Below are positions 1-54,964 of a stretch of 54,964 nt of DNA, piece after piece. Location of the stretch: contig CALHZJ010000114.1 in the NCBI GenBank assembly GCA_938041005.1, positions 1-54,964 on the forward strand, read 5' to 3'. The first letter of the stretch is position 1. Every line of letters begins with the position of its first letter. The notes below the pieces were generated by a model, which saw only the letters and a program-made list of their open reading frames with translations, searched no databases and was not told where the DNA came from. The DNA is from an uncultured Candidatus Saccharibacteria bacterium. GTDB lineage: Bacteria > Patescibacteriota > Saccharimonadia > Saccharimonadales > Saccharimonadaceae. The position numbers and the translations under genes are program-made.

Positions 1-215
1 TTTTTATCAAATCCCGCTGACAATCCTATTGGGTTATTAAATACAACTCCATCAATTTCCTGCTGTAGCGACTTATCCTGGAAGCTCCATAATTTACTAA
101 TAACCCACCTAACAGGAGAGAATGCTTGTGCCACGCGTCCACAAAAAATAATTAATTTATGTGTAAAATCTGGTGTTAATAAAAATAATATCGGCTTAAT
201 AATATGCTTATACAT
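1..215 (-). CDS. pyrD: Quinone-dependent dihydroorotate dehydrogenase, N-terminal part (runs off the window start)
   Basis: Manual translation from ATG 215: MYKHIIKPILFLLTPDFTHKL...GVVFNNPIGLSAGFDK. NPxGLxAGFDK is the class 2 DHODH motif. Not in the supplied ORF track. Confidence 0.85.
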   Translation of the reverse strand, partial: MYKHIIKPILFLLTPDFTHKLIIFCGRVAQAFSPVRWVISKLWSFQDKSLQQEIDGVVFNNPIGLSAGFDK

Positions 216-265
216 ATTCTAAGAGTATAACTATCTATGCTTTATTAAGCAAGGTTGCTTGTAAA

Positions 266-292
266 TAAAAAATCGCCTACTCGGCGATAATC
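266..292 (-). terminator. Intrinsic terminator of the tRNA operon
   Basis: ATCGCC/GGCGAT hairpin followed by a T-run on the minus strand, just after tRNA-Val. Confidence 0.6.
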
Positions 293-307
293 CTGACTAT
301 CTATGAT

Positions 308-384
308 TGGTGGGCGCTGAGGGACTCGAACCCCCGACCCTCTCGGTGTAAACGAGATGCTCTAGCCAACTGAGCTAAGCGCCC
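308..384 (-). tRNA. tRNA-Val(TAC)
   Basis: Cloverleaf GGGCGCT...AGCGCCC-ACCA, anticodon loop TTTACAC, GTTCGA T-loop. Confidence 0.96.
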
Positions 385-396
385 ATATTAAAAATA

Positions 397-473
397 TGGT
401 GGGCGATGAGGGACTTGAACCTCCGACCTCGTCATTATCAGTGACGCGCTCTAACCAGCTGAGCTAATCGCCC
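397..473 (-). tRNA. tRNA-Ile(GAT)
   Basis: Cloverleaf, anticodon loop CTGATAA, encoded CCA. Confidence 0.96.
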
Positions 474-483
474 TCATTCGTCT

Positions 484-519
484 TGGTGGAGTGTCGTGGA
501 CGTAAGCCCACTTCACCCC
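484..519 (-). ncRNA. Candidate tRNA-Ala-like minihelix (36 nt, CCA end)
   Basis: GGGGTG-AA-GTGGGC-TTAC-GTCCAC-GA-CACTCC-ACCA: 6-bp acceptor-like stem with G3:U, 2x2 internal loop, 6-bp hairpin, discriminator A and CCA. Confidence 0.55.
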
Positions 520-522
520 ATA

Positions 523-599
523 TGGTGGAGACACAGGGACTCGAACCCTGGACCCCCTGCTTGCAAAGCAGGTGCTCTAGCCAACTGAGCTATGTCCCC
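523..599 (-). tRNA. tRNA-Ala(TGC)
   Basis: GGGGACA...TGTCTCC-ACCA with G3:U70, anticodon loop TTTGCAA. Confidence 0.96.
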
Positions 600-620
600 A
601 TAAATTGCCAAGACTTTTTA

Positions 621-649
621 ATTGTACAGTATCTTTTTAATTCTGACAA
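621..649 (-). promoter_or_regulatory. Sigma70 promoter of the tRNA operon
   Basis: TTGTCA-17 nt-TACAAT on the minus strand, upstream of tRNA-Ala. Confidence 0.65.
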
Positions 650-665
650 GTGTATAATTAATAAT

Positions 666-905
666 ATGTTATATCAATTTAGTTTTAGCTCATTATTTTT
701 TGGGATTTTAGTCTTAATTGCTGGTGGAATCGTCGTCGTTTTTCATCAAAAATTAGCCGACAATCTGGGAAGCGGCGTAAGTAGCTATGATCGTTTCAAA
801 TTTTGGGGACTTGTTACATGTGGAGTAGGATTCGCTATTATGCTCAGCCTACACACTATCCCATTAAACTGGCTACTAAACTCCCTTTTTGGCGGCGGAC
901 TATAA
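666..905 (+). CDS. Small two-TM membrane protein (79 aa), hypothetical
   Basis: ATG 666 follows TATAAT (653-658); two hydrophobic segments; terminator hairpin at 926-955. The longer 483 start overlaps tRNAs. Confidence 0.7.
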   Translation: MLYQFSFSSLFFGILVLIAGGIVVVFHQKLADNLGSGVSSYDRFKFWGLVTCGVGFAIMLSLHTIPLNWLLNSLFGGGL

Positions 906-1002
906 TAGACGCCCACAAAAAACATAAATAGCCAAACATTATTGGCTATTTTTTATAATCACAGTTCTACCAAAATATAAGATTTGATTAAATATGCCAT
1001 AT

Positions 1003-1030
1003 AAAAAAGCCCCTCATAGAGGGACTTTTT
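1003..1030 (-). terminator. Terminator downstream of 16S rRNA
   Basis: AAAAAAGCCCCTC-ATA-GAGGGACTTTTT hairpin with A/T runs on both sides. Confidence 0.7.
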
Positions 1031-1199
1031 CGTTTAACAACTTGATTGTGCAATTCATCAATCGGTTTATCGTAGAGGAAGGTTGAACTTTTGTCTCGTC
1101 CTCGAGAGGACTATTGTAAATATGTAAGCTCGACACATTTACGAGACCGACCTAGCTCAATCTGTGATTGCTCGACAGATTGGCATCGTTACTCCCTAG

Positions 1200-2726
<1,527 letters not shown>

Positions 2727-2897
2727 AATCTACTTTGTATCAAAGTATTAAGGCTCTACAAAAATATAAACTGACGATGATATTGCACAATCAAATTGTT
2801 AAAGTTCATCTTAAGTCAGACTGAAGTATGATTTACCTCGCTTTACAGATTGTAAATCGTTGCTTAACTCGCACTCCAGCAACCAGACTTGTTACTA

Positions 2898-2926
2898 ATC
2901 TTACAGTATATAATTGCTTAGGTCAA
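2898..2926 (-). promoter_or_regulatory. rRNA promoter
   Basis: TTGACC-17 nt-TAAGAT on the minus strand, upstream of the 16S leader. Confidence 0.6.
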
Positions 2927-2939
2927 TAGATTTTTACAA

Positions 2940-3371
2940 TTATCTTGTTGCGAAAAATACAACGACAGCTACAACCATACCAATGGCCGCCCCAGCCGCC
3001 ACTTCTACAGGGGTGTGACCATGAGCAACGCGAAGCTTTTTCAATTTACTACCCTGCTCTGAAATTAACTTATTAAGCGTTTCACCCTGCATTCCGGACG
3101 AATAACGAACCATCATAGCATCATACATCACTATAATAGCCAGCCAAGTAGCTAGTCCAAATACAGAACTATCCCAGCCGTCTTGTAGCCCCAGAAATAC
3201 CGCCAACGACACGACAATCGCACTATGAGCGCTTGGCATACCTCCGGATAGAAGTATTTTTGGGTTTGTATCACCGCTAAATACTCGACGATTACGCCCC
3301 ATGAGATGAAACACTTGCTTCAACCCTTGAGATATTGCCCATGCAATTACTGGGACTATCAAGACTTTCAC
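2940..3371 (-). CDS. Divergent PAP2 family protein (DUF212)
   Basis: SGGMPSAHSA, VMYDA and GHTPVEV motifs. Confidence 0.88.
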   Translation of the reverse strand: MKVLIVPVIAWAISQGLKQVFHLMGRNRRVFSGDTNPKILLSGGMPSAHSAIVVSLAVFLGLQDGWDSSVFGLATWLAIIVMYDAMMVRYSSGMQGETLNKLISEQGSKLKKLRVAHGHTPVEVAAGAAIGMVVAVVVFFATR

Positions 3372-3373
3372 TA

Positions 3374-5872
3374 TTAATTACCCTCATCCTGCGGACGATC
3401 CGCCATTAAACCGATTGACGAAACAGCATCGCCGTCAGATAGGCGCATAATCGTCACACCCTGGGTCGTCCTACCGAGCAGCTTAATATCACTCAGGCCC
3501 AGGCGGATAGTTTGACCATTCTGAGAAACTAATAGCGCCTCTGTTATTTCTGGGTCAATAGTCTGAACGGAAATTATTGGACCGGTCTTAGCTGTTACAA
3601 CTGCAGCTTTTATGCCAACTCCGCCACGTTTATGACTTGGGAAATTCGACACCTTTGTACGTTTACCGAAGCCTTTTTCGCTAACCACCAGCAAGGTTTG
3701 GTCGTCACCCGTAACGATATCCATACCAACGACAGAGTCATTTGGACGCAATCTGACGCCGCGGACACCACGAGCTGATCTACCCATTGGGCGCGTATCT
3801 TTTTCGTTAAAGCGAATAGCTTGTCCTGCAGACGTAGATATAATCACATCATTTTCGCCAGTCGTCCTCTTTATCCAGCGCAGCTCATCGCCCTCATCCA
3901 ATTTAATAGCAATCAATCCATTCGTACGGACATTGGCATAATCTTTCACAGGAGTCTTCTTAACTGTGCCCTTCTTTGTCGCCATGAACAGATATCCGTC
4001 TTCGTTGGCGTTCTTTTCGTGCTTGATAATTGCCGTTATCTTCTCTTCTGGCTGAAGTTGCAATAAGTTAACCGCAGCGACACCTTTCGCGCTTAAGCTG
4101 GCAGCCGGCACTTCGTAGGCCTTCAATCGGAAGATCCTACCCATATTAGTGAAGAATAATAGATAATCGTGCGAGCTCGCCTGAACGACTTGATCAATAA
4201 CATCTTCTTCCTTAGTCGTCATACCGCGCTTGCCTTTGCCGCCACGATTTTGCCTACGATAGTCACTTACTAAGGTTCGCTTAATGTAATTTTCGCTTGT
4301 AAGTAGAATTACCGACTCTTCCTCTGGAATTAATTCCTCGTCAGAGAACTTTCCTAATTCGTGATTAATGATCTTACTGCGCCGCTCATCGCCATACTTT
4401 TCTTTCATAGCAAGCAATTCTTCCTTAACAACACGCAAAATCTCGTTCTCGTCAGCCAAAATTGCCTCCAGCTTCTTAATCAGTTCATGAAGTTGCTTCA
4501 ATTCTTCTTCAATCTTGTCGCGCTCCAATCCCTGCAATCGTCGTAGTTGCATCGCCAAAATTGCGGCCGCTTGAATTTCCGACAGACCAAATCTCTCCAT
4601 CAAACGCTTGTCGGCGTCATCATAACTTTCGCGAATTGTCTTGATCACCTCGTCGATATGATCAAGCGCAATTTTCAGACCTTCCAATATGTGAGCTCGT
4701 TCCTTAGCTTTGCGAAGTTCAAACTCGGTCCTGCGTCGAATAACGCCTTGACGATGCTTAATGAATTCCGCCAAAATCTCTTTCAAGCCCATAACTTTAG
4801 GCTGAATACCATTGACCAAAGCCAGGACATTATAATGGAATGACGTCTGCAATCCAGTCAATTTATACAATTGGTTAAGAATCTTCTTTGGATAAGCATC
4901 TTTTTTCAGTTCAACGACAACTCGAACCTTACCGCGAGCACTTTCATCTCGCGCATCGGCAATGTGCGTTATTTTTTTAGCAAGGACAAGTTCTCGAACC
5001 TTATCAACAAAGCCCTCTTTACTCATACCATACGGAACTTCGGTGATTATAATACTGTAACGACCATTTTTACGCTCTTCAATCGACGCAACCGCACGAA
5101 TCGTAACTGAGCCACGCCCAGTTTCATATGCTTGACGCATTGGCGCACCACCATAAACTTCCGCACCCGTCGGAAAATCAGGACCCTTAATGTGTGTCAA
5201 CAGTTCATCTAATGTAATTTCAGGATTATCTATTTGAGCAACTGTAGCGTCAACCACCTCACCAAGGTTGTGTGGTGGAATATTCGTTGCCATACCAACA
5301 GCAATACCCATCTGACCATTCAACAAGATATTTGGAACAGCCGACGGCAAAACCACTGGCTCTTTCTCTGTTCCATCGAAGTTATCACGAAAATCAACAG
5401 TTTCTTTGTCGATGTCAGACAGCAACTCGCCGCCAATTTTATCCATTCGCGCCTCAGTATAACGAGAAGCCGCTGGCTCGTCTCCGTCCATAGAACCAAA
5501 GTTACCCTGACCTTCAACTAGCATATATCGCATCTTCCAAGGTTGAGCCAAGTTCACCATAGCGTCATAAATTGATGAGTCACCGTGCGGGTGGTAGTTA
5601 CCCATAACCTCACCGACGATCTTCGCCGACTTCACCGTAGCGTGAGGGGCGCGCCAACCGTTCTTATTCATCGCATACAAAATACGACGATTAACAGGCT
5701 TCAGCCCGTCACGAACGTCCGGCAAAGCACGGTCAATAATAACCGACATGGAGTATTTAAGGAAGGAGTCTTCCATAACGCGCTCAACTGTCGACTTTTC
5801 AATACCGCGAACTTCTGGTTCTTCGTTCAGAATTTCCGGTTCTACTATATTTTTATTGTCATTGTCCGCCAT
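3374..5872 (-). CDS. gyrA: DNA gyrase subunit A
   Basis: RALPDVRDGLKP, HPHGDS, catalytic AASRYT, GyrA-box QNRGGKG. Confidence 0.98.
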   Translation of the reverse strand: MADNDNKNIVEPEILNEEPEVRGIEKSTVERVMEDSFLKYSMSVIIDRALPDVRDGLKPVNRRILYAMNKNGWRAPHATVKSAKIVGEVMGNYHPHGDSSIYDAMVNLAQPWKMRYMLVEGQGNFGSMDGDEPAASRYTEARMDKIGGELLSDIDKETVDFRDNFDGTEKEPVVLPSAVPNILLNGQMGIAVGMATNIPPHNLGEVVDATVAQIDNPEITLDELLTHIKGPDFPTGAEVYGGAPMRQAYETGRGSVTIRAVASIEERKNGRYSIIITEVPYGMSKEGFVDKVRELVLAKKITHIADARDESARGKVRVVVELKKDAYPKKILNQLYKLTGLQTSFHYNVLALVNGIQPKVMGLKEILAEFIKHRQGVIRRRTEFELRKAKERAHILEGLKIALDHIDEVIKTIRESYDDADKRLMERFGLSEIQAAAILAMQLRRLQGLERDKIEEELKQLHELIKKLEAILADENEILRVVKEELLAMKEKYGDERRSKIINHELGKFSDEELIPEEESVILLTSENYIKRTLVSDYRRQNRGGKGKRGMTTKEEDVIDQVVQASSHDYLLFFTNMGRIFRLKAYEVPAASLSAKGVAAVNLLQLQPEEKITAIIKHEKNANEDGYLFMATKKGTVKKTPVKDYANVRTNGLIAIKLDEGDELRWIKRTTGENDVIISTSAGQAIRFNEKDTRPMGRSARGVRGVRLRPNDSVVGMDIVTGDDQTLLVVSEKGFGKRTKVSNFPSHKRGGVGIKAAVVTAKTGPIISVQTIDPEITEALLVSQNGQTIRLGLSDIKLLGRTTQGVTIMRLSDGDAVSSIGLMADRPQDEGN

Positions 5873-5881
5873 ATCTCCTCC

Positions 5882-7870
5882 TTAAAAGTCCAAATCTTCC
5901 ACATTAACCTTAGCGGCATTTGTTTGAATAAAATTTTTCCTCAATTCTACACTATCACCCATAAGCTTCGTAAATATTGCGTCTGCCCGTTCTGCATCTT
6001 CAATATTAACCTTCACTAATGTTCGATTTTCTGGATTCATAGTCGTTTCCCATAATTGAGCGGCATCCATCTCACCAAGACCCTTAAATCGCTGCTGCGC
6101 CGTGTAGCCTGCCTGCTTAAATTTCTCAGCATTTTCATCAATCTTTACACCAGCAGCCTTGCGCTCATTGATCTTTTCGTTTAATTTTTGCTCGAGGGCT
6201 ACTTCATCATAAACGTAATCTATCTTACGATTACTGCCAGTTCCTCTACTCAGCCCGAACAGAGGCGGCTTCGCCAGATACACGTGGCCCGCTTCAATCA
6301 CTTCAGACATGTATCGGAAGAAGAATGTCATCAAAAGTGTAGAAATGTGCGCACCGTCAACGTCGGCATCTGTCATAAATATAATCTTATCGTAACGAAT
6401 GCCACTGATATCAAATTGGTCACCAATTCCAACACCCATAGCCTTGATCAGCGAAACAATTTCAGCATTAGCAAACATCTTATCAAACCTTGCACGCTCC
6501 GTATTCAACACCTTACCGCGAAGAGGAAGAACAGCCTGAATAGTTGAATCGCGGCCATCCTTAGCAGAACCCGCAGCCGAATTACCCTCGACAATAAATA
6601 ATTCACAATCTTTTCGGTTACGAGATGAGCAATCCGTCAATTTAGATGGCAAGTTTAAGCCTTCAAATGCTCCCTTACGGATAACGTTGTCGCGCGCAGC
6701 CCTTGCCGCCTTACGAGCTCGTGCCGCCAATGTAGCCTTGCCGACAACCTTCTTAGCTGTAGCTGGATTTTCCTCCAAGTAATACGCAAAATATTCGCTC
6801 ATCACCTGATCAACATAGCGGCGCATCTCTGGATTACCAAGTTTATTCTTGGTCTGACCTTCAAACTGAGGATCTGGCAACTTCACCAAAATAACTGCCG
6901 TCAAACCTTCGCGGATGTCATCACCAGTCAGATTATCCTCTTTTTCTTTCAGTAAGCTATTCTTGCGAGCATAATCATTAATTACACGCGTGAGGGCTGT
7001 TCGAAAACCAACCAAATGAGTACCACCATCAGGAGTTAAGACGTTATTGGCAAATGGCTTTACCACTTCAGCGTAAGTGTCGTTATACTGAACCGCAATT
7101 TCCACCATACAATCTTCAACCTGCTTCTCGACGTAAAATATATCGTCCGATAAAACATCCTTGCCAATATTCAGGTTTTTTACATAGCTCTGAATACCGC
7201 CCTCAAAGTAGAAAGCTTTTCGTTCGCCAGTTCGTTCGTCAATAACCGACGTGTGAATACCTTTCGTAAGGTACGCCTGATGGCGAAGATAATTAACAAC
7301 CCATTTATAATCAAAATTAACCGTCTCTTTAAAGATGGTTGGGTCTGGATAGAATGTAATTGTCGTACCAGAACCATCAGACTTTCCGACTACTTCTAAT
7401 TCTGTCTGAGGCACGCCTGTTGCGTATTCTTGGCGATAGATTTTACCATTCTTCCTAACTTCAGCAATCATCCGCGTAGATAGCGCGTTCACAACACTAG
7501 AGCCGACACCGTGAAGTCCAGATGAAACCTTATAGCCACCACCGCCAAACTTACCACCGGCGTGTAAGATTGTTAACACTGTCTCCAGCGTACTCTTACC
7601 CGTCTTTGGGTGTTTATCGACAGGAATACCACGACCGTCATCAGATACTCGAACACCACCATCCTTTAACAAAGTTACTTCGACCTTTGTAGCATAACCA
7701 GCGATTGCCTCGTCAATTGAGTTATCGGCAATCTCCTTAATCAAGTGATGTACACCCTCATACCCCGTACTACCGATGTACATTCCTGGACGCTTACGAA
7801 CCGGCTCAAGACCCTCTAGGACCTGGATTTGTGAGCCATCATAAGATTGTTCATTTGTTTGTTTAGCCAT
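5882..7870 (-). CDS. gyrB: DNA gyrase subunit B
   Basis: LEGLEPVRKRPGMYIG, GHKL motifs, TOPRIM PLRGK and DADVDG. Start moved to ATG 7870 (GAGGGAG SD). Confidence 0.98.
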   Translation of the reverse strand: MAKQTNEQSYDGSQIQVLEGLEPVRKRPGMYIGSTGYEGVHHLIKEIADNSIDEAIAGYATKVEVTLLKDGGVRVSDDGRGIPVDKHPKTGKSTLETVLTILHAGGKFGGGGYKVSSGLHGVGSSVVNALSTRMIAEVRKNGKIYRQEYATGVPQTELEVVGKSDGSGTTITFYPDPTIFKETVNFDYKWVVNYLRHQAYLTKGIHTSVIDERTGERKAFYFEGGIQSYVKNLNIGKDVLSDDIFYVEKQVEDCMVEIAVQYNDTYAEVVKPFANNVLTPDGGTHLVGFRTALTRVINDYARKNSLLKEKEDNLTGDDIREGLTAVILVKLPDPQFEGQTKNKLGNPEMRRYVDQVMSEYFAYYLEENPATAKKVVGKATLAARARKAARAARDNVIRKGAFEGLNLPSKLTDCSSRNRKDCELFIVEGNSAAGSAKDGRDSTIQAVLPLRGKVLNTERARFDKMFANAEIVSLIKAMGVGIGDQFDISGIRYDKIIFMTDADVDGAHISTLLMTFFFRYMSEVIEAGHVYLAKPPLFGLSRGTGSNRKIDYVYDEVALEQKLNEKINERKAAGVKIDENAEKFKQAGYTAQQRFKGLGEMDAAQLWETTMNPENRTLVKVNIEDAERADAIFTKLMGDSVELRKNFIQTNAAKVNVEDLDF

Positions 7871-8020
7871 ATCTCCCTCACTATTATCTGAATTATCAGC
7901 TCTTTTCAACAACCTTATTATACATCAAAATAGATATATTCTCAAACTATTTACTTTTTCAGCATGCTTATGCTAAAGTTAGATTAAAGTTATATAACAA
8001 CAAAAATAAAAGAGGTCAAA

Positions 8021-9625
8021 ATGTTCAAAAAAATTATCTCGCGCCTACCATATAGCCCTTCAATGATCCACAATTTGGGCTTTTATGCGAAACGCTTACG
8101 CAAAGAAGAAGCCACTCGAAAGATCGGGCTTATCTTAACCGCCCTAGCTCTTATTGTACAATCTTTCACTGTTTTTTCACCGCCAGAATCAGCCAATGCA
8201 GCAGATTCCAGCGACCTCATTTACGGCGGAATTTCTAGCGGCCAGCAACTGATGGCTCATTATGACGCGAACACAAATAATATTCGCGACCTCTATAATC
8301 ATCTTGGTATTAGCCGTTCTGATTTGGTGGCGGCGACCGGCAACCTCCAGACCTTAAATAGCAATATGGGCACCTATTCATGGGGACTTACGCCTCATTT
8401 TGGACCATCAAGAGGTGAAGGTTCATATGTAGTGCGCACATCTCAAGGAGGGGCTCGCACATTCTACTATCGACCTCACAACCTCTGGGGCAGCTTCTCA
8501 TATAGAGCATTCGTTGGATATTCGGCCGGGACTGGCTGGTTTGCAATTATGCTTAACTGTGGCAACTTAATCTTAAAATTCGCACCACCGAACCACCATT
8601 GTCCAACTGGTCAAGTTGGCACATACCCAAACTGCTCCACTCCACCACAGCCAGTAGCTACGTGTAACGCTCTAGACATAAAGAATAATGGAGACACTTA
8701 CCAACTTACAGCCAACGCAAGTGCAGCCAACGGTGCTACAATTCAAAAATATGTATACAGTATTTATCGAGGAAACACCCTAGTTAAAACTATAGAAAGC
8801 AACGATAAGATTGTATCTTATACAGAGAAAACACCAGGATCATACAAAGTTGTTCTAACGGTAAAAAGCTCGCTGGGCGACAAGACCTCAGACGCCTGCG
8901 TAAAGACATTTACTATACCAGAGCCAGCAAGATGTCCTCAAAATCCTAAATTATTAAAAGACGACCCTCAGTGCCAACCATGTCCAGGTGACTCTACTAT
9001 ATGGATTAACGATAGTAGATGTTCTGCCTCGTTCGTGCAGACAAAAACCGCAGTTAATCTCACCCAAAATAATGCCGATGCAACAACTACAGTTGCGAAA
9101 TCTGGAGATCGAATCACTTACACTCTCTCTGTAAAAAACAAAGGTCTTAAAGAGGAAGAATTTACGTTCAAAGATCAAGTCAGCGACCTATTAGAATATG
9201 CAGACATATTCGACGCTGGAGGCGGAAAATTGACGGATGATAAAGGTGCTAGCGCGGGCAGCGGCAACGCAAAAGTACTAGTATGGAACCCTATAAAGAT
9301 CAAGCCAGGAGAGACCCAGAAGCGCAGCTTTACCATCCAAATAAAGAACAGTATCCCGGCGATGGCTAGCGGTAAAAGTAATCCAATGTCTTATGACTGT
9401 AGGATTGACAACACATTTGGCAATACTGTCAGTACGAAAATTGACTGCCCTGCACCGAAAGTTATTGAACAAACCACTTCGCAACTGCCAAAAACTGGTG
9501 CCAGCGAGAATATGATGTTCGCAGGAATTATTGCAGCCGTGGTCGTATACTTCTACGCTCGATCACGTCAATTAAATAAAGAAGTTAGAATCATTCGGCG
9601 AGACATGTCCGCAGGAACTTTATAG
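8021..9625 (+). CDS. Surface protein with Ig-like/DUF11-type domain and C-terminal LPKTG-TM-basic tail
   Basis: N-terminal signal/TM, Cys/Pro linkers, 'GDRITYTLSVKNKG' DUF11-like motif, LPKTG followed by a hydrophobic helix and RSRQ..K tail. Confidence 0.75.
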   Translation: MFKKIISRLPYSPSMIHNLGFYAKRLRKEEATRKIGLILTALALIVQSFTVFSPPESANAADSSDLIYGGISSGQQLMAHYDANTNNIRDLYNHLGISRSDLVAATGNLQTLNSNMGTYSWGLTPHFGPSRGEGSYVVRTSQGGARTFYYRPHNLWGSFSYRAFVGYSAGTGWFAIMLNCGNLILKFAPPNHHCPTGQVGTYPNCSTPPQPVATCNALDIKNNGDTYQLTANASAANGATIQKYVYSIYRGNTLVKTIESNDKIVSYTEKTPGSYKVVLTVKSSLGDKTSDACVKTFTIPEPARCPQNPKLLKDDPQCQPCPGDSTIWINDSRCSASFVQTKTAVNLTQNNADATTTVAKSGDRITYTLSVKNKGLKEEEFTFKDQVSDLLEYADIFDAGGGKLTDDKGASAGSGNAKVLVWNPIKIKPGETQKRSFTIQIKNSIPAMASGKSNPMSYDCRIDNTFGNTVSTKIDCPAPKVIEQTTSQLPKTGASENMMFAGIIAAVVVYFYARSRQLNKEVRIIRRDMSAGTL

Positions 9626-9635
9626 GAGGTGAAAA

Positions 9636-10205
9636 ATGAGTGAAAAATTAAAATCTACCGTAGAGAATGCTGTCGACACCAGAGAATTAGCAGATTTAAG
9701 CAGAGAAAAAGCTGCTGAAATCGAAAGATCTCTAGAAAAGGCGGTTGAAAAAGAAAAATCAAATGCCGAAAATGAAAATAGCATTAAACATGAGGCTATA
9801 GAAATTGCCGCCCGCCAAGAAAAGCGGCAAGAACAAAAAGAATCTAAAGAGATAAAAGAAGATAAGCCTCTTACAAAAAAAGATATTGAAGCTTCGTATA
9901 AGAAGACTTTGGAAAATGTACAAGACCAACTATCAGCTCCATCCAGGGCTTTCAGCAAGGTCATTCATAATCCAGTCGTCGAAAAGACTAGTGACGCAAT
10001 TGGCAATACCGTTGCCCGCCCTAACTTAATCATCTCTGGCGCCTTAGGCGCAATAGCTTCTGTCGTTGTGTATTTTATCGCCAAACGATACGGATATATA
10101 TTATCAGGGTCAGAAACTATTATCTTGTTTGTAGCCGGCTGGTCTATCGGCGCTGTTATCGAATATGCTCGAGTAGGGTTTATCAACAATAGGAAAAATA
10201 GCTAG
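9636..10205 (+). CDS. Hypothetical protein, charged coiled N-terminus and two C-terminal TMs
   Basis: GGAGGTG SD, 189-aa ORF 10 nt after the upstream gene. Confidence 0.75.
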   Translation: MSEKLKSTVENAVDTRELADLSREKAAEIERSLEKAVEKEKSNAENENSIKHEAIEIAARQEKRQEQKESKEIKEDKPLTKKDIEASYKKTLENVQDQLSAPSRAFSKVIHNPVVEKTSDAIGNTVARPNLIISGALGAIASVVVYFIAKRYGYILSGSETIILFVAGWSIGAVIEYARVGFINNRKNS

Positions 10206-10219
10206 ATAGATGTTGAATC

Positions 10220-13126
10220 TTATCTCAAGCTAATCATCACTTCGCTATCGTCATCATCACCATTGCGCAAATCGAGCCGATTCTTAACCACAGGTTGGCT
10301 CGGTTTTACATTTACAGAAGAGACAGGGCTATTATTTGTAGTCATAGACATATTTGGCTTATTAGCGACAGCACTATCTATCGCAGAGGATTGACTTTGT
10401 TGTTTGGTGGCAAGGTTAGAAGCCGTAGCATTTACGCTATTTATATTAGAAGACGCATTATTAACCACCTCTGGGCGACCTTGCGGATTCTGTATTTGCG
10501 AGGAAGCCTGTGGGGCTTGCGAATTTACTGGTCTTACGGTTGTTGAACTAGAAGCGGGCTTTCCTCCTAGTTGTTGCCTCTTCGCTAGCCATTCATCTAA
10601 GAACGATGACCCACCGCCCGACGATTTTTGACCAACAGAAGGCGCTAATTGAGAATGACTCGTCTTTGGTTGCGCACTACCTCTAATCCTGTCAAATATC
10701 TCCTTTTCAACAACAGCTCGTGGTCTACCGTATTTAGCAGCAGATAGCCTTACTAACGCGTCTCTCAGCTGATTATTAACTTGCCCCATCGGAGGAATCC
10801 AATTCATACTAAACGGCGCAGACGGCACGTTATTAATCATCACAGAAGTTATGGACTGGAAGTTTGGCAATTTAGCCAAGTCGTCGACATCGAAAGTCGG
10901 CTGAAACTTCTTAACCATCAATTCGGCGTCAGTCACACCGATACGCCCAGAAATAACCGTACCGACGTTACCAATAATAGCTTCTCGTATCTTATCCGTT
11001 AACTGAGTCATAAACTGGTTACCCATAATAAGACTCAATTTATACTTACGAGCCTCAGACAGAATAGATTCAAAGCTGTCAGTAGCGAAGTTCTGGAACT
11101 CGTCAACATACAGTGAAAAATCAACCCGCTGATCCTCTGGAATATCCGCCCGAGACATCGCCGCTGCTTGAAACTTCATTACAAAGATAATACCCAAAAG
11201 CTTAGAGTTAAGTTCACCCATCTTACCTTTCGACAAGTTAACCAGCAAAATCTTATTATTATCCATAATTTCACGCAAATTAAATCCAGATTTGGTCTGA
11301 CCAATGATATTGCGCATTGCATCGTTGGAAATAAATGGACCAAACTTTGATACAACCCATGAAATAACCTCACCCGCCTCATTTGACCTCTGTGACGCAG
11401 GAAATTCCTTTGTCCAGAAATCAATAACTTGCTGATCTTTTACATACTTAAGCTTGCTTTTCACAAATTCAGGATCAATAAGACACTTCGGCACATCAAT
11501 AAACGTTCCGCCAGCAGGATCCGACATCAACAATAAAGCGCAGTTTCTAAAAATATGTTCCAAACGAGGACCAACAATTCCCGTATGGCCTGGGTCGTAA
11601 AGGCCATACAGCATATTAATCGCCTCTTGAACCAAAAAGTCTTTTTGATCTGGAGTGTCAAACTCAAACATATTCAACCCAATTGGATTAGTCATATCAG
11701 CAGGATTAAAGTAGATAATATCCTCAACGCGTTCTTTTGGAACCTTACCCAATAAAGATTCAACCAAATCACCGTGCGGATCAATGAAGGCGAATCCCCG
11801 ACCATCCATCATATCCTGATAAGCCATATTTTCCTGCAGAACAGACTTACCGACACCCGTTTGACCAATGATATATACGTGGCGGCGGCGGTCTTTTGTC
11901 CCGATTCTAATAGGTTTTTTAACTCCTCGGAATTCGTTATAGCCAATCAGCAAACCCTCATCCAAAACGTCTGTTGGTCCATCAACTTGTTTGGACATTT
12001 GTCTTTTAACCTGTGAAGTCGGAATTGCGTTAGCTCCAGGCAAATGGAATAACGTTGCCATTTCTACACTGTTGAGAATATTACTACGAGTTTCCTGAGG
12101 GAAAAACCTCATAATATATGCTGTTGTCATTTCCTCAACATTCCTAGTTAAAGAGAACTTAAACCCATTATTGCGCGGTGAGTCAAACAACGAGAAGGCT
12201 GCTATTATATTTTTTAACAACACTTGAGAGCGCGCCGCAGTATTTGACGAAATTACAACACGCACTAAGACTTCATATGCAGGATAGCGAGCTTTTTCGC
12301 TGATAGCATCCACTTCCGCCTGCTCTAAAGATGTCAGCTGCTTATCCTCGGAATTAGAGCCTCCGTCTTTTTCATTATTCTCTGGCGGTTTCCACAAAGC
12401 CTCCATAATATCCATAGGAGCAACACCGCCAAAGCCCTTCTTCTTTCCCTTATTCTTCTTCATACCGTCAATATGAGACTCTGAAGCCTTAGACCAACCG
12501 TCATACGCCGGACGTAGTAAAAATTGCACACCTATTCCATCTTCTTTGGACGCCGAAGATAAAGCATTTAATAATGCCCTGGAAGCATCTCTTTTCGACT
12601 CCTGATAAGTCGATATTGGATAAACAAAGGACTTTTTCAGGGTGAATTCGCCGCCGATGGTCCCGCTCATCTTGCCAACCTTGCTGAATATATTAGTATC
12701 AGATACCTCTTCTAGCCGAGCAGAAGGATATGCTGCCGCTACAGCTTGACGAATAACATCAACTAACACTAGCGGGACAACGGCATAATAGTGAACTAAC
12801 CCACCATGCGCAACAATCTCAAACGATATATGACGTTGGCCGTAGACTTTACTTTTGAACCCTTTAGTTGCTGTACTTGAGATAATATTGTACATCACCT
12901 GGGCTTGCGACAGCACCTCTTCAGTTAAATCTCGCTCATCTCGATTTGAACTATTGACGTCTTCACTTGTCGGAGGCAAATGTATAAGCAACGGCACCAT
13001 CTTCAAGCCTCGTTCATAATTTTTGGCTTCCCTCAGCATGTTACGATACAACACAAAAGCTACCGCAGAACCAGCGGCTATAATAACAATCGCGATAAAA
13101 CTAACTATCAAAGGACCCGCACCCAT
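10220..13126 (-). CDS. VirB4/VirD4(TraD)/HerA-like P-loop ATPase (CPR T4SS coupling-like protein)
   Basis: Walker A GQTGVGKS, IDPHGDL, Walker B LYVDEFQN, SEARKY; N-terminal TM; low-complexity C-tail. Confidence 0.85.
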   Translation of the reverse strand: MGAGPLIVSFIAIVIIAAGSAVAFVLYRNMLREAKNYERGLKMVPLLIHLPPTSEDVNSSNRDERDLTEEVLSQAQVMYNIISSTATKGFKSKVYGQRHISFEIVAHGGLVHYYAVVPLVLVDVIRQAVAAAYPSARLEEVSDTNIFSKVGKMSGTIGGEFTLKKSFVYPISTYQESKRDASRALLNALSSASKEDGIGVQFLLRPAYDGWSKASESHIDGMKKNKGKKKGFGGVAPMDIMEALWKPPENNEKDGGSNSEDKQLTSLEQAEVDAISEKARYPAYEVLVRVVISSNTAARSQVLLKNIIAAFSLFDSPRNNGFKFSLTRNVEEMTTAYIMRFFPQETRSNILNSVEMATLFHLPGANAIPTSQVKRQMSKQVDGPTDVLDEGLLIGYNEFRGVKKPIRIGTKDRRRHVYIIGQTGVGKSVLQENMAYQDMMDGRGFAFIDPHGDLVESLLGKVPKERVEDIIYFNPADMTNPIGLNMFEFDTPDQKDFLVQEAINMLYGLYDPGHTGIVGPRLEHIFRNCALLLMSDPAGGTFIDVPKCLIDPEFVKSKLKYVKDQQVIDFWTKEFPASQRSNEAGEVISWVVSKFGPFISNDAMRNIIGQTKSGFNLREIMDNNKILLVNLSKGKMGELNSKLLGIIFVMKFQAAAMSRADIPEDQRVDFSLYVDEFQNFATDSFESILSEARKYKLSLIMGNQFMTQLTDKIREAIIGNVGTVISGRIGVTDAELMVKKFQPTFDVDDLAKLPNFQSITSVMINNVPSAPFSMNWIPPMGQVNNQLRDALVRLSAAKYGRPRAVVEKEIFDRIRGSAQPKTSHSQLAPSVGQKSSGGGSSFLDEWLAKRQQLGGKPASSSTTVRPVNSQAPQASSQIQNPQGRPEVVNNASSNINSVNATASNLATKQQSQSSAIDSAVANKPNMSMTTNNSPVSSVNVKPSQPVVKNRLDLRNGDDDDSEVMISLR

Positions 13127-13134
13127 ATAAAACC

Positions 13135-13581
13135 CTACTTACTACCGTCGTCATTTTGACCTAAAGTCTTATTATATCGTTTTTTTAAATAATCAGCCTG
13201 CAGCTGTGCAATAACTCTATTCCTCTCATAAGGATTATCTTTTGTTAAAGCTATAATCTTTTTAACTTTATCCACCCACTCTCTTTCTATCAAGTCTTCA
13301 TCCGCTGCCACCAGAGGAGTATCATCATCAGCTACTACCCCCGGCTGATTCGTACTTTGAGCGTCGTTTTGAGATTGAGATAAAGGAACTGTTGTAGTAT
13401 TATCAACAGGCAAAGCCACGGGGATATTGTTATATTGTTCAACCCCAGCACCAAGTGACTGCTCGGATTCTCTTCCGACTTCAGGATTTAATGATGTATT
13501 TTCTACATTATACTCACCGCCACCTATATTTTGTGGCTGCACCTCAGGAGTCCTATTAACTTGTGGCAGTTCGGGATTCAT
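13135..13581 (-). CDS. Hypothetical protein, disordered N-terminus and helical C-terminal domain
   Basis: 148-aa ORF; TGGTACAAT -10 element 6 nt before ATG. Confidence 0.75.
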   Translation of the reverse strand: MNPELPQVNRTPEVQPQNIGGGEYNVENTSLNPEVGRESEQSLGAGVEQYNNIPVALPVDNTTTVPLSQSQNDAQSTNQPGVVADDDTPLVAADEDLIEREWVDKVKKIIALTKDNPYERNRVIAQLQADYLKKRYNKTLGQNDDGSK

Positions 13582-13635
13582 AAATATATTGTACCACGTA
13601 ACTACTTAAAATACACGACTACATTCAGGACGGGA

Positions 13636-14007
13636 TTAGTATCTTTTATGTATAAAAAAACACGCCAGCAATTCAAACACACCAAGTAATAATATCTCAA
13701 AAATCCCAACATCTCCCATCGATTGCATACCCACATAAATAACTGGAGCAAGAGAGATTACAGTAGAGTAATAATACGTCTTATACTTAGATTCATTGCG
13801 ACTATTCTTGAAATTAAAAAATTTCGCAGCTATTCGCTCCGATGTTAAAAATACTACATAAGTTAGACAGATAAATAGCACATACAAACATACAAAAAAC
13901 GCTAAAATCCCAAACGGACCAGCAGAACTCGGGTTTGTTGCGTTCAAAATAACCGCAGTCAAAATCAATGCAACCAACGCTATGAAACTAATTATCTTCA
14001 TCCCCAT
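13636..14007 (-). CDS. Four-TM hypothetical membrane protein
   Basis: Hydrophobic ORF; TATGAT 6 nt before ATG 14007. Confidence 0.7.
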   Translation of the reverse strand: MGMKIISFIALVALILTAVILNATNPSSAGPFGILAFFVCLYVLFICLTYVVFLTSERIAAKFFNFKNSRNESKYKTYYYSTVISLAPVIYVGMQSMGDVGIFEILLLGVFELLACFFIHKRY

Positions 14008-14094
14008 ACTCACATCATACTATACACAAGAAGCCTGAGCGATAATACTATAGCATATAGACACAAACCATCCGCCGATAAAAAATAACTATTA

Positions 14095-14404
14095 GGCGCG
14101 GGTGCTACTTGCCTATTACCGCTCGAGGCGATTTGACCGCTCCTTAGTTAAGGAGCATCCTTGCAGTGTTCCTCTGCATACATCCAGGACTCTCATCGCT
14201 AGCTATTTAACGAGGATTAACTGGATGTATGCGGTACTAACCGCGCGCTCAACGCTTTTACAATTTGCAAAGTAAAGGCGGAGCATTGGCTGCGTCATTA
14301 TAAAAATCATGCAGCCAACTGTCCGTCAATTTATACGCAAAAACGCGGCTTTATATAAATTTTATTGTTAATGTATTTTTGCTTTTTTGTTTTTCTAAAA
14401 GCTT
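14095..14404 (-). ncRNA. Unknown structured RNA candidate (strand inferred from the promoter)
   Basis: GC-rich multi-stem element without an ORF, downstream of a consensus promoter. Stems include GCATACATCCAG/CTGGATGTATGC, GCTCCTT/AAGGAGC and TTGGCTGC/GCAGCCAA. Confidence 0.55.
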
Positions 14405-14410
14405 AACCTT

Positions 14411-14439
14411 ATACTAGCATAACCCTATTTAGATGTCAA
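14411..14439 (-). promoter_or_regulatory. Sigma70 promoter (extended -10)
   Basis: TTGACA-17 nt-TAGTAT with TGn before the -10. Confidence 0.65.
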
Positions 14440-14976
14440 CCATTACTCGGTCAAAAAGTATTGTAATTTTCACCTATTTTTTAATGTTGTTAAAATTATC
14501 ATCTGTTAATTATTCTCATATCGCTTTATGGTCATGTGTGCATTTTACAACAAGATTGTCGTTTTTGAGCATTATCTGGTACAGATTACACACCATTCAA
14601 TGAAGATATCATCGACTTAGCGACCGCCCAATTGCACGACTAACCCATGATTACCCGTCATCCAAACATTGCCACAAAAATAGGTTCGTACAGTCAATAT
14701 TAGACCGGCGTCTAACGCTCAAATCCGTGATAAAATAATAGTCTCTATTTCCCGCTTTATAAAACTCTATTTACCTTCATTGTCGTACTATAGCCAAACT
14801 TAACAAAATTATTTTTTATATTATTACAAGAACATCCAAGCATCAGCATGCATATTAAATCTTATACATCAAAATGCTATACAACAGTTTTAATTAAAAA
14901 TTACAAAACGAAAGTATAAAGTTTATTCATAGTACACAAAGCCACCTTTTACACTTCAATAAAAGAGTCCTAGAAA

Positions 14977-15004
14977 ATGTGCGACAATTTAATTTGTCGC
15001 ATAT
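14977..15004. repeat. 11-6-11 inverted repeat
   Basis: ATGTGCGACAA-TTTAAT-TTGTCGCATAT; arms 10/11 complementary. Confidence 0.6.
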
Positions 15005-15151
15005 ATAACAGGCATAAAAAGCAATCAAACAACCACCAGTTTCTGGCATATAACTTCATAGTAAAAGCCATTAGAAAAAATAGTTGCGAAAATTAGAAAG
15101 AAGATTATAAAATGTGTGGTATTTTTTACTAAACTTTTTACAAAAATATTG

Positions 15152-15180
15152 TTGACATAAGCATTTATATAGCTTATTAT
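15152..15180 (+). promoter_or_regulatory. Sigma70 promoter
   Basis: TTGACA-17 nt-TATTAT with an AT-rich upstream tract. Confidence 0.65.
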
Positions 15181-15252
15181 AGGGGTAGCTTCTGAATAAA
15201 AAAGTTATACAGAGGCCAAAAATAAAAAGAAATTGTAAAACTCCACTTTTTT

Positions 15253-15286
15253 GAAAACAACCACTACTCGCAGGTGGTTGTTTTTC
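15253..15286. terminator. Intrinsic terminator, possibly bidirectional
   Basis: AAAACAACCAC-9 nt-GTGGTTGTTTTT. Confidence 0.7.
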
Positions 15287-15359
15287 TGTCTTAAAGATAA
15301 ATTCTACTCTTTAACATAAATAAAGCCAGCGATAAGACCGACTTTTAATCTAATCTATC

Positions 15360-15762
15360 TGGTGGAGCTGCCGGGTACTGCCCCCGGGTCCAACTGGTAT
15401 CACAGCATTCGTCTACGAGCATAGGCTTATCTAAATTTATTTAATAACGCTACTCGGATTTAAAATAAACCAAGAAAACCGAGTTCCGTTACGTAGTAAA
15501 AGTCCTATATATCCGCTACTTCCAAATATATAGCAAGCAACATAGATATAACACCCTTAGATATTGACTGTTGCCACAATACAAGGATGATCGCTAAAAA
15601 TTAGGCAGCGATTGGCGCAAAGGCCATCTTAGGAGCGAAAGCGCTCGCTACGAATGACTTTGCTTTTGCAACAAAGTTTGCATCTAAAAACATACGTTAC
15701 GCGTATCGTCGGCTCGCAGAATGTCATGATAAAGTCCAATTGTCGAAAGCTATATCAGCCCC
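15360..15762 (-). ncRNA. ssrA: tmRNA
   Basis: 5' GGGGCTGATATAGCTTTCGAC; 3' CAGCTCCACCA with G3:U; internal tag ORF ending in AA-stop (15601-15681). Confidence 0.93.
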
Positions 15763-15828
15763 ACATATCGGTTCATATTATACCCTGATCTCATTCAAAA
15801 ATCTACATGCTTATGTTTTAATAGATTC

Positions 15829-17352
15829 ATGATTAGTAGAGTTATTTCAGCTACACCCTACGGATTTAATGGACAAATCATCGAAGTTGAGGGAGATATG
15901 TCAAAGGGGCTTCCTAGCCTACAAATTGTCGGAATGGGCAACAAGGCCATCGATGAGTCCAGAGATCGAGTACGTAGTGCAATAAAAAACTCTTCCCTGG
16001 ATTTTCCGAAAGGAAAAATAATCATCAACTTAGCACCGGCAGAGTTACCTAAAGACGGATCTCACTTTGATCTACCCATCGCCTTATCTATTTTATGCAT
16101 CAGCGGCGCACTTAACCAAAGCGATGTAAGTAATGCGGTTTTTGCGGGAGAACTAGCACTAGACGGCAGCCTACGTCCAATACGATCAGCAATTATTACA
16201 GCCGAAGTGGCCAAAAACCAGAAAATTAAATCAGTCTATGTACCAGCCCAAAACGCCAAACAAGCAGCACTAGTGACTGGAATTGATGTATTTCCAGTAG
16301 AAAACCTAAAATCACTCTTCTTACATCTCAAAAAAGAAAAGATTATTAAGCCAATAGACAGATCATCAATAAAAAATGTGTCTCACAATCATAAAAACGC
16401 TCCAATCATCGACGACATCTACGGACAAGAACAAGCAAAGAGAGCTATTCAAATAGCAGTTGCTGGAAGACATAACATTTTATTGTCCGGCCCTCCAGGG
16501 TCAGGAAAAACTATGTTAGCAAAATCTTTAAAGAATCTATTACCAAATCTTTCAGAGGATGAAATAGTAGAAGTAACAAAACTTCACAGTCTTGGGGAGC
16601 ATACTATAATAAATAATCCCATAGTAGATAGACCGTTCAGGTCGCCGCACCACACCGCAAGTAGAGCCTCTATTATTGGCGGAGGATCGAAAGTGCAGCC
16701 GGGAGAAATCAGTTTAGCTCATAGAGGAGTCCTATTTCTCGATGAGCTACTCGAATATCCGCGTACTGTACTTGAATCGCTTCGTCAGCCTCTAGAGGAT
16801 CATGAAATTACCGTCAGTCGCGCAAACGGTAAGTTCAACTTCCCTGCCAATTTCTTATTAGTAGCCACAATGAATCCTTGTCCTTGTGGATTTCTTGGAG
16901 ATCCAGAAAAAACTTGCATATGTTCACAAAATCAAATTATCAATTATCAAAAAAGACTATCAGGGCCACTACTTGATCGAATAGATCTAACAGTATCGGT
17001 TTCACGAGTTCCCCATGAAAAATTATTAAATAATAAAATGTCGACAAAATCACAACAAGAGACATTTTTATCTGAGATACATAAAGCCTACTCTATTCAG
17101 AGAGACAGATATAAGTGTAGCTACAAATACAACAATGATATTTCAAGCAATAATGTTGATAAAATTACATCAATCTCAGAATCTGCAAAAACCTTCTTGA
17201 CGAACGCAGCCAGAAAGCTAGACTTAAGCACTCGCAGCTATTTTAAAGTTATAAAAGTTTCTCGCACTATCGCAGATTTAGAAGGATCCGCGTCTATAGA
17301 AATTCCACATATAGCAGAAAGCCTACAATACAGACAGATTAACATAGGTTAA
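15829..17352 (+). CDS. comM: YifB/ComM Mg-chelatase-like AAA+ ATPase
   Basis: INLAPAELPKDGSHFDLPIA, GPPGSGKT, PGEISLAHRGVLFLDE, NPCPCG. Confidence 0.93.
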   Translation: MISRVISATPYGFNGQIIEVEGDMSKGLPSLQIVGMGNKAIDESRDRVRSAIKNSSLDFPKGKIIINLAPAELPKDGSHFDLPIALSILCISGALNQSDVSNAVFAGELALDGSLRPIRSAIITAEVAKNQKIKSVYVPAQNAKQAALVTGIDVFPVENLKSLFLHLKKEKIIKPIDRSSIKNVSHNHKNAPIIDDIYGQEQAKRAIQIAVAGRHNILLSGPPGSGKTMLAKSLKNLLPNLSEDEIVEVTKLHSLGEHTIINNPIVDRPFRSPHHTASRASIIGGGSKVQPGEISLAHRGVLFLDELLEYPRTVLESLRQPLEDHEITVSRANGKFNFPANFLLVATMNPCPCGFLGDPEKTCICSQNQIINYQKRLSGPLLDRIDLTVSVSRVPHEKLLNNKMSTKSQQETFLSEIHKAYSIQRDRYKCSYKYNNDISSNNVDKITSISESAKTFLTNAARKLDLSTRSYFKVIKVSRTIADLEGSASIEIPHIAESLQYRQINIG

Positions 17353-17435
17353 TTATTATCCTTGAAAATAACAAACATCTCTGTTACAATAGCAACTGAG
17401 TTAATCTAAAATTGCTTCAAAAAGGAGAGCCAGAG

Positions 17436-17942
17436 ATTAATAAATCAATCCGTATCAACGGAGCAATCCGTGCAAGAGAACTGCGGATAATTGGTCCTGA
17501 TGGCGAGCAGCTAGGAATCATGTCCCTTAAAGAGGCTTTAAGTAAGGCCAACGACATGAATCTTGACCTAGTTGAAATATCACCGGGAGCCAATCCGCCA
17601 GTTGCTAAAATCATTGACTGGGGTAAGTACCAGTACCAAAAAATGAAGGATCAACAGAAGAATCGGCGCCAAGCCAAATCTGGAGACCTAAAGCAGATGC
17701 GCTTTGGTCTAAAGATAGGAGCTGGAGACCTAGAGGTTAAGCTGAAGAAGATCCGTAAATTTTTAGAGGGCGGACATAAAGTTCGTATACAAGTGGTCTA
17801 CAAAGGTCGCGAAATGGCCCATAAAGAGATCGGCTACGAATTGATCGACAAAATCATGGAACACCTTAGTGAGGACGCAATATTAGAGCAAAAACCTCAG
17901 ATGGCTGGTCGCAATCTGAGCGTAGTAATAAGGAGTAAATAA
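17436..17942 (+). CDS. infC: Translation initiation factor IF-3 (ATT start)
   Basis: IF-3 sequence (DLVEISP, PPVAKIIDWGKY); AAGGAG SD followed by in-frame ATT at 17436. Confidence 0.95.
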   Translation: MNKSIRINGAIRARELRIIGPDGEQLGIMSLKEALSKANDMNLDLVEISPGANPPVAKIIDWGKYQYQKMKDQQKNRRQAKSGDLKQMRFGLKIGAGDLEVKLKKIRKFLEGGHKVRIQVVYKGREMAHKEIGYELIDKIMEHLSEDAILEQKPQMAGRNLSVVIRSK

Positions 17943-18136
17943 TGCCAAAGCTAAAGACCCACAAAGGCACTGCGAAGCGTATCAAGCTGACCAGCACCGG
18001 AAAATTGACCCGCCAGCGCGCATTTGGCGGCCACTTGTTGGCTAAAAAGTCAAAAAGTCGTAAGCGCGCAATCAACACAACAGCAACAGTAACTGGTTCG
18101 ATGGCCAAGAACGCCCGTCGAGCAATGGGAGTATAG
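17942..18136 (+). CDS. rpmI: 50S ribosomal protein L35
   Basis: [13 protein letters not shown]; infC-rpmI-rplT order. Confidence 0.97.
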
Positions 18137-18138
18137 TT

Positions 18139-18480
18139 ATGCGAGTAAAACGAGGAGTTGCCGCACGCGCTAAGCACAAAAAAATCTTAAAAGCAGCTGA
18201 GGGAATGCAACATAATCGCACCAGAAGTTTTCGTCTTGCAAAACAAGGTGTTATTAGAGCTCTACAGTACGCCTACCGCGATCGCCGAAACAAGAAGCGC
18301 GATCTACGCGGTCTATGGATTACCCGAATCAATGCAGCCGCTCGACAAGAAGGCACAACTTACGGCAAACTTATAGCTTCTATGAAATCTAAAAACATTG
18401 AGATTGATAGAAAAATATTAGCAGAATTGGCAGTTAACGAGCCAAAAGCTTTCGCCGAAATAGTAAAAGCTAGTCTATAA
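18139..18480 (+). CDS. rplT: 50S ribosomal protein L20
   Basis: [24 protein letters not shown]. Confidence 0.98.
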
Positions 18481-18499
18481 CAGGATAAATCTACCAATA

Positions 18500-18531
18500 T
18501 AAAACACCCTGACATTATGCAGGGTGTTTTA
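18500..18531. terminator. Bidirectional terminator between rplT and rnpB
   Basis: TAAAACACCCTG...CAGGGTGTTTTA. Confidence 0.75.
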
Positions 18532-18535
18532 TTCA

Positions 18536-18871
18536 TAGTCTGCCTATAAGCCGGGTTCTGTCTAGGGCAATCATCTATCTAGTTTGCTTGTTGCCAAACA
18601 AATCAAGCGGTTATCGATCTGCGGACGGATAATCCTATTTGCAAATCTCCTTGCAGCCGACAGGGTTTACCTCTCGTCTATGTCGCCATAGACGACTGTG
18701 GGCTCTTACCCCACTCGTTTCACCTTTTCCCTCGTATATAAAATACGAAGGTAGTTTCGTTTCTGTGGCACTTTCCCTAGAGTTGCCTCCGGTCGCCGTT
18801 AACGACTGTCGTATCCTTCGCTGCCCGGACTTTCCTCTTAAGTATGACTTAAGCGATTACCTAACAGACTA
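18536..18871 (-). ncRNA. rnpB: RNase P RNA
   Basis: GAGGAAAGTCCGGGC near the 5' end, ACAGAACCCGGCTTAT near the 3' end, terminal P1 pairing TAGTCTG/CAGACTA. Confidence 0.95.
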
Positions 18872-18892
18872 CATGATATATTATAGCACTAA

Positions 18893-19041
18893 ACCCTAGA
18901 CTTGTCTGTGGGCGCTAGATATTCCCCGCATAAATGCAAGGTGGGTGCTCGCAACTTATTGCCACGACAATAAATCATCATTAAAGCTCCCTATTGTATG
19001 ATGTTAGGAAAATCATACGCGCCCACGGATAAATCCAGGGT
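18893..19041 (-). ncRNA. ssrS: Probable 6S RNA
   Basis: ~150-nt rod with a 23-bp imperfect closing stem (ACCCTGGATTTATCCGTGGGCGC / GCGCCCACAGACAAGTCTAGGGT), central bubble, and GGGAGCT...GCACCCACC motifs resembling Firmicute 6S; TATAAT at 19050-19055. Confidence 0.65.
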
Positions 19042-19050
19042 ATGCCCCTA

Positions 19051-19695
19051 TTATACACCAAATATGTTCATAAATACACGCAAAATTGCCTGAATACAGC
19101 CCGACATAACCTGCCCGATTACATCAGAAAACAGCACAACTATAATCATCACCAAAAGAACACCATTTTGCTCAATTTTTTGCATAACACCTCTGACACC
19201 GTCTGGCGCTACGGCGTATAATATTCTAGACCCGTCCAGAGGCGGAATTGGTAGCATATTAAAAACAAAAAAACCCAGATTCACCGATACAGCGGTAGAA
19301 ATAATCAGCCCAAATATCGTAGACTGTACTGCCCCAGCGCTATTAATAACGTCACTAAACACTCCGACGCCAAACACAATAAAGGCGATTACTAAATTAG
19401 TAATTGGACCAGAAATAGCGACAAGAGCCGCCCCCCAATCGCCAAAACGGACTCTATTCGGATTAAACGGAACAGGCTTAGCTCCTCCGAAAACTGGAGC
19501 ATGCAACACCACCATTATCAGTGGAAGTAGTATAGTCATAAAAGGGTCGATATGCTTTATAGGATTAAGCGTCAATCTACCCTCTTCTTTCGCAGTATTA
19601 TCACCTAGCATGTATCCCATAAATGCGTGCATAGCCTCGTGAATAGTCATAGACAATAATATAACAACCAAAACTACTATTATTTCTAAAATCAT
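19051..19695 (-). CDS. Site-2 protease (M50 family)
   Basis: HEAMH, GPITN and FNMLPIPPLDG motifs. Confidence 0.93.
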   Translation of the reverse strand: MILEIIVVLVVILLSMTIHEAMHAFMGYMLGDNTAKEEGRLTLNPIKHIDPFMTILLPLIMVVLHAPVFGGAKPVPFNPNRVRFGDWGAALVAISGPITNLVIAFIVFGVGVFSDVINSAGAVQSTIFGLIISTAVSVNLGFFVFNMLPIPPLDGSRILYAVAPDGVRGVMQKIEQNGVLLVMIIVVLFSDVIGQVMSGCIQAILRVFMNIFGV

Positions 19696-19793
19696 AAGTG
19701 TTATTATAGCATCAATACACGATCTTGACTAATTACACAAATACCGCTACAATAATAAGGATTGTTATTAATAATAAAGTAAAGAGAGTGGAA

Positions 19794-19997
19794 ATGGCAT
19801 CACGATGTGATTTAACAGGCAAAGGCAAGCAGTATGGCAACAACGTCAGCTTCTCCCTGCGCCGCACTAAGCGTGTTTTCAAACCAAATCTTCAGAAGAA
19901 GACTTTTGTTGTTGACGGTCAAAAAATTACCATGACTTTAAGCACAAAAGCTATTCGCACCCTGAAGAAAAAAGGTATTTTGAGTGCAACTAACTAA
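19794..19997 (+). CDS. rpmB: 50S ribosomal protein L28
   Basis: MASRCDLTGK...GNNVSFS..RTKRVFKPNLQ; start at ATG 19794. Confidence 0.96.
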   Translation: MASRCDLTGKGKQYGNNVSFSLRRTKRVFKPNLQKKTFVVDGQKITMTLSTKAIRTLKKKGILSATN

Positions 19998-20025
19998 TAA
20001 GTAATCGCTAAATCAAATTTTAATA

Positions 20026-20060
20026 AAATAACTCCGATTGTATTATCGGAGTTATTTTTA
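20026..20060. terminator. Bidirectional terminator
   Basis: AAAATAACTCCGAT...ATCGGAGTTATTTT between convergent genes. Confidence 0.75.
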
Positions 20061-20077
20061 ATTCAATGAGAAAGACT

Positions 20078-20716
20078 CTAACTTTTCGATATTTGAACAA
20101 CCGTTAAATTATCTGGCAGATCCGTTATTTTCTTTAACTTCCACTTTGAGCCAGCCTCAACAACTGGAGCTCCTAGGTTCTTTACAAACTCATCCACACC
20201 ATCCTGTGGAACTTCATAATGCAAAGTAGCATCACTGTAATGCACCGGAATCACCACCTTAGGGTCTAACTGACGAATTATTGAAGTCGCTCCTATTGCG
20301 TCTAACGTATACCCATTTCCACCGACAGGTAATATTGCAAAATCAACAACACCTATATTTTCGAGCTGATCATCAGTTAGTTTATTCTCAATATTACCAA
20401 CAACCACCCCCTTAGCTTCACCAATCGTAATTTTATATATTGTAGATCTTTTAACATCATCTGCGGTGTCGATATGTCGGCGCGCCGGAATTCCTAATAA
20501 TGAGATGTCTCCGACTTCATATTCACCTGGGCCCGAAAATAGTAGTCTTGGTGTAGAATCCACAACAGCAAACCGATCCTCCGTAACCACTTCTACGTCA
20601 TTATTCACAGAAACATTTTTTCCTCCGACAATCTCTAAATTCGGATCAAATACCACACGAAGTTTCTTTGTAGTAATAATAACAGCATTTGCTCCTTTAT
20701 ACTCTATTTCAAACAT
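20078..20716 (-). CDS. MBL-fold hydrolase-like protein
   Basis: GPGEYEV, LPVGG..YT and PKVVIPVHY motifs; metal-binding motif degenerate. Confidence 0.75.
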   Translation of the reverse strand: MFEIEYKGANAVIITTKKLRVVFDPNLEIVGGKNVSVNNDVEVVTEDRFAVVDSTPRLLFSGPGEYEVGDISLLGIPARRHIDTADDVKRSTIYKITIGEAKGVVVGNIENKLTDDQLENIGVVDFAILPVGGNGYTLDAIGATSIIRQLDPKVVIPVHYSDATLHYEVPQDGVDEFVKNLGAPVVEAGSKWKLKKITDLPDNLTVVQISKS

Positions 20717-20718
20717 AC

Positions 20719-21312
20719 CTACTCCTTTCTCATTATATTTTCCGTATCTACTAATACAGAGTGCTTATTTCTTATAATGTCCATTATAAACCTATCTTTG
20801 ACACTCATCCTATAATAGAAATCATCATAAGATATTACGGCATAATTTATCTCTATTTTTCTATCTTTTTCGATTTTTTTAACAAGATTTTTTATAGTTA
20901 CGGCAGACATGTCATCACCAACTAATAGCAGGTCAACAGAAGAGCTTGATCCGACCACTAATTTTCCCGAAATAATAGCCAGCCTTAAACCTCTCATTCT
21001 TCCTAAAGAATCTTTCCAGGAAACGCCACTCACAGTACTCATGCCGCCTTCTGTATTTTTATCTGAGAATATAGCTGCAAGCGGCTTAATGTAAGGATAG
21101 TCTTCATTTACGCTATAGTACAGTTTATTATCAATAGCATCCTGTTGCACTATACCGACAGACACCATATTAGCTAGCTCTCGACGAACGGAGTTTATCT
21201 GTTCATCAATCATTCTAGTAATCTCTCTCACGTAAAAGGACTTCTCTGGGTTATTCAGAAAAAGATGTAATAATTTTACCCTAGTTTTTGAACCAAATAA
21301 TGAATCAATCAT
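20719..21312 (-). CDS. Winged-HTH protein with nucleotidyltransferase-like C-terminal domain
   Basis: LFGSKTRVKLL, YVREITR, NSVRREL (HTH); 'SSVDLLLVGD' NTase-like strand. Confidence 0.75.
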   Translation of the reverse strand: MIDSLFGSKTRVKLLHLFLNNPEKSFYVREITRMIDEQINSVRRELANMVSVGIVQQDAIDNKLYYSVNEDYPYIKPLAAIFSDKNTEGGMSTVSGVSWKDSLGRMRGLRLAIISGKLVVGSSSSVDLLLVGDDMSAVTIKNLVKKIEKDRKIEINYAVISYDDFYYRMSVKDRFIMDIIRNKHSVLVDTENIMRKE

Positions 21313-21336
21313 TGTACTATAATTGTAACATATTTT

Positions 21337-22239
21337 TTACTTACTATCTAATACTCGAGATAAATATTGTTCACACGAATGAACATCTCCCCATTCAATA
21401 AATGGGTTTCGTCTAAACCACGTCAGCTGACGTTTTACTAAGTTTACGTCGCTAACAATAAACTCCTGAATAGCCTGATCTTCGTCTATTTCTTTCTCGA
21501 TTAATTTCTTAATAATAGGATAAACATTACCTGTCATAGCCTCATTACACCACCCGGTATTATTGACTAATCCTATTGTTTCTTCTACAACACCATCCTT
21601 GAACATTTTTTTTGCTCTATCTGTAATCCTTCGTTTTAATAGCTGTTTCTCTGTAGTAATTCCGACAACGATGGTATTATTCAATGGAGCCTCCAGTCCA
21701 GACGGCTTTTTATAAGCTCGCTCAATAGCTCTAACTAGATATCTTTTATTTTTACTATTCTCCGGCAAGACTACATCGTGATTGACGCAGTATTGCTGAA
21801 GTTCAGATATTGTCATTTCTTGTAAGTCAGTTCTCTTTTCTTTGCTGGATTTAGCTCCAAACTGAAAATCAAATATAACAGAATCAATATACAACCCTGT
21901 TCCACCAACAAGAAATGGAATATTTCCTCGACTTCGGATTTCTTTAATCTTTTGACAGGCATAGTCCTTAAATTGCGACACACTAAAAGAATCTCCTGGA
22001 TCTACTAAGTCAAGACCCCAATGAGAGACCCTCTGCCGTTCACTCAAAGAAGGCTTAGCTGTCCCAATATTCATACCACGATAGACAGTCCTACTATCAG
22101 CGCAAATTATCTCTCCTCTATACTTCTTTGCTAATTGTATAGCTAATGATGTTTTGCCACTAGCAGTAGGACCAATAATTACAATTAGCGGTAGGCGATC
22201 TTCATCAACGCCATTATCCAATTTTATAAACCCATCCAA
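21337..22239 (-). CDS. miaA: tRNA dimethylallyltransferase
   Basis: GPTASGKT, ADSRTVYRGMNIGTAKP, VGGTGLY, KRQLTWF. Confidence 0.95.
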   Translation of the reverse strand: MDGFIKLDNGVDEDRLPLIVIIGPTASGKTSLAIQLAKKYRGEIICADSRTVYRGMNIGTAKPSLSERQRVSHWGLDLVDPGDSFSVSQFKDYACQKIKEIRSRGNIPFLVGGTGLYIDSVIFDFQFGAKSSKEKRTDLQEMTISELQQYCVNHDVVLPENSKNKRYLVRAIERAYKKPSGLEAPLNNTIVVGITTEKQLLKRRITDRAKKMFKDGVVEETIGLVNNTGWCNEAMTGNVYPIIKKLIEKEIDEDQAIQEFIVSDVNLVKRQLTWFRRNPFIEWGDVHSCEQYLSRVLDSK

Positions 22240-22250
22240 TTAGCTTAATC

Positions 22251-24062
22251 CTACAAGGACTTTATATACTCAGCAAGCTGCTCCAACGATATTTTTTCTT
22301 CGCCAGATTGCGTGCGAACACTAACCTCGTTAGCTTCCATGTCCTTTGGTCCTACGATAAGTTGAACAGGTATCTTCATAGAGGTAGCTTCCCTAATCTT
22401 CTTGCCTAATGATTCATTTCTAGAATCTATTGTAAATCTTACATCGTTATATCTAACTGGCTCCATGAGGGTAATGTCTGATAATATAGTTGTTATTTTA
22501 TCAACATATTCTAACACTGTGTCGTTAATCGTCAAAATACGAACCTGTTCTGGAACCGCCCAAAACGGAAACCATCCGCCAGTGTGTTCTATAAATACAC
22601 TCAAAAATCGCTCGACCGACCCCAATAAGGCACAGTGAATCATAACTGGTGTTGTAAAATTGCCATCATTATCCGCATACTCCAAACCAAACCTTTGTGG
22701 TTGCACGAAATCTAGCTGCACAGTTGCAACTTGATGTTCACGGCCGATTGCATCCGTTGCCATAAAGTCAATCTTTGGACCATAAAATGCCGCCTCACCC
22801 TCTTGTTCAAAATAGTCCAAGCCTACTTTCTCAACAGCAGACTTTAACTGGTTCTGTGCGGAATCCCATAAGCTAAGGTCGCCTAAATACGAATCAGACT
22901 CGTCACGATAGCTTAATCTAACCCTGAGCTTCATATTGATTGAGCCATATAACTCACGAGCAGCAGATAGCAAATTATTAATCTCGCCTTCAATCTGATC
23001 AGTACGACAAAATATATGACTATCATCTTGTGTTAATGAGCGTACGCGATTTAACCCGCCTAACTCACCAGTTTTTTCGTCACGATAATCTGTTGTCGTC
23101 TCCAAGTACCTTACCGGCATATCACGATAACTTCGCGGTCGTGAGGCGAAAATTTGCGTATGATGCGGACAATTCATGGGCTTAAGAGCCATCTCATCAC
23201 TAGTTTCTTGGCTTTTAACTAAAAATAATTCCTCTCCAAACTTAGCCCAATGGCCCGATGTTTCATATAGATCTTTTTTCGTAATATGAGGAGTCCAGAC
23301 CTTTTCAAAGCCAAACTTCTGTCTCAGCTGGTTCGAATATTGAGCCACTATATCTCGTAAAATCGTACCGCGAGGAGTAAACAAAGGCAAACCAATCCCT
23401 ACCAGAGGAGAGGTCGTATATAGATCAAGCTCCTTGCCTAACTTGCGATGATCTCGCTGTTTTGCAATTTCCAATCTATTAAGATATTCATCCAGCTCTT
23501 CCTGCGTAGCAAACGCTACACCATATATTCGCTGCATTTGTGGATTATTCTCATTGCCTCGCCAATATGCTCCAGCTGTCTTAGTAAGCTTAAATGCGCC
23601 AACTTTTCCAGTACTGTCCACATGTCCACCCCTACACAAATCGGTGTAATCACCCTGAGAATACAAAGAAACAGTCTCGACTTTACTATCGCCATCAGAC
23701 ACAGATCCCATTTTTTCTCCAGCTAATTCGCTAGCAACGGTAGTACCGGATCTTTTGAGGTCATTCAGTAGTTCCACCTTAAATGACTGATCTCCCTTTA
23801 TAGCCCAATCAATAGCCTCTTCTACCGACACGTCGCGCCTCTCAAACGGATAATCAGCCGCTACAATCTTTCGCATCTCCTCTTCTATCTTCGGAAGATC
23901 AGCTTCAGAAATTGTCCCGTTGTCAAGATAAATATCATAGTAAAAACCATTGTCGATAGCTGGACCCACGCCGAATTTCGCCTGAGGCCATAAATGCTGA
24001 ATAGCCTGTGCCATAATGTGCGCTAGACTGTGTCTCATAAATTTTAGTTCTTCTTCACTCAT
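22251..24062 (-). CDS. thrS: Threonine--tRNA ligase (no N-terminal TGS domain)
   Basis: RHSLAH, DLCRGGH, RDHRKLG, KPMNCP, AFYGPKID. Confidence 0.98.
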   Translation of the reverse strand: MSEEELKFMRHSLAHIMAQAIQHLWPQAKFGVGPAIDNGFYYDIYLDNGTISEADLPKIEEEMRKIVAADYPFERRDVSVEEAIDWAIKGDQSFKVELLNDLKRSGTTVASELAGEKMGSVSDGDSKVETVSLYSQGDYTDLCRGGHVDSTGKVGAFKLTKTAGAYWRGNENNPQMQRIYGVAFATQEELDEYLNRLEIAKQRDHRKLGKELDLYTTSPLVGIGLPLFTPRGTILRDIVAQYSNQLRQKFGFEKVWTPHITKKDLYETSGHWAKFGEELFLVKSQETSDEMALKPMNCPHHTQIFASRPRSYRDMPVRYLETTTDYRDEKTGELGGLNRVRSLTQDDSHIFCRTDQIEGEINNLLSAARELYGSINMKLRVRLSYRDESDSYLGDLSLWDSAQNQLKSAVEKVGLDYFEQEGEAAFYGPKIDFMATDAIGREHQVATVQLDFVQPQRFGLEYADNDGNFTTPVMIHCALLGSVERFLSVFIEHTGGWFPFWAVPEQVRILTINDTVLEYVDKITTILSDITLMEPVRYNDVRFTIDSRNESLGKKIREATSMKIPVQLIVGPKDMEANEVSVRTQSGEEKISLEQLAEYIKSL

Positions 24063-24122
24063 ATCAATATTATACCACGCTCCTTGATAGTAGGTATCTG
24101 TTATGATAATATTATTATATCT

Positions 24123-24199
24123 GGGCGATTAGCTCATTTGGCTAGAGCGCTTCATTGACGTTGAAGAGGTGAGAGGTTCGAATCCTCTATTGCCCACCA
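24123..24199 (+). tRNA. tRNA-Val(GAC)
   Basis: Cloverleaf, anticodon loop TTGACGT, CCA; terminator hairpin at about 24216-24249. Confidence 0.94.
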
Positions 24200-24340
24200 G
24201 ATACGACAATTGTATAACTCTTTATCAGTTACTGATGAAGAGTTTTTTTAATGTCGTAAAGGAGTATAGAAAATGACCAAACCTACACGTTTGCCATGCA
24301 GACCTTGACTTTATTCAATAAGTATGTTAGAATTTAAAGT

Positions 24341-24466
24341 ATGAGTAAACATGACTCGCCTAGTTTAGGCACAAAAAAGCCACAACACTGTTCTTTATTG
24401 AGCAAGGCAAAAATTCACTACGAATATAATAAGAAGATCAACGAAGAAAGATCTATACTTAATTAA
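24341..24466 (+). other. Small transcription unit: 41-aa ORF or sRNA
   Basis: TTGACT-17-TAGAAT promoter (24305-24333), ATG 7 nt later, terminator AATCGCCTC/GAGGCGATTTTT (about 24486-24512). Confidence 0.45.
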
Positions 24467-24569
24467 GTTTCCAGACTCACAGAGCAATCGCCTCTATAAT
24501 GAGGCGATTTTTATTTTACACAGCACTTTTCCACTGGATTTTTTTATAGTTGTATGTCAATATATTGAT

Positions 24570-25055
24570 ATGATATGCATAAAATGTTTTCACGAAAAAA
24601 CCCACGTAACAAATTCTCGTCAAAATAAAAAATACCCAATAACCTGGCGTAGACATATATGCGACCAATGCGGTTATTCTTTTACAACCTACGAAAAGCC
24701 TGTGATTTCCCTCGTTGTCATATCACAAGATGGCGAGAAAAATAATTTTTCTATAGGAAAACTGATACTTAGTATTGCGCAAAGTTTTAATCATAACGAA
24801 AAATTAGCAGGCTCATATAGCTATGACTTGGCCAATACTATACAAGATAAATTAATACACCTACAAAACAAACCCGCGATATCATCTCAACACATCGCCG
24901 AAATAACACACTCAACATTACAGAATTTCGACCAAATAGCCGCACTGCAATACGCAGCACAACATAATCTTATAATCTCTCAGAGAAAGAGGCGTCGCGG
25001 TCGTCCTTCTTTTTCTTATTCTGAGCACGATTTTGATCATTCATCTCTACGGTAG
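24570..25055 (+). CDS. nrdR: NrdR-family transcriptional repressor (divergent)
   Basis: CxxC...NSR...WRRHxCxxC..FTTYE zinc ribbon plus ATP-cone-like region. Overlaps the convergent GT2 gene by 86 nt. Confidence 0.8.
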   Translation: MICIKCFHEKTHVTNSRQNKKYPITWRRHICDQCGYSFTTYEKPVISLVVISQDGEKNNFSIGKLILSIAQSFNHNEKLAGSYSYDLANTIQDKLIHLQNKPAISSQHIAEITHSTLQNFDQIAALQYAAQHNLIISQRKRRRGRPSFSYSEHDFDHSSLR

Positions 25056-26661
25056 TCTTCTCCGTCACGTCAAACTTATCAAGATATTTACCAAGCAAAA
25101 GATGAGTTTGTGCATTATATGACGCCAAAGAGCTATATACAATAGAAGTAATAGGCATCAAGAACCATTGTAAGACCATCAATGTATTTCTACTCTTCTT
25201 GTATCTTTCTGGACGAGGCGGCAACAACTTGAACGATACAAAAATCAATACCAAAATACTTATCATAGCTACTTGTTGTATTAAACTAACGGTATCTGGT
25301 AATTGATGGGCAGCGACACTACGCGCAGCTTCACTATTCAGCACAAGAGGAGCCCATCCACCGAAAGCGACAATTAGGGCAATACAAGCCTGAGTTACAT
25401 GACCATCCAATAATCTCACAAACCTAGCCAGGCTGGGCCAAAATTTTACCGTCCTATTTTTATTAAATATGTTGTTACCAACATACGCCACGTCTGAGGC
25501 TCCATAGCTCCAGCGTCGCAGCTGAATAAACTGAGCTTTTAATGTTTTTTTATAACTATTAGCCAACACTGCATCTTGATAAATCGGCACAAAAATTGGC
25601 ACAACTTCATAATTACCATCAAAATAGAAATAGCTTCTCCAGTACTGGTGACCATCCTCAACAATTGTTCGAGTGCTCCAAAAGTTCATCTCAACGAGAG
25701 CATTCATCGGTTGCGAATGTGACGCAAAGTTACGCAAAGAATATGGGCGCATGGAGCTGATAATATTCCAGAATGAGTTCCCTGTCGCCACTACTCGCAT
25801 CGGCGCAGGGACATCCCATATATTATTAGTGAACAAACATATTGGCTGGAACGATAAATGTTTTCTGTCTTCATGAGTAATATATTCATATGTCACATAA
25901 TCAAAGTAATACTTATGCGGCTTATTATCACAGTCCATCGTTGTAACAATAACATCAGAACAGGCTATTTCTTCCTGTTGTAAATATTGCTCCAGCCACT
26001 TGCCTGCATACGTGATATTTCCACCCTTACCAACTACCTCATTTGGCAGATCTTTCGGATGTTTTACAATGTGGAAAGAATGAAAGTACTTACCGTATTT
26101 CTTTTTCAGTATTTTAGCCGTTGTATCAATATCAACACCACCACGCTCTTCGTACGCAAAAACTACAATCAGACGCTCCTTATCATATGTTGTATCTAAA
26201 ACTGATTTAAGAGCAGGCTCAATCACTTCTATACTCTCGTTGTATGCAGGCATAATAAGAGCGTTGTAAATATTACTAGGTTTAGGATAGTACCCATCTT
26301 CCGCAGCAGACATAAATTTTAGGTTATCTACATGTTGTTGATATAACAACTCCTTAGATTGATTATCTCTCAGCCTAGAATAGGCCTCCTTCGGATTTTC
26401 CAAATCAGACAGCCGCTTATTCCAGTCGACTTTTGAAGCTTTTACCATATTATTATGACCATTAACTATCCTATAGCTGATAGCTATTGTTTTTACAAAA
26501 GCAATTAGTATTATAGTCAACAAATAAATTGATGCCAGAACGGGACTTAAAATAGACAAAACGATCAAAAGAACAATAGCCCCGTAGCTTAATAATCCAG
26601 GAAGCATCTCAAGAAAACGATATTTTTTTGTTCGTTTACCAAGTGGGATTTCAATGTCCAT
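24970..26661 (-). CDS. Membrane GT2-family glycosyltransferase
   Basis: MPAYNE, GKGGN, DCD, VEDG and QLRRW processive-GT2 motifs; TMs at both ends. Confidence 0.88.
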   Translation of the reverse strand: MDIEIPLGKRTKKYRFLEMLPGLLSYGAIVLLIVLSILSPVLASIYLLTIILIAFVKTIAISYRIVNGHNNMVKASKVDWNKRLSDLENPKEAYSRLRDNQSKELLYQQHVDNLKFMSAAEDGYYPKPSNIYNALIMPAYNESIEVIEPALKSVLDTTYDKERLIVVFAYEERGGVDIDTTAKILKKKYGKYFHSFHIVKHPKDLPNEVVGKGGNITYAGKWLEQYLQQEEIACSDVIVTTMDCDNKPHKYYFDYVTYEYITHEDRKHLSFQPICLFTNNIWDVPAPMRVVATGNSFWNIISSMRPYSLRNFASHSQPMNALVEMNFWSTRTIVEDGHQYWRSYFYFDGNYEVVPIFVPIYQDAVLANSYKKTLKAQFIQLRRWSYGASDVAYVGNNIFNKNRTVKFWPSLARFVRLLDGHVTQACIALIVAFGGWAPLVLNSEAARSVAAHQLPDTVSLIQQVAMISILVLIFVSFKLLPPRPERYKKSRNTLMVLQWFLMPITSIVYSSLASYNAQTHLLLGKYLDKFDVTEKTTVEMNDQNRAQNKKKKDDRDASFSERL

Positions 26662-26664
26662 GTA

Positions 26665-27042
26665 TTATCCTATCGATGCAATTTTAATTATAGAATAGGC
26701 TAAAATAGCTAAAATAGCTAAAATACCCAACGTTAACCACAAAAGAAATATAGCCAAACTTCGTTTCTCTAGTGAAATTAACTTGACACTTAGCGCAGAG
26801 TGACCAAAAACTATCATAAACGCCAAAGCAAAATAACTAAGCAGACTAGACCAATGGCTCCTATAAAAATTCGCATTACCATACGTAGTGTAGCGCGTAA
26901 TAACCTGAGCTTCGCTATGTTTTATTGATGATCCTAAAAATATAGATACAACAATAGCCACAACAGCGTTAACGATCAAAAGAGTTACCACAGTCCTGTC
27001 GCTAAAAACAATTTTTATCGATTTCTTTATAGTGTCTTTCAT
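26665..27042 (-). CDS. Three-TM hypothetical membrane protein
   Basis: Hydrophobic ORF directly after tRNA-Thr. Confidence 0.75.
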   Translation of the reverse strand: MKDTIKKSIKIVFSDRTVVTLLIVNAVVAIVVSIFLGSSIKHSEAQVITRYTTYGNANFYRSHWSSLLSYFALAFMIVFGHSALSVKLISLEKRSLAIFLLWLTLGILAILAILAYSIIKIASIG

Positions 27043-27046
27043 AAAA

Positions 27047-27122
27047 TGGAGCCGTTGACTGGGCTTGAACCAGCGACCTGCTCGTTACGAATGAGCTGCT
27101 CTACCAGCTGAGCTACAACGGC
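27047..27122 (-). tRNA. tRNA-Thr(CGT)
   Basis: GCCGTTG...CAACGGC-TCCA, anticodon loop TTCGTAA. Confidence 0.94.
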
Positions 27123-27174
27123 AAACTCCTTAGGAAATTATAGCAAAAATAGGAGTTTTTTCAAACTAGAACGA

Positions 27175-28173
27175 CTATTTATCAATTGAAATGAAATATT
27201 TTACTTTATTGTTATTTTTTAAGTAGTTAAACTGGTTATTAAATTCAGTTAATGGAACTTTTACATAAGAGTAATTTACGGTGTTGCCTTCAATATTATT
27301 AAGCGTCACAAAGTAATATCCATCACCTGAAAGGGTCTTTATTGGACCTGAAATTTTACCCTTTGTTAATGACATAGCCGCTTTCGTTAGGCCTCCGTCA
27401 GAATTATCCGTAGAGACGGATAGATCAAATACTGACTGCACCTTGTCGCCCATTTCCGTAGCAATGTCCTTTAAGGATTTACCCTCTTGCAGCCTCTTCT
27501 TAATGTCAGACGCTAGATTATTAGTTGTTTTATCAATCTTAAAAGATACTTCCTGCTTTAACAAAGTATATTTCATAGCAGTTTTTAGCTCATCCATTGA
27601 CCAATGAAGATTGTCTTTCACTACAGACTCATAAGCGGACTGCGATAGCTTGCTAGATTCCTGCTGTTTTTTGATAAGATCTTGAACCTTTTTATCATCT
27701 ACCGTAATATTATTTTCTCTCGCAAGCTTTTTGGCATATGCCACCTCCAACGCCTTATCTATGGACTGGTTTTGATAGAACTTGACTTTATCCTTTTGAT
27801 CCGCTTGCCCCTGAGACTGCAATACTGCCAACGAACTACGATGGTACAGAAGATAATCACTATACTCGGCATTTTCTCCGTCAATATTAGCCACAGGAAG
27901 AGGTAAAATCTTAGTTATCCTATATGCGATATCGCTTGTATCTTTCCAGACATATAACTGTGCCCAACCAAGAGCAATGAAAACAATCAGAATAACAGCA
28001 CTAACGAGCATCGTTATCCATACCAATCGACGTTTGGTGTATTGGATGGGATATTTATGCTTACGACCAGCCGCCAAAACCTTCTCACGGTGCTGAGCTA
28101 CTGTATCGTTTGTAATCCTCTTAGGTAGCTCCTTCGGCTGTTTTTTATCTTTACGGTTCAATAGATTCTTCAT
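27175..28173 (-). CDS. SurA/PrsA-like membrane-anchored chaperone
   Basis: Single TM, 'PVANIDGE', 'AKKLARENNITV', degenerate parvulin 'ISGPIKT..GYY'. Confidence 0.75.
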   Translation of the reverse strand: MKNLLNRKDKKQPKELPKRITNDTVAQHREKVLAAGRKHKYPIQYTKRRLVWITMLVSAVILIVFIALGWAQLYVWKDTSDIAYRITKILPLPVANIDGENAEYSDYLLYHRSSLAVLQSQGQADQKDKVKFYQNQSIDKALEVAYAKKLARENNITVDDKKVQDLIKKQQESSKLSQSAYESVVKDNLHWSMDELKTAMKYTLLKQEVSFKIDKTTNNLASDIKKRLQEGKSLKDIATEMGDKVQSVFDLSVSTDNSDGGLTKAAMSLTKGKISGPIKTLSGDGYYFVTLNNIEGNTVNYSYVKVPLTEFNNQFNYLKNNNKVKYFISIDK

Positions 28174-28681
28174 TGATATCCTCCTTCTTTGTCGAAATTT
28201 CCACTGCGTCTTGTAGTTTATTATAGATCTTATCTGGATGTTCTACGTTTTTTATAACAAGATCTCCAACAAAAGTTTGAATAACTATTGTACCAAACTT
28301 AAACATTTCTCCGCTAAACCCCGGGATACTATAACTAATATTCTGGATCTTTGACAATTTCAGCTCAATGACATCTTTACCAAAAAATCCATGCTGAGTA
28401 ATCTGACGAATCCTCTGATCGGTAACAATATAGTAAGTATAAAACCACATCAAAAAATGATAGAAAAAGAGCATCAAACCAAAAATAAATCCACCAACAA
28501 ATACCCATAAAAGATTCAAATTATCTTGCCAAATTAAAAAAGGCAATGAACCAAGCGCCATTGATCCGAGAAGCAGATAAAATCCTTTTCTCATAGCGAT
28601 TATGTGACGACGAAACACAAACAACAGTTGCTCTCCGTCGCGCTGCCCATCAAATTGCTTATCTTTAATTTGCTCTGTCAT
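28151..28681 (-). CDS. Bacterial PH-domain membrane protein
   Basis: Two TMs, then YIVTDQRI...KIQNIS...FGTIVIQT. Confidence 0.8.
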   Translation of the reverse strand: MTEQIKDKQFDGQRDGEQLLFVFRRHIIAMRKGFYLLLGSMALGSLPFLIWQDNLNLLWVFVGGFIFGLMLFFYHFLMWFYTYYIVTDQRIRQITQHGFFGKDVIELKLSKIQNISYSIPGFSGEMFKFGTIVIQTFVGDLVIKNVEHPDKIYNKLQDAVEISTKKEDINEESIEP

Positions 28682-28686
28682 ATATC

Positions 28687-28763
28687 TGGTACCCCGGGCA
28701 GGAGTCGAACCTACAACCTTATCCTTAGGACGGATCTGCTCTATCCAGTTGAGCTACCGAGGC
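28687..28763 (-). tRNA. tRNA-Arg(CCT)
   Basis: GCCTCGG...CCGGGGT-ACCA, anticodon loop GTCCTAA. Confidence 0.9.
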
Positions 28764-28804
28764 ATACAACCATTATACCACGGCAACTCTCAGGAAAGAC
28801 TAGC

Positions 28805-29329
28805 TTAGCGAGTAAACTTTTCACTTAATGTGTGATAATTTACCAATTCTTCCGGCTTGAACCAGTGCTCGATCTCACGAACAGCCTCATCTGAATCGCC
28901 AGATGCGTGAATTAAATTTGGAACTCCCTTTTGACACTCATCTGCATAGCCAAAACTAATGTGTGAATAATCACCGCGAATTGTTCCCATGTCAGCCGAC
29001 TTAGGCTCTGTTGGACCAACAATCTTCCTAACAACAGCAACAGCTTCAACACCCTCTAGTACCATTGCTATGACCGGACCGTCCATCATCATATCTAATG
29101 TTATATTCAAAGTTCCCTCACCTCGACGAGTAGCCAATTTACCAATGTCTTCGTAATGAGCATAGTAATGGTCCCTAGATGGTGATGTCATTTTTACACC
29201 AACTATTTTTAGGCCAACTCGCTCAAAACGTTGTAAAATTTCCCCAACGATACCTCGTTGAACTGCGTCAGGCTTAAAGACGATCAATGTCCTCTCAACA
29301 CCACAGTAGTTTTTTTCGCTTTCTGCCAT
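28805..29329 (-). CDS. ndk: Nucleoside diphosphate kinase
   Basis: ERTLIVFKPDAVQRG, GTIRGD, NLIHAS. Confidence 0.96.
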   Translation of the reverse strand: MAESEKNYCGVERTLIVFKPDAVQRGIVGEILQRFERVGLKIVGVKMTSPSRDHYYAHYEDIGKLATRRGEGTLNITLDMMMDGPVIAMVLEGVEAVAVVRKIVGPTEPKSADMGTIRGDYSHISFGYADECQKGVPNLIHASGDSDEAVREIEHWFKPEELVNYHTLSEKFTR

Positions 29330-29415
29330 AGATACTCCTCTGCTTATTATTTTCTAATATAGTAGCAGAAATAAATAATTTGATAAACATATTCATTAGC
29401 GATAGAATAAATATT

Positions 29416-30339
29416 ATGTTTATATCAGAAGCTTTAACTGATTTCTTAGAGCACCTAGAGGTTGAAGGTGGGCGTAGTCAAAAAACCATCATAAATTATC
29501 AACTATACCTGGAGAGATTCATTGATTTTGCTGGCGATATAAATGTTGATAAAATTACATCAGAGCTAATACGCCAGTATCGCCTCTGGTTAAACCGTTA
29601 TAAAAATGACAACACCGGCGAAGAGCTGTCTTTAATTACCCAAAGTTATCATCTTATTGCATTACGAGGTCTATTAACTTACCTTTCTCGTCGTAATATC
29701 AAAAGCCTGGCTGCCGACAGAATTATATTGCCCAAAGTAGTTCGTAAACAAGTGACTTTTTTACAATATGACGAGATTTTACGTATGATTGATCAAATAC
29801 CAACCGATACAGAATCTGGACTGAGAGATCGAGCAATCGTTGAGTTGCTATTTTCCAGCGGACTGCGCGTTTCAGAATTGGTCAATTTAAACCGAGATCA
29901 TATAAACCTAAAGAGGCGCGAATTTATGGTGCGAGGAAAAGGACAAAAGGATCGCCCTGTTTTTATTTCAAAAAGCGCTGCCGAACACATATCGGCATAC
30001 TTGGAGTCTAGAACAGATAATCTACCCGCCCTATTTTTAAGCTATAGTAAACGTCACGCAACTCCTAACACCTCCGGAGATTACCGTAGGTTAAGCGCGC
30101 GCAGTATTCAGAGAATGGTTGGTCAATATGCTAGATTAGCTGGCATTACAAAACATGTAAGTCCACACACTATGCGTCACAGTTTTGCTACTGACCTACT
30201 TATGAACGGTGCGGACTTGCGCTCAGTCCAATCAATGCTGGGACATAGCAATATATCAACAACACAGGTATACACGCACGTTACCGACCAGCATCTGAAA
30301 GACATTCACGACCGATTTCATAGTGACACAGAATCTTAA
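29416..30339 (+). CDS. XerC/XerD-family tyrosine recombinase
   Basis: RDRAIVELLFSSGLRVSEL, GKGQK, HTMRHSFAT, LGH..ISTTQVY; start at ATG 29416. Confidence 0.93.
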   Translation: MFISEALTDFLEHLEVEGGRSQKTIINYQLYLERFIDFAGDINVDKITSELIRQYRLWLNRYKNDNTGEELSLITQSYHLIALRGLLTYLSRRNIKSLAADRIILPKVVRKQVTFLQYDEILRMIDQIPTDTESGLRDRAIVELLFSSGLRVSELVNLNRDHINLKRREFMVRGKGQKDRPVFISKSAAEHISAYLESRTDNLPALFLSYSKRHATPNTSGDYRRLSARSIQRMVGQYARLAGITKHVSPHTMRHSFATDLLMNGADLRSVQSMLGHSNISTTQVYTHVTDQHLKDIHDRFHSDTES

Positions 30340-30340
30340 C

Positions 30341-31483
30341 CTATGGCTTACATTGACCTGCAGTAGCAGATCCGCCACCAGATACAGAGAAATCTTTACA
30401 CAGACTATTCCTTAATTCAACCGCATTATTAGGATATGCGAAATCATCTCCTATTTGCAATCGAGCTTCAACTCTTCTAAACAAATCACTTGCTCGCCCT
30501 GTGGAATCGACAATTGGCTGAACTCCATCAAAATTGACAATCGTTCCGTCGGTTTTCTGGAGAGAAATCTTCACACTGCCGCCTTTATATATAGGCAATA
30601 ATCTCAAGAACGCAGTTTCGCTACCAGCTGGAATCTCATCAACATCAATCACCGCCTTACACGAATATTCGCCAGAAAACTTGAATGTCTTACTGCAAGA
30701 AACCACACTTGTTCCATTATTATGTTCATTCCCGTCAGTTGCGCGTGGATGATCAGAAATCTTACCAGAAACAGCAGTACCATTCTGGCTTGCTACGTCT
30801 GACCTTAAAACGTTCGGTCGTAAGAAAGAAGTGACACCAGTTGAGTCTAAAGCCGCTAAATTAAAGGTAGATCCTGGATTAATAAGCTGCACGCGCATCA
30901 ATTGTGGCGAATTAGTATTCCAGTTGCTTTTCGTCGGCAAATCCCCAGAAGTGGATATTTCAGTGTTAGCGGCGTTAGCGCCATTCAAATTGCTCTCATC
31001 ATCGCGCCTATACCATTCAATAGATATCTTGCTGAATGAACCAGTTGCGCGTAGTGGCACAATTTGAGATTTTTCCTCAATAGACTTATATATAAAATCT
31101 TGAGATTTCATAGTGATCTTTACGCAAGTATACGCTTGATCAAATTTTTTACCCGCATCCGTACCAGTTTTAATAATAGTTTCACCAGAAGAACTGCCTC
31201 CAACGACACCAGACGCCGCGACCATATTACAATTAATTGGACCATTCAGCACTCCCGCCGCTTGAATATTGCCAGTCTGGGCGGCACGAACCACGCGCTT
31301 AGCATCCTCAACCCCAGCCAAAGCCGCGTCATAAGCACTCTGCGACAGATCATTATTCGAGGATTGTCGCTGATCCATAATCATCAACTTGATAAACCCA
31401 ATAGTAACAATAGTCAGCAACATCGCGCCAAATATAACCGCAAAAAGAGATACAGCACCTGATTGTCGCGCATTTTTACCCAT
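30341..31483 (-). CDS. PilX/GspK-like minor pilin
   Basis: QSG|AVSLF cleavage site without Glu5; 'SQSAYDAALAGVEDA'. Confidence 0.8.
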   Translation of the reverse strand: MGKNARQSGAVSLFAVIFGAMLLTIVTIGFIKLMIMDQRQSSNNDLSQSAYDAALAGVEDAKRVVRAAQTGNIQAAGVLNGPINCNMVAASGVVGGSSSGETIIKTGTDAGKKFDQAYTCVKITMKSQDFIYKSIEEKSQIVPLRATGSFSKISIEWYRRDDESNLNGANAANTEISTSGDLPTKSNWNTNSPQLMRVQLINPGSTFNLAALDSTGVTSFLRPNVLRSDVASQNGTAVSGKISDHPRATDGNEHNNGTSVVSCSKTFKFSGEYSCKAVIDVDEIPAGSETAFLRLLPIYKGGSVKISLQKTDGTIVNFDGVQPIVDSTGRASDLFRRVEARLQIGDDFAYPNNAVELRNSLCKDFSVSGGGSATAGQCKP

Positions 31484-32174
31484 TTGTCCTCACAATCATC
31501 TCAAATTTATTTATAGCACAGAACTCAAAATTGCTATCATCTTCAGTCGGAGCTTTACAGGAAGAATTCCTTATTTCACTCATCTTGCTCGTCCCCAATG
31601 TAAAAGTCAATTTATACAGCGCCTCTCTTGAATTATCTGAGGTAACCTTTTCTAACGTAACTTCGTGCACGCCAATTGAACCATCACCGCTATTGATAGA
31701 CCTGAGCAAATTGGATGATTTTGCAAGATCGACAGTTTCTGGATATTTGCCAGAAGCGTCTTTTTTACACAATCCGCTATCCGCATCAACTACGCGCACC
31801 AAATTCACTGGATTACCATTAACCTTAAACAGACTATTTCCGCCCAACAGGCTAGGATCGTCCAAATACTTCGGATTATTCCATACATAAGAATGAGAAC
31901 CAAGACAAAGTCGACCAGTTGACCAATTGCTATTATTCGGCACCCTCAAACCAGTAGTGTCAATCTTTTCAGCATTTGCCTGAAGAAAATCGCGTCGAAT
32001 AGTATCTGAAATATCTCGCCCCGCTTGATTAACATCACGAAGTACAATTCCTCTGCTATACATTTTTCCCGCTTGAATACCCACCATCGCAATCGACAAC
32101 AAAAGAACAGAGATAAAACTCATGGCGAGCATCAATTCGATAAGTGTAAATCCTTTTTTATAGCCCCGAATCAT
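31476..32174 (-). CDS. Minor pilin (PilW-like)
   Basis: KKG|FTLIELM N-methylation motif. Confidence 0.85.
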   Translation of the reverse strand: MIRGYKKGFTLIELMLAMSFISVLLLSIAMVGIQAGKMYSRGIVLRDVNQAGRDISDTIRRDFLQANAEKIDTTGLRVPNNSNWSTGRLCLGSHSYVWNNPKYLDDPSLLGGNSLFKVNGNPVNLVRVVDADSGLCKKDASGKYPETVDLAKSSNLLRSINSGDGSIGVHEVTLEKVTSDNSREALYKLTFTLGTSKMSEIRNSSCKAPTEDDSNFEFCAINKFEMIVRTNG

Positions 32175-32739
32175 ACAACCTCACAATCGTACCAATAGTC
32201 GCCGGCATTTTACTGCCAACTGGCATCCAGCATGCTTTTATGTACGCATCATATTTGTTGCTATCCCTGCTTCCAGTGGCCGTACTCGGCTTAACCAATC
32301 TAACAGATATTCCATACGTTTTTTTAGTATCGCTATCAACCCGCGCATATGTTTCTGCCGCTTTATAATCTCCAGGATTGTTCAATATACTAATCTTCGA
32401 AGCGAGCGAAGGCGTCGCAGCCAAAGCAAACTCTTTCGTAGAAAAATCATCAGGACATTTTTCGACACCCAAGTTTCCTTCATTGTCATTAACAGCAGAA
32501 ACGCTCACCGAATTATTGTCTACCAATTTCTTCCAAGTATCATTTTTCATATCATGCGCATATCTTAGCATTTCAGCCTGAGCGTCAACCTGTTGGCGAA
32601 CCAACGTCGTCTCTAAAGAATACTGAGCAATAGCCATCCCGCGATTCATGGTTTCTAATGCAATAACGGCAACTAGGCTAAAAATAGTTACTCCAAGTAA
32701 CACCTCGACAAGTGTGTCACCTCTGTTAAACTTACGCAT
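32158..32739 (-). CDS. Minor pilin (PilV-like)
   Basis: NRG|DTLVEVL prepilin motif; start at ATG 32739. Confidence 0.82.
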   Translation of the reverse strand: MRKFNRGDTLVEVLLGVTIFSLVAVIALETMNRGMAIAQYSLETTLVRQQVDAQAEMLRYAHDMKNDTWKKLVDNNSVSVSAVNDNEGNLGVEKCPDDFSTKEFALAATPSLASKISILNNPGDYKAAETYARVDSDTKKTYGISVRLVKPSTATGSRDSNKYDAYIKACWMPVGSKMPATIGTIVRLYDSGL

Positions 32740-33472
32740 CAGCACAACCTCCTGTCGCATTACCCATAACTACAGCATCAGCAGAACCTGCGTGTGATCG
32801 TAGAAAAATAGATAATCTCTCTCCCGGTAGCCAGCCGTCATCATAAACACAAATTTCCCTCTGTTGACGCTGCTCGCCAGCAGATTGCACAACTCCAGCA
32901 CTATTTTTATTGTTGACGAAATCAGTTAAATTGTCACCGAATCGACTCGTGCCAGTTCTAATATCCAACTGCCCCGTCTCTGGATGGCGGTACATCAAAA
33001 TAGAAATATACGCACTATCCTTAGCTTGGTTAGAAAACCTAGTTTTTGCTTGCCAATTAACAATATATTTATCAGACTCAGCGCCCCGTCTATAAGTCCA
33101 CGCGCTACCCTTATCTGATCTATAGGCATAAACTGGATAAGTTTTGTACAGATTGCCGTCCGTTGAGCCCAGAGAACCTTCAGTGGTAATATAGCGACCG
33201 ACAATCACGCAATCAGATTGACCGCGCAGAGTTTCAGCTCGACCATCAGAGCCTTCAATTGGGCAAGTGCCCTTAGATCGCTCATTCTCAACATTGACCA
33301 CCTTCGAGTATTCATTTCGCAAAAAACCAGCATAAGACTGCACCGAATCGCGATATTGCTGACGATTAATTGACATACTTACGCCAACCATCAGCATAGA
33401 GGTCAGCAAACCAGAAATAGCCACAAACAAAATCACTTCAATTATAGTAAAACCTTTTTGTTTATTGCCCAT
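32732..33472 (-). CDS. Minor pilin (FimU/GspH-like)
   Basis: QKG|FTIIEVI; start at ATG 33472. Confidence 0.85.
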   Translation of the reverse strand: MGNKQKGFTIIEVILFVAISGLLTSMLMVGVSMSINRQQYRDSVQSYAGFLRNEYSKVVNVENERSKGTCPIEGSDGRAETLRGQSDCVIVGRYITTEGSLGSTDGNLYKTYPVYAYRSDKGSAWTYRRGAESDKYIVNWQAKTRFSNQAKDSAYISILMYRHPETGQLDIRTGTSRFGDNLTDFVNNKNSAGVVQSAGEQRQQREICVYDDGWLPGERLSIFLRSHAGSADAVVMGNATGGCADA

Positions 33473-33504
33473 CACTTCTCCATTATAACATAAGCGCTTT
33501 TTAC

Positions 33505-34386
33505 TTAGACAATAAGAAAGCCCCACTCTAAAATTTGTCGGCTAAAGAACCAAGCGAGTAAAAACCCTACGATAAGCAATGGGCCGAAGCATATCCGTGA
33601 AGTTGCTTGCAATTTTCCTCGCATCATTGATGGCAAGACAAGAAGCGTGCCGATAAGATTCGCGATGAACAACGCAGCAAACGCCAAAAGCCAATTTCCC
33701 AAGAACAAACCCAATCCAAGTCCAAGCTTAACATCACCAAAGCCAATCCAAGTTTTATCCTCCCCATAGCGATATTTTGAGAATAAATATAGCACCATAT
33801 ATATTCCGCTCAGAATCGCAATCGACCCAAATAACGTCATCAAGCTTTTTGAGAAATCGCCAGATAGACATACTTTTATTCCCGCAAAAATAGCGCCAAG
33901 AATGATAAACGGAATATTAATTACATCTGGAAGAAGTAGCCATCTGAGGTCATAGACAAATAAAATCGCCAGCAGCACCAAACTTGCCAACCACAAGACC
34001 AGCAACGCGACTTGCCAAATATCCGTTAACGATCCCGGCCAAAAAGCCACGGACGCAACGAACAGTCCAGCCATCACTAGTTCCAGCAAGATTTCCGTCC
34101 AACCGATAAATGCTTTGCAATATCTGCATCGCCCCAATCCAGCAACCCAACTTACCACAGGAATCAAATCGCACCACTTAAGCTCATGCCCGCAAGATAA
34201 ACAGCGAGATCTATCTTTGGAAATTTTTTTTATCAATGGAGATAATTTCTTTAATTCCTTTTGGTCAACTTTTTCTCCGGCTTTTTTATCTTCCATCAAT
34301 TGACGAGCCCGCAAGCGCCAAATTTGCGCTCCGGCGAAACTGCCTAAAATAGCCCCTAAAAATCCCACTAGTACAAACTTAATCAT
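33505..34386 (-). CDS. pilD: Prepilin peptidase
   Basis: RSRCLSC, LIPVVSW...GRCRYC, catalytic YDL and GFGDVKL. Confidence 0.94.
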   Translation of the reverse strand: MIKFVLVGFLGAILGSFAGAQIWRLRARQLMEDKKAGEKVDQKELKKLSPLIKKISKDRSRCLSCGHELKWCDLIPVVSWVAGLGRCRYCKAFIGWTEILLELVMAGLFVASVAFWPGSLTDIWQVALLVLWLASLVLLAILFVYDLRWLLLPDVINIPFIILGAIFAGIKVCLSGDFSKSLMTLFGSIAILSGIYMVLYLFSKYRYGEDKTWIGFGDVKLGLGLGLFLGNWLLAFAALFIANLIGTLLVLPSMMRGKLQATSRICFGPLLIVGFLLAWFFSRQILEWGFLIV

Positions 34387-34458
34387 ACTTCTTATGGTAA
34401 CAAAAAACCATAAAAAAATCAGCCCCATACCGAGGCTGATTCGTAATTTATCTATGGA

Positions 34459-34938
34459 TTATACGTCCTGGCAATACAATTGCTTTTGAGAACCGTTATT
34501 CTCTAGTAGAACTACAACTGCTGCGTTGCGTGAAGATCCGTTTTGCAAAGTTATATTTGCTGGATCGTCAGCAGATGGAGCTGGCGTGCTAGCAGGACAT
34601 TTCTTGCCACGCATAACCTTGATTTCGTTACTAGCTACTGACATTGAAGCACCAGGTGTAGCAACCTTTAATTCTGAAGATTTGTCGTATTGATCAAGCT
34701 TATCGACATACTTGCGTAGAGACTCTTCACTAAACGTGCCACCGTTACGATTAGCTGAATTCCAATTGGTAATAGCTGCGGCAACTGTTGAAGCGTCATT
34801 CTTCCTTGACTGGTCGCGCTGGCTACGCTGCAAAGCTGGCAATGCGATAAACACCATCGCAAAGATAAGTCCAGCAATAGCCAAGACTAGGACGACCTCG
34901 ATGATTGTAAATCCTTTTTTATTATCTTTTTTTGTCAT
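34459..34938 (-). CDS. Type IV pilin, probable major pilin
   Basis: KKG|FTIIEVVLVLAIAGLI, C-terminal Cys pair, own promoter and terminator hairpin (about 34415-34442). Confidence 0.88.
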   Translation of the reverse strand: MTKKDNKKGFTIIEVVLVLAIAGLIFAMVFIALPALQRSQRDQSRKNDASTVAAAITNWNSANRNGGTFSEESLRKYVDKLDQYDKSSELKVATPGASMSVASNEIKVMRGKKCPASTPAPSADDPANITLQNGSSRNAAVVVLLENNGSQKQLYCQDV

Positions 34939-35019
34939 TAGATTTCCCACCTTTCTATGGTTTACCTATATTTACGCAAAAATGCTTAAGCTTATAATAC
35001 ACTAAAAATATAAGTCAGT

Positions 35020-36234
35020 CTAGCGAATATTAATATTACCAACCAAACTATAAATTGGAAGCAAGATAGCCGCCACCATCGTACCTGCAACTATAGCTAA
35101 AAAGACCATCAAAACTGGCTCTATCGCCGTTGATAAAGCGCGAATTTCCTCGTCAAGCTCATCTTCATAAACCTGAGCGGTCTTGCCCATCATCTCATCA
35201 ATTTTACCTGATTGCTCACCAATTTTAATCATCTGCGGTACCATTGCTAGGAAATAATCTTCATTAGATAAAGAAGCTGAGAGCGCCTTACCGCCCTTTA
35301 CCTTATCTGACGCACGAAGTATGCTTTCACTAATAATCACGTTATTGACAGCATCAGATGTAATACGAAGCATATCAAGCATCGGCACACCAGTACTCAG
35401 AAGAACTTGACCAGTCCTGGCAAATCGAGCCATGTACATTTTCCTGAACATTCCTTTAAATAGCGGAACATTAAGCTTAAAGGTGTCTTTAGTCCTAATT
35501 CCTTGTTCAGTTTTCAGATATTGTACTAGGAAATAACCGCCGATAATCATTGCCAATATAACAAGCCACCAAAGACTACTAAAAAAGTTCGCCACTTTAA
35601 TCATCATAAGAGTTACAAATGGCAACCCCTTATTTAAGTCACGATACAGACCCTCAACTTGCGGAACGACCGTGAATAACATAAATCCGATAACTAAGAT
35701 AATCACTACCAAGACAATTGACGGATACATCATAGCACCTCTAATCTTACTCATCATAGCAGCGTCTTTTTCCTGCTGAGCAGCTAACCTCTTAAGCGAA
35801 TCATCCATTGTACCTGACGTTTCGCCGGCCGAGATCAAAGCTACGTAGACTTTATTGAAAGCTTCTGGATGTTTTGCGAACGAATCAGACAATGATTTAC
35901 CGCCTTCAACGTCAGAGATAATTTCCTGGACTATCTCCTGCATGCGCTTATTCGTCGTCTGCTCCTGAACCGTTCGAAGACTTTGCGCCAAAGGCAATCC
36001 TGCCCCAATAAGTGTAGCCAGCTGACGAGTAAACACAACCTTATCCTTAGTGGTGATTCTACCAGAAAACTTTGCAAAGAAGCTGGTCTTATCGTCTTGT
36101 AGTTCAATTTTTAATGGGACAAACCCTTGTGACGTCAAAAGCTTCGCGGCAGCATTTTCGCTATCAGCCTGAACAACTGATTTAACGATTTTATTACTTG
36201 CGCTATCTCTGGCTTCATAATTGTATTTTTTCAT
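35020..36234 (-). CDS. pilC: Type IV pilus platform protein (PilC/GspF)
   Basis: FTRQLATLIGAGLPL, AGETSG, IGEQSG, IEP. Confidence 0.95.
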   Translation of the reverse strand: MKKYNYEARDSASNKIVKSVVQADSENAAAKLLTSQGFVPLKIELQDDKTSFFAKFSGRITTKDKVVFTRQLATLIGAGLPLAQSLRTVQEQTTNKRMQEIVQEIISDVEGGKSLSDSFAKHPEAFNKVYVALISAGETSGTMDDSLKRLAAQQEKDAAMMSKIRGAMMYPSIVLVVIILVIGFMLFTVVPQVEGLYRDLNKGLPFVTLMMIKVANFFSSLWWLVILAMIIGGYFLVQYLKTEQGIRTKDTFKLNVPLFKGMFRKMYMARFARTGQVLLSTGVPMLDMLRITSDAVNNVIISESILRASDKVKGGKALSASLSNEDYFLAMVPQMIKIGEQSGKIDEMMGKTAQVYEDELDEEIRALSTAIEPVLMVFLAIVAGTMVAAILLPIYSLVGNINIR

Positions 36235-36237
36235 TTA

Positions 36238-37308
36238 TTACCCCCTCATCAACCTCTCAAATTCCGTCAAATCGACAGCAAATTCACGAGCACTATCATA
36301 CGTAATCGTACCGTTCTGCACCAAATTGACCAAAGTTCGATCCATCGTCTGCATTCCCTGGTCAGCACCAGTCTGAATCACGGCATCCAACTGGTGAGAT
36401 TTACCTTCGCGGATAATGTTGCGCACCGCTGGATTAGCAATCAAAACCTCTGCCGCCACGACTCGCCCACCGCCGATAGCCGGAACTAGTCGCTGTGAAC
36501 AAATTGCCATCAAAATATTACTGAGCTGAGCGCGAATCTGTGGCTGCTGGTGTGGCGGGAACACGTCAATCATACGGTCAATTGATTGCGCTGCGGAGTT
36601 CGTGTGTAGCGTCGCAAACACCAAGTGTCCAGTTTCAGCAATTGTAATCGCTGCTGAAATCGTCTCGAGGTCGCGCATCTCACCAATCAACACAACATCT
36701 GGGTCTTGGCGAAGACTCGAGCGCAAAGCCGCAGAGAACGAATAAGTGTCGTAATGAACTTCCCGCTGAACTACCACTGATTTTTTCGACTTGTGAGTAA
36801 ACTCGATAGGGTCTTCAATGGTAATAATATGCTGTGAGCGCTCAGAATTAATTTTATCAACCAGCGCCGCCAAAGTCGTTGACTTACCAGAACCAGTTGG
36901 ACCAGTAACCAACACCAAGCCACGAGGGAAATCCGCAAACGTATTAACAACCGGCGGCATACCCAGTTCAGACGCCGACTTAATTTCATTTGGAATCAAA
37001 CGTAGAGCTGCAGCCAAATTGCCACGCTCATGGAAGGCGTTAACTCGGAATCGTCCCAGTGTACCAAACGCAAACGAAAAGTCGAATTCCTTATCTTTTA
37101 GCAAAATCTGTCGCTGATCTTCATCAAGAATCTGAAATACCAATCTCTCAACTGCAGGCTCATCCAATGGTTGAGTTCCGGCGGCCGGCATTAATGAACC
37201 GTCAATTCGCAGCATTGGCGGCAAACCAACTTGAATATGAAGGTCCGAAGCACGCTTCTTAACGACTTCTTCCAGCAAAATCTCAATTCGCAATTCTTGA
37301 TTATTCAT
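36238..37308 (-). CDS. pilT: Pilus retraction ATPase
   Basis: GPTGSGKSTT, TIEDPIE, LRQDPD, AVRNIIRE (AIRNLIRE motif), GMQT. Confidence 0.96.
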   Translation of the reverse strand: MNNQELRIEILLEEVVKKRASDLHIQVGLPPMLRIDGSLMPAAGTQPLDEPAVERLVFQILDEDQRQILLKDKEFDFSFAFGTLGRFRVNAFHERGNLAAALRLIPNEIKSASELGMPPVVNTFADFPRGLVLVTGPTGSGKSTTLAALVDKINSERSQHIITIEDPIEFTHKSKKSVVVQREVHYDTYSFSAALRSSLRQDPDVVLIGEMRDLETISAAITIAETGHLVFATLHTNSAAQSIDRMIDVFPPHQQPQIRAQLSNILMAICSQRLVPAIGGGRVVAAEVLIANPAVRNIIREGKSHQLDAVIQTGADQGMQTMDRTLVNLVQNGTITYDSAREFAVDLTEFERLMRG

Positions 37309-37319
37309 GTTTCCTCCTT

Positions 37320-39080
37320 TTACGCGGTATCCGCCGCTACCCTATTAACTTCTTCTATTGTCGTTATTCCGTTCAACGCCTTCAGATAGCCATCTTGACG
37401 CATCGTAATCATACCCTGTTGAATTGCCATTCGCTGGATTTCCGCTGAGGTTGCGCGCTTAACAATCAAATTCTGAATCTCTTCAGTAATATCCATAACC
37501 TCATACAAACCAGCTCGCCCAGCATAACCGCGAGGAGTTTGCGGCGTATCTTTTCCTTTTGCCAAGGCAAACGACGTCTGCGTCGCTAGCGGCAAACTTT
37601 CATACCCCAAATCTTGCGCGTATTGAGCAACCTGCTCCCTTGTTTGCGGCAATAATCCACCAACCGCCTCGCGAATTGCCTGCGTTTCCAGTGGTGATGA
37701 TTGATAAATATCTCGACGGCGCGCCACTCGCCTCACCAAACGCTGACCGATAATCGTATTAACCGTACTGGCAATAAGAAACGGCTCGATTCCCATATCC
37801 AACAAACGCGGCAGCACACCAGCAGCGGAATTAGTGTGAAGTGTTGAGAAAACCAAGTGTCCCGTTAAGGCTGCCTGAATAGCCAAATTCGCTGTTTCAT
37901 TATCGCGAATCTCACCAACCATCACAATGTCTGGGTCTTGACGCAAAATTGAGCGCAGCCCAGAAGCAAACGTCAAGCCAACTTCCGCGTTCACCTGAAT
38001 CTGATTGACGCCATCCATCTTATACTCAACCGGATCTTCAAGTGTCACAATATTCACAGTGTCGTTCTTAATCTCCTTGATCAACGCGTACAAACTCGTT
38101 GACTTACCAGAACCAGTTGGACCCGATGTTAAGATCATTCCATTTGGTCGCTTAATTCCCTTACGGATCGTCCTTAATGCGCGCCCAGCGTAGCCCATGT
38201 CTTCCAAATTGAAAGAACTTCCACTCTTATCAAGCAGACGAATAACCACCTGTTCACCCCAAACGACAGGAGAGATAGCAATACGAAGGTCAACCTCTTT
38301 ACCTGCAACGTTAACCGCAAATTGACCGTCCTGAGGAATGCGATGCTCGTCAATTTTCAGATTAGAAAGAATCTTAATACGACTAACTAACGCCGGCTCA
38401 ATACTCTTTGGGAGCTGCATAATCTCACGCAAAACACCGTCAACACGACAACGAATCTTCAAAGCCTTCTCTAATGGCTCAATATGCACGTCGGACGCAT
38501 GACTTTTTACCGCATACTCCAAAATTGTCGATAATGCTCGTGATATCGGTGAATCTTGGACAATGGTTTTAATATTGCCAGCTTCCGACAAAGACTCTTC
38601 CTGCGAAGCCTGTGCAGCCACGTTAACAGATGACAAATCCGTTTTATATTGATCCAAGACGTGACGAACACTCTCTTCTGAGGCCATGAAAACTTTTATC
38701 GGACGCTGGATGCGATTCGACAAATAGTCCACCGCTTGAACATTATTCGCGTCGATCATCGCTACCGCTAGTCGGTTCTGAACTTCGGCCAGCGGCACAG
38801 CCATAAATCTCTCAGCAACATCGGACGGTAATAGAGATAAAATATCCTGACTAATAACACTATTTGACAGATTGACATACGGCACACCCGAAACTTGAGC
38901 CACGCCATGAACTAGTAGTTCATTATCAAGCAGTCCCTCTTCACTAAGCAAACTAAACAGAGGTTTGCCACTCTCAGAGGCACGCTTTAAGGCATCATCA
39001 ATGACAGACTTCTCAATAAGCCCCTCGTTTACGAGCAGCTCGATCAACTTATCTTGGATGTCGTCCGTCAGTAAAGCCAT
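37320..39080 (-). CDS. pilB: Pilus assembly ATPase (PilB/GspE)
   Basis: ASDVHIEP, PQDG, GPTGSGKST, LRQDPD, TGHLV. Confidence 0.95.
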   Translation of the reverse strand: MALLTDDIQDKLIELLVNEGLIEKSVIDDALKRASESGKPLFSLLSEEGLLDNELLVHGVAQVSGVPYVNLSNSVISQDILSLLPSDVAERFMAVPLAEVQNRLAVAMIDANNVQAVDYLSNRIQRPIKVFMASEESVRHVLDQYKTDLSSVNVAAQASQEESLSEAGNIKTIVQDSPISRALSTILEYAVKSHASDVHIEPLEKALKIRCRVDGVLREIMQLPKSIEPALVSRIKILSNLKIDEHRIPQDGQFAVNVAGKEVDLRIAISPVVWGEQVVIRLLDKSGSSFNLEDMGYAGRALRTIRKGIKRPNGMILTSGPTGSGKSTSLYALIKEIKNDTVNIVTLEDPVEYKMDGVNQIQVNAEVGLTFASGLRSILRQDPDIVMVGEIRDNETANLAIQAALTGHLVFSTLHTNSAAGVLPRLLDMGIEPFLIASTVNTIIGQRLVRRVARRRDIYQSSPLETQAIREAVGGLLPQTREQVAQYAQDLGYESLPLATQTSFALAKGKDTPQTPRGYAGRAGLYEVMDITEEIQNLIVKRATSAEIQRMAIQQGMITMRQDGYLKALNGITTIEEVNRVAADTA

Positions 39081-39093
39081 TTACACCCCTTCT

Positions 39094-39324
39094 CTATTTG
39101 GCTGCATCTTGACCTACGAATATTTCAACAGTTGGATTTATCGCATTATTATTAAAAATTGCTGGGTTTGGTTTTTCGACGTCAGGTGATATTTCTCGAA
39201 TAGTCTGTACTTTTGTGCCAGATTCTGGGACTTTTAAGAACGAGATATTAGAGGCGACAATATAGCCGATTGCCACACCCACACCCGCGATCAATATTAC
39301 CATTGCTATGTCTGTTTTCTTCAT
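39094..39324 (-). CDS. Small single-TM pilus-locus protein (PilP position)
   Basis: 76 aa, overlaps the pilO-like stop; assignment is positional only. Confidence 0.65.
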   Translation of the reverse strand: MKKTDIAMVILIAGVGVAIGYIVASNISFLKVPESGTKVQTIREISPDVEKPNPAIFNNNAINPTVEIFVGQDAAK

Positions 39325-39989
39325 GGCTTAACCACCTTATTCTCTAATTGTATTGTTTGTGCTGGCTCGTAATAAGCAACACCTCGAACTACCAAGCTTA
39401 ATCTATCCTCATTTCGCTGGATTTCTACGGTCTTTAGATCAATGACTCGAATAGACGCCTCTAATTTAGTCAACAATTCTTTCAATTTTTCAGCTGGACC
39501 ACTCACTTCCATAGTAAATGATACGGCATTTTCAGATGTTGACCCAGAGCTTTCACTATCAGATCCAGATTGAGCAACGGTCAGATTTTGAATAGTCACA
39601 CCAGTAGTCGTGTCGATAAATTTATTCTTCAACGAAGCACCAAGAGCGTCGGCGTTCGCATTATCTGGCAACGCGTCTAATACCGTCTGAAGAGCATTAC
39701 TTTCACTGCTTGATTTTATAGAGTTAAGCGCAGTATTCGTATCCAAAACTCGGATATTCTTCTTCAACTCATCAACTGATGACAGGTTTTTATCTAGACG
39801 AGAAATCGTATTTTGCTTCTCCAAAAGAATCTTCGAATGAAATACAATTTGCTGCACCAAAAATATACTCACAACAAGCGCAATTCCCGCCAAAAATGCC
39901 GCAGAAGCCACAAAAATAAACATAGTCTTTTTCGATGAATCAATCTGTTGACGCTTGCGTATTGCAACTTCTTTATTATCGGTCGCCAT
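39321..39989 (-). CDS. PilO-like alignment protein
   Basis: TM, coiled coil and ferredoxin-like C-terminus (LEASIRVID); follows pilN-like gene. Confidence 0.75.
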   Translation of the reverse strand: MATDNKEVAIRKRQQIDSSKKTMFIFVASAAFLAGIALVVSIFLVQQIVFHSKILLEKQNTISRLDKNLSSVDELKKNIRVLDTNTALNSIKSSSESNALQTVLDALPDNANADALGASLKNKFIDTTTGVTIQNLTVAQSGSDSESSGSTSENAVSFTMEVSGPAEKLKELLTKLEASIRVIDLKTVEIQRNEDRLSLVVRGVAYYEPAQTIQLENKVVKP

Positions 39990-40714
39990 TATTTCTTCTC
40001 CTGTTTTTTCGAGTTACTCTTAAACAAGCTATCCGGGATTCCCTGACGTGAATCTGTCACATCAACCTTACCAGTCGGCGTCAATACGGAAACTGTGCCG
40101 TTATTTGCAGGTGCTAATAATTCTTCCGCATATTCAAACGAGAACGAGAATTGCAACACTTTTTTACCTTCTGAGTTCTCTCCAAAACTAGTATCGCCAT
40201 CTTTTATCTCCTTAGTTAGACTAACCTCGGAACTTTTATCGCCGTCAGTAGTCTGGATCTTCGTATTCAAGATGGTTTTCTTTAAGGTCTCTAACGCACT
40301 ATAGCCATTAACCGCGCTACCCTCCAGAGTAATAGTTTTTGACCCAGGATTGACTTTTATATCCGAAAAACTAACATTATTTGGTGCAACTGGATTAACC
40401 GCCGTTACAACATCAAAGATCCTTGAATTGAGCTTCTTTCCAGAATGCTGCTCATTGATCTTTGTTAATTGATGTTGAATCGTTACAACCTTATTAAGAT
40501 CCTCGACCGCCATCAATTTATCGTTCCTATCTTTAATAACTCCGTTCTGGACCGCCTCGGCTGCAATTTGGCTACCCAAAATCAACGCCAAAACAACTAC
40601 TGCCGCAATCGAAGCACCGCCCACCAAGAACGATATCGAAATAACCCGATTGCGCATAGCCCGAGTCTTCAATAACTCGCGCTTAACGTTTGGGAGAAGA
40701 TTTATCTCAATCAT
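39989..40714 (-). CDS. PilN-like alignment protein
   Basis: N-terminal INLLP motif followed by a TM. Confidence 0.85.
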   Translation of the reverse strand: MIEINLLPNVKRELLKTRAMRNRVISISFLVGGASIAAVVVLALILGSQIAAEAVQNGVIKDRNDKLMAVEDLNKVVTIQHQLTKINEQHSGKKLNSRIFDVVTAVNPVAPNNVSFSDIKVNPGSKTITLEGSAVNGYSALETLKKTILNTKIQTTDGDKSSEVSLTKEIKDGDTSFGENSEGKKVLQFSFSFEYAEELLAPANNGTVSVLTPTGKVDVTDSRQGIPDSLFKSNSKKQEKK

Positions 40715-41757
40715 GATATATTACTCCTTTGTGCCAACCCTACGGCAATAGCGAATTCTGAAGCAATCGGCGCCAATTGCTGTTGATCTGACTGAGAAAC
40801 TTGAACACGCTGCCACGGATCTGCGGTAATTGACTGAACTCCGGTTTTATTCATCACATATCCATCAAGCTGCGGAATAGCTGAACCAAACCCTGATAAC
40901 AAAATTCCAGAAACCGCTACGCTTGGATATCGAGTTTGGAAAAACTTTATAGATTTCACCAGCTCTGAAGAAAAATTATCGAGAGTTGAATCAATCGCCC
41001 TTAGTACTTGACCATCCAATTTATCCGGCGCCAAACCAAATTTCAAAATAAATTGACGAGCTTGATCTTCCTGGACGCTAAGATTCTGAACCGCCGATCG
41101 AACCAAAGACGAAAGTCCAGTTGGAATCATACGAATAAGTCGCGGCGCCCCGTTATAAACGACCGCCAAATCCGTTGAATTTTCGCCCATATTAATAATC
41201 AAACGCGCATCCTGAGAATCGGTTGCTGACAGAGAACGAACCATAGCAATAGCGTTCGGCTCCTCAGCAATTACATTGAAACCAAGATTTTCAACAAGCT
41301 CCAAACGCTCTTCCGCGTAAGACTTCGCTGTACTTGTCAGTAAAATCTCATACTGATTCTGTGCGCGCAAACTATCACCCAATAAAGCCCAGTCAACTTC
41401 TGCCTCATCCAAAGACATTGGAATATATTGATCAATTTGATACTTCATCATCGCCTTTAGTTCTTGCTCAGGAACTTTCGGCACGTCAATAATAGTAGAA
41501 AACGTTTTATTTGACGGCAAGCCGACAGCTACATTGGACGTCTTAATTCCGGCTTGACCAACGGCGGTCATAATAGCCTCACCCAAGCGTCGCTTAGACT
41601 CTGGAGAATCGCCGCTCGTTATCTTAGAATCAACTGGCGTATAACCGTAATGCGACAAACTCCATCCCGTGCCAGTACGAGACAATTGAACCACCCGCAC
41701 CGCATTCGTATCGATGTCCAGTCCGAAGAATTCGCCCAACCCTTTTGCTAATTTCAT
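40711..41757 (-). CDS. pilM: Type IV pilus assembly protein PilM
   Basis: Actin-like fold GLDI..., QYIPM, C-terminal AIAVGLA. Confidence 0.92.
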   Translation of the reverse strand: MKLAKGLGEFFGLDIDTNAVRVVQLSRTGTGWSLSHYGYTPVDSKITSGDSPESKRRLGEAIMTAVGQAGIKTSNVAVGLPSNKTFSTIIDVPKVPEQELKAMMKYQIDQYIPMSLDEAEVDWALLGDSLRAQNQYEILLTSTAKSYAEERLELVENLGFNVIAEEPNAIAMVRSLSATDSQDARLIINMGENSTDLAVVYNGAPRLIRMIPTGLSSLVRSAVQNLSVQEDQARQFILKFGLAPDKLDGQVLRAIDSTLDNFSSELVKSIKFFQTRYPSVAVSGILLSGFGSAIPQLDGYVMNKTGVQSITADPWQRVQVSQSDQQQLAPIASEFAIAVGLAQRSNIS

Positions 41758-41801
41758 AACTAATAATAATTATATACATTAGCGTTTTAATTTGCAAACT
41801 T

Positions 41802-44009
41802 TTAATATCTTGGTGGCAGTTCACGAACATTCATCGTGCTAATCGCACCAGTGTTTTGATAATTATTGTAAGCCCAAATGTAAGTATCTGCCCTCAAGTT
41901 GATGATTTCTGCTGGAGTTCCAGGGTGCATATTCGGATCATTCTTTGCAGATGAAGCATGCTTTCCACCGTATGTTCGCCGCAAGAACAAGCGTCCAGTT
42001 TTAATTGGTCCGTTAACCTTCAGTTGCTTCTTACCGCAAGAAGATTCAGAAACTCCACTTAGCCAATCTCCGAAGCTAATTACCACGCCACAAGTACTAA
42101 CATATCCGTCTTTCTGAGTAATCAACCAAGCATTCACTTCCCCAACCGAAGGCTCTATAATAATATCCTTCGCGTAGATAATTAGTTGTGGCAATTGGCG
42201 CACATCATTCGTGTCTGTGTATAGCAAATCACCCGAAATCCTAACTACACCCGAGGACTTTATGACTATACTCTTGCCTACGCTTAATTTTGACCCCGTT
42301 AAGGTTACGTTTCCAGCGTTATATTCACCCGAAGCTAGACTATTCACATCTACATTGCCAGAGATATTACCTCTCGTCCCACCAACCGACGGTAAAGTAA
42401 AATTATCTGGAACTGAACTAGTGCTACTGAAATTACCAAACTTTGGAGTATTAGCGAAAGTCAATTTGTTGTAATCGCGTGGATTTACACCCGAGCGACC
42501 ATTAAATGATGATGACAATCCAGCCCCTGAAGCTGATTCAGCATTACCATTGGCAATAATTCCATATTCACTCCAAGAACCGTACACATTCTGATTTGCA
42601 CTTGAAGTCTTATTCGTAATAACATCCTTATCTGTCTTAATGTCGCCACCCCACACCTGAACTTTAGGGGTTTTACCAACAGTTACACACTGAGCTTGGC
42701 TAGTTTTGAATGTATGATGATTAGCGTTTTGATTATAAGCGCTAACCATAGCAACGTAACAAATCTTGTCACCAAATTGCAAATTTGAAGACGATACATC
42801 ATCAGTGTGACTGTTAAGCATCGTCACCGATTGATTCAACTGCAACTCACCTGTATGTTTGGTTTTTACAAGGTCACCCTGACAATCAACAGCTCCGTTG
42901 ATATTTTTTATGGCTTCACAAGGCCAGTTGTCACTCCAAGTAACAATACCCTCCCTGGCTGGCAAAACCAGATTTTGTCCTTTTGGGACTTTATATTTTA
43001 CAACAGTATAGTACTTGTCATTATTCTTGGTTTTTGTGGTTGACCCGTCATGACCAAAACTAGCATTTATACCAGCAACCTTATTCTCGCCAACATCGAT
43101 AGTTTTTTGACTAACACTTAGAGTTGGGGTGAGGTTGTAATGTTCAATTATCTCAACTGATATACTATAATCTATGCCAACTGCTGGACAATTATCTATT
43201 TGCCATGCATCCTGTGCATATTGGGTTGTGCTAAGGCAATAAGAGTTTCCATACGCCGGGTAAGCGTGATTATATCCGTTAATCTGACGATAAAGTCCAT
43301 TAACTCTCACGGTACCACTATTTTTTATACCACCCGGAACAATCACATCAAAATACACTGGATTAGAAAACCAATATCTAGTATATGGATTTTTCATTGA
43401 CAATACAGTTTTACCATTCAGATCATCACTAGAAGCCAAAGATACGTTAGTAAAATCATTACTACTGACTTTCATATTATATAATTTTCTATAATCATAA
43501 GTCATAGCTGGATACATACACCCTGCTCTATCGTTTGGAGGTCTATCGTTGCCATGACTAGGGTCAAGAACCCATCTTTGATCATCTACGTAAATCTGAT
43601 ACCCACCCAGCCACACTGCTTCACACACTGAATTATATTGTGGCTGAACCATAGTTCCGCACAAAAATACAATCATATTGAGTCGTAAGCGTATTCTTGT
43701 GTCTCCATAATTAACTTTAATCGGGCTGATAGAGTTACCTCGAGATTCAGACGAAATCCACGTAACAGTCTGATACGCTGCACCATGATTTATAGCGGCT
43801 CTTAGATTCGAAAAATTCCCAGAGTTAATGTTATTTGATAAGGCTGACCTACACGCATCATCCCAACTAACCGCAGAACTTATACCACTGGGTAAATTGT
43901 CATTTAAGTAGCTATCCGAATATGCACTTGCAGATAATGAACCAATAAACGAAATTATAAATACGACTACCCCTATTGCTATAACTCTTTTGAAATTTGC
44001 ATATAACAT
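41802..44009 (-). CDS. Large secreted protein, candidate pilus-associated adhesin
   Basis: Signal peptide, Cys/Asn/Tyr-rich N-terminal half, beta-rich C-terminus ending ELPPRY; GAGGT SD before ATG 44009. Confidence 0.65.
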   Translation of the reverse strand: MLYANFKRVIAIGVVVFIISFIGSLSASAYSDSYLNDNLPSGISSAVSWDDACRSALSNNINSGNFSNLRAAINHGAAYQTVTWISSESRGNSISPIKVNYGDTRIRLRLNMIVFLCGTMVQPQYNSVCEAVWLGGYQIYVDDQRWVLDPSHGNDRPPNDRAGCMYPAMTYDYRKLYNMKVSSNDFTNVSLASSDDLNGKTVLSMKNPYTRYWFSNPVYFDVIVPGGIKNSGTVRVNGLYRQINGYNHAYPAYGNSYCLSTTQYAQDAWQIDNCPAVGIDYSISVEIIEHYNLTPTLSVSQKTIDVGENKVAGINASFGHDGSTTKTKNNDKYYTVVKYKVPKGQNLVLPAREGIVTWSDNWPCEAIKNINGAVDCQGDLVKTKHTGELQLNQSVTMLNSHTDDVSSSNLQFGDKICYVAMVSAYNQNANHHTFKTSQAQCVTVGKTPKVQVWGGDIKTDKDVITNKTSSANQNVYGSWSEYGIIANGNAESASGAGLSSSFNGRSGVNPRDYNKLTFANTPKFGNFSSTSSVPDNFTLPSVGGTRGNISGNVDVNSLASGEYNAGNVTLTGSKLSVGKSIVIKSSGVVRISGDLLYTDTNDVRQLPQLIIYAKDIIIEPSVGEVNAWLITQKDGYVSTCGVVISFGDWLSGVSESSCGKKQLKVNGPIKTGRLFLRRTYGGKHASSAKNDPNMHPGTPAEIINLRADTYIWAYNNYQNTGAISTMNVRELPPRY

Positions 44010-44011
44010 AT

Positions 44012-44557
44012 TCAATTTACCTCACTTGGAGCAATAATGGGCCTGTTATTAATCGAATTATAATTAATTTTGACTGACGCTAACCATTTGCGTAAAATTG
44101 CCGGTGGTTTAGCTGAGGGAGAGAACTTGTCACTATACTTGACACCAGACTTAATTAACAACTCAATTTCATTTATATACTTCTCTGCATTTTTAGAATC
44201 ATTTAATTGTAAATAGTAATTTACCAATATATAATCACAGTTAATGTCAAGGTTAAAGCTGTCTTTTTTTAATATATTTTGTGTTATACCGTGTAGACTA
44301 TTAATATCACCCGAATTAATAATTGATGAAGCGGATGTAATTACTGAGTTATCACATACAATACGAGGCGAGCGAGAAACTTTGTTTGAATCTATCACAG
44401 AACCAACATCGTGGCTTGGAGTCCTTAATTTAGAATAAAAGAATACACTAAAAACAGATACTGACATTAAAACCAAGAAAAGACCCACAAATAACAAACC
44501 TATACGTTTATTATTTGTTAACCACACCCTAAGTCGTTTAAGAGACAATCTCTCCAT
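44012..44557 (-). CDS. Single-TM hypothetical protein (AT-rich)
   Basis: 181-aa ORF abutting the downstream gene; TAGAAT 7 nt before ATG. Confidence 0.7.
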   Translation of the reverse strand: MERLSLKRLRVWLTNNKRIGLLFVGLFLVLMSVSVFSVFFYSKLRTPSHDVGSVIDSNKVSRSPRIVCDNSVITSASSIINSGDINSLHGITQNILKKDSFNLDINCDYILVNYYLQLNDSKNAEKYINEIELLIKSGVKYSDKFSPSAKPPAILRKWLASVKINYNSINNRPIIAPSEVN

Positions 44558-44595
44558 ACTGCTTATTCTAATCCATTTTTACTTTTTTTTCAAAT

Positions 44596-44627
44596 AAAAA
44601 CACTGCTCTGGGGACGAGCAGTGTTTG
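44596..44627 (-). terminator. Intrinsic terminator after the arcC relic
   Basis: AAACACTGCTC-7 nt-GAGCAGTGTTT hairpin with a T-run on the minus strand. Confidence 0.7.
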
Positions 44628-44642
44628 AATCTTTACATTCTA

Positions 44643-44816
44643 TTAATTTTTGATAATAGTACCAGCAGTGCCGTTGATAGCGTCAGCAGTTTTTTCTAAT
44701 GAGGTTATAATTGCCGTACGATTTGCCCCTCCCGCAAGAAACTGCAAGGTGGCTTGAGTTTTTGGTAACATTGAACCAGCAGCAAACTGACCATCGTCTG
44801 CTGCAAGATATTTCTT
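44643..44816 (-). pseudogene. arcC: Carbamate kinase C-terminal fragment
   Basis: Manual translation KKYLAADDGQFAAGSMLPKTQATLQFLAGGANRTAIITSLEKTADAINGTAGTIIKN*, with an in-frame TAG immediately upstream. Confidence 0.82.
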
Positions 44817-44881
44817 CTATTTCATAATACTTATGACAACCCAATAAACTATAATCCACAAGTGTTTGATATAATAAAGTT

Positions 44882-45961
44882 ATGAGTTTATCTATTGGAA
44901 TTGTTGGTTTGCCGAATGTCGGCAAGTCGACACTTTTTAACGCTTTAACAAATAATGACATTTTGGCGGCTAATTATCCGTTTGCGACAATTGAGCCGAA
45001 CACAGGAATTGTTCCCGTACTAGATAATCGCCTGCAAATTTTAGCCGATCTTTATCGCGCGCAAAAAATTATTCCAGCCACCGTCACTTTCGTCGATATC
45101 GCTGGGCTGGTTGCTGGCGCGTCTAAGGGTGAAGGTCTGGGCAATAAATTTCTACACAATATCAGAGAGTGTGACGCGATTGTTCACGTTGTCCGTGCGT
45201 TTGAGAATTCAAAGATTCTGCGCCATGATGAAGCGCCAATTGACCCAAAAAAGGATATTGATATTATCAATACTGAGCTGATTCTGGCCGATCTACAAAC
45301 TCTTGAAAAACGCCTGCCTCAGCTTCAAAAAGAAGCTAAAGCAAACCCAAAAGCTCGCCAAAAAGTTGAATATCTACAATCTTTAATCGACAATTTACAA
45401 AAAGGTGTACCAATTTCCGCTCTGTCAGATGTGGATTTTGAGGCAATTTCCGACCTACACCTTCTTACCGCCAAACCCGTCATTTACGCGTTTAATGTCG
45501 ACGAAGAAGGATTAAACAATTCCGATCTACATAGTCAATTGACCGAACTCGTAAGTCCCGCAAAAACCGTCTTTGTCTGCGCAAAACTGGAAGAAGAATT
45601 GAAGGGCTTATCTGAAAATGACGCCAAAGAGTTATTAGAAAGCTACGGCGTCAAGGAAACTGGACTCGCCAAACTTATTCACGCAGCCTACGATACGCTC
45701 GGACTACAAAGCTACTTAACTGCGGGCGAAAAAGAAGTCCGAGCTTGGACAATTCACAAAGGCTGGACTGCACCGCAAGCCGCGGGCGTTATTCACTCGG
45801 ATTTTGAGCGCGGATTTATTGCCGCACAGATTGTTGATTTTGATGATTTAGTCACTGCAGGGTCTGAGGTTAAGGCTCGTGAAAACGGCAAAATTCGCAC
45901 TGAAGGAAAAACTTACGTCATGCAACCGAATGACGTTGTTGAGTTTCGGTTTAACGTTTAG
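44882..45961 (+). CDS. ychF: Obg-family ATPase YchF
   Basis: [42 protein letters not shown]. Confidence 0.97.
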
Positions 45962-46673
45962 TTAATTTCAATTTGTAAAATCGCTCAAGATTACCCTTAC
46001 TACCAGCTACTTCACTATCTTTTTTATCTAAGATAACAAAATACTTTTTCGCCCAATCTTCAAAGTCGGACAAAATCTGTCGACGAACTTTATCGTTTTT
46101 AATAATTCCCTTATTAACCTGATGCCGCCCCGCTTCGAATTGAGGCTTCACCATAGCAACCAATATCGTATTTGTATTCATCAAATTTTCAGCCACATGC
46201 GGCAAAATTTCCCTCAGAGATATAAACGACACATCGCCCACAATAATATCAATTGCTTCATCTGTATAAAAATCACGAATATCGGTCTTTTCGTGAAGAA
46301 CAATTTTTGGGTTCGGTCTCAAACTTGGATGGAGCTGGTCAGTTCCAACATCAACAGCAAATACTTTTTTGGCGCCATGACGCAGCGAATAGTCAGTAAA
46401 TCCGCCCGTACTCGAGCCAATGTCCAGAACAGTTTTATCCTGAAAATTAAGATGAAAATACTCCGCTACGCTTGCCAGTTTTAAGCCGGCTCGCGAAACG
46501 TAAGTTTCCTTCTTCTCGAGCTTTATTTCGTCCGAATCAGATACCATAGTCCCTGATTTCTGGACAATTTTCTTATTCAAAAAAACATAGCCCAGGCGAA
46601 TAAAATTATCCGCCTGAGACCTTGTTGTCACCAAACCGCGCTCGACCAGAGCTTTATCTAATCGCTGTTTCAT
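45951..46673 (-). CDS. tlyA: TlyA-family RNA methyltransferase
   Basis: S4 domain, YVSRAGLKL, LDIGSSTGGFTD, DVSFISL, KPQFE. Confidence 0.95.
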   Translation of the reverse strand: MKQRLDKALVERGLVTTRSQADNFIRLGYVFLNKKIVQKSGTMVSDSDEIKLEKKETYVSRAGLKLASVAEYFHLNFQDKTVLDIGSSTGGFTDYSLRHGAKKVFAVDVGTDQLHPSLRPNPKIVLHEKTDIRDFYTDEAIDIIVGDVSFISLREILPHVAENLMNTNTILVAMVKPQFEAGRHQVNKGIIKNDKVRRQILSDFEDWAKKYFVILDKKDSEVAGSKGNLERFYKLKLTKR

Positions 46674-46682
46674 TAAATAGAA

Positions 46683-47243
46683 CTATTTCTTTCGCTCGCG
46701 ATATTCACCAGTCGATGTGTCAACGCTAATGATGTCGCCCTGCTTGATAAATGCTGGAACTTTGACAACTAGCCCTGTCTCCAAAGTAGCGTCTTTTAGC
46801 ACAGATGAAGTCGTATCGCCCTTAACCACATCTTCCGTGTAGGTAACTTCCAGATATTTATTCTTTGGTAGTTCAACGTTAATCACTCGACCGTCGAAGA
46901 ATTGAAGGCTTAATTCGTCGCCTTCTTTCAGGTATTTACTGGCGTCATCCACGATTTCCGCAGCCAGCTCAAATTGCTCAAAGCTAGTCGGATCCATGAA
47001 ATAGAACTTGTCGCCGTCGTTATACAAATATTGCGCAGTTTTATTATTTACTTCCGCAGCTTCGATTCGCTCTTGACCCTTGAAAGTCTTTGGAATAACA
47101 CTTCCGTCAATTAGGTTTTTCAATTTCACGTTAACAATCGAACCGCCACGACCCATAACTTTTTGGCCGTATTCTACGACGCGATATGGCTTGCCGTCAA
47201 TTTGACAAACTACGCCTTTTTTCAAATCAGTTGGCTGATACAT
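46683..47243 (-). CDS. efp: Elongation factor P
   Basis: QYLYNDG, VKGDT, ATLETG, VPAFI, TGEYRER. Confidence 0.96.
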   Translation of the reverse strand: MYQPTDLKKGVVCQIDGKPYRVVEYGQKVMGRGGSIVNVKLKNLIDGSVIPKTFKGQERIEAAEVNNKTAQYLYNDGDKFYFMDPTSFEQFELAAEIVDDASKYLKEGDELSLQFFDGRVINVELPKNKYLEVTYTEDVVKGDTTSSVLKDATLETGLVVKVPAFIKQGDIISVDTSTGEYRERKK

Positions 47244-47316
47244 ATTTTCTCCTTTCCAATAAAATATCTCGCTGCCAAATATGTAATAGCAACGAGATAT
47301 TGCGCATTAAACGTTC

Positions 47317-47514
47317 CTAGTTGCTGCTAACAAATGGCAACAAAGCCAAGTGGCGAGCACGCTTAATTGCTACTGCCAAGCTTCGCTGTTGCTTTTCGCT
47401 CAAACCAGTCTTGCTGATTGGCTCGATTTGACCGTAAACATTGATGTAACGTTGCAAAGTTTTTACATCTTTATAGTCAAAAATAATCGGTGGATTTTTC
47501 TTCAATTGTGCCAT
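47317..47514 (-). CDS. rpsR: 30S ribosomal protein S18
   Basis: [18 protein letters not shown]. Confidence 0.96.
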
Positions 47515-47527
47515 TTTAATCTCCTTA

Positions 47528-47950
47528 TTAGAATGGAATTTCGCTTAGGTCAATTGGCTTATCGTCAATTTCCGTTACGACTTCCTCTTTTTTAGTAGTC
47601 TTTGGTGCTGCAGAACCTGAATTGTCGCCGCTTGGACCGTCTAAGAACGTTACATCTGAAGCAGTGACTTCAATTCGACTCTGTCTTTTACCAGTATCCT
47701 TATCTTCCCAGCTATCCTGTCGCAGTCGTCCTTGGATCAAAACCCGACGACCTTTGCTTAGATATTGCATTACCAAATCACCAAGTTTATCCCAGGCTGT
47801 GATATTGAAAAAGTCAGCCTGATCGTCTTGAGATTGTCGATCAACAGCAATACTGAAACTAACTACATTCTTGCCAGAAGCAGTTGTTCGCTGTTCTGGA
47901 TCGCGTGTCAATCTACCCAACAAAATCACTTGATTGATACTTCGTGCCAT
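47528..47950 (-). CDS. ssb: Single-stranded DNA-binding protein
   Basis: [15 protein letters not shown]-terminal EIPF. Confidence 0.97.
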
Positions 47951-47985
47951 ATTCTATCCCCTCTTTTACCTTACGGCAGTTAGGC

Positions 47986-48339
47986 TTATTTACTTGATTC
48001 GCTTGAATCAGATTCTTCGTTGCGTGCTTTTTGCTCGCTTAATGCTTGACGAGTTTTTTCATCAGTTTTTACCAATAGGTAACGCAAAACTTCATCGGTA
48101 ATATTAAGTGTGTTTGAAATCTTCAATAAAGCTGGTGCTGGCAATTTAACCTCAAAGCAAACGTAAACTGCAAAATCTTCACGCTTGATTGTGTAGGCCA
48201 ATTTTTTCTTGCCCCAGTTATCTTCTTTGGTAATTTCACCACCGTTAGTAGTGATTAAACCACGTACCTTATCCAACGCTGAATCTAGATTAGCCTCTAA
48301 ATCCGGGTGAATAAGAACAGTTAGTTCGTATTCGTTCAT
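47986..48339 (-). CDS. rpsF: 30S ribosomal protein S6
   Basis: YELTVLIHP, WGKKKLAYTI; GAGGAGG SD before ATG 48339. Confidence 0.96.
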   Translation of the reverse strand: MNEYELTVLIHPDLEANLDSALDKVRGLITTNGGEITKEDNWGKKKLAYTIKREDFAVYVCFEVKLPAPALLKISNTLNITDEVLRYLLVKTDEKTRQALSEQKARNEESDSSESSK

Positions 48340-48469
48340 GTTTCCTCCTCTGGAATCCATTTACGGATGCTTACGCTGTCTCACGTAAGCTTAGGTTAAT
48401 ATTCAATTGCTATTATATCACTAAACAGCCAATATTGCCAATCTCACCACTGATAAATCGTAGCAATTG

Positions 48470-50683
48470 CTATTCCGCCAGCAGTTCCTCAAGCTCTTCT
48501 GGACTAGAAATCAAAACATCGCGCGGCTTAGAGCCGTTCTGCGGACCAATGATTCCTCGCTCCTCCATCTCTTCGATGATTCGAGCGGCTCGTTGATAAC
48601 CAATTCCCAAACGCGTTTGCAACATACTCGTTGAGGCCTTGCGTCGTTCAACCACCACACGAACCGCATCCTTAAACTTATCGTCACCACCTTCCGACAA
48701 GTCCATTACGACTCCGCCCTTGCCGTCTAATTGAACTGGCTGAGCCACCACTTCGTCATTGTATTGTGGCGCCATCTGCATGCGCAAATGATCAGTAATT
48801 TTATTCACCTCGTCATCTGTCACCCAGGCACCCTGAATACGCCTTGGTTTGCTCATACTAGTTACGTAAAATAGCATATCTCCTTGACCCAATAATTTCT
48901 CAGCACCAGATTGGTCTAAGATCGTAATACTATCAACCTGGCTAGCCACTGTAAAGGCAATTCGCGCCGGCACATTCGCCTTAATCAAACCAGTAATCAC
49001 ATTCACGCTAGGGCGCTGCGTTGCCAGCACCAAGTGAATACCCACCGCTCGCGATTTCTGCGCCAAGCGAACAATTAGCGTCTCAACATCCTTTTTAGCC
49101 ATCATCATAAGATCAGACATCTCGTCCACCACAATCACAATATACGGCATCGATCCATCTTCATGCTCCTGAACATTGCCATTTTCATCAGCAATCGCAA
49201 TCTTCTTAGCGCGCGACTGCAACCTCTTGTTGTATTCCTTAATATTACGGATTTTCTCGCCCGCCAACAATTTGTAGCGGCGCTCCATCTCATTCACTGC
49301 CCACTTCAAAGCTGAAATGGTCTTTTCCGGCTCGTTAATCACTGGCGTAAGAAGATGTGGAATATCGGCGTACGGTGCCATTTCGACCTGCTTCGGGTCA
49401 ACCAAAATCAACTTCATATCACTCGGACTATTGCGATACAGCAAGCTACATAGCAAGGTATTAATCATCACAGACTTACCAGAACCCGTTTGTCCAGCAA
49501 TCAACAAATGCGGCATCTTCCCCAGCTCGCCCACAACAACTTGACCAGATATATCTTTACCAATTCCAAAACTCAAAGGATCACGAGCAGCAGCCCACTG
49601 TTTTGATGACAACGTACTTCGTAGTCGCACTTCGGCAGCCTTGCGGTTAGGCACTTCAATACCAACCGCTCGCTGACCGGGAATTGGCGCCTCAATCCTT
49701 AAACTTTGTGCCGCCAAATTAAGCGCAATGTTAGTTTCCAGCGCCGTAATTCGCGTCAATTTAACCCCACTTGGTGGTCTTAGGGTGTATTGCGTAACTT
49801 TTGGACCAACATTAATGTCGCCCATCGCCGCCTCAATATTAAATTCAGCCAGCGTATCGTGAATTATTTGGGCATTCTGGCGCGTATCTCCAGCATCAGC
49901 ACCACTTTCATTCTTCTCTAATAGATCCAGGCTTGGCGCTTCCCAATTCGGATCACGAGTTGCCACCAAAGCCTGTTCTTCATTGACCTTCTCTGGCTTC
50001 TCCACTTTCTTCAATAAGCTCTTTTTCTCTTTGGCCGTATCAATTATTGGCACACCAGCGTTTAGCTTAATTTCTCCCAGGTCGGTCTTTTTCTCTTCTT
50101 CCGTCGGCTGAGCAATTGATGCCTTCTTCATAACAGAACGATTATCATCGTCCTCCTTGGTATTGCTCTTAATCATCTCCCAAAGTTTACTGAAAACTGT
50201 AAACGGTGACGTTTGAGTAATAAATAGAACTGTTATAAACGCCAAAACTAGATAAATAATCACCGCAATTGCCGAATCTACCATTTTCAAGGTTGCCGTG
50301 TTTAATATGTCGCCCACAAATCCACCAGAATTCGGACGTGAAGCCGTCTTCATTAACCCAAACAATCCAGAAAACCACACAATTTCCAGAATTGCCGCAA
50401 ATTTCACCACTGCGGATAATTGATTCTCTTCTGCTCGGAAAGTCTCAACCGCCAAATAAATCAGCAATATCGGCAAGGCGTACGCCGTATAGCCAATTGT
50501 TTTTACGGTCGCCATATCAATCCATTGTAAAACTGGACCACCGACGCCAAACCACGATACGACGAGTAGTAGCGACAAAAGAATAAGCATCACCGCGCCA
50601 ACTTGCGACCAAAAACCCGCCGGCAAACTATGCTGCGGCTTGGCTGGTGCGGATTTTTTCGTGCTCTTTCGTTTTTTTGCCAT
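48470..50683 (-). CDS. ftsK: DNA translocase FtsK
   Basis: 4-TM N-terminus, PHLLIAGQTGSGKS, ATQRPS, gamma domain GYQRAARII. Confidence 0.97.
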   Translation of the reverse strand: MAKKRKSTKKSAPAKPQHSLPAGFWSQVGAVMLILLSLLLVVSWFGVGGPVLQWIDMATVKTIGYTAYALPILLIYLAVETFRAEENQLSAVVKFAAILEIVWFSGLFGLMKTASRPNSGGFVGDILNTATLKMVDSAIAVIIYLVLAFITVLFITQTSPFTVFSKLWEMIKSNTKEDDDNRSVMKKASIAQPTEEEKKTDLGEIKLNAGVPIIDTAKEKKSLLKKVEKPEKVNEEQALVATRDPNWEAPSLDLLEKNESGADAGDTRQNAQIIHDTLAEFNIEAAMGDINVGPKVTQYTLRPPSGVKLTRITALETNIALNLAAQSLRIEAPIPGQRAVGIEVPNRKAAEVRLRSTLSSKQWAAARDPLSFGIGKDISGQVVVGELGKMPHLLIAGQTGSGKSVMINTLLCSLLYRNSPSDMKLILVDPKQVEMAPYADIPHLLTPVINEPEKTISALKWAVNEMERRYKLLAGEKIRNIKEYNKRLQSRAKKIAIADENGNVQEHEDGSMPYIVIVVDEMSDLMMMAKKDVETLIVRLAQKSRAVGIHLVLATQRPSVNVITGLIKANVPARIAFTVASQVDSITILDQSGAEKLLGQGDMLFYVTSMSKPRRIQGAWVTDDEVNKITDHLRMQMAPQYNDEVVAQPVQLDGKGGVVMDLSEGGDDKFKDAVRVVVERRKASTSMLQTRLGIGYQRAARIIEEMEERGIIGPQNGSKPRDVLISSPEELEELLAE

Positions 50684-50790
50684 AATCGTTTTTATTATAC
50701 ACTGATTTTACACTTATTAACAGATATAAAAAATCAATCTACTACGCTTAGTATTATAGCACAATTTACCAGTAAAATCAATCTAGAACC

Positions 50791-52950
50791 CTAGTACGGG
50801 CGCGCGTTCTGTCGCTCTCTGGCTTTTGTGTCATTTGCTTCAGTATCTGGCACTTGGCGCTGCGGGAAACGGCGGCGTGGAGCAGTTGGAAGAGTCATTT
50901 TTGACTCGTCTGAGGCAGGTTTTTTACCGCGCGCTGGCGATTTCACAGCAGAATGCGTTGGCGTAGCTGCCGACTTAACAGATTTCAATCCACCAACTTC
51001 ATTTATCACTGGAATGACAATCGGCGTTCGGCGAGTCTGATCATACAATATATGCGTAATCTCATCTTTAATTTCTTTTTTGATCACATCCAAATCATAT
51101 TTGCCAGAAAAACTACGCGCCGCTTTTTGCTTCAAGTATTGGCGAATCATATTCATCAACTCTTCAGAGTCACGCAAGTAAATAAATCCGCGAGAAATAA
51201 TGTCTGGGCTGGTCAATAATCGTCCCGTGCCACGCTGTACGGTCAGCACCACAACAAACATTCCCTCTTGCGACATGTGAATGCGATCTTTCAATACAAC
51301 CTCAGAAACAATTGCACCAGTATCATCATACATTACTCCGCCAACGTGAATTCGCCCAGCTTTCTTTGCTTGCCTTTCAATATCAATTTCAATAATATCT
51401 CCAGCATCACACACAAAAATATTCTTACGAGGAATTCCACATTCCTTTTCCGCCAACCGAGCATTATGCACCAACATATGGAATTCGCCGTGAATTGGCA
51501 TGTAATAAGTTGGGTTAAGCGCGTTGATCAATTTAACGTGATCGTCATAATAGCCGTGACCTGACAAGTGCAGAGGACCGATTCCTGTCAGGTGAGTTTT
51601 GCCGTTCTGAATAACGTCAGAACCTTCACGCATCAGACCGTCAACCGTTCGCACCACACTTTTCTCATTGCCAGGAATTGGATTTGAGCTAAACACCACA
51701 ACGTCCGAGCCCTTAATTTTCATATATTTATGAGCGCCCGTCGCCATGCGATTTAAGACAGCATTAAATTCACCTTGCGAGCCAGTACAAACTACGGCAA
51801 TTTGATTATCTGGTAATTTAACAATATCTTCCATCTTCATAATGGTGTCTTTAGGAATCTTAATCGTCCCCGAACGTAGCGCCACCTCTAGGTTTTGGAT
51901 CATCGAGAATCCAGCAAATGCCACCTTGCGTCCGTGCTTATGCGCCTCTTCCAAAATTAATTGCAAGCGATGCACCTGCGACGAGAAGCAGCTCAAAATT
52001 ACTCGACTATTGCTAAACTTGTCCATCACCTGACCGATGGAATACTGAATATCAAACTCCGTATGTGTGTGCGTACCGGCCGACTCACAGTTGGTCGATT
52101 CATTCATAAACATCAAAATGCCTTCTTTTGAAGCTACTTCCGTAAGTCGCTCAAGGTCGAACTTCTGACCATCAACTGGACTTTCCTCGAATCGCCAGTC
52201 ACCAGAATCGACAATCACGCCCATTGGAGTTCGAATAATCACCGCCGTAGAATCAGGAATTGAGTGGTTAACTCGCACCAACTCGATTGAAAAATGCTTA
52301 GAAACTTGAACAATTTCGTGACTCAGCGGATCCATCACTCGATAATCCGGCTTGAAATCCACTTCTGAATCGTCCATCGTTCGATCAAGCATGCCAATCG
52401 TAAACTTAGAGCCATAAACTGGTGCTGGAATACGATGAATGAAGTGACGGAACGAGCCAATGTGGTCAAGGTGTCCGTGCGTAAAAACATGCGCCTTAAT
52501 TTTATGCTTATTCTCTTCCAACCAAGTAATATCTGGCGTGATGTAATTGATGCCTGGATAATCGCTGCCCGGGAACAGAAAACCCATATCTACGATGATA
52601 ATCTCATCATCATATTCGATGGCGTTCATATTCTTGCCAATTCCCATTTCACCCACGCCACCAATCGGAATAATCCGAAGCTTCGGCTGACCGCCGCGAA
52701 CGGGTTTTGGTTGCATTTTTGCACTAAATTGCTCGCCGCCGTATCCGTTGTAAACTGACTTGTTCACTGGAATATCAATCAAGTGCTGTGAAGCCCTGAG
52801 ATTAACATTCTCGCTCGTTCGTCGCTGAGCTCGGAAAACCTCACCCTTACGAGTAGTTGTGCTATTCAAAACTGCATTGTTACTTTTCTTTGACTGCGGA
52901 CGCTTGTTGGCGTCGTCTTTTTGCGGTGTTGCTAGTCGCCGCTGACCCAT
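50791..52950 (-). CDS. rnj: Ribonuclease J
   Basis: THGHLDHIG, NHSIPD, ESTN, HLSGH, PIHGE; AAGGAG SD before ATG 52950. Confidence 0.96.
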   Translation of the reverse strand: MGQRRLATPQKDDANKRPQSKKSNNAVLNSTTTRKGEVFRAQRRTSENVNLRASQHLIDIPVNKSVYNGYGGEQFSAKMQPKPVRGGQPKLRIIPIGGVGEMGIGKNMNAIEYDDEIIIVDMGFLFPGSDYPGINYITPDITWLEENKHKIKAHVFTHGHLDHIGSFRHFIHRIPAPVYGSKFTIGMLDRTMDDSEVDFKPDYRVMDPLSHEIVQVSKHFSIELVRVNHSIPDSTAVIIRTPMGVIVDSGDWRFEESPVDGQKFDLERLTEVASKEGILMFMNESTNCESAGTHTHTEFDIQYSIGQVMDKFSNSRVILSCFSSQVHRLQLILEEAHKHGRKVAFAGFSMIQNLEVALRSGTIKIPKDTIMKMEDIVKLPDNQIAVVCTGSQGEFNAVLNRMATGAHKYMKIKGSDVVVFSSNPIPGNEKSVVRTVDGLMREGSDVIQNGKTHLTGIGPLHLSGHGYYDDHVKLINALNPTYYMPIHGEFHMLVHNARLAEKECGIPRKNIFVCDAGDIIEIDIERQAKKAGRIHVGGVMYDDTGAIVSEVVLKDRIHMSQEGMFVVVLTVQRGTGRLLTSPDIISRGFIYLRDSEELMNMIRQYLKQKAARSFSGKYDLDVIKKEIKDEITHILYDQTRRTPIVIPVINEVGGLKSVKSAATPTHSAVKSPARGKKPASDESKMTLPTAPRRRFPQRQVPDTEANDTKARERQNARPY

Positions 52951-53092
52951 ATTGTTATACTCCTTTTTTATTACAATATAATTCAAAAACCAGGTATAGA
53001 GGTGAACTGATGTAAATTCCTCTAGTTAGTACTCTTATATTAGCAAACCGCTCATTTTTTGTCAAAGAACAATGTTTTATAACAGAGGTCAA

Positions 53093-54964
53093 TTAATCAT
53101 CGCCATCCACCGACGTGTGTGCGAATTTACGCTTGCCACGATAAGCGAAGAAGCCGATTGTCAATAAATTAGCCACCAACAAGAATCCAACCAAAACCCA
53201 CATACTGCCGCCGTAAAATGCGTTATCTAGCCCGCCCGAAATAGCCTGGCGCAATGTGCGAATCGAGTAAGTCATCGGCACTAGCGGATTAATTGCCTGG
53301 AAAAATCCGTTGGCAGTTTGGATTGGGAATGTTCCTTCGCTGGAGCCCAATTGGAGCACCAAAAGAACCATCGCTAGGAATCGCCCTGGATTATCCAAAA
53401 CAATCACCAAAAGCGACACAATCGACATATACGCAAACGACGTCAGATAAATTGCCCCGATAAAATGCGCTGGATGCTCTGGAGTTAGCCCTAAGAAAAA
53501 CACCATCACCAACATCAAAATCGTTGCCTGCATAAAGGCCGCCACGCCAGCCACCGAAGCTTTGGATAGCCACCAACGAATCGCACTTTCCTGTTCAGAA
53601 AAAGTTTTGCGAATCGGATAAATAACATTCAGAACAATCGCCCCAACAAACAAACTTAGCGACAAAACATACGGCGACAAAGCGTAGCCATAGTTCGGAA
53701 CATTGCCTTTTTCGGTCGTTTCTGACTTCACTGGATTTGCAATTTGCTGTTGAGTCGTAGCGCCAGTTGGCTGAATTTTTATATGATTAGAAGCGTCCGC
53801 CAATTTATTCGCCAGCGTGTCCGCGCCGCTTGCCAGTTGCGAAGTTCCATCAATCAACGCGCCCGAGCGACTTTCTAATAAACTTGCGCCATTCGCCAAT
53901 TTTTGACTGCCCGATTTTGCTTCACTTAAGCCGTTTGTTAAGCTTGCCGAGCCCGCCAATAATTGGTTGTTCGCAAATCGCACGCTGTTATAGCCGTTAA
54001 ATGCGGTGATTGCGTTTGGCGTCAATTGATTCACGCCGTTATTCAATACAGAAACTCCAGCCTGAAGCTGCGTTTGTTGTGCTGATAGTTGCTGTTTTAG
54101 CGCTTGAAGATCTTCACGTAGCGTCCCCATCTGTGCGATAATCGTCTGAGTTTTCGTGAATGCTCGAGAAATATTGCTAATTTGCGGCAAACTTATCGTC
54201 GTCGTAGAATTGCCACCAGGAGCGGCTGCTTGCGCGCCCAAAGTCCGCAAAGTATCGCCCGCCGTCAACAAGTCGGATCTCGAATCTTGTATTGTTTGCA
54301 CCAAAGTTTGCGCTTCCGTTTCTACCTTGTTTTGCTGAGCCACGAGCGCTGGCGATGGGTTACTCACGCTGGCGTTTAACTGATTTATGCCCGATTGCAA
54401 TTGTTTCATTCCGTCAGATAATTGTGACAATTGAGATTCGGTCGGCAAATTGTTCGACAATTGCCCCAATCCCGCCTGCAATTTACGAGAACCGTCGCTA
54501 AGTTGCGCCAGTCCGCCAGTCAAGGATTGCTGATTTACCGCTAATTGCTTAACGCCGCCAACGTATGTTTGTGTGCCAGATTGCAATCGCCCTAATCCGT
54601 CGTGCAAAGTTGATGCGCCGTTAGCTGCCGTATCTAGCCCTATTCCAAGCTTGTCCAAATTCTCCAAAATTCCCTTAGCGTACGCCTGAGTGATTTGCTC
54701 AGACACCGAAGATTTGACCTTGGCGGCAGCTTGATTACTGACTAGCGAACCAATATAGTTTTTCGCTGGCGTGGTCGTAAAATTAATAACCGCTTGCTGA
54801 GGTTCAGATTTGGTAATTGACGCCGCTTTCTGCGAAAAGTCGGACGGAATAGTTACCACTGCATAAAAATGCCCGCTATTCACGCCTTCGTCTGCTTGCT
54901 GCCTACTAACAAACTCCCAGCCCAAATCGTGATTATCTTTCAGTTTTTTTCTCGACAGATTCGC
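53093..54964 (-). CDS. YhgE/Pip (EsaA-like) membrane protein, 5' part outside the window, possibly frameshifted
   Basis: IPSDFS, 'L.DG...L..G' heptad repeats, VPNYGYALSPY, six C-terminal TMs with EGTFP and PMTYSI. Confidence 0.88.
   Translation of the reverse strand, partial: ANLSRKKLKDNHDLGWEFVSRQQADEGVNSGHFYAVVTIPSDFSQKAASITKSEPQQAVINFTTTPAKNYIGSLVSNQAAAKVKSSVSEQITQAYAKGILENLDKLGIGLDTAANGASTLHDGLGRLQSGTQTYVGGVKQLAVNQQSLTGGLAQLSDGSRKLQAGLGQLSNNLPTESQLSQLSDGMKQLQSGINQLNASVSNPSPALVAQQNKVETEAQTLVQTIQDSRSDLLTAGDTLRTLGAQAAAPGGNSTTTISLPQISNISRAFTKTQTIIAQMGTLREDLQALKQQLSAQQTQLQAGVSVLNNGVNQLTPNAITAFNGYNSVRFANNQLLAGSASLTNGLSEAKSGSQKLANGASLLESRSGALIDGTSQLASGADTLANKLADASNHIKIQPTGATTQQQIANPVKSETTEKGNVPNYGYALSPYVLSLSLFVGAIVLNVIYPIRKTFSEQESAIRWWLSKASVAGVAAFMQATILMLVMVFFLGLTPEHPAHFIGAIYLTSFAYMSIVSLLVIVLDNPGRFLAMVLLVLQLGSSEGTFPIQTANGFFQAINPLVPMTYSIRTLRQAISGGLDNAFYGGSMWVLVGFLLVANLLTIGFFAYRGKRKFAHTSVDGDD

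Follow-up and report, generated by a model that had tools for sequence, protein, structure and literature searches.

Minihelix-Ala has been a laboratory construct for over 30 years, and it has served as an argument that the acceptor half of tRNA holds an older "operational code" that synthetases read. Synthetic minihelices and microhelices of tRNA-Ala were reportedly the subject of work by Francklyn and Schimmel in 1989. The tRNA-like domain of tmRNA is an alanine acceptor with G3:U70 that ends in ACCA, is charged by AlaRS and has no anticodon.

Synthetic minihelices are charged by AlaRS and used by FemX in vitro; the coupled AlaRS-FemX assay accepted tRNA-Ala minihelices of 35 and 36 nt as well as a microhelix of 24 nt and a duplex (PMC2175331). 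The main FemX determinant is given as G2-C71 in a second study (PMC2655667). S. aureus is reported to have non-proteogenic tRNA-Gly species that are reserved for Fem enzymes (PMC7826273), isoacceptors that are kept apart from translation and preferred by Fem transferases (PMC7826273, PMC9976931). In Bacillus cereus, tRNA-Other is described as a non-translating pseudo-tRNA whose loss alters the cell wall and antibiotic resistance (PMC3399842). Rfam 15 has no entry for a minihelix of the kind analysed here, and no natural bacterial minihelix was found in the literature searched.

Position, transcription and fold of the 36-nt hairpin

The window is a stretch of 54,964 nt from an uncultured Candidatus Saccharibacteria bacterium. 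The hairpin sits 3 nt 3' of tRNA-Ala(UGC) and 10 nt 5' of tRNA-Ile, in a tRNA operon that extends from its own promoter to its own terminator (Table 1). On the minus strand, tRNA-Ala is followed by TAT, GGGGTGAAGTGGGCTTACGTCCACGACACTCCACCA, AGACGAATGA, tRNA-Ile and tRNA-Val. An earlier note, made from the letters alone, had placed the hairpin inside this tRNA-Ala/Ile/Val operon, 3 nt after the CCA of tRNA-Ala, and the sequence and ARAGORN, from which the tRNA coordinates in the window are taken, confirm this position. The promoter lies approximately 22 nt upstream of tRNA-Ala and has identical hexamers in the genus loci L001-L013. A single tRNA-Ala gene is detected in the whole assembly, and CCA is encoded in all 45 of its 45 tRNA genes.

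Table 1. Coordinates of the minihelix and of the operon features around it in the window
Feature	Position	Strand	Remarks
Sigma-70-type promoter of the tRNA operon	621..649	-	TTGTCA, 17 nt, TACAAT; 10/12 matches
tRNA-Ala(UGC)	523..599	-	acceptor GGGGACA/UGUCUCC
3-nt spacer UAU	520..522	-	U at -1 of the minihelix
Alanine-type minihelix RNA gene, 36 nt	484..519	-	fold, covariation, model and pattern searches
Minihelix acceptor-like stem, 5' strand	514..519	-	G1 G2 G3 G4 U5 G6
Minihelix acceptor-like stem, 3' strand	488..493	-	C27 A28 C29 U30 C31 C32; U30 is the U70 equivalent
Minihelix middle and tip	494..513	-	purine 2x2 internal loop A7 A8 / G25 A26, 6-bp hairpin
Minihelix A73-C-C-A end	484..487	-	gene-encoded, single-stranded in the fold
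10-nt spacer AGACGAAUGA ahead of tRNA-Ile	474..483	-	sequence reading
tRNA-Ile(GAU)	397..473	-	ARAGORN
tRNA-Val(UAC)	308..384	-	ARAGORN
Intrinsic-terminator-like hairpin and T run, operon end	272..288	-	sequence scan

The minihelix is co-transcribed with tRNA-Ala, tRNA-Ile and tRNA-Val. A 141-nt contig from a transcriptomic RNA-Seq run spans tRNA-Ile, the minihelix and tRNA-Ala and bears the compensatory variant G11A:C22U, and contigs from a second RNA-Seq study also lie on the minihelix; because the RNA data are contigs, they show co-transcription only and cannot show ends. Two side observations are not usable as evidence: the contig depth on the minihelix is of the same order as on the tRNAs, and the operon flanks at 250-300 and 607-750 have no contig cover in X4, X7 and X12.

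The 36-mer is predicted to fold as ((((((..((((((....))))))..)))))).... at -20.5 kcal/mol, a structure that makes up 0.99 of the ensemble (z = -4.4; 0/200 shuffles fold equally well) and is retained within the 221-nt operon context. The computed fold agrees with the hairpin that had been proposed, with G1:C, G2:C, G3:U, a 2x2 loop, a 6-bp tip, A73 and CCA. The tip pairs G9-C14 with G19-C24, including a G13:U20 wobble, and is closed by the tetraloop UUAC. Of the features expected of a minihelix substrate of AlaRS, G3:U70 is present in the window, and A73 and the CCA are encoded and unpaired in the predicted fold.

Judged by RF00005 and ARAGORN, the hairpin is not a member of the tRNA family, as it is a single 36-nt hairpin with no cloverleaf and no anticodon. 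It also lacks the 7+5-bp stack with a 7-nt T loop of an acceptor/T-arm domain, the hairpin in the window having two helices of 6 bp each, separated by a 2x2 loop and capped by a tetraloop. Nor is it a tmRNA domain: RF00023 matches only the tRNA-Ala part at 523-560 and not 484-519. ARAGORN and the Rfam searches, in gathering mode or in E-value mode even at E <= 10, make no call at the minihelix, as had been anticipated for tRNA finders. When the full assembly of 840 kb is scanned loosely for hairpins that end in NCCA, 406 matches appear, nearly all within coding sequence. In the flanks of the 45 tRNA genes, the minihelix is the one acceptor-like hairpin, and the other 44 genes have no comparable hairpin there. 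The minihelix of the window is more than a chance occurrence.

Conservation and covariation in Saccharibacteria

The minihelix is a conserved single-copy RNA gene in some Saccharibacteria, with one copy per carrier genome and carriers in at least 10 families. At least 37 distinct sequences were collected, of which 35 were used in the alignment; the search pattern itself fixed G1-G4, the GGC/GUC tip and CUCCACCA in most of those collected. Among the 35 aligned members, 98.3% of the cells pair, compared with approximately 50% in slid controls, and double-sided changes occupy 62 cells, compared with 19.6 +/- 4.3 in shuffles, none of which (0/500) reaches 62. Covariation is observed at five pairs, namely acceptor pairs 5 (UA/CG/UG) and 6 (GC/AU/UA/GU) and three tip pairs; the genus-only alignment has double changes at 3 pairs and a pairing of 100%. 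Acceptor pairs 1-4 are invariant in the alignment, an invariance that the search pattern imposes for most members. When positions 3 and 70 are left as N, 13/401 order genomes match, and G3:U70 is found in 13/13; the reversed-pattern control yields 0 matches in 401 genomes.

The divergent, pattern-free members (G046, G047, G142 and G037) retain G1-G2-G3:U and ACCA, and the remaining helix differs. Among the other members, the helices measure 6+8, 8+5, 8+3, 7+5 or 5+7 bp and contain a bulge or loop, and the tip loops across the family are UUAC, UUCG, GAAA, CUCG, UUAU, UUUU and GCAA. The conservation of the pairing, the G3:U and the ACCA in relatives, on which the earlier note had staked its reading, is thus upheld by the covariation and by retention across families. 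Some members stand after tRNA-Ile or alone, and the rumen-type members, at the operon end, have a T run after ACCA.

The minihelix is rare (11/151 genomes of the order sample; 13/401 for the main subtype), and most Saccharibacteria have Ala-Ile spacers of 3-46 nt without a hairpin. Covariance model R1, built from 8 genus sequences, was too narrow, finding 5/151 order genomes and missing G046, G047, G142, G037, G053 and G180, and R2 still missed the three most divergent; because the models missed divergent members, the prevalence figures are lower bounds. A contig pattern scan, which is not a census, yielded at least 120 stretches, and at least 47 loci came past the fold filter. Seven loci (L064, L079, L080, L089, L119, L130 and L143) were rejected as chance matches in high-GC genomes with no tRNA close by, and alignment A3, into which tRNA-Ala 3' halves had been mixed, was discarded. 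The phylum sample has no clear member outside the order.

The two pairs at the inner end of the acceptor-like stem bear on the origin of the hairpin. Pairs 5-6 are U5:A and G6:C in the hairpin, A5:U68 and C6:G67 in tRNA-Ala and C5:G and U6:A in the tmRNA, and they are unlike those of the neighboring tRNA-Ala in 28/29 loci among the matches listed; therefore, the acceptor is not copied from tRNA-Ala. The earlier argument against a simple decayed duplication, which rested on the pairs that differ from those of tRNA-Ala and tmRNA and yet still pair, is borne out by these loci, and the minihelix evolves independently of tRNA-Ala. A remnant from incomplete duplication of tRNA-Ala, a tRNA-linked repeat or the hairpin of an intrinsic terminator, in each case with no RNA-level function, could account for the 8-nt end CTCCACCA that the minihelix has in common with tRNA-Ala, 3 nt apart from it, and for the T run after ACCA in the rumen type. 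However, the single-copy element has an acceptor of its own and five covarying pairs and is found in at least 10 families, also after tRNA-Ile or alone; in the window, ACCA, AGACGAATGA and two more tRNAs come after the stem, with no T run, the terminator of the operon being at 288..272. The leftover or decayed-duplicate reading is already contradicted by the covariation and is highly improbable. Nor does the element fit a tRNA-end scar or an acceptor-copying cassette, the sequence of which would be taken from the ends of the adjacent tRNA, often in several copies and without selection for pairing.

A hairpin that mimics a tRNA could instead be kept as a processing signal for an RNase P cut, with no separate function for the excised piece; in the tRNA operons, such cleavage would leave tRNA-Ala with a shorter trailer, and where the minihelix precedes murF it would part the upstream mRNA from the murF mRNA. 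U is the usual nucleotide before an RNase P cut, and it occupies -1 in 31/37 distinct members among the matches listed. RNase P model substrates carry an encoded ACCA and a stacked helix of 13-14 layers, as does the minihelix, which always follows a tRNA or stands between genes, in transcripts that have to be cut. Two carriers without a Fem gene (see below) also fit such a signal. Nevertheless, it is unlikely: RNase P needs no G3:U70, yet 13/13 genomes keep it and the neighboring pairs vary freely; the 5' cut of tRNA-Ile 10 nt further on already separates the tRNAs; the hairpin is absent from most Ala-Ile spacers of Saccharibacteria and from every other tRNA of the genome; and the co-occurrence and co-loss with FemAB would be left unexplained.

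Association with Fem-family transferase genes

The minihelix is almost confined to genomes that encode a Fem-family transferase. In the order sample, FemAB is present in 11/11 minihelix genomes, which span 9 families, compared with 65/151 overall (one-sided Fisher p = 5.6e-5 for 151 genomes, uncorrected for kinship, and such p-values overstate the case because the genomes are related). In family f2, the sole FemAB genome of 4 is also the sole minihelix carrier. Further carriers from the pattern scan have FemAB in 5/5 and 18/20 cases among the matches listed, and within the genus the figure is 15/16. As a comparison family, Ddl has no such link (8/11 carriers, 122/151 overall); it was used in place of Cas1, which was dropped with a match in 1/151 genomes. 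Two genus members of 99% completeness, G009 and G015, have the tRNA operon, from which the minihelix is cleanly absent, and they also lack femAB at the syntenic site between TsaD and ValRS; this co-loss is one event. In G019, the Ile-Ala tRNA pair lies on a 2.9-kb contig without a minihelix, and this genome was given no weight because its arrangement differs from that of its congeners.

The association has exceptions in both directions. Neither FemAB nor Acetyltransf_6 has a match in carriers G203 and G211, of which G211 includes a contig of 736 kb, and genus carrier G021 (90% complete, searched apart from 10 kb) has no FemAB match. Conversely, FemAB without the minihelix is common (54/140 non-carriers in the order sample), and therefore the Fem enzymes of the clade do not need it.

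The assembly of the window has an AlaRS gene and, on another contig, a FemAB-family gene (Pfam E 1.2e-23). Matches to the MprF C-domain (LPG_synthase_C) and to the L/F-transferase are absent from this assembly. Of the uses for the alanine that had been suggested at the outset, lipid alanylation of the MprF type loses support because LPG_synthase_C has no match, whereas a use of the Fem/MurM type gains comparative support from FemAB co-occurrence, co-loss and the murF...femX-like synteny described below; the donor role itself is a possibility read from sequence. The Fem proteins of the carriers are 308-421 aa long and not clearly one orthologue. For both proteins compared with named models, the best-named relative is the FemX alanyltransferase model, below its cut-off, and an "aminoacyl-tRNA-dependent peptide synthase" is among the relatives of the G121 enzyme in the PDB. 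A phmmer search with the FemAB of the window genome gave no match among PDB sequences, and its single-sequence AlphaFold model (mean pLDDT 48.7) was not used for a fold search.

In five families, the minihelix stands immediately upstream of a murF...femX-like cluster, and in five families FemAB lies beside a DegT-type aminotransferase. Directly downstream of the minihelix, G121, G187 and G400 have murF-like, hydrolase, DegT and FemAB genes; G180 has these genes as well, up to a contig end that falls short of FemAB. The G053 minihelix is divergent from the murF...FemAB cluster, and in G037 it is upstream of hydrolase, murF and ddl. The synteny may trace to one or two ancestral arrangements. In G189-G191, contrary to expectation, FemAB and the minihelix are not on a common contig.

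The neighborhood of these genes also raises the possibility of a charged alanine donor for an acceptor other than murein, such as a small peptide or the amino sugar in a surface polysaccharide, served by the DegT/FemAB pair or by another unrecognized aminoacyl-tRNA-dependent enzyme. The position of FemAB beside DegT in the five families and, in one family, also beside a polysaccharide deacetylase would suit such an acceptor, as would the peptide synthase among the PDB relatives of the G121 enzyme. This is nonetheless quite improbable, given that the immediate neighbors are murF and ddl, that the FemX alanyltransferase model is the best-named relative, albeit below its cut-off, and that the femAB of the window genome has no DegT neighbor.

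The same gene associations weigh on a role as decoy or regulator, in which the minihelix would bind AlaRS or another protein that recognizes the acceptor end of tRNA-Ala (an editing factor, an enzyme acting on CCA ends or a toxin that targets the ends of tRNAs) and buffer or sense charging while donating no alanine. Such a role would draw on the conserved AlaRS identity set, on the single tRNA-Ala gene and on transcription in one unit with it, but it is rather unlikely: no partner gene besides FemAB was found to track the minihelix, the minihelix is patchy whereas AlaRS is universal, and neither the FemAB association nor the murF synteny would be explained.

A putative alanine donor and its relation to known systems

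Because the conserved gene travels with a Fem-family enzyme, a type that works on the cell wall with amino acids drawn from charged tRNA, the minihelix may be a natural non-decoding alanine carrier. That it is a tRNA-like RNA gene whose product is processed, receives alanine from AlaRS and acts as a dedicated donor to a FemX-like transferase is a reading for and against which we consider the balance to be even. We hold a little more tentatively that it is a natural anticodon-less carrier that AlaRS charges via G3:U70 and from which a FemX-like enzyme alanylates a cell-envelope precursor. The G2-C71 pair is invariant in the family, although it was fixed by the search pattern for most members.

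In the proposed pathway, RNase P would cut before G1, and exonucleases would trim the 10-nt trailer to the encoded CCA. AlaRS could then charge the minihelix with alanine through G3:U70 and A73, and the Ala-minihelix would be kept out of translation by having no anticodon arm and no T loop. It would serve as a dedicated donor for a FemX-like transferase with a cell-envelope precursor as its acceptor, in all likelihood the stem peptide of murein that the neighboring MurF makes, and competition for the single tRNA-Ala of the genome might thereby be relieved. The MurE of the window genome has its best score with the DAP type, whereas W. viridescens FemX uses the Lys type; no muropeptide analysis of TM7x turned up in the literature searched. 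Cultured Nanosynbacter strains are available, as are natural non-carriers without either gene, which makes the question directly testable.

A natural minihelix under selection with the same identity set would demonstrate a use for such RNAs in cells. If the reading is correct, the laboratory minihelix-Ala would gain its first counterpart encoded in a genome, and living cells would offer an example of aminoacylation and peptide-bond chemistry that need no more of tRNA than its acceptor half. Were it to feed a Fem transferase, no more extreme split of an aminoacyl-tRNA pool between translation and cell-wall synthesis would be known, in ultrasmall epibionts with a single tRNA-Ala gene. It would also mean that a class of tRNA-derived genes escapes both tRNA finders and Rfam.

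Like the synthetic tRNA-Ala minihelices, the RNA of the window has 36 nt, approximately 12 Watson-Crick or wobble pairs, G3:U70, A73 and CCA; unlike them, the Saccharibacteria minihelix is genome-encoded and under selection, and its 6 bp, purine 2x2 loop, 6 bp and tetraloop replace their 7 + 5 bp and 7-nt T loop. The tmRNA, located in the window at 15360-15762, shares the alanine acceptor type, as checked for its acceptor in the window, but has a T arm, SmpB binding and a reading frame, all of which the minihelix lacks. The tRNA-Other of B. cereus is near full-length and lies beside a genomic island, with neither a minihelix form nor alanine identity. With the non-proteogenic tRNA-Gly of S. 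aureus, the minihelix, given its proposed function, would have in common that an extra acceptor RNA is provided for one amino-acid identity. That tRNA-Gly, however, is a full cloverleaf with an anticodon that escapes EF-Tu via changes in its T arm, whereas the minihelix has no D, anticodon or T region.

The 36-nt element within the tRNA operon

Re-reading and folding of the window reproduce exactly the sequence and structure that the earlier note had described for a 36-nt, CCA-ending hairpin RNA (hereafter the minihelix). Its placement inside a tRNA-Ala/Ile/Val operon also holds, with the gene order promoter, tRNA-Ala, minihelix, tRNA-Ile, tRNA-Val and terminator. The 16S rRNA gene has terminator-like sites of its own, and the tRNA operon therefore looks separately transcribed. 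The minihelix consists of 6 bp, a 2x2 purine loop, a second 6 bp and a UUAC tetraloop, with ACCA unpaired; the folding energy is -20.5 kcal/mol (z = -4.4, with 0 of 200 shuffles equally stable), and the same fold is kept when the operon context is included.

Coordinates of the operon, the minihelix and other features
Feature	Location	Strand	Remark
Sigma-70-type promoter	649..621	minus	TTGTCA / 17 nt / TACAAT
tRNA-Ala(UGC)	599..523	minus	ARAGORN, Rfam
Spacer, tRNA-Ala to minihelix		minus	UAU
Minihelix	519..484	minus	36 nt
Spacer, minihelix to tRNA-Ile		minus	10 nt
tRNA-Ile(GAU)	473..397	minus	
tRNA-Val(UAC)	384..308	minus	
Terminator-like hairpin	288..272	minus	after tRNA-Val
16S rRNA gene end	1200		
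tmRNA	15360-15762	minus	84.8 bits by Rfam
Cas1 matches, same assembly (G000)	C10:15895-16557; C29:4215-4583		outside window
tRNA-Ile start copies	L020:1566-1695	minus	
	L023:1379-1508		
	L027:302-431	minus	
	L168:1325-1454	minus	
	L170:1320-1449	minus	
MurF-like/hydrolase/DegT/FemAB cassettes	L252:1195-5370; L253:174-4315; L254:3-3118		ahead of LeuRS
Stand-alone hairpin, L262	G251:C1:173346-173386	minus	41 nt
Locus with tRNA-Ala end copy, L196	G183:C39:6057-7126		192-nt spacer

As predicted for tRNA finders, neither ARAGORN nor Rfam 15, even at E <= 10, calls the element; Rfam 15 holds no family for it, and literature searches found no description. In the 840-kb assembly, all 45 tRNA genes encode their CCA, and a single one of them is for tRNA-Ala. 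No acceptor-like hairpin is found in the flanks of its other tRNA genes, which speaks against a general acceptor-copying cassette. The tmRNA of the window is standard by Rfam; ARAGORN reports none on the whole window or the excised region. Additionally, the assembly has two Cas1 matches and is alone in this among the 151 order genomes sampled.

Relatives, base pairing and G3:U70

Genus loci were selected through tRNA-Ala/tRNA-Ile similarity, with the hairpin not used as a criterion, and 15 of 17 assembled Ala-Ile-Val operons contain the minihelix. Compensatory changes include G11:C22 to A:U, U10:A23 to C:G and G9:C24 to C:G, and the tetraloop is replaced by GAAA or UUCG. In two congeners (G009 and G015), the element is cleanly absent from a 14-nt spacer. 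By genome, 16 of 41 in the genus are carriers, and in most of the remaining 25 assemblies the operon is itself missing. Beyond the genus, two of five Ala-to-Ile spacers (genomes G047 and G046) hold divergent versions: G1, G2, G3:U, A73 and CCA are retained, but the stem lengths and the loop are not the same.

When all prokaryotes were scanned with the pattern at one genome per species, at least 120 stretches matched, and at least 47 loci among the matches listed pass the fold filter. Seven were set aside as chance matches, being in high-GC genomes with no tRNAs; of the matches listed, the remaining 40 all lie on Saccharibacteria-type contigs, including four labelled "bacterium", "Bacteroidia" (2.3 kb), "Chloroflexi" (3.7 kb) and "Nomurabacteria" that have the same tRNA context. 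With the earlier loci, at least 37 distinct sequences were collected. In an order sample spread evenly over 151 genomes and 121 genera, 11 genomes from nine families are carriers, each with a single copy, and 13 of 401 order genomes have the main subtype. Ala-to-Ile spacers elsewhere in the order are mostly 3-46 nt and empty, and a phylum sample gave no clear member beyond the order. The minihelix gene is rare, patchy and dispensable, but conserved wherever it is present.

Thirty-five members, mostly from matches listed in the scan, were aligned to the model. In this set, 98.3% of 419 cells are paired, all five variable pairs show two-sided changes, and compensatory cells number 62 vs 19.6 +/- 4.3 in shuffles (0 of 500 as high); pairing is only 37-51% in a control with the 3' partners slid. 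For most rows G1-G4, the GGC/GUC tip and CUCCACCA were preset by the search pattern, and invariance there carries no meaning. When 401 genomes of the order were searched with positions 3 and 70 set to N, all 13 matching genomes have G3:U70; a reversed-pattern control on 401 order genomes gave no match. G3:U70 is also present in members found without the pattern (G046, G047, G142 and G037). In relatives, where the earlier note proposed to look, pairs covary and G3:U and ACCA are retained. Every helix has an irregularity after pair 5-8, and the total stack is constant at 13-14 layers across the splits 6+2+6, 6+8, 8+5, 8+3, 7+5 and 5+7.

Of 29 loci with both genes, 28 have acceptor pairs 5-6 unlike those in the adjacent tRNA-Ala, which upholds the argument made from these pairs against a decayed duplication. 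GGGGUG/CACUCC is common to most members while the tRNA-Ala acceptor varies, which makes the minihelix a separate lineage rather than a gene-conversion product. The sole identical locus is from an unpublished genome (G069), which also contributes one of the 11 order-sample carriers and one of the 13 matches at 3:70, and the conclusions are unchanged when it is left out. The minihelix is very probably a genuine small RNA gene under selection, with the acceptor identity of alanine, and the least likely reading is a functionless leftover.

The position of the gene varies: it lies at the operon end after tRNA-Ile in rumen-type members (with a T run after ACCA), before tRNA-Ala in G053, 173 nt from tRNA-Ala in G100, and at some loci without any nearby tRNA. 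In 31 of 37 members, the base before G1 is U. Four RNA-Seq runs were examined as contigs. A 141-nt contig from a transcriptomic run joins tRNA-Ile, spacer, minihelix and tRNA-Ala with only two substitutions, on both sides of pair 11:22, and this G:C to A:U variant matches G030 and G006. Contigs in a run from a second study cover the minihelix at 480-520, 492-533 and 504-550. RNA libraries contain the minihelix stretch linked to the adjoining tRNAs, in contigs that cannot give the ends or the amount of a 36-nt RNA. A role as an RNase P processing signal is one remaining reading.

Other elements were seen in other genomes. Several further Saccharibacteria families carry, ~118 nt upstream of the real tRNA-Ile gene, a copy of its first ~19 nt, after which comes a conserved element that contains two or three hairpins. 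At L196, the spacer after tRNA-Ala, directly before tRNA-Ile, ends in a second copy of the last ~13 nt of tRNA-Ala including CCA, which looks like a tRNA-end scar and no minihelix. L262, a hairpin in a genome from a different class within the phylum, combines 12 uninterrupted pairs with a 13-nt loop and ACCA. It has A3:U70 instead of G:U, is followed by its own terminator hairpin, and may represent another type of CCA-ended minihelix.

Association with Fem-family genes

The assembly encodes AlaRS (a reading frame of only 651 aa) and a FemAB-family protein of 308 aa (Pfam E 1.2e-23); MprF C-domain and L/F-transferase matches are absent from it. Of the 151 sampled order genomes, 65 have FemAB, including all 11 carriers (one-sided Fisher p = 5.6e-5, not kinship-corrected); the genomes are related, so these counts are not independent. 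The comparison family Ddl is found in 122 of the 151 and in 8 of the 11 carriers; in the 93.8%-complete assembly of the window itself, a search for the D-Ala-D-Ala ligase C-domain gives no match at E <= 1e-10. FemAB-positive carriers number 5/5 and 18/20 among the matches listed in the pattern scan, 15/16 in the genus and 5/5 in a further set whose assemblies partly overlap the others. In family f2 (four genomes), the lone FemAB genome is the lone carrier. The complete genomes G009 and G015, which have lost the minihelix, have no FemAB match; their syntenic site reads TsaD, ~160-175 nt, ValRS, where femAB lies in the genome of the window. Two more members of the same FemAB-less subclade share this arrangement.

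In several other carriers, the minihelix neighbours a cluster of MurF-like ligase, alpha/beta hydrolase, DegT aminotransferase and FemAB. It is directly upstream and co-directional in G121 (f21) and in G187 and G400 (f50), with FemAB starting 3.2-3.3 kb further downstream. In G180 (f60), it is again followed by these genes up to the contig end; in G053 (f18), the minihelix is divergent beside the cluster, 4 nt ahead of tRNA-Ala; and in G037 (f2), it stands upstream of hydrolase, MurF, Ddl and LeuRS, with Ddl in place of DegT-FemAB. Cassettes of the four genes ahead of LeuRS occur in three families. In the genome of the window, femAB is close to murF and murE on contig C36, away from the minihelix. 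For both Fem proteins tested, the NCBIfam FemX alanyltransferase model is the best-named relative, at a score far under its cut-off. Among solved structures, the G121 enzyme matches FmhB, FemA and W. viridescens FemX.

Candidate function and known systems

In the putative mechanism, the minihelix would be processed, charged by AlaRS via G3:U70 and used by a FemX-like enzyme that transfers alanine onto a cell-envelope precursor. Against it count the many FemAB genomes without a minihelix (most of them), the varying length of the carriers' Fem proteins (24% identity between the two compared) and a MurE that looks DAP-type. Additionally, two Pfam models find no Fem-type gene in carriers G203 and G211, and carrier G021 (90% complete, searched without 10 kb) has no FemAB match. 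The remaining readings include an alanine donor for another acceptor and a decoy for AlaRS or for acceptor-end binding. The full Fem-donor mechanism is given roughly even chances.

In a coupled AlaRS-FemX assay, 35- and 36-nt tRNA-Ala minihelices, a 24-nt microhelix and a bare duplex are reported to support UDP-MurNAc-hexapeptide synthesis (Villet et al. 2007, PMC2175331), and the main FemX determinant is reported to be G2-C71 (Fonvielle et al. 2009, PMC2655667). The proposed mechanism would thus need no enzyme behaviour unseen in vitro. In S. aureus, non-proteogenic tRNA-Gly species are described as reserved for FmhB, and EF-Tu as competing for proteogenic tRNA-Gly (Rietmeyer et al. 2020, PMC7826273). 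If the mechanism is true, the novelty relative to these systems would be a minihelix encoded by a cell.
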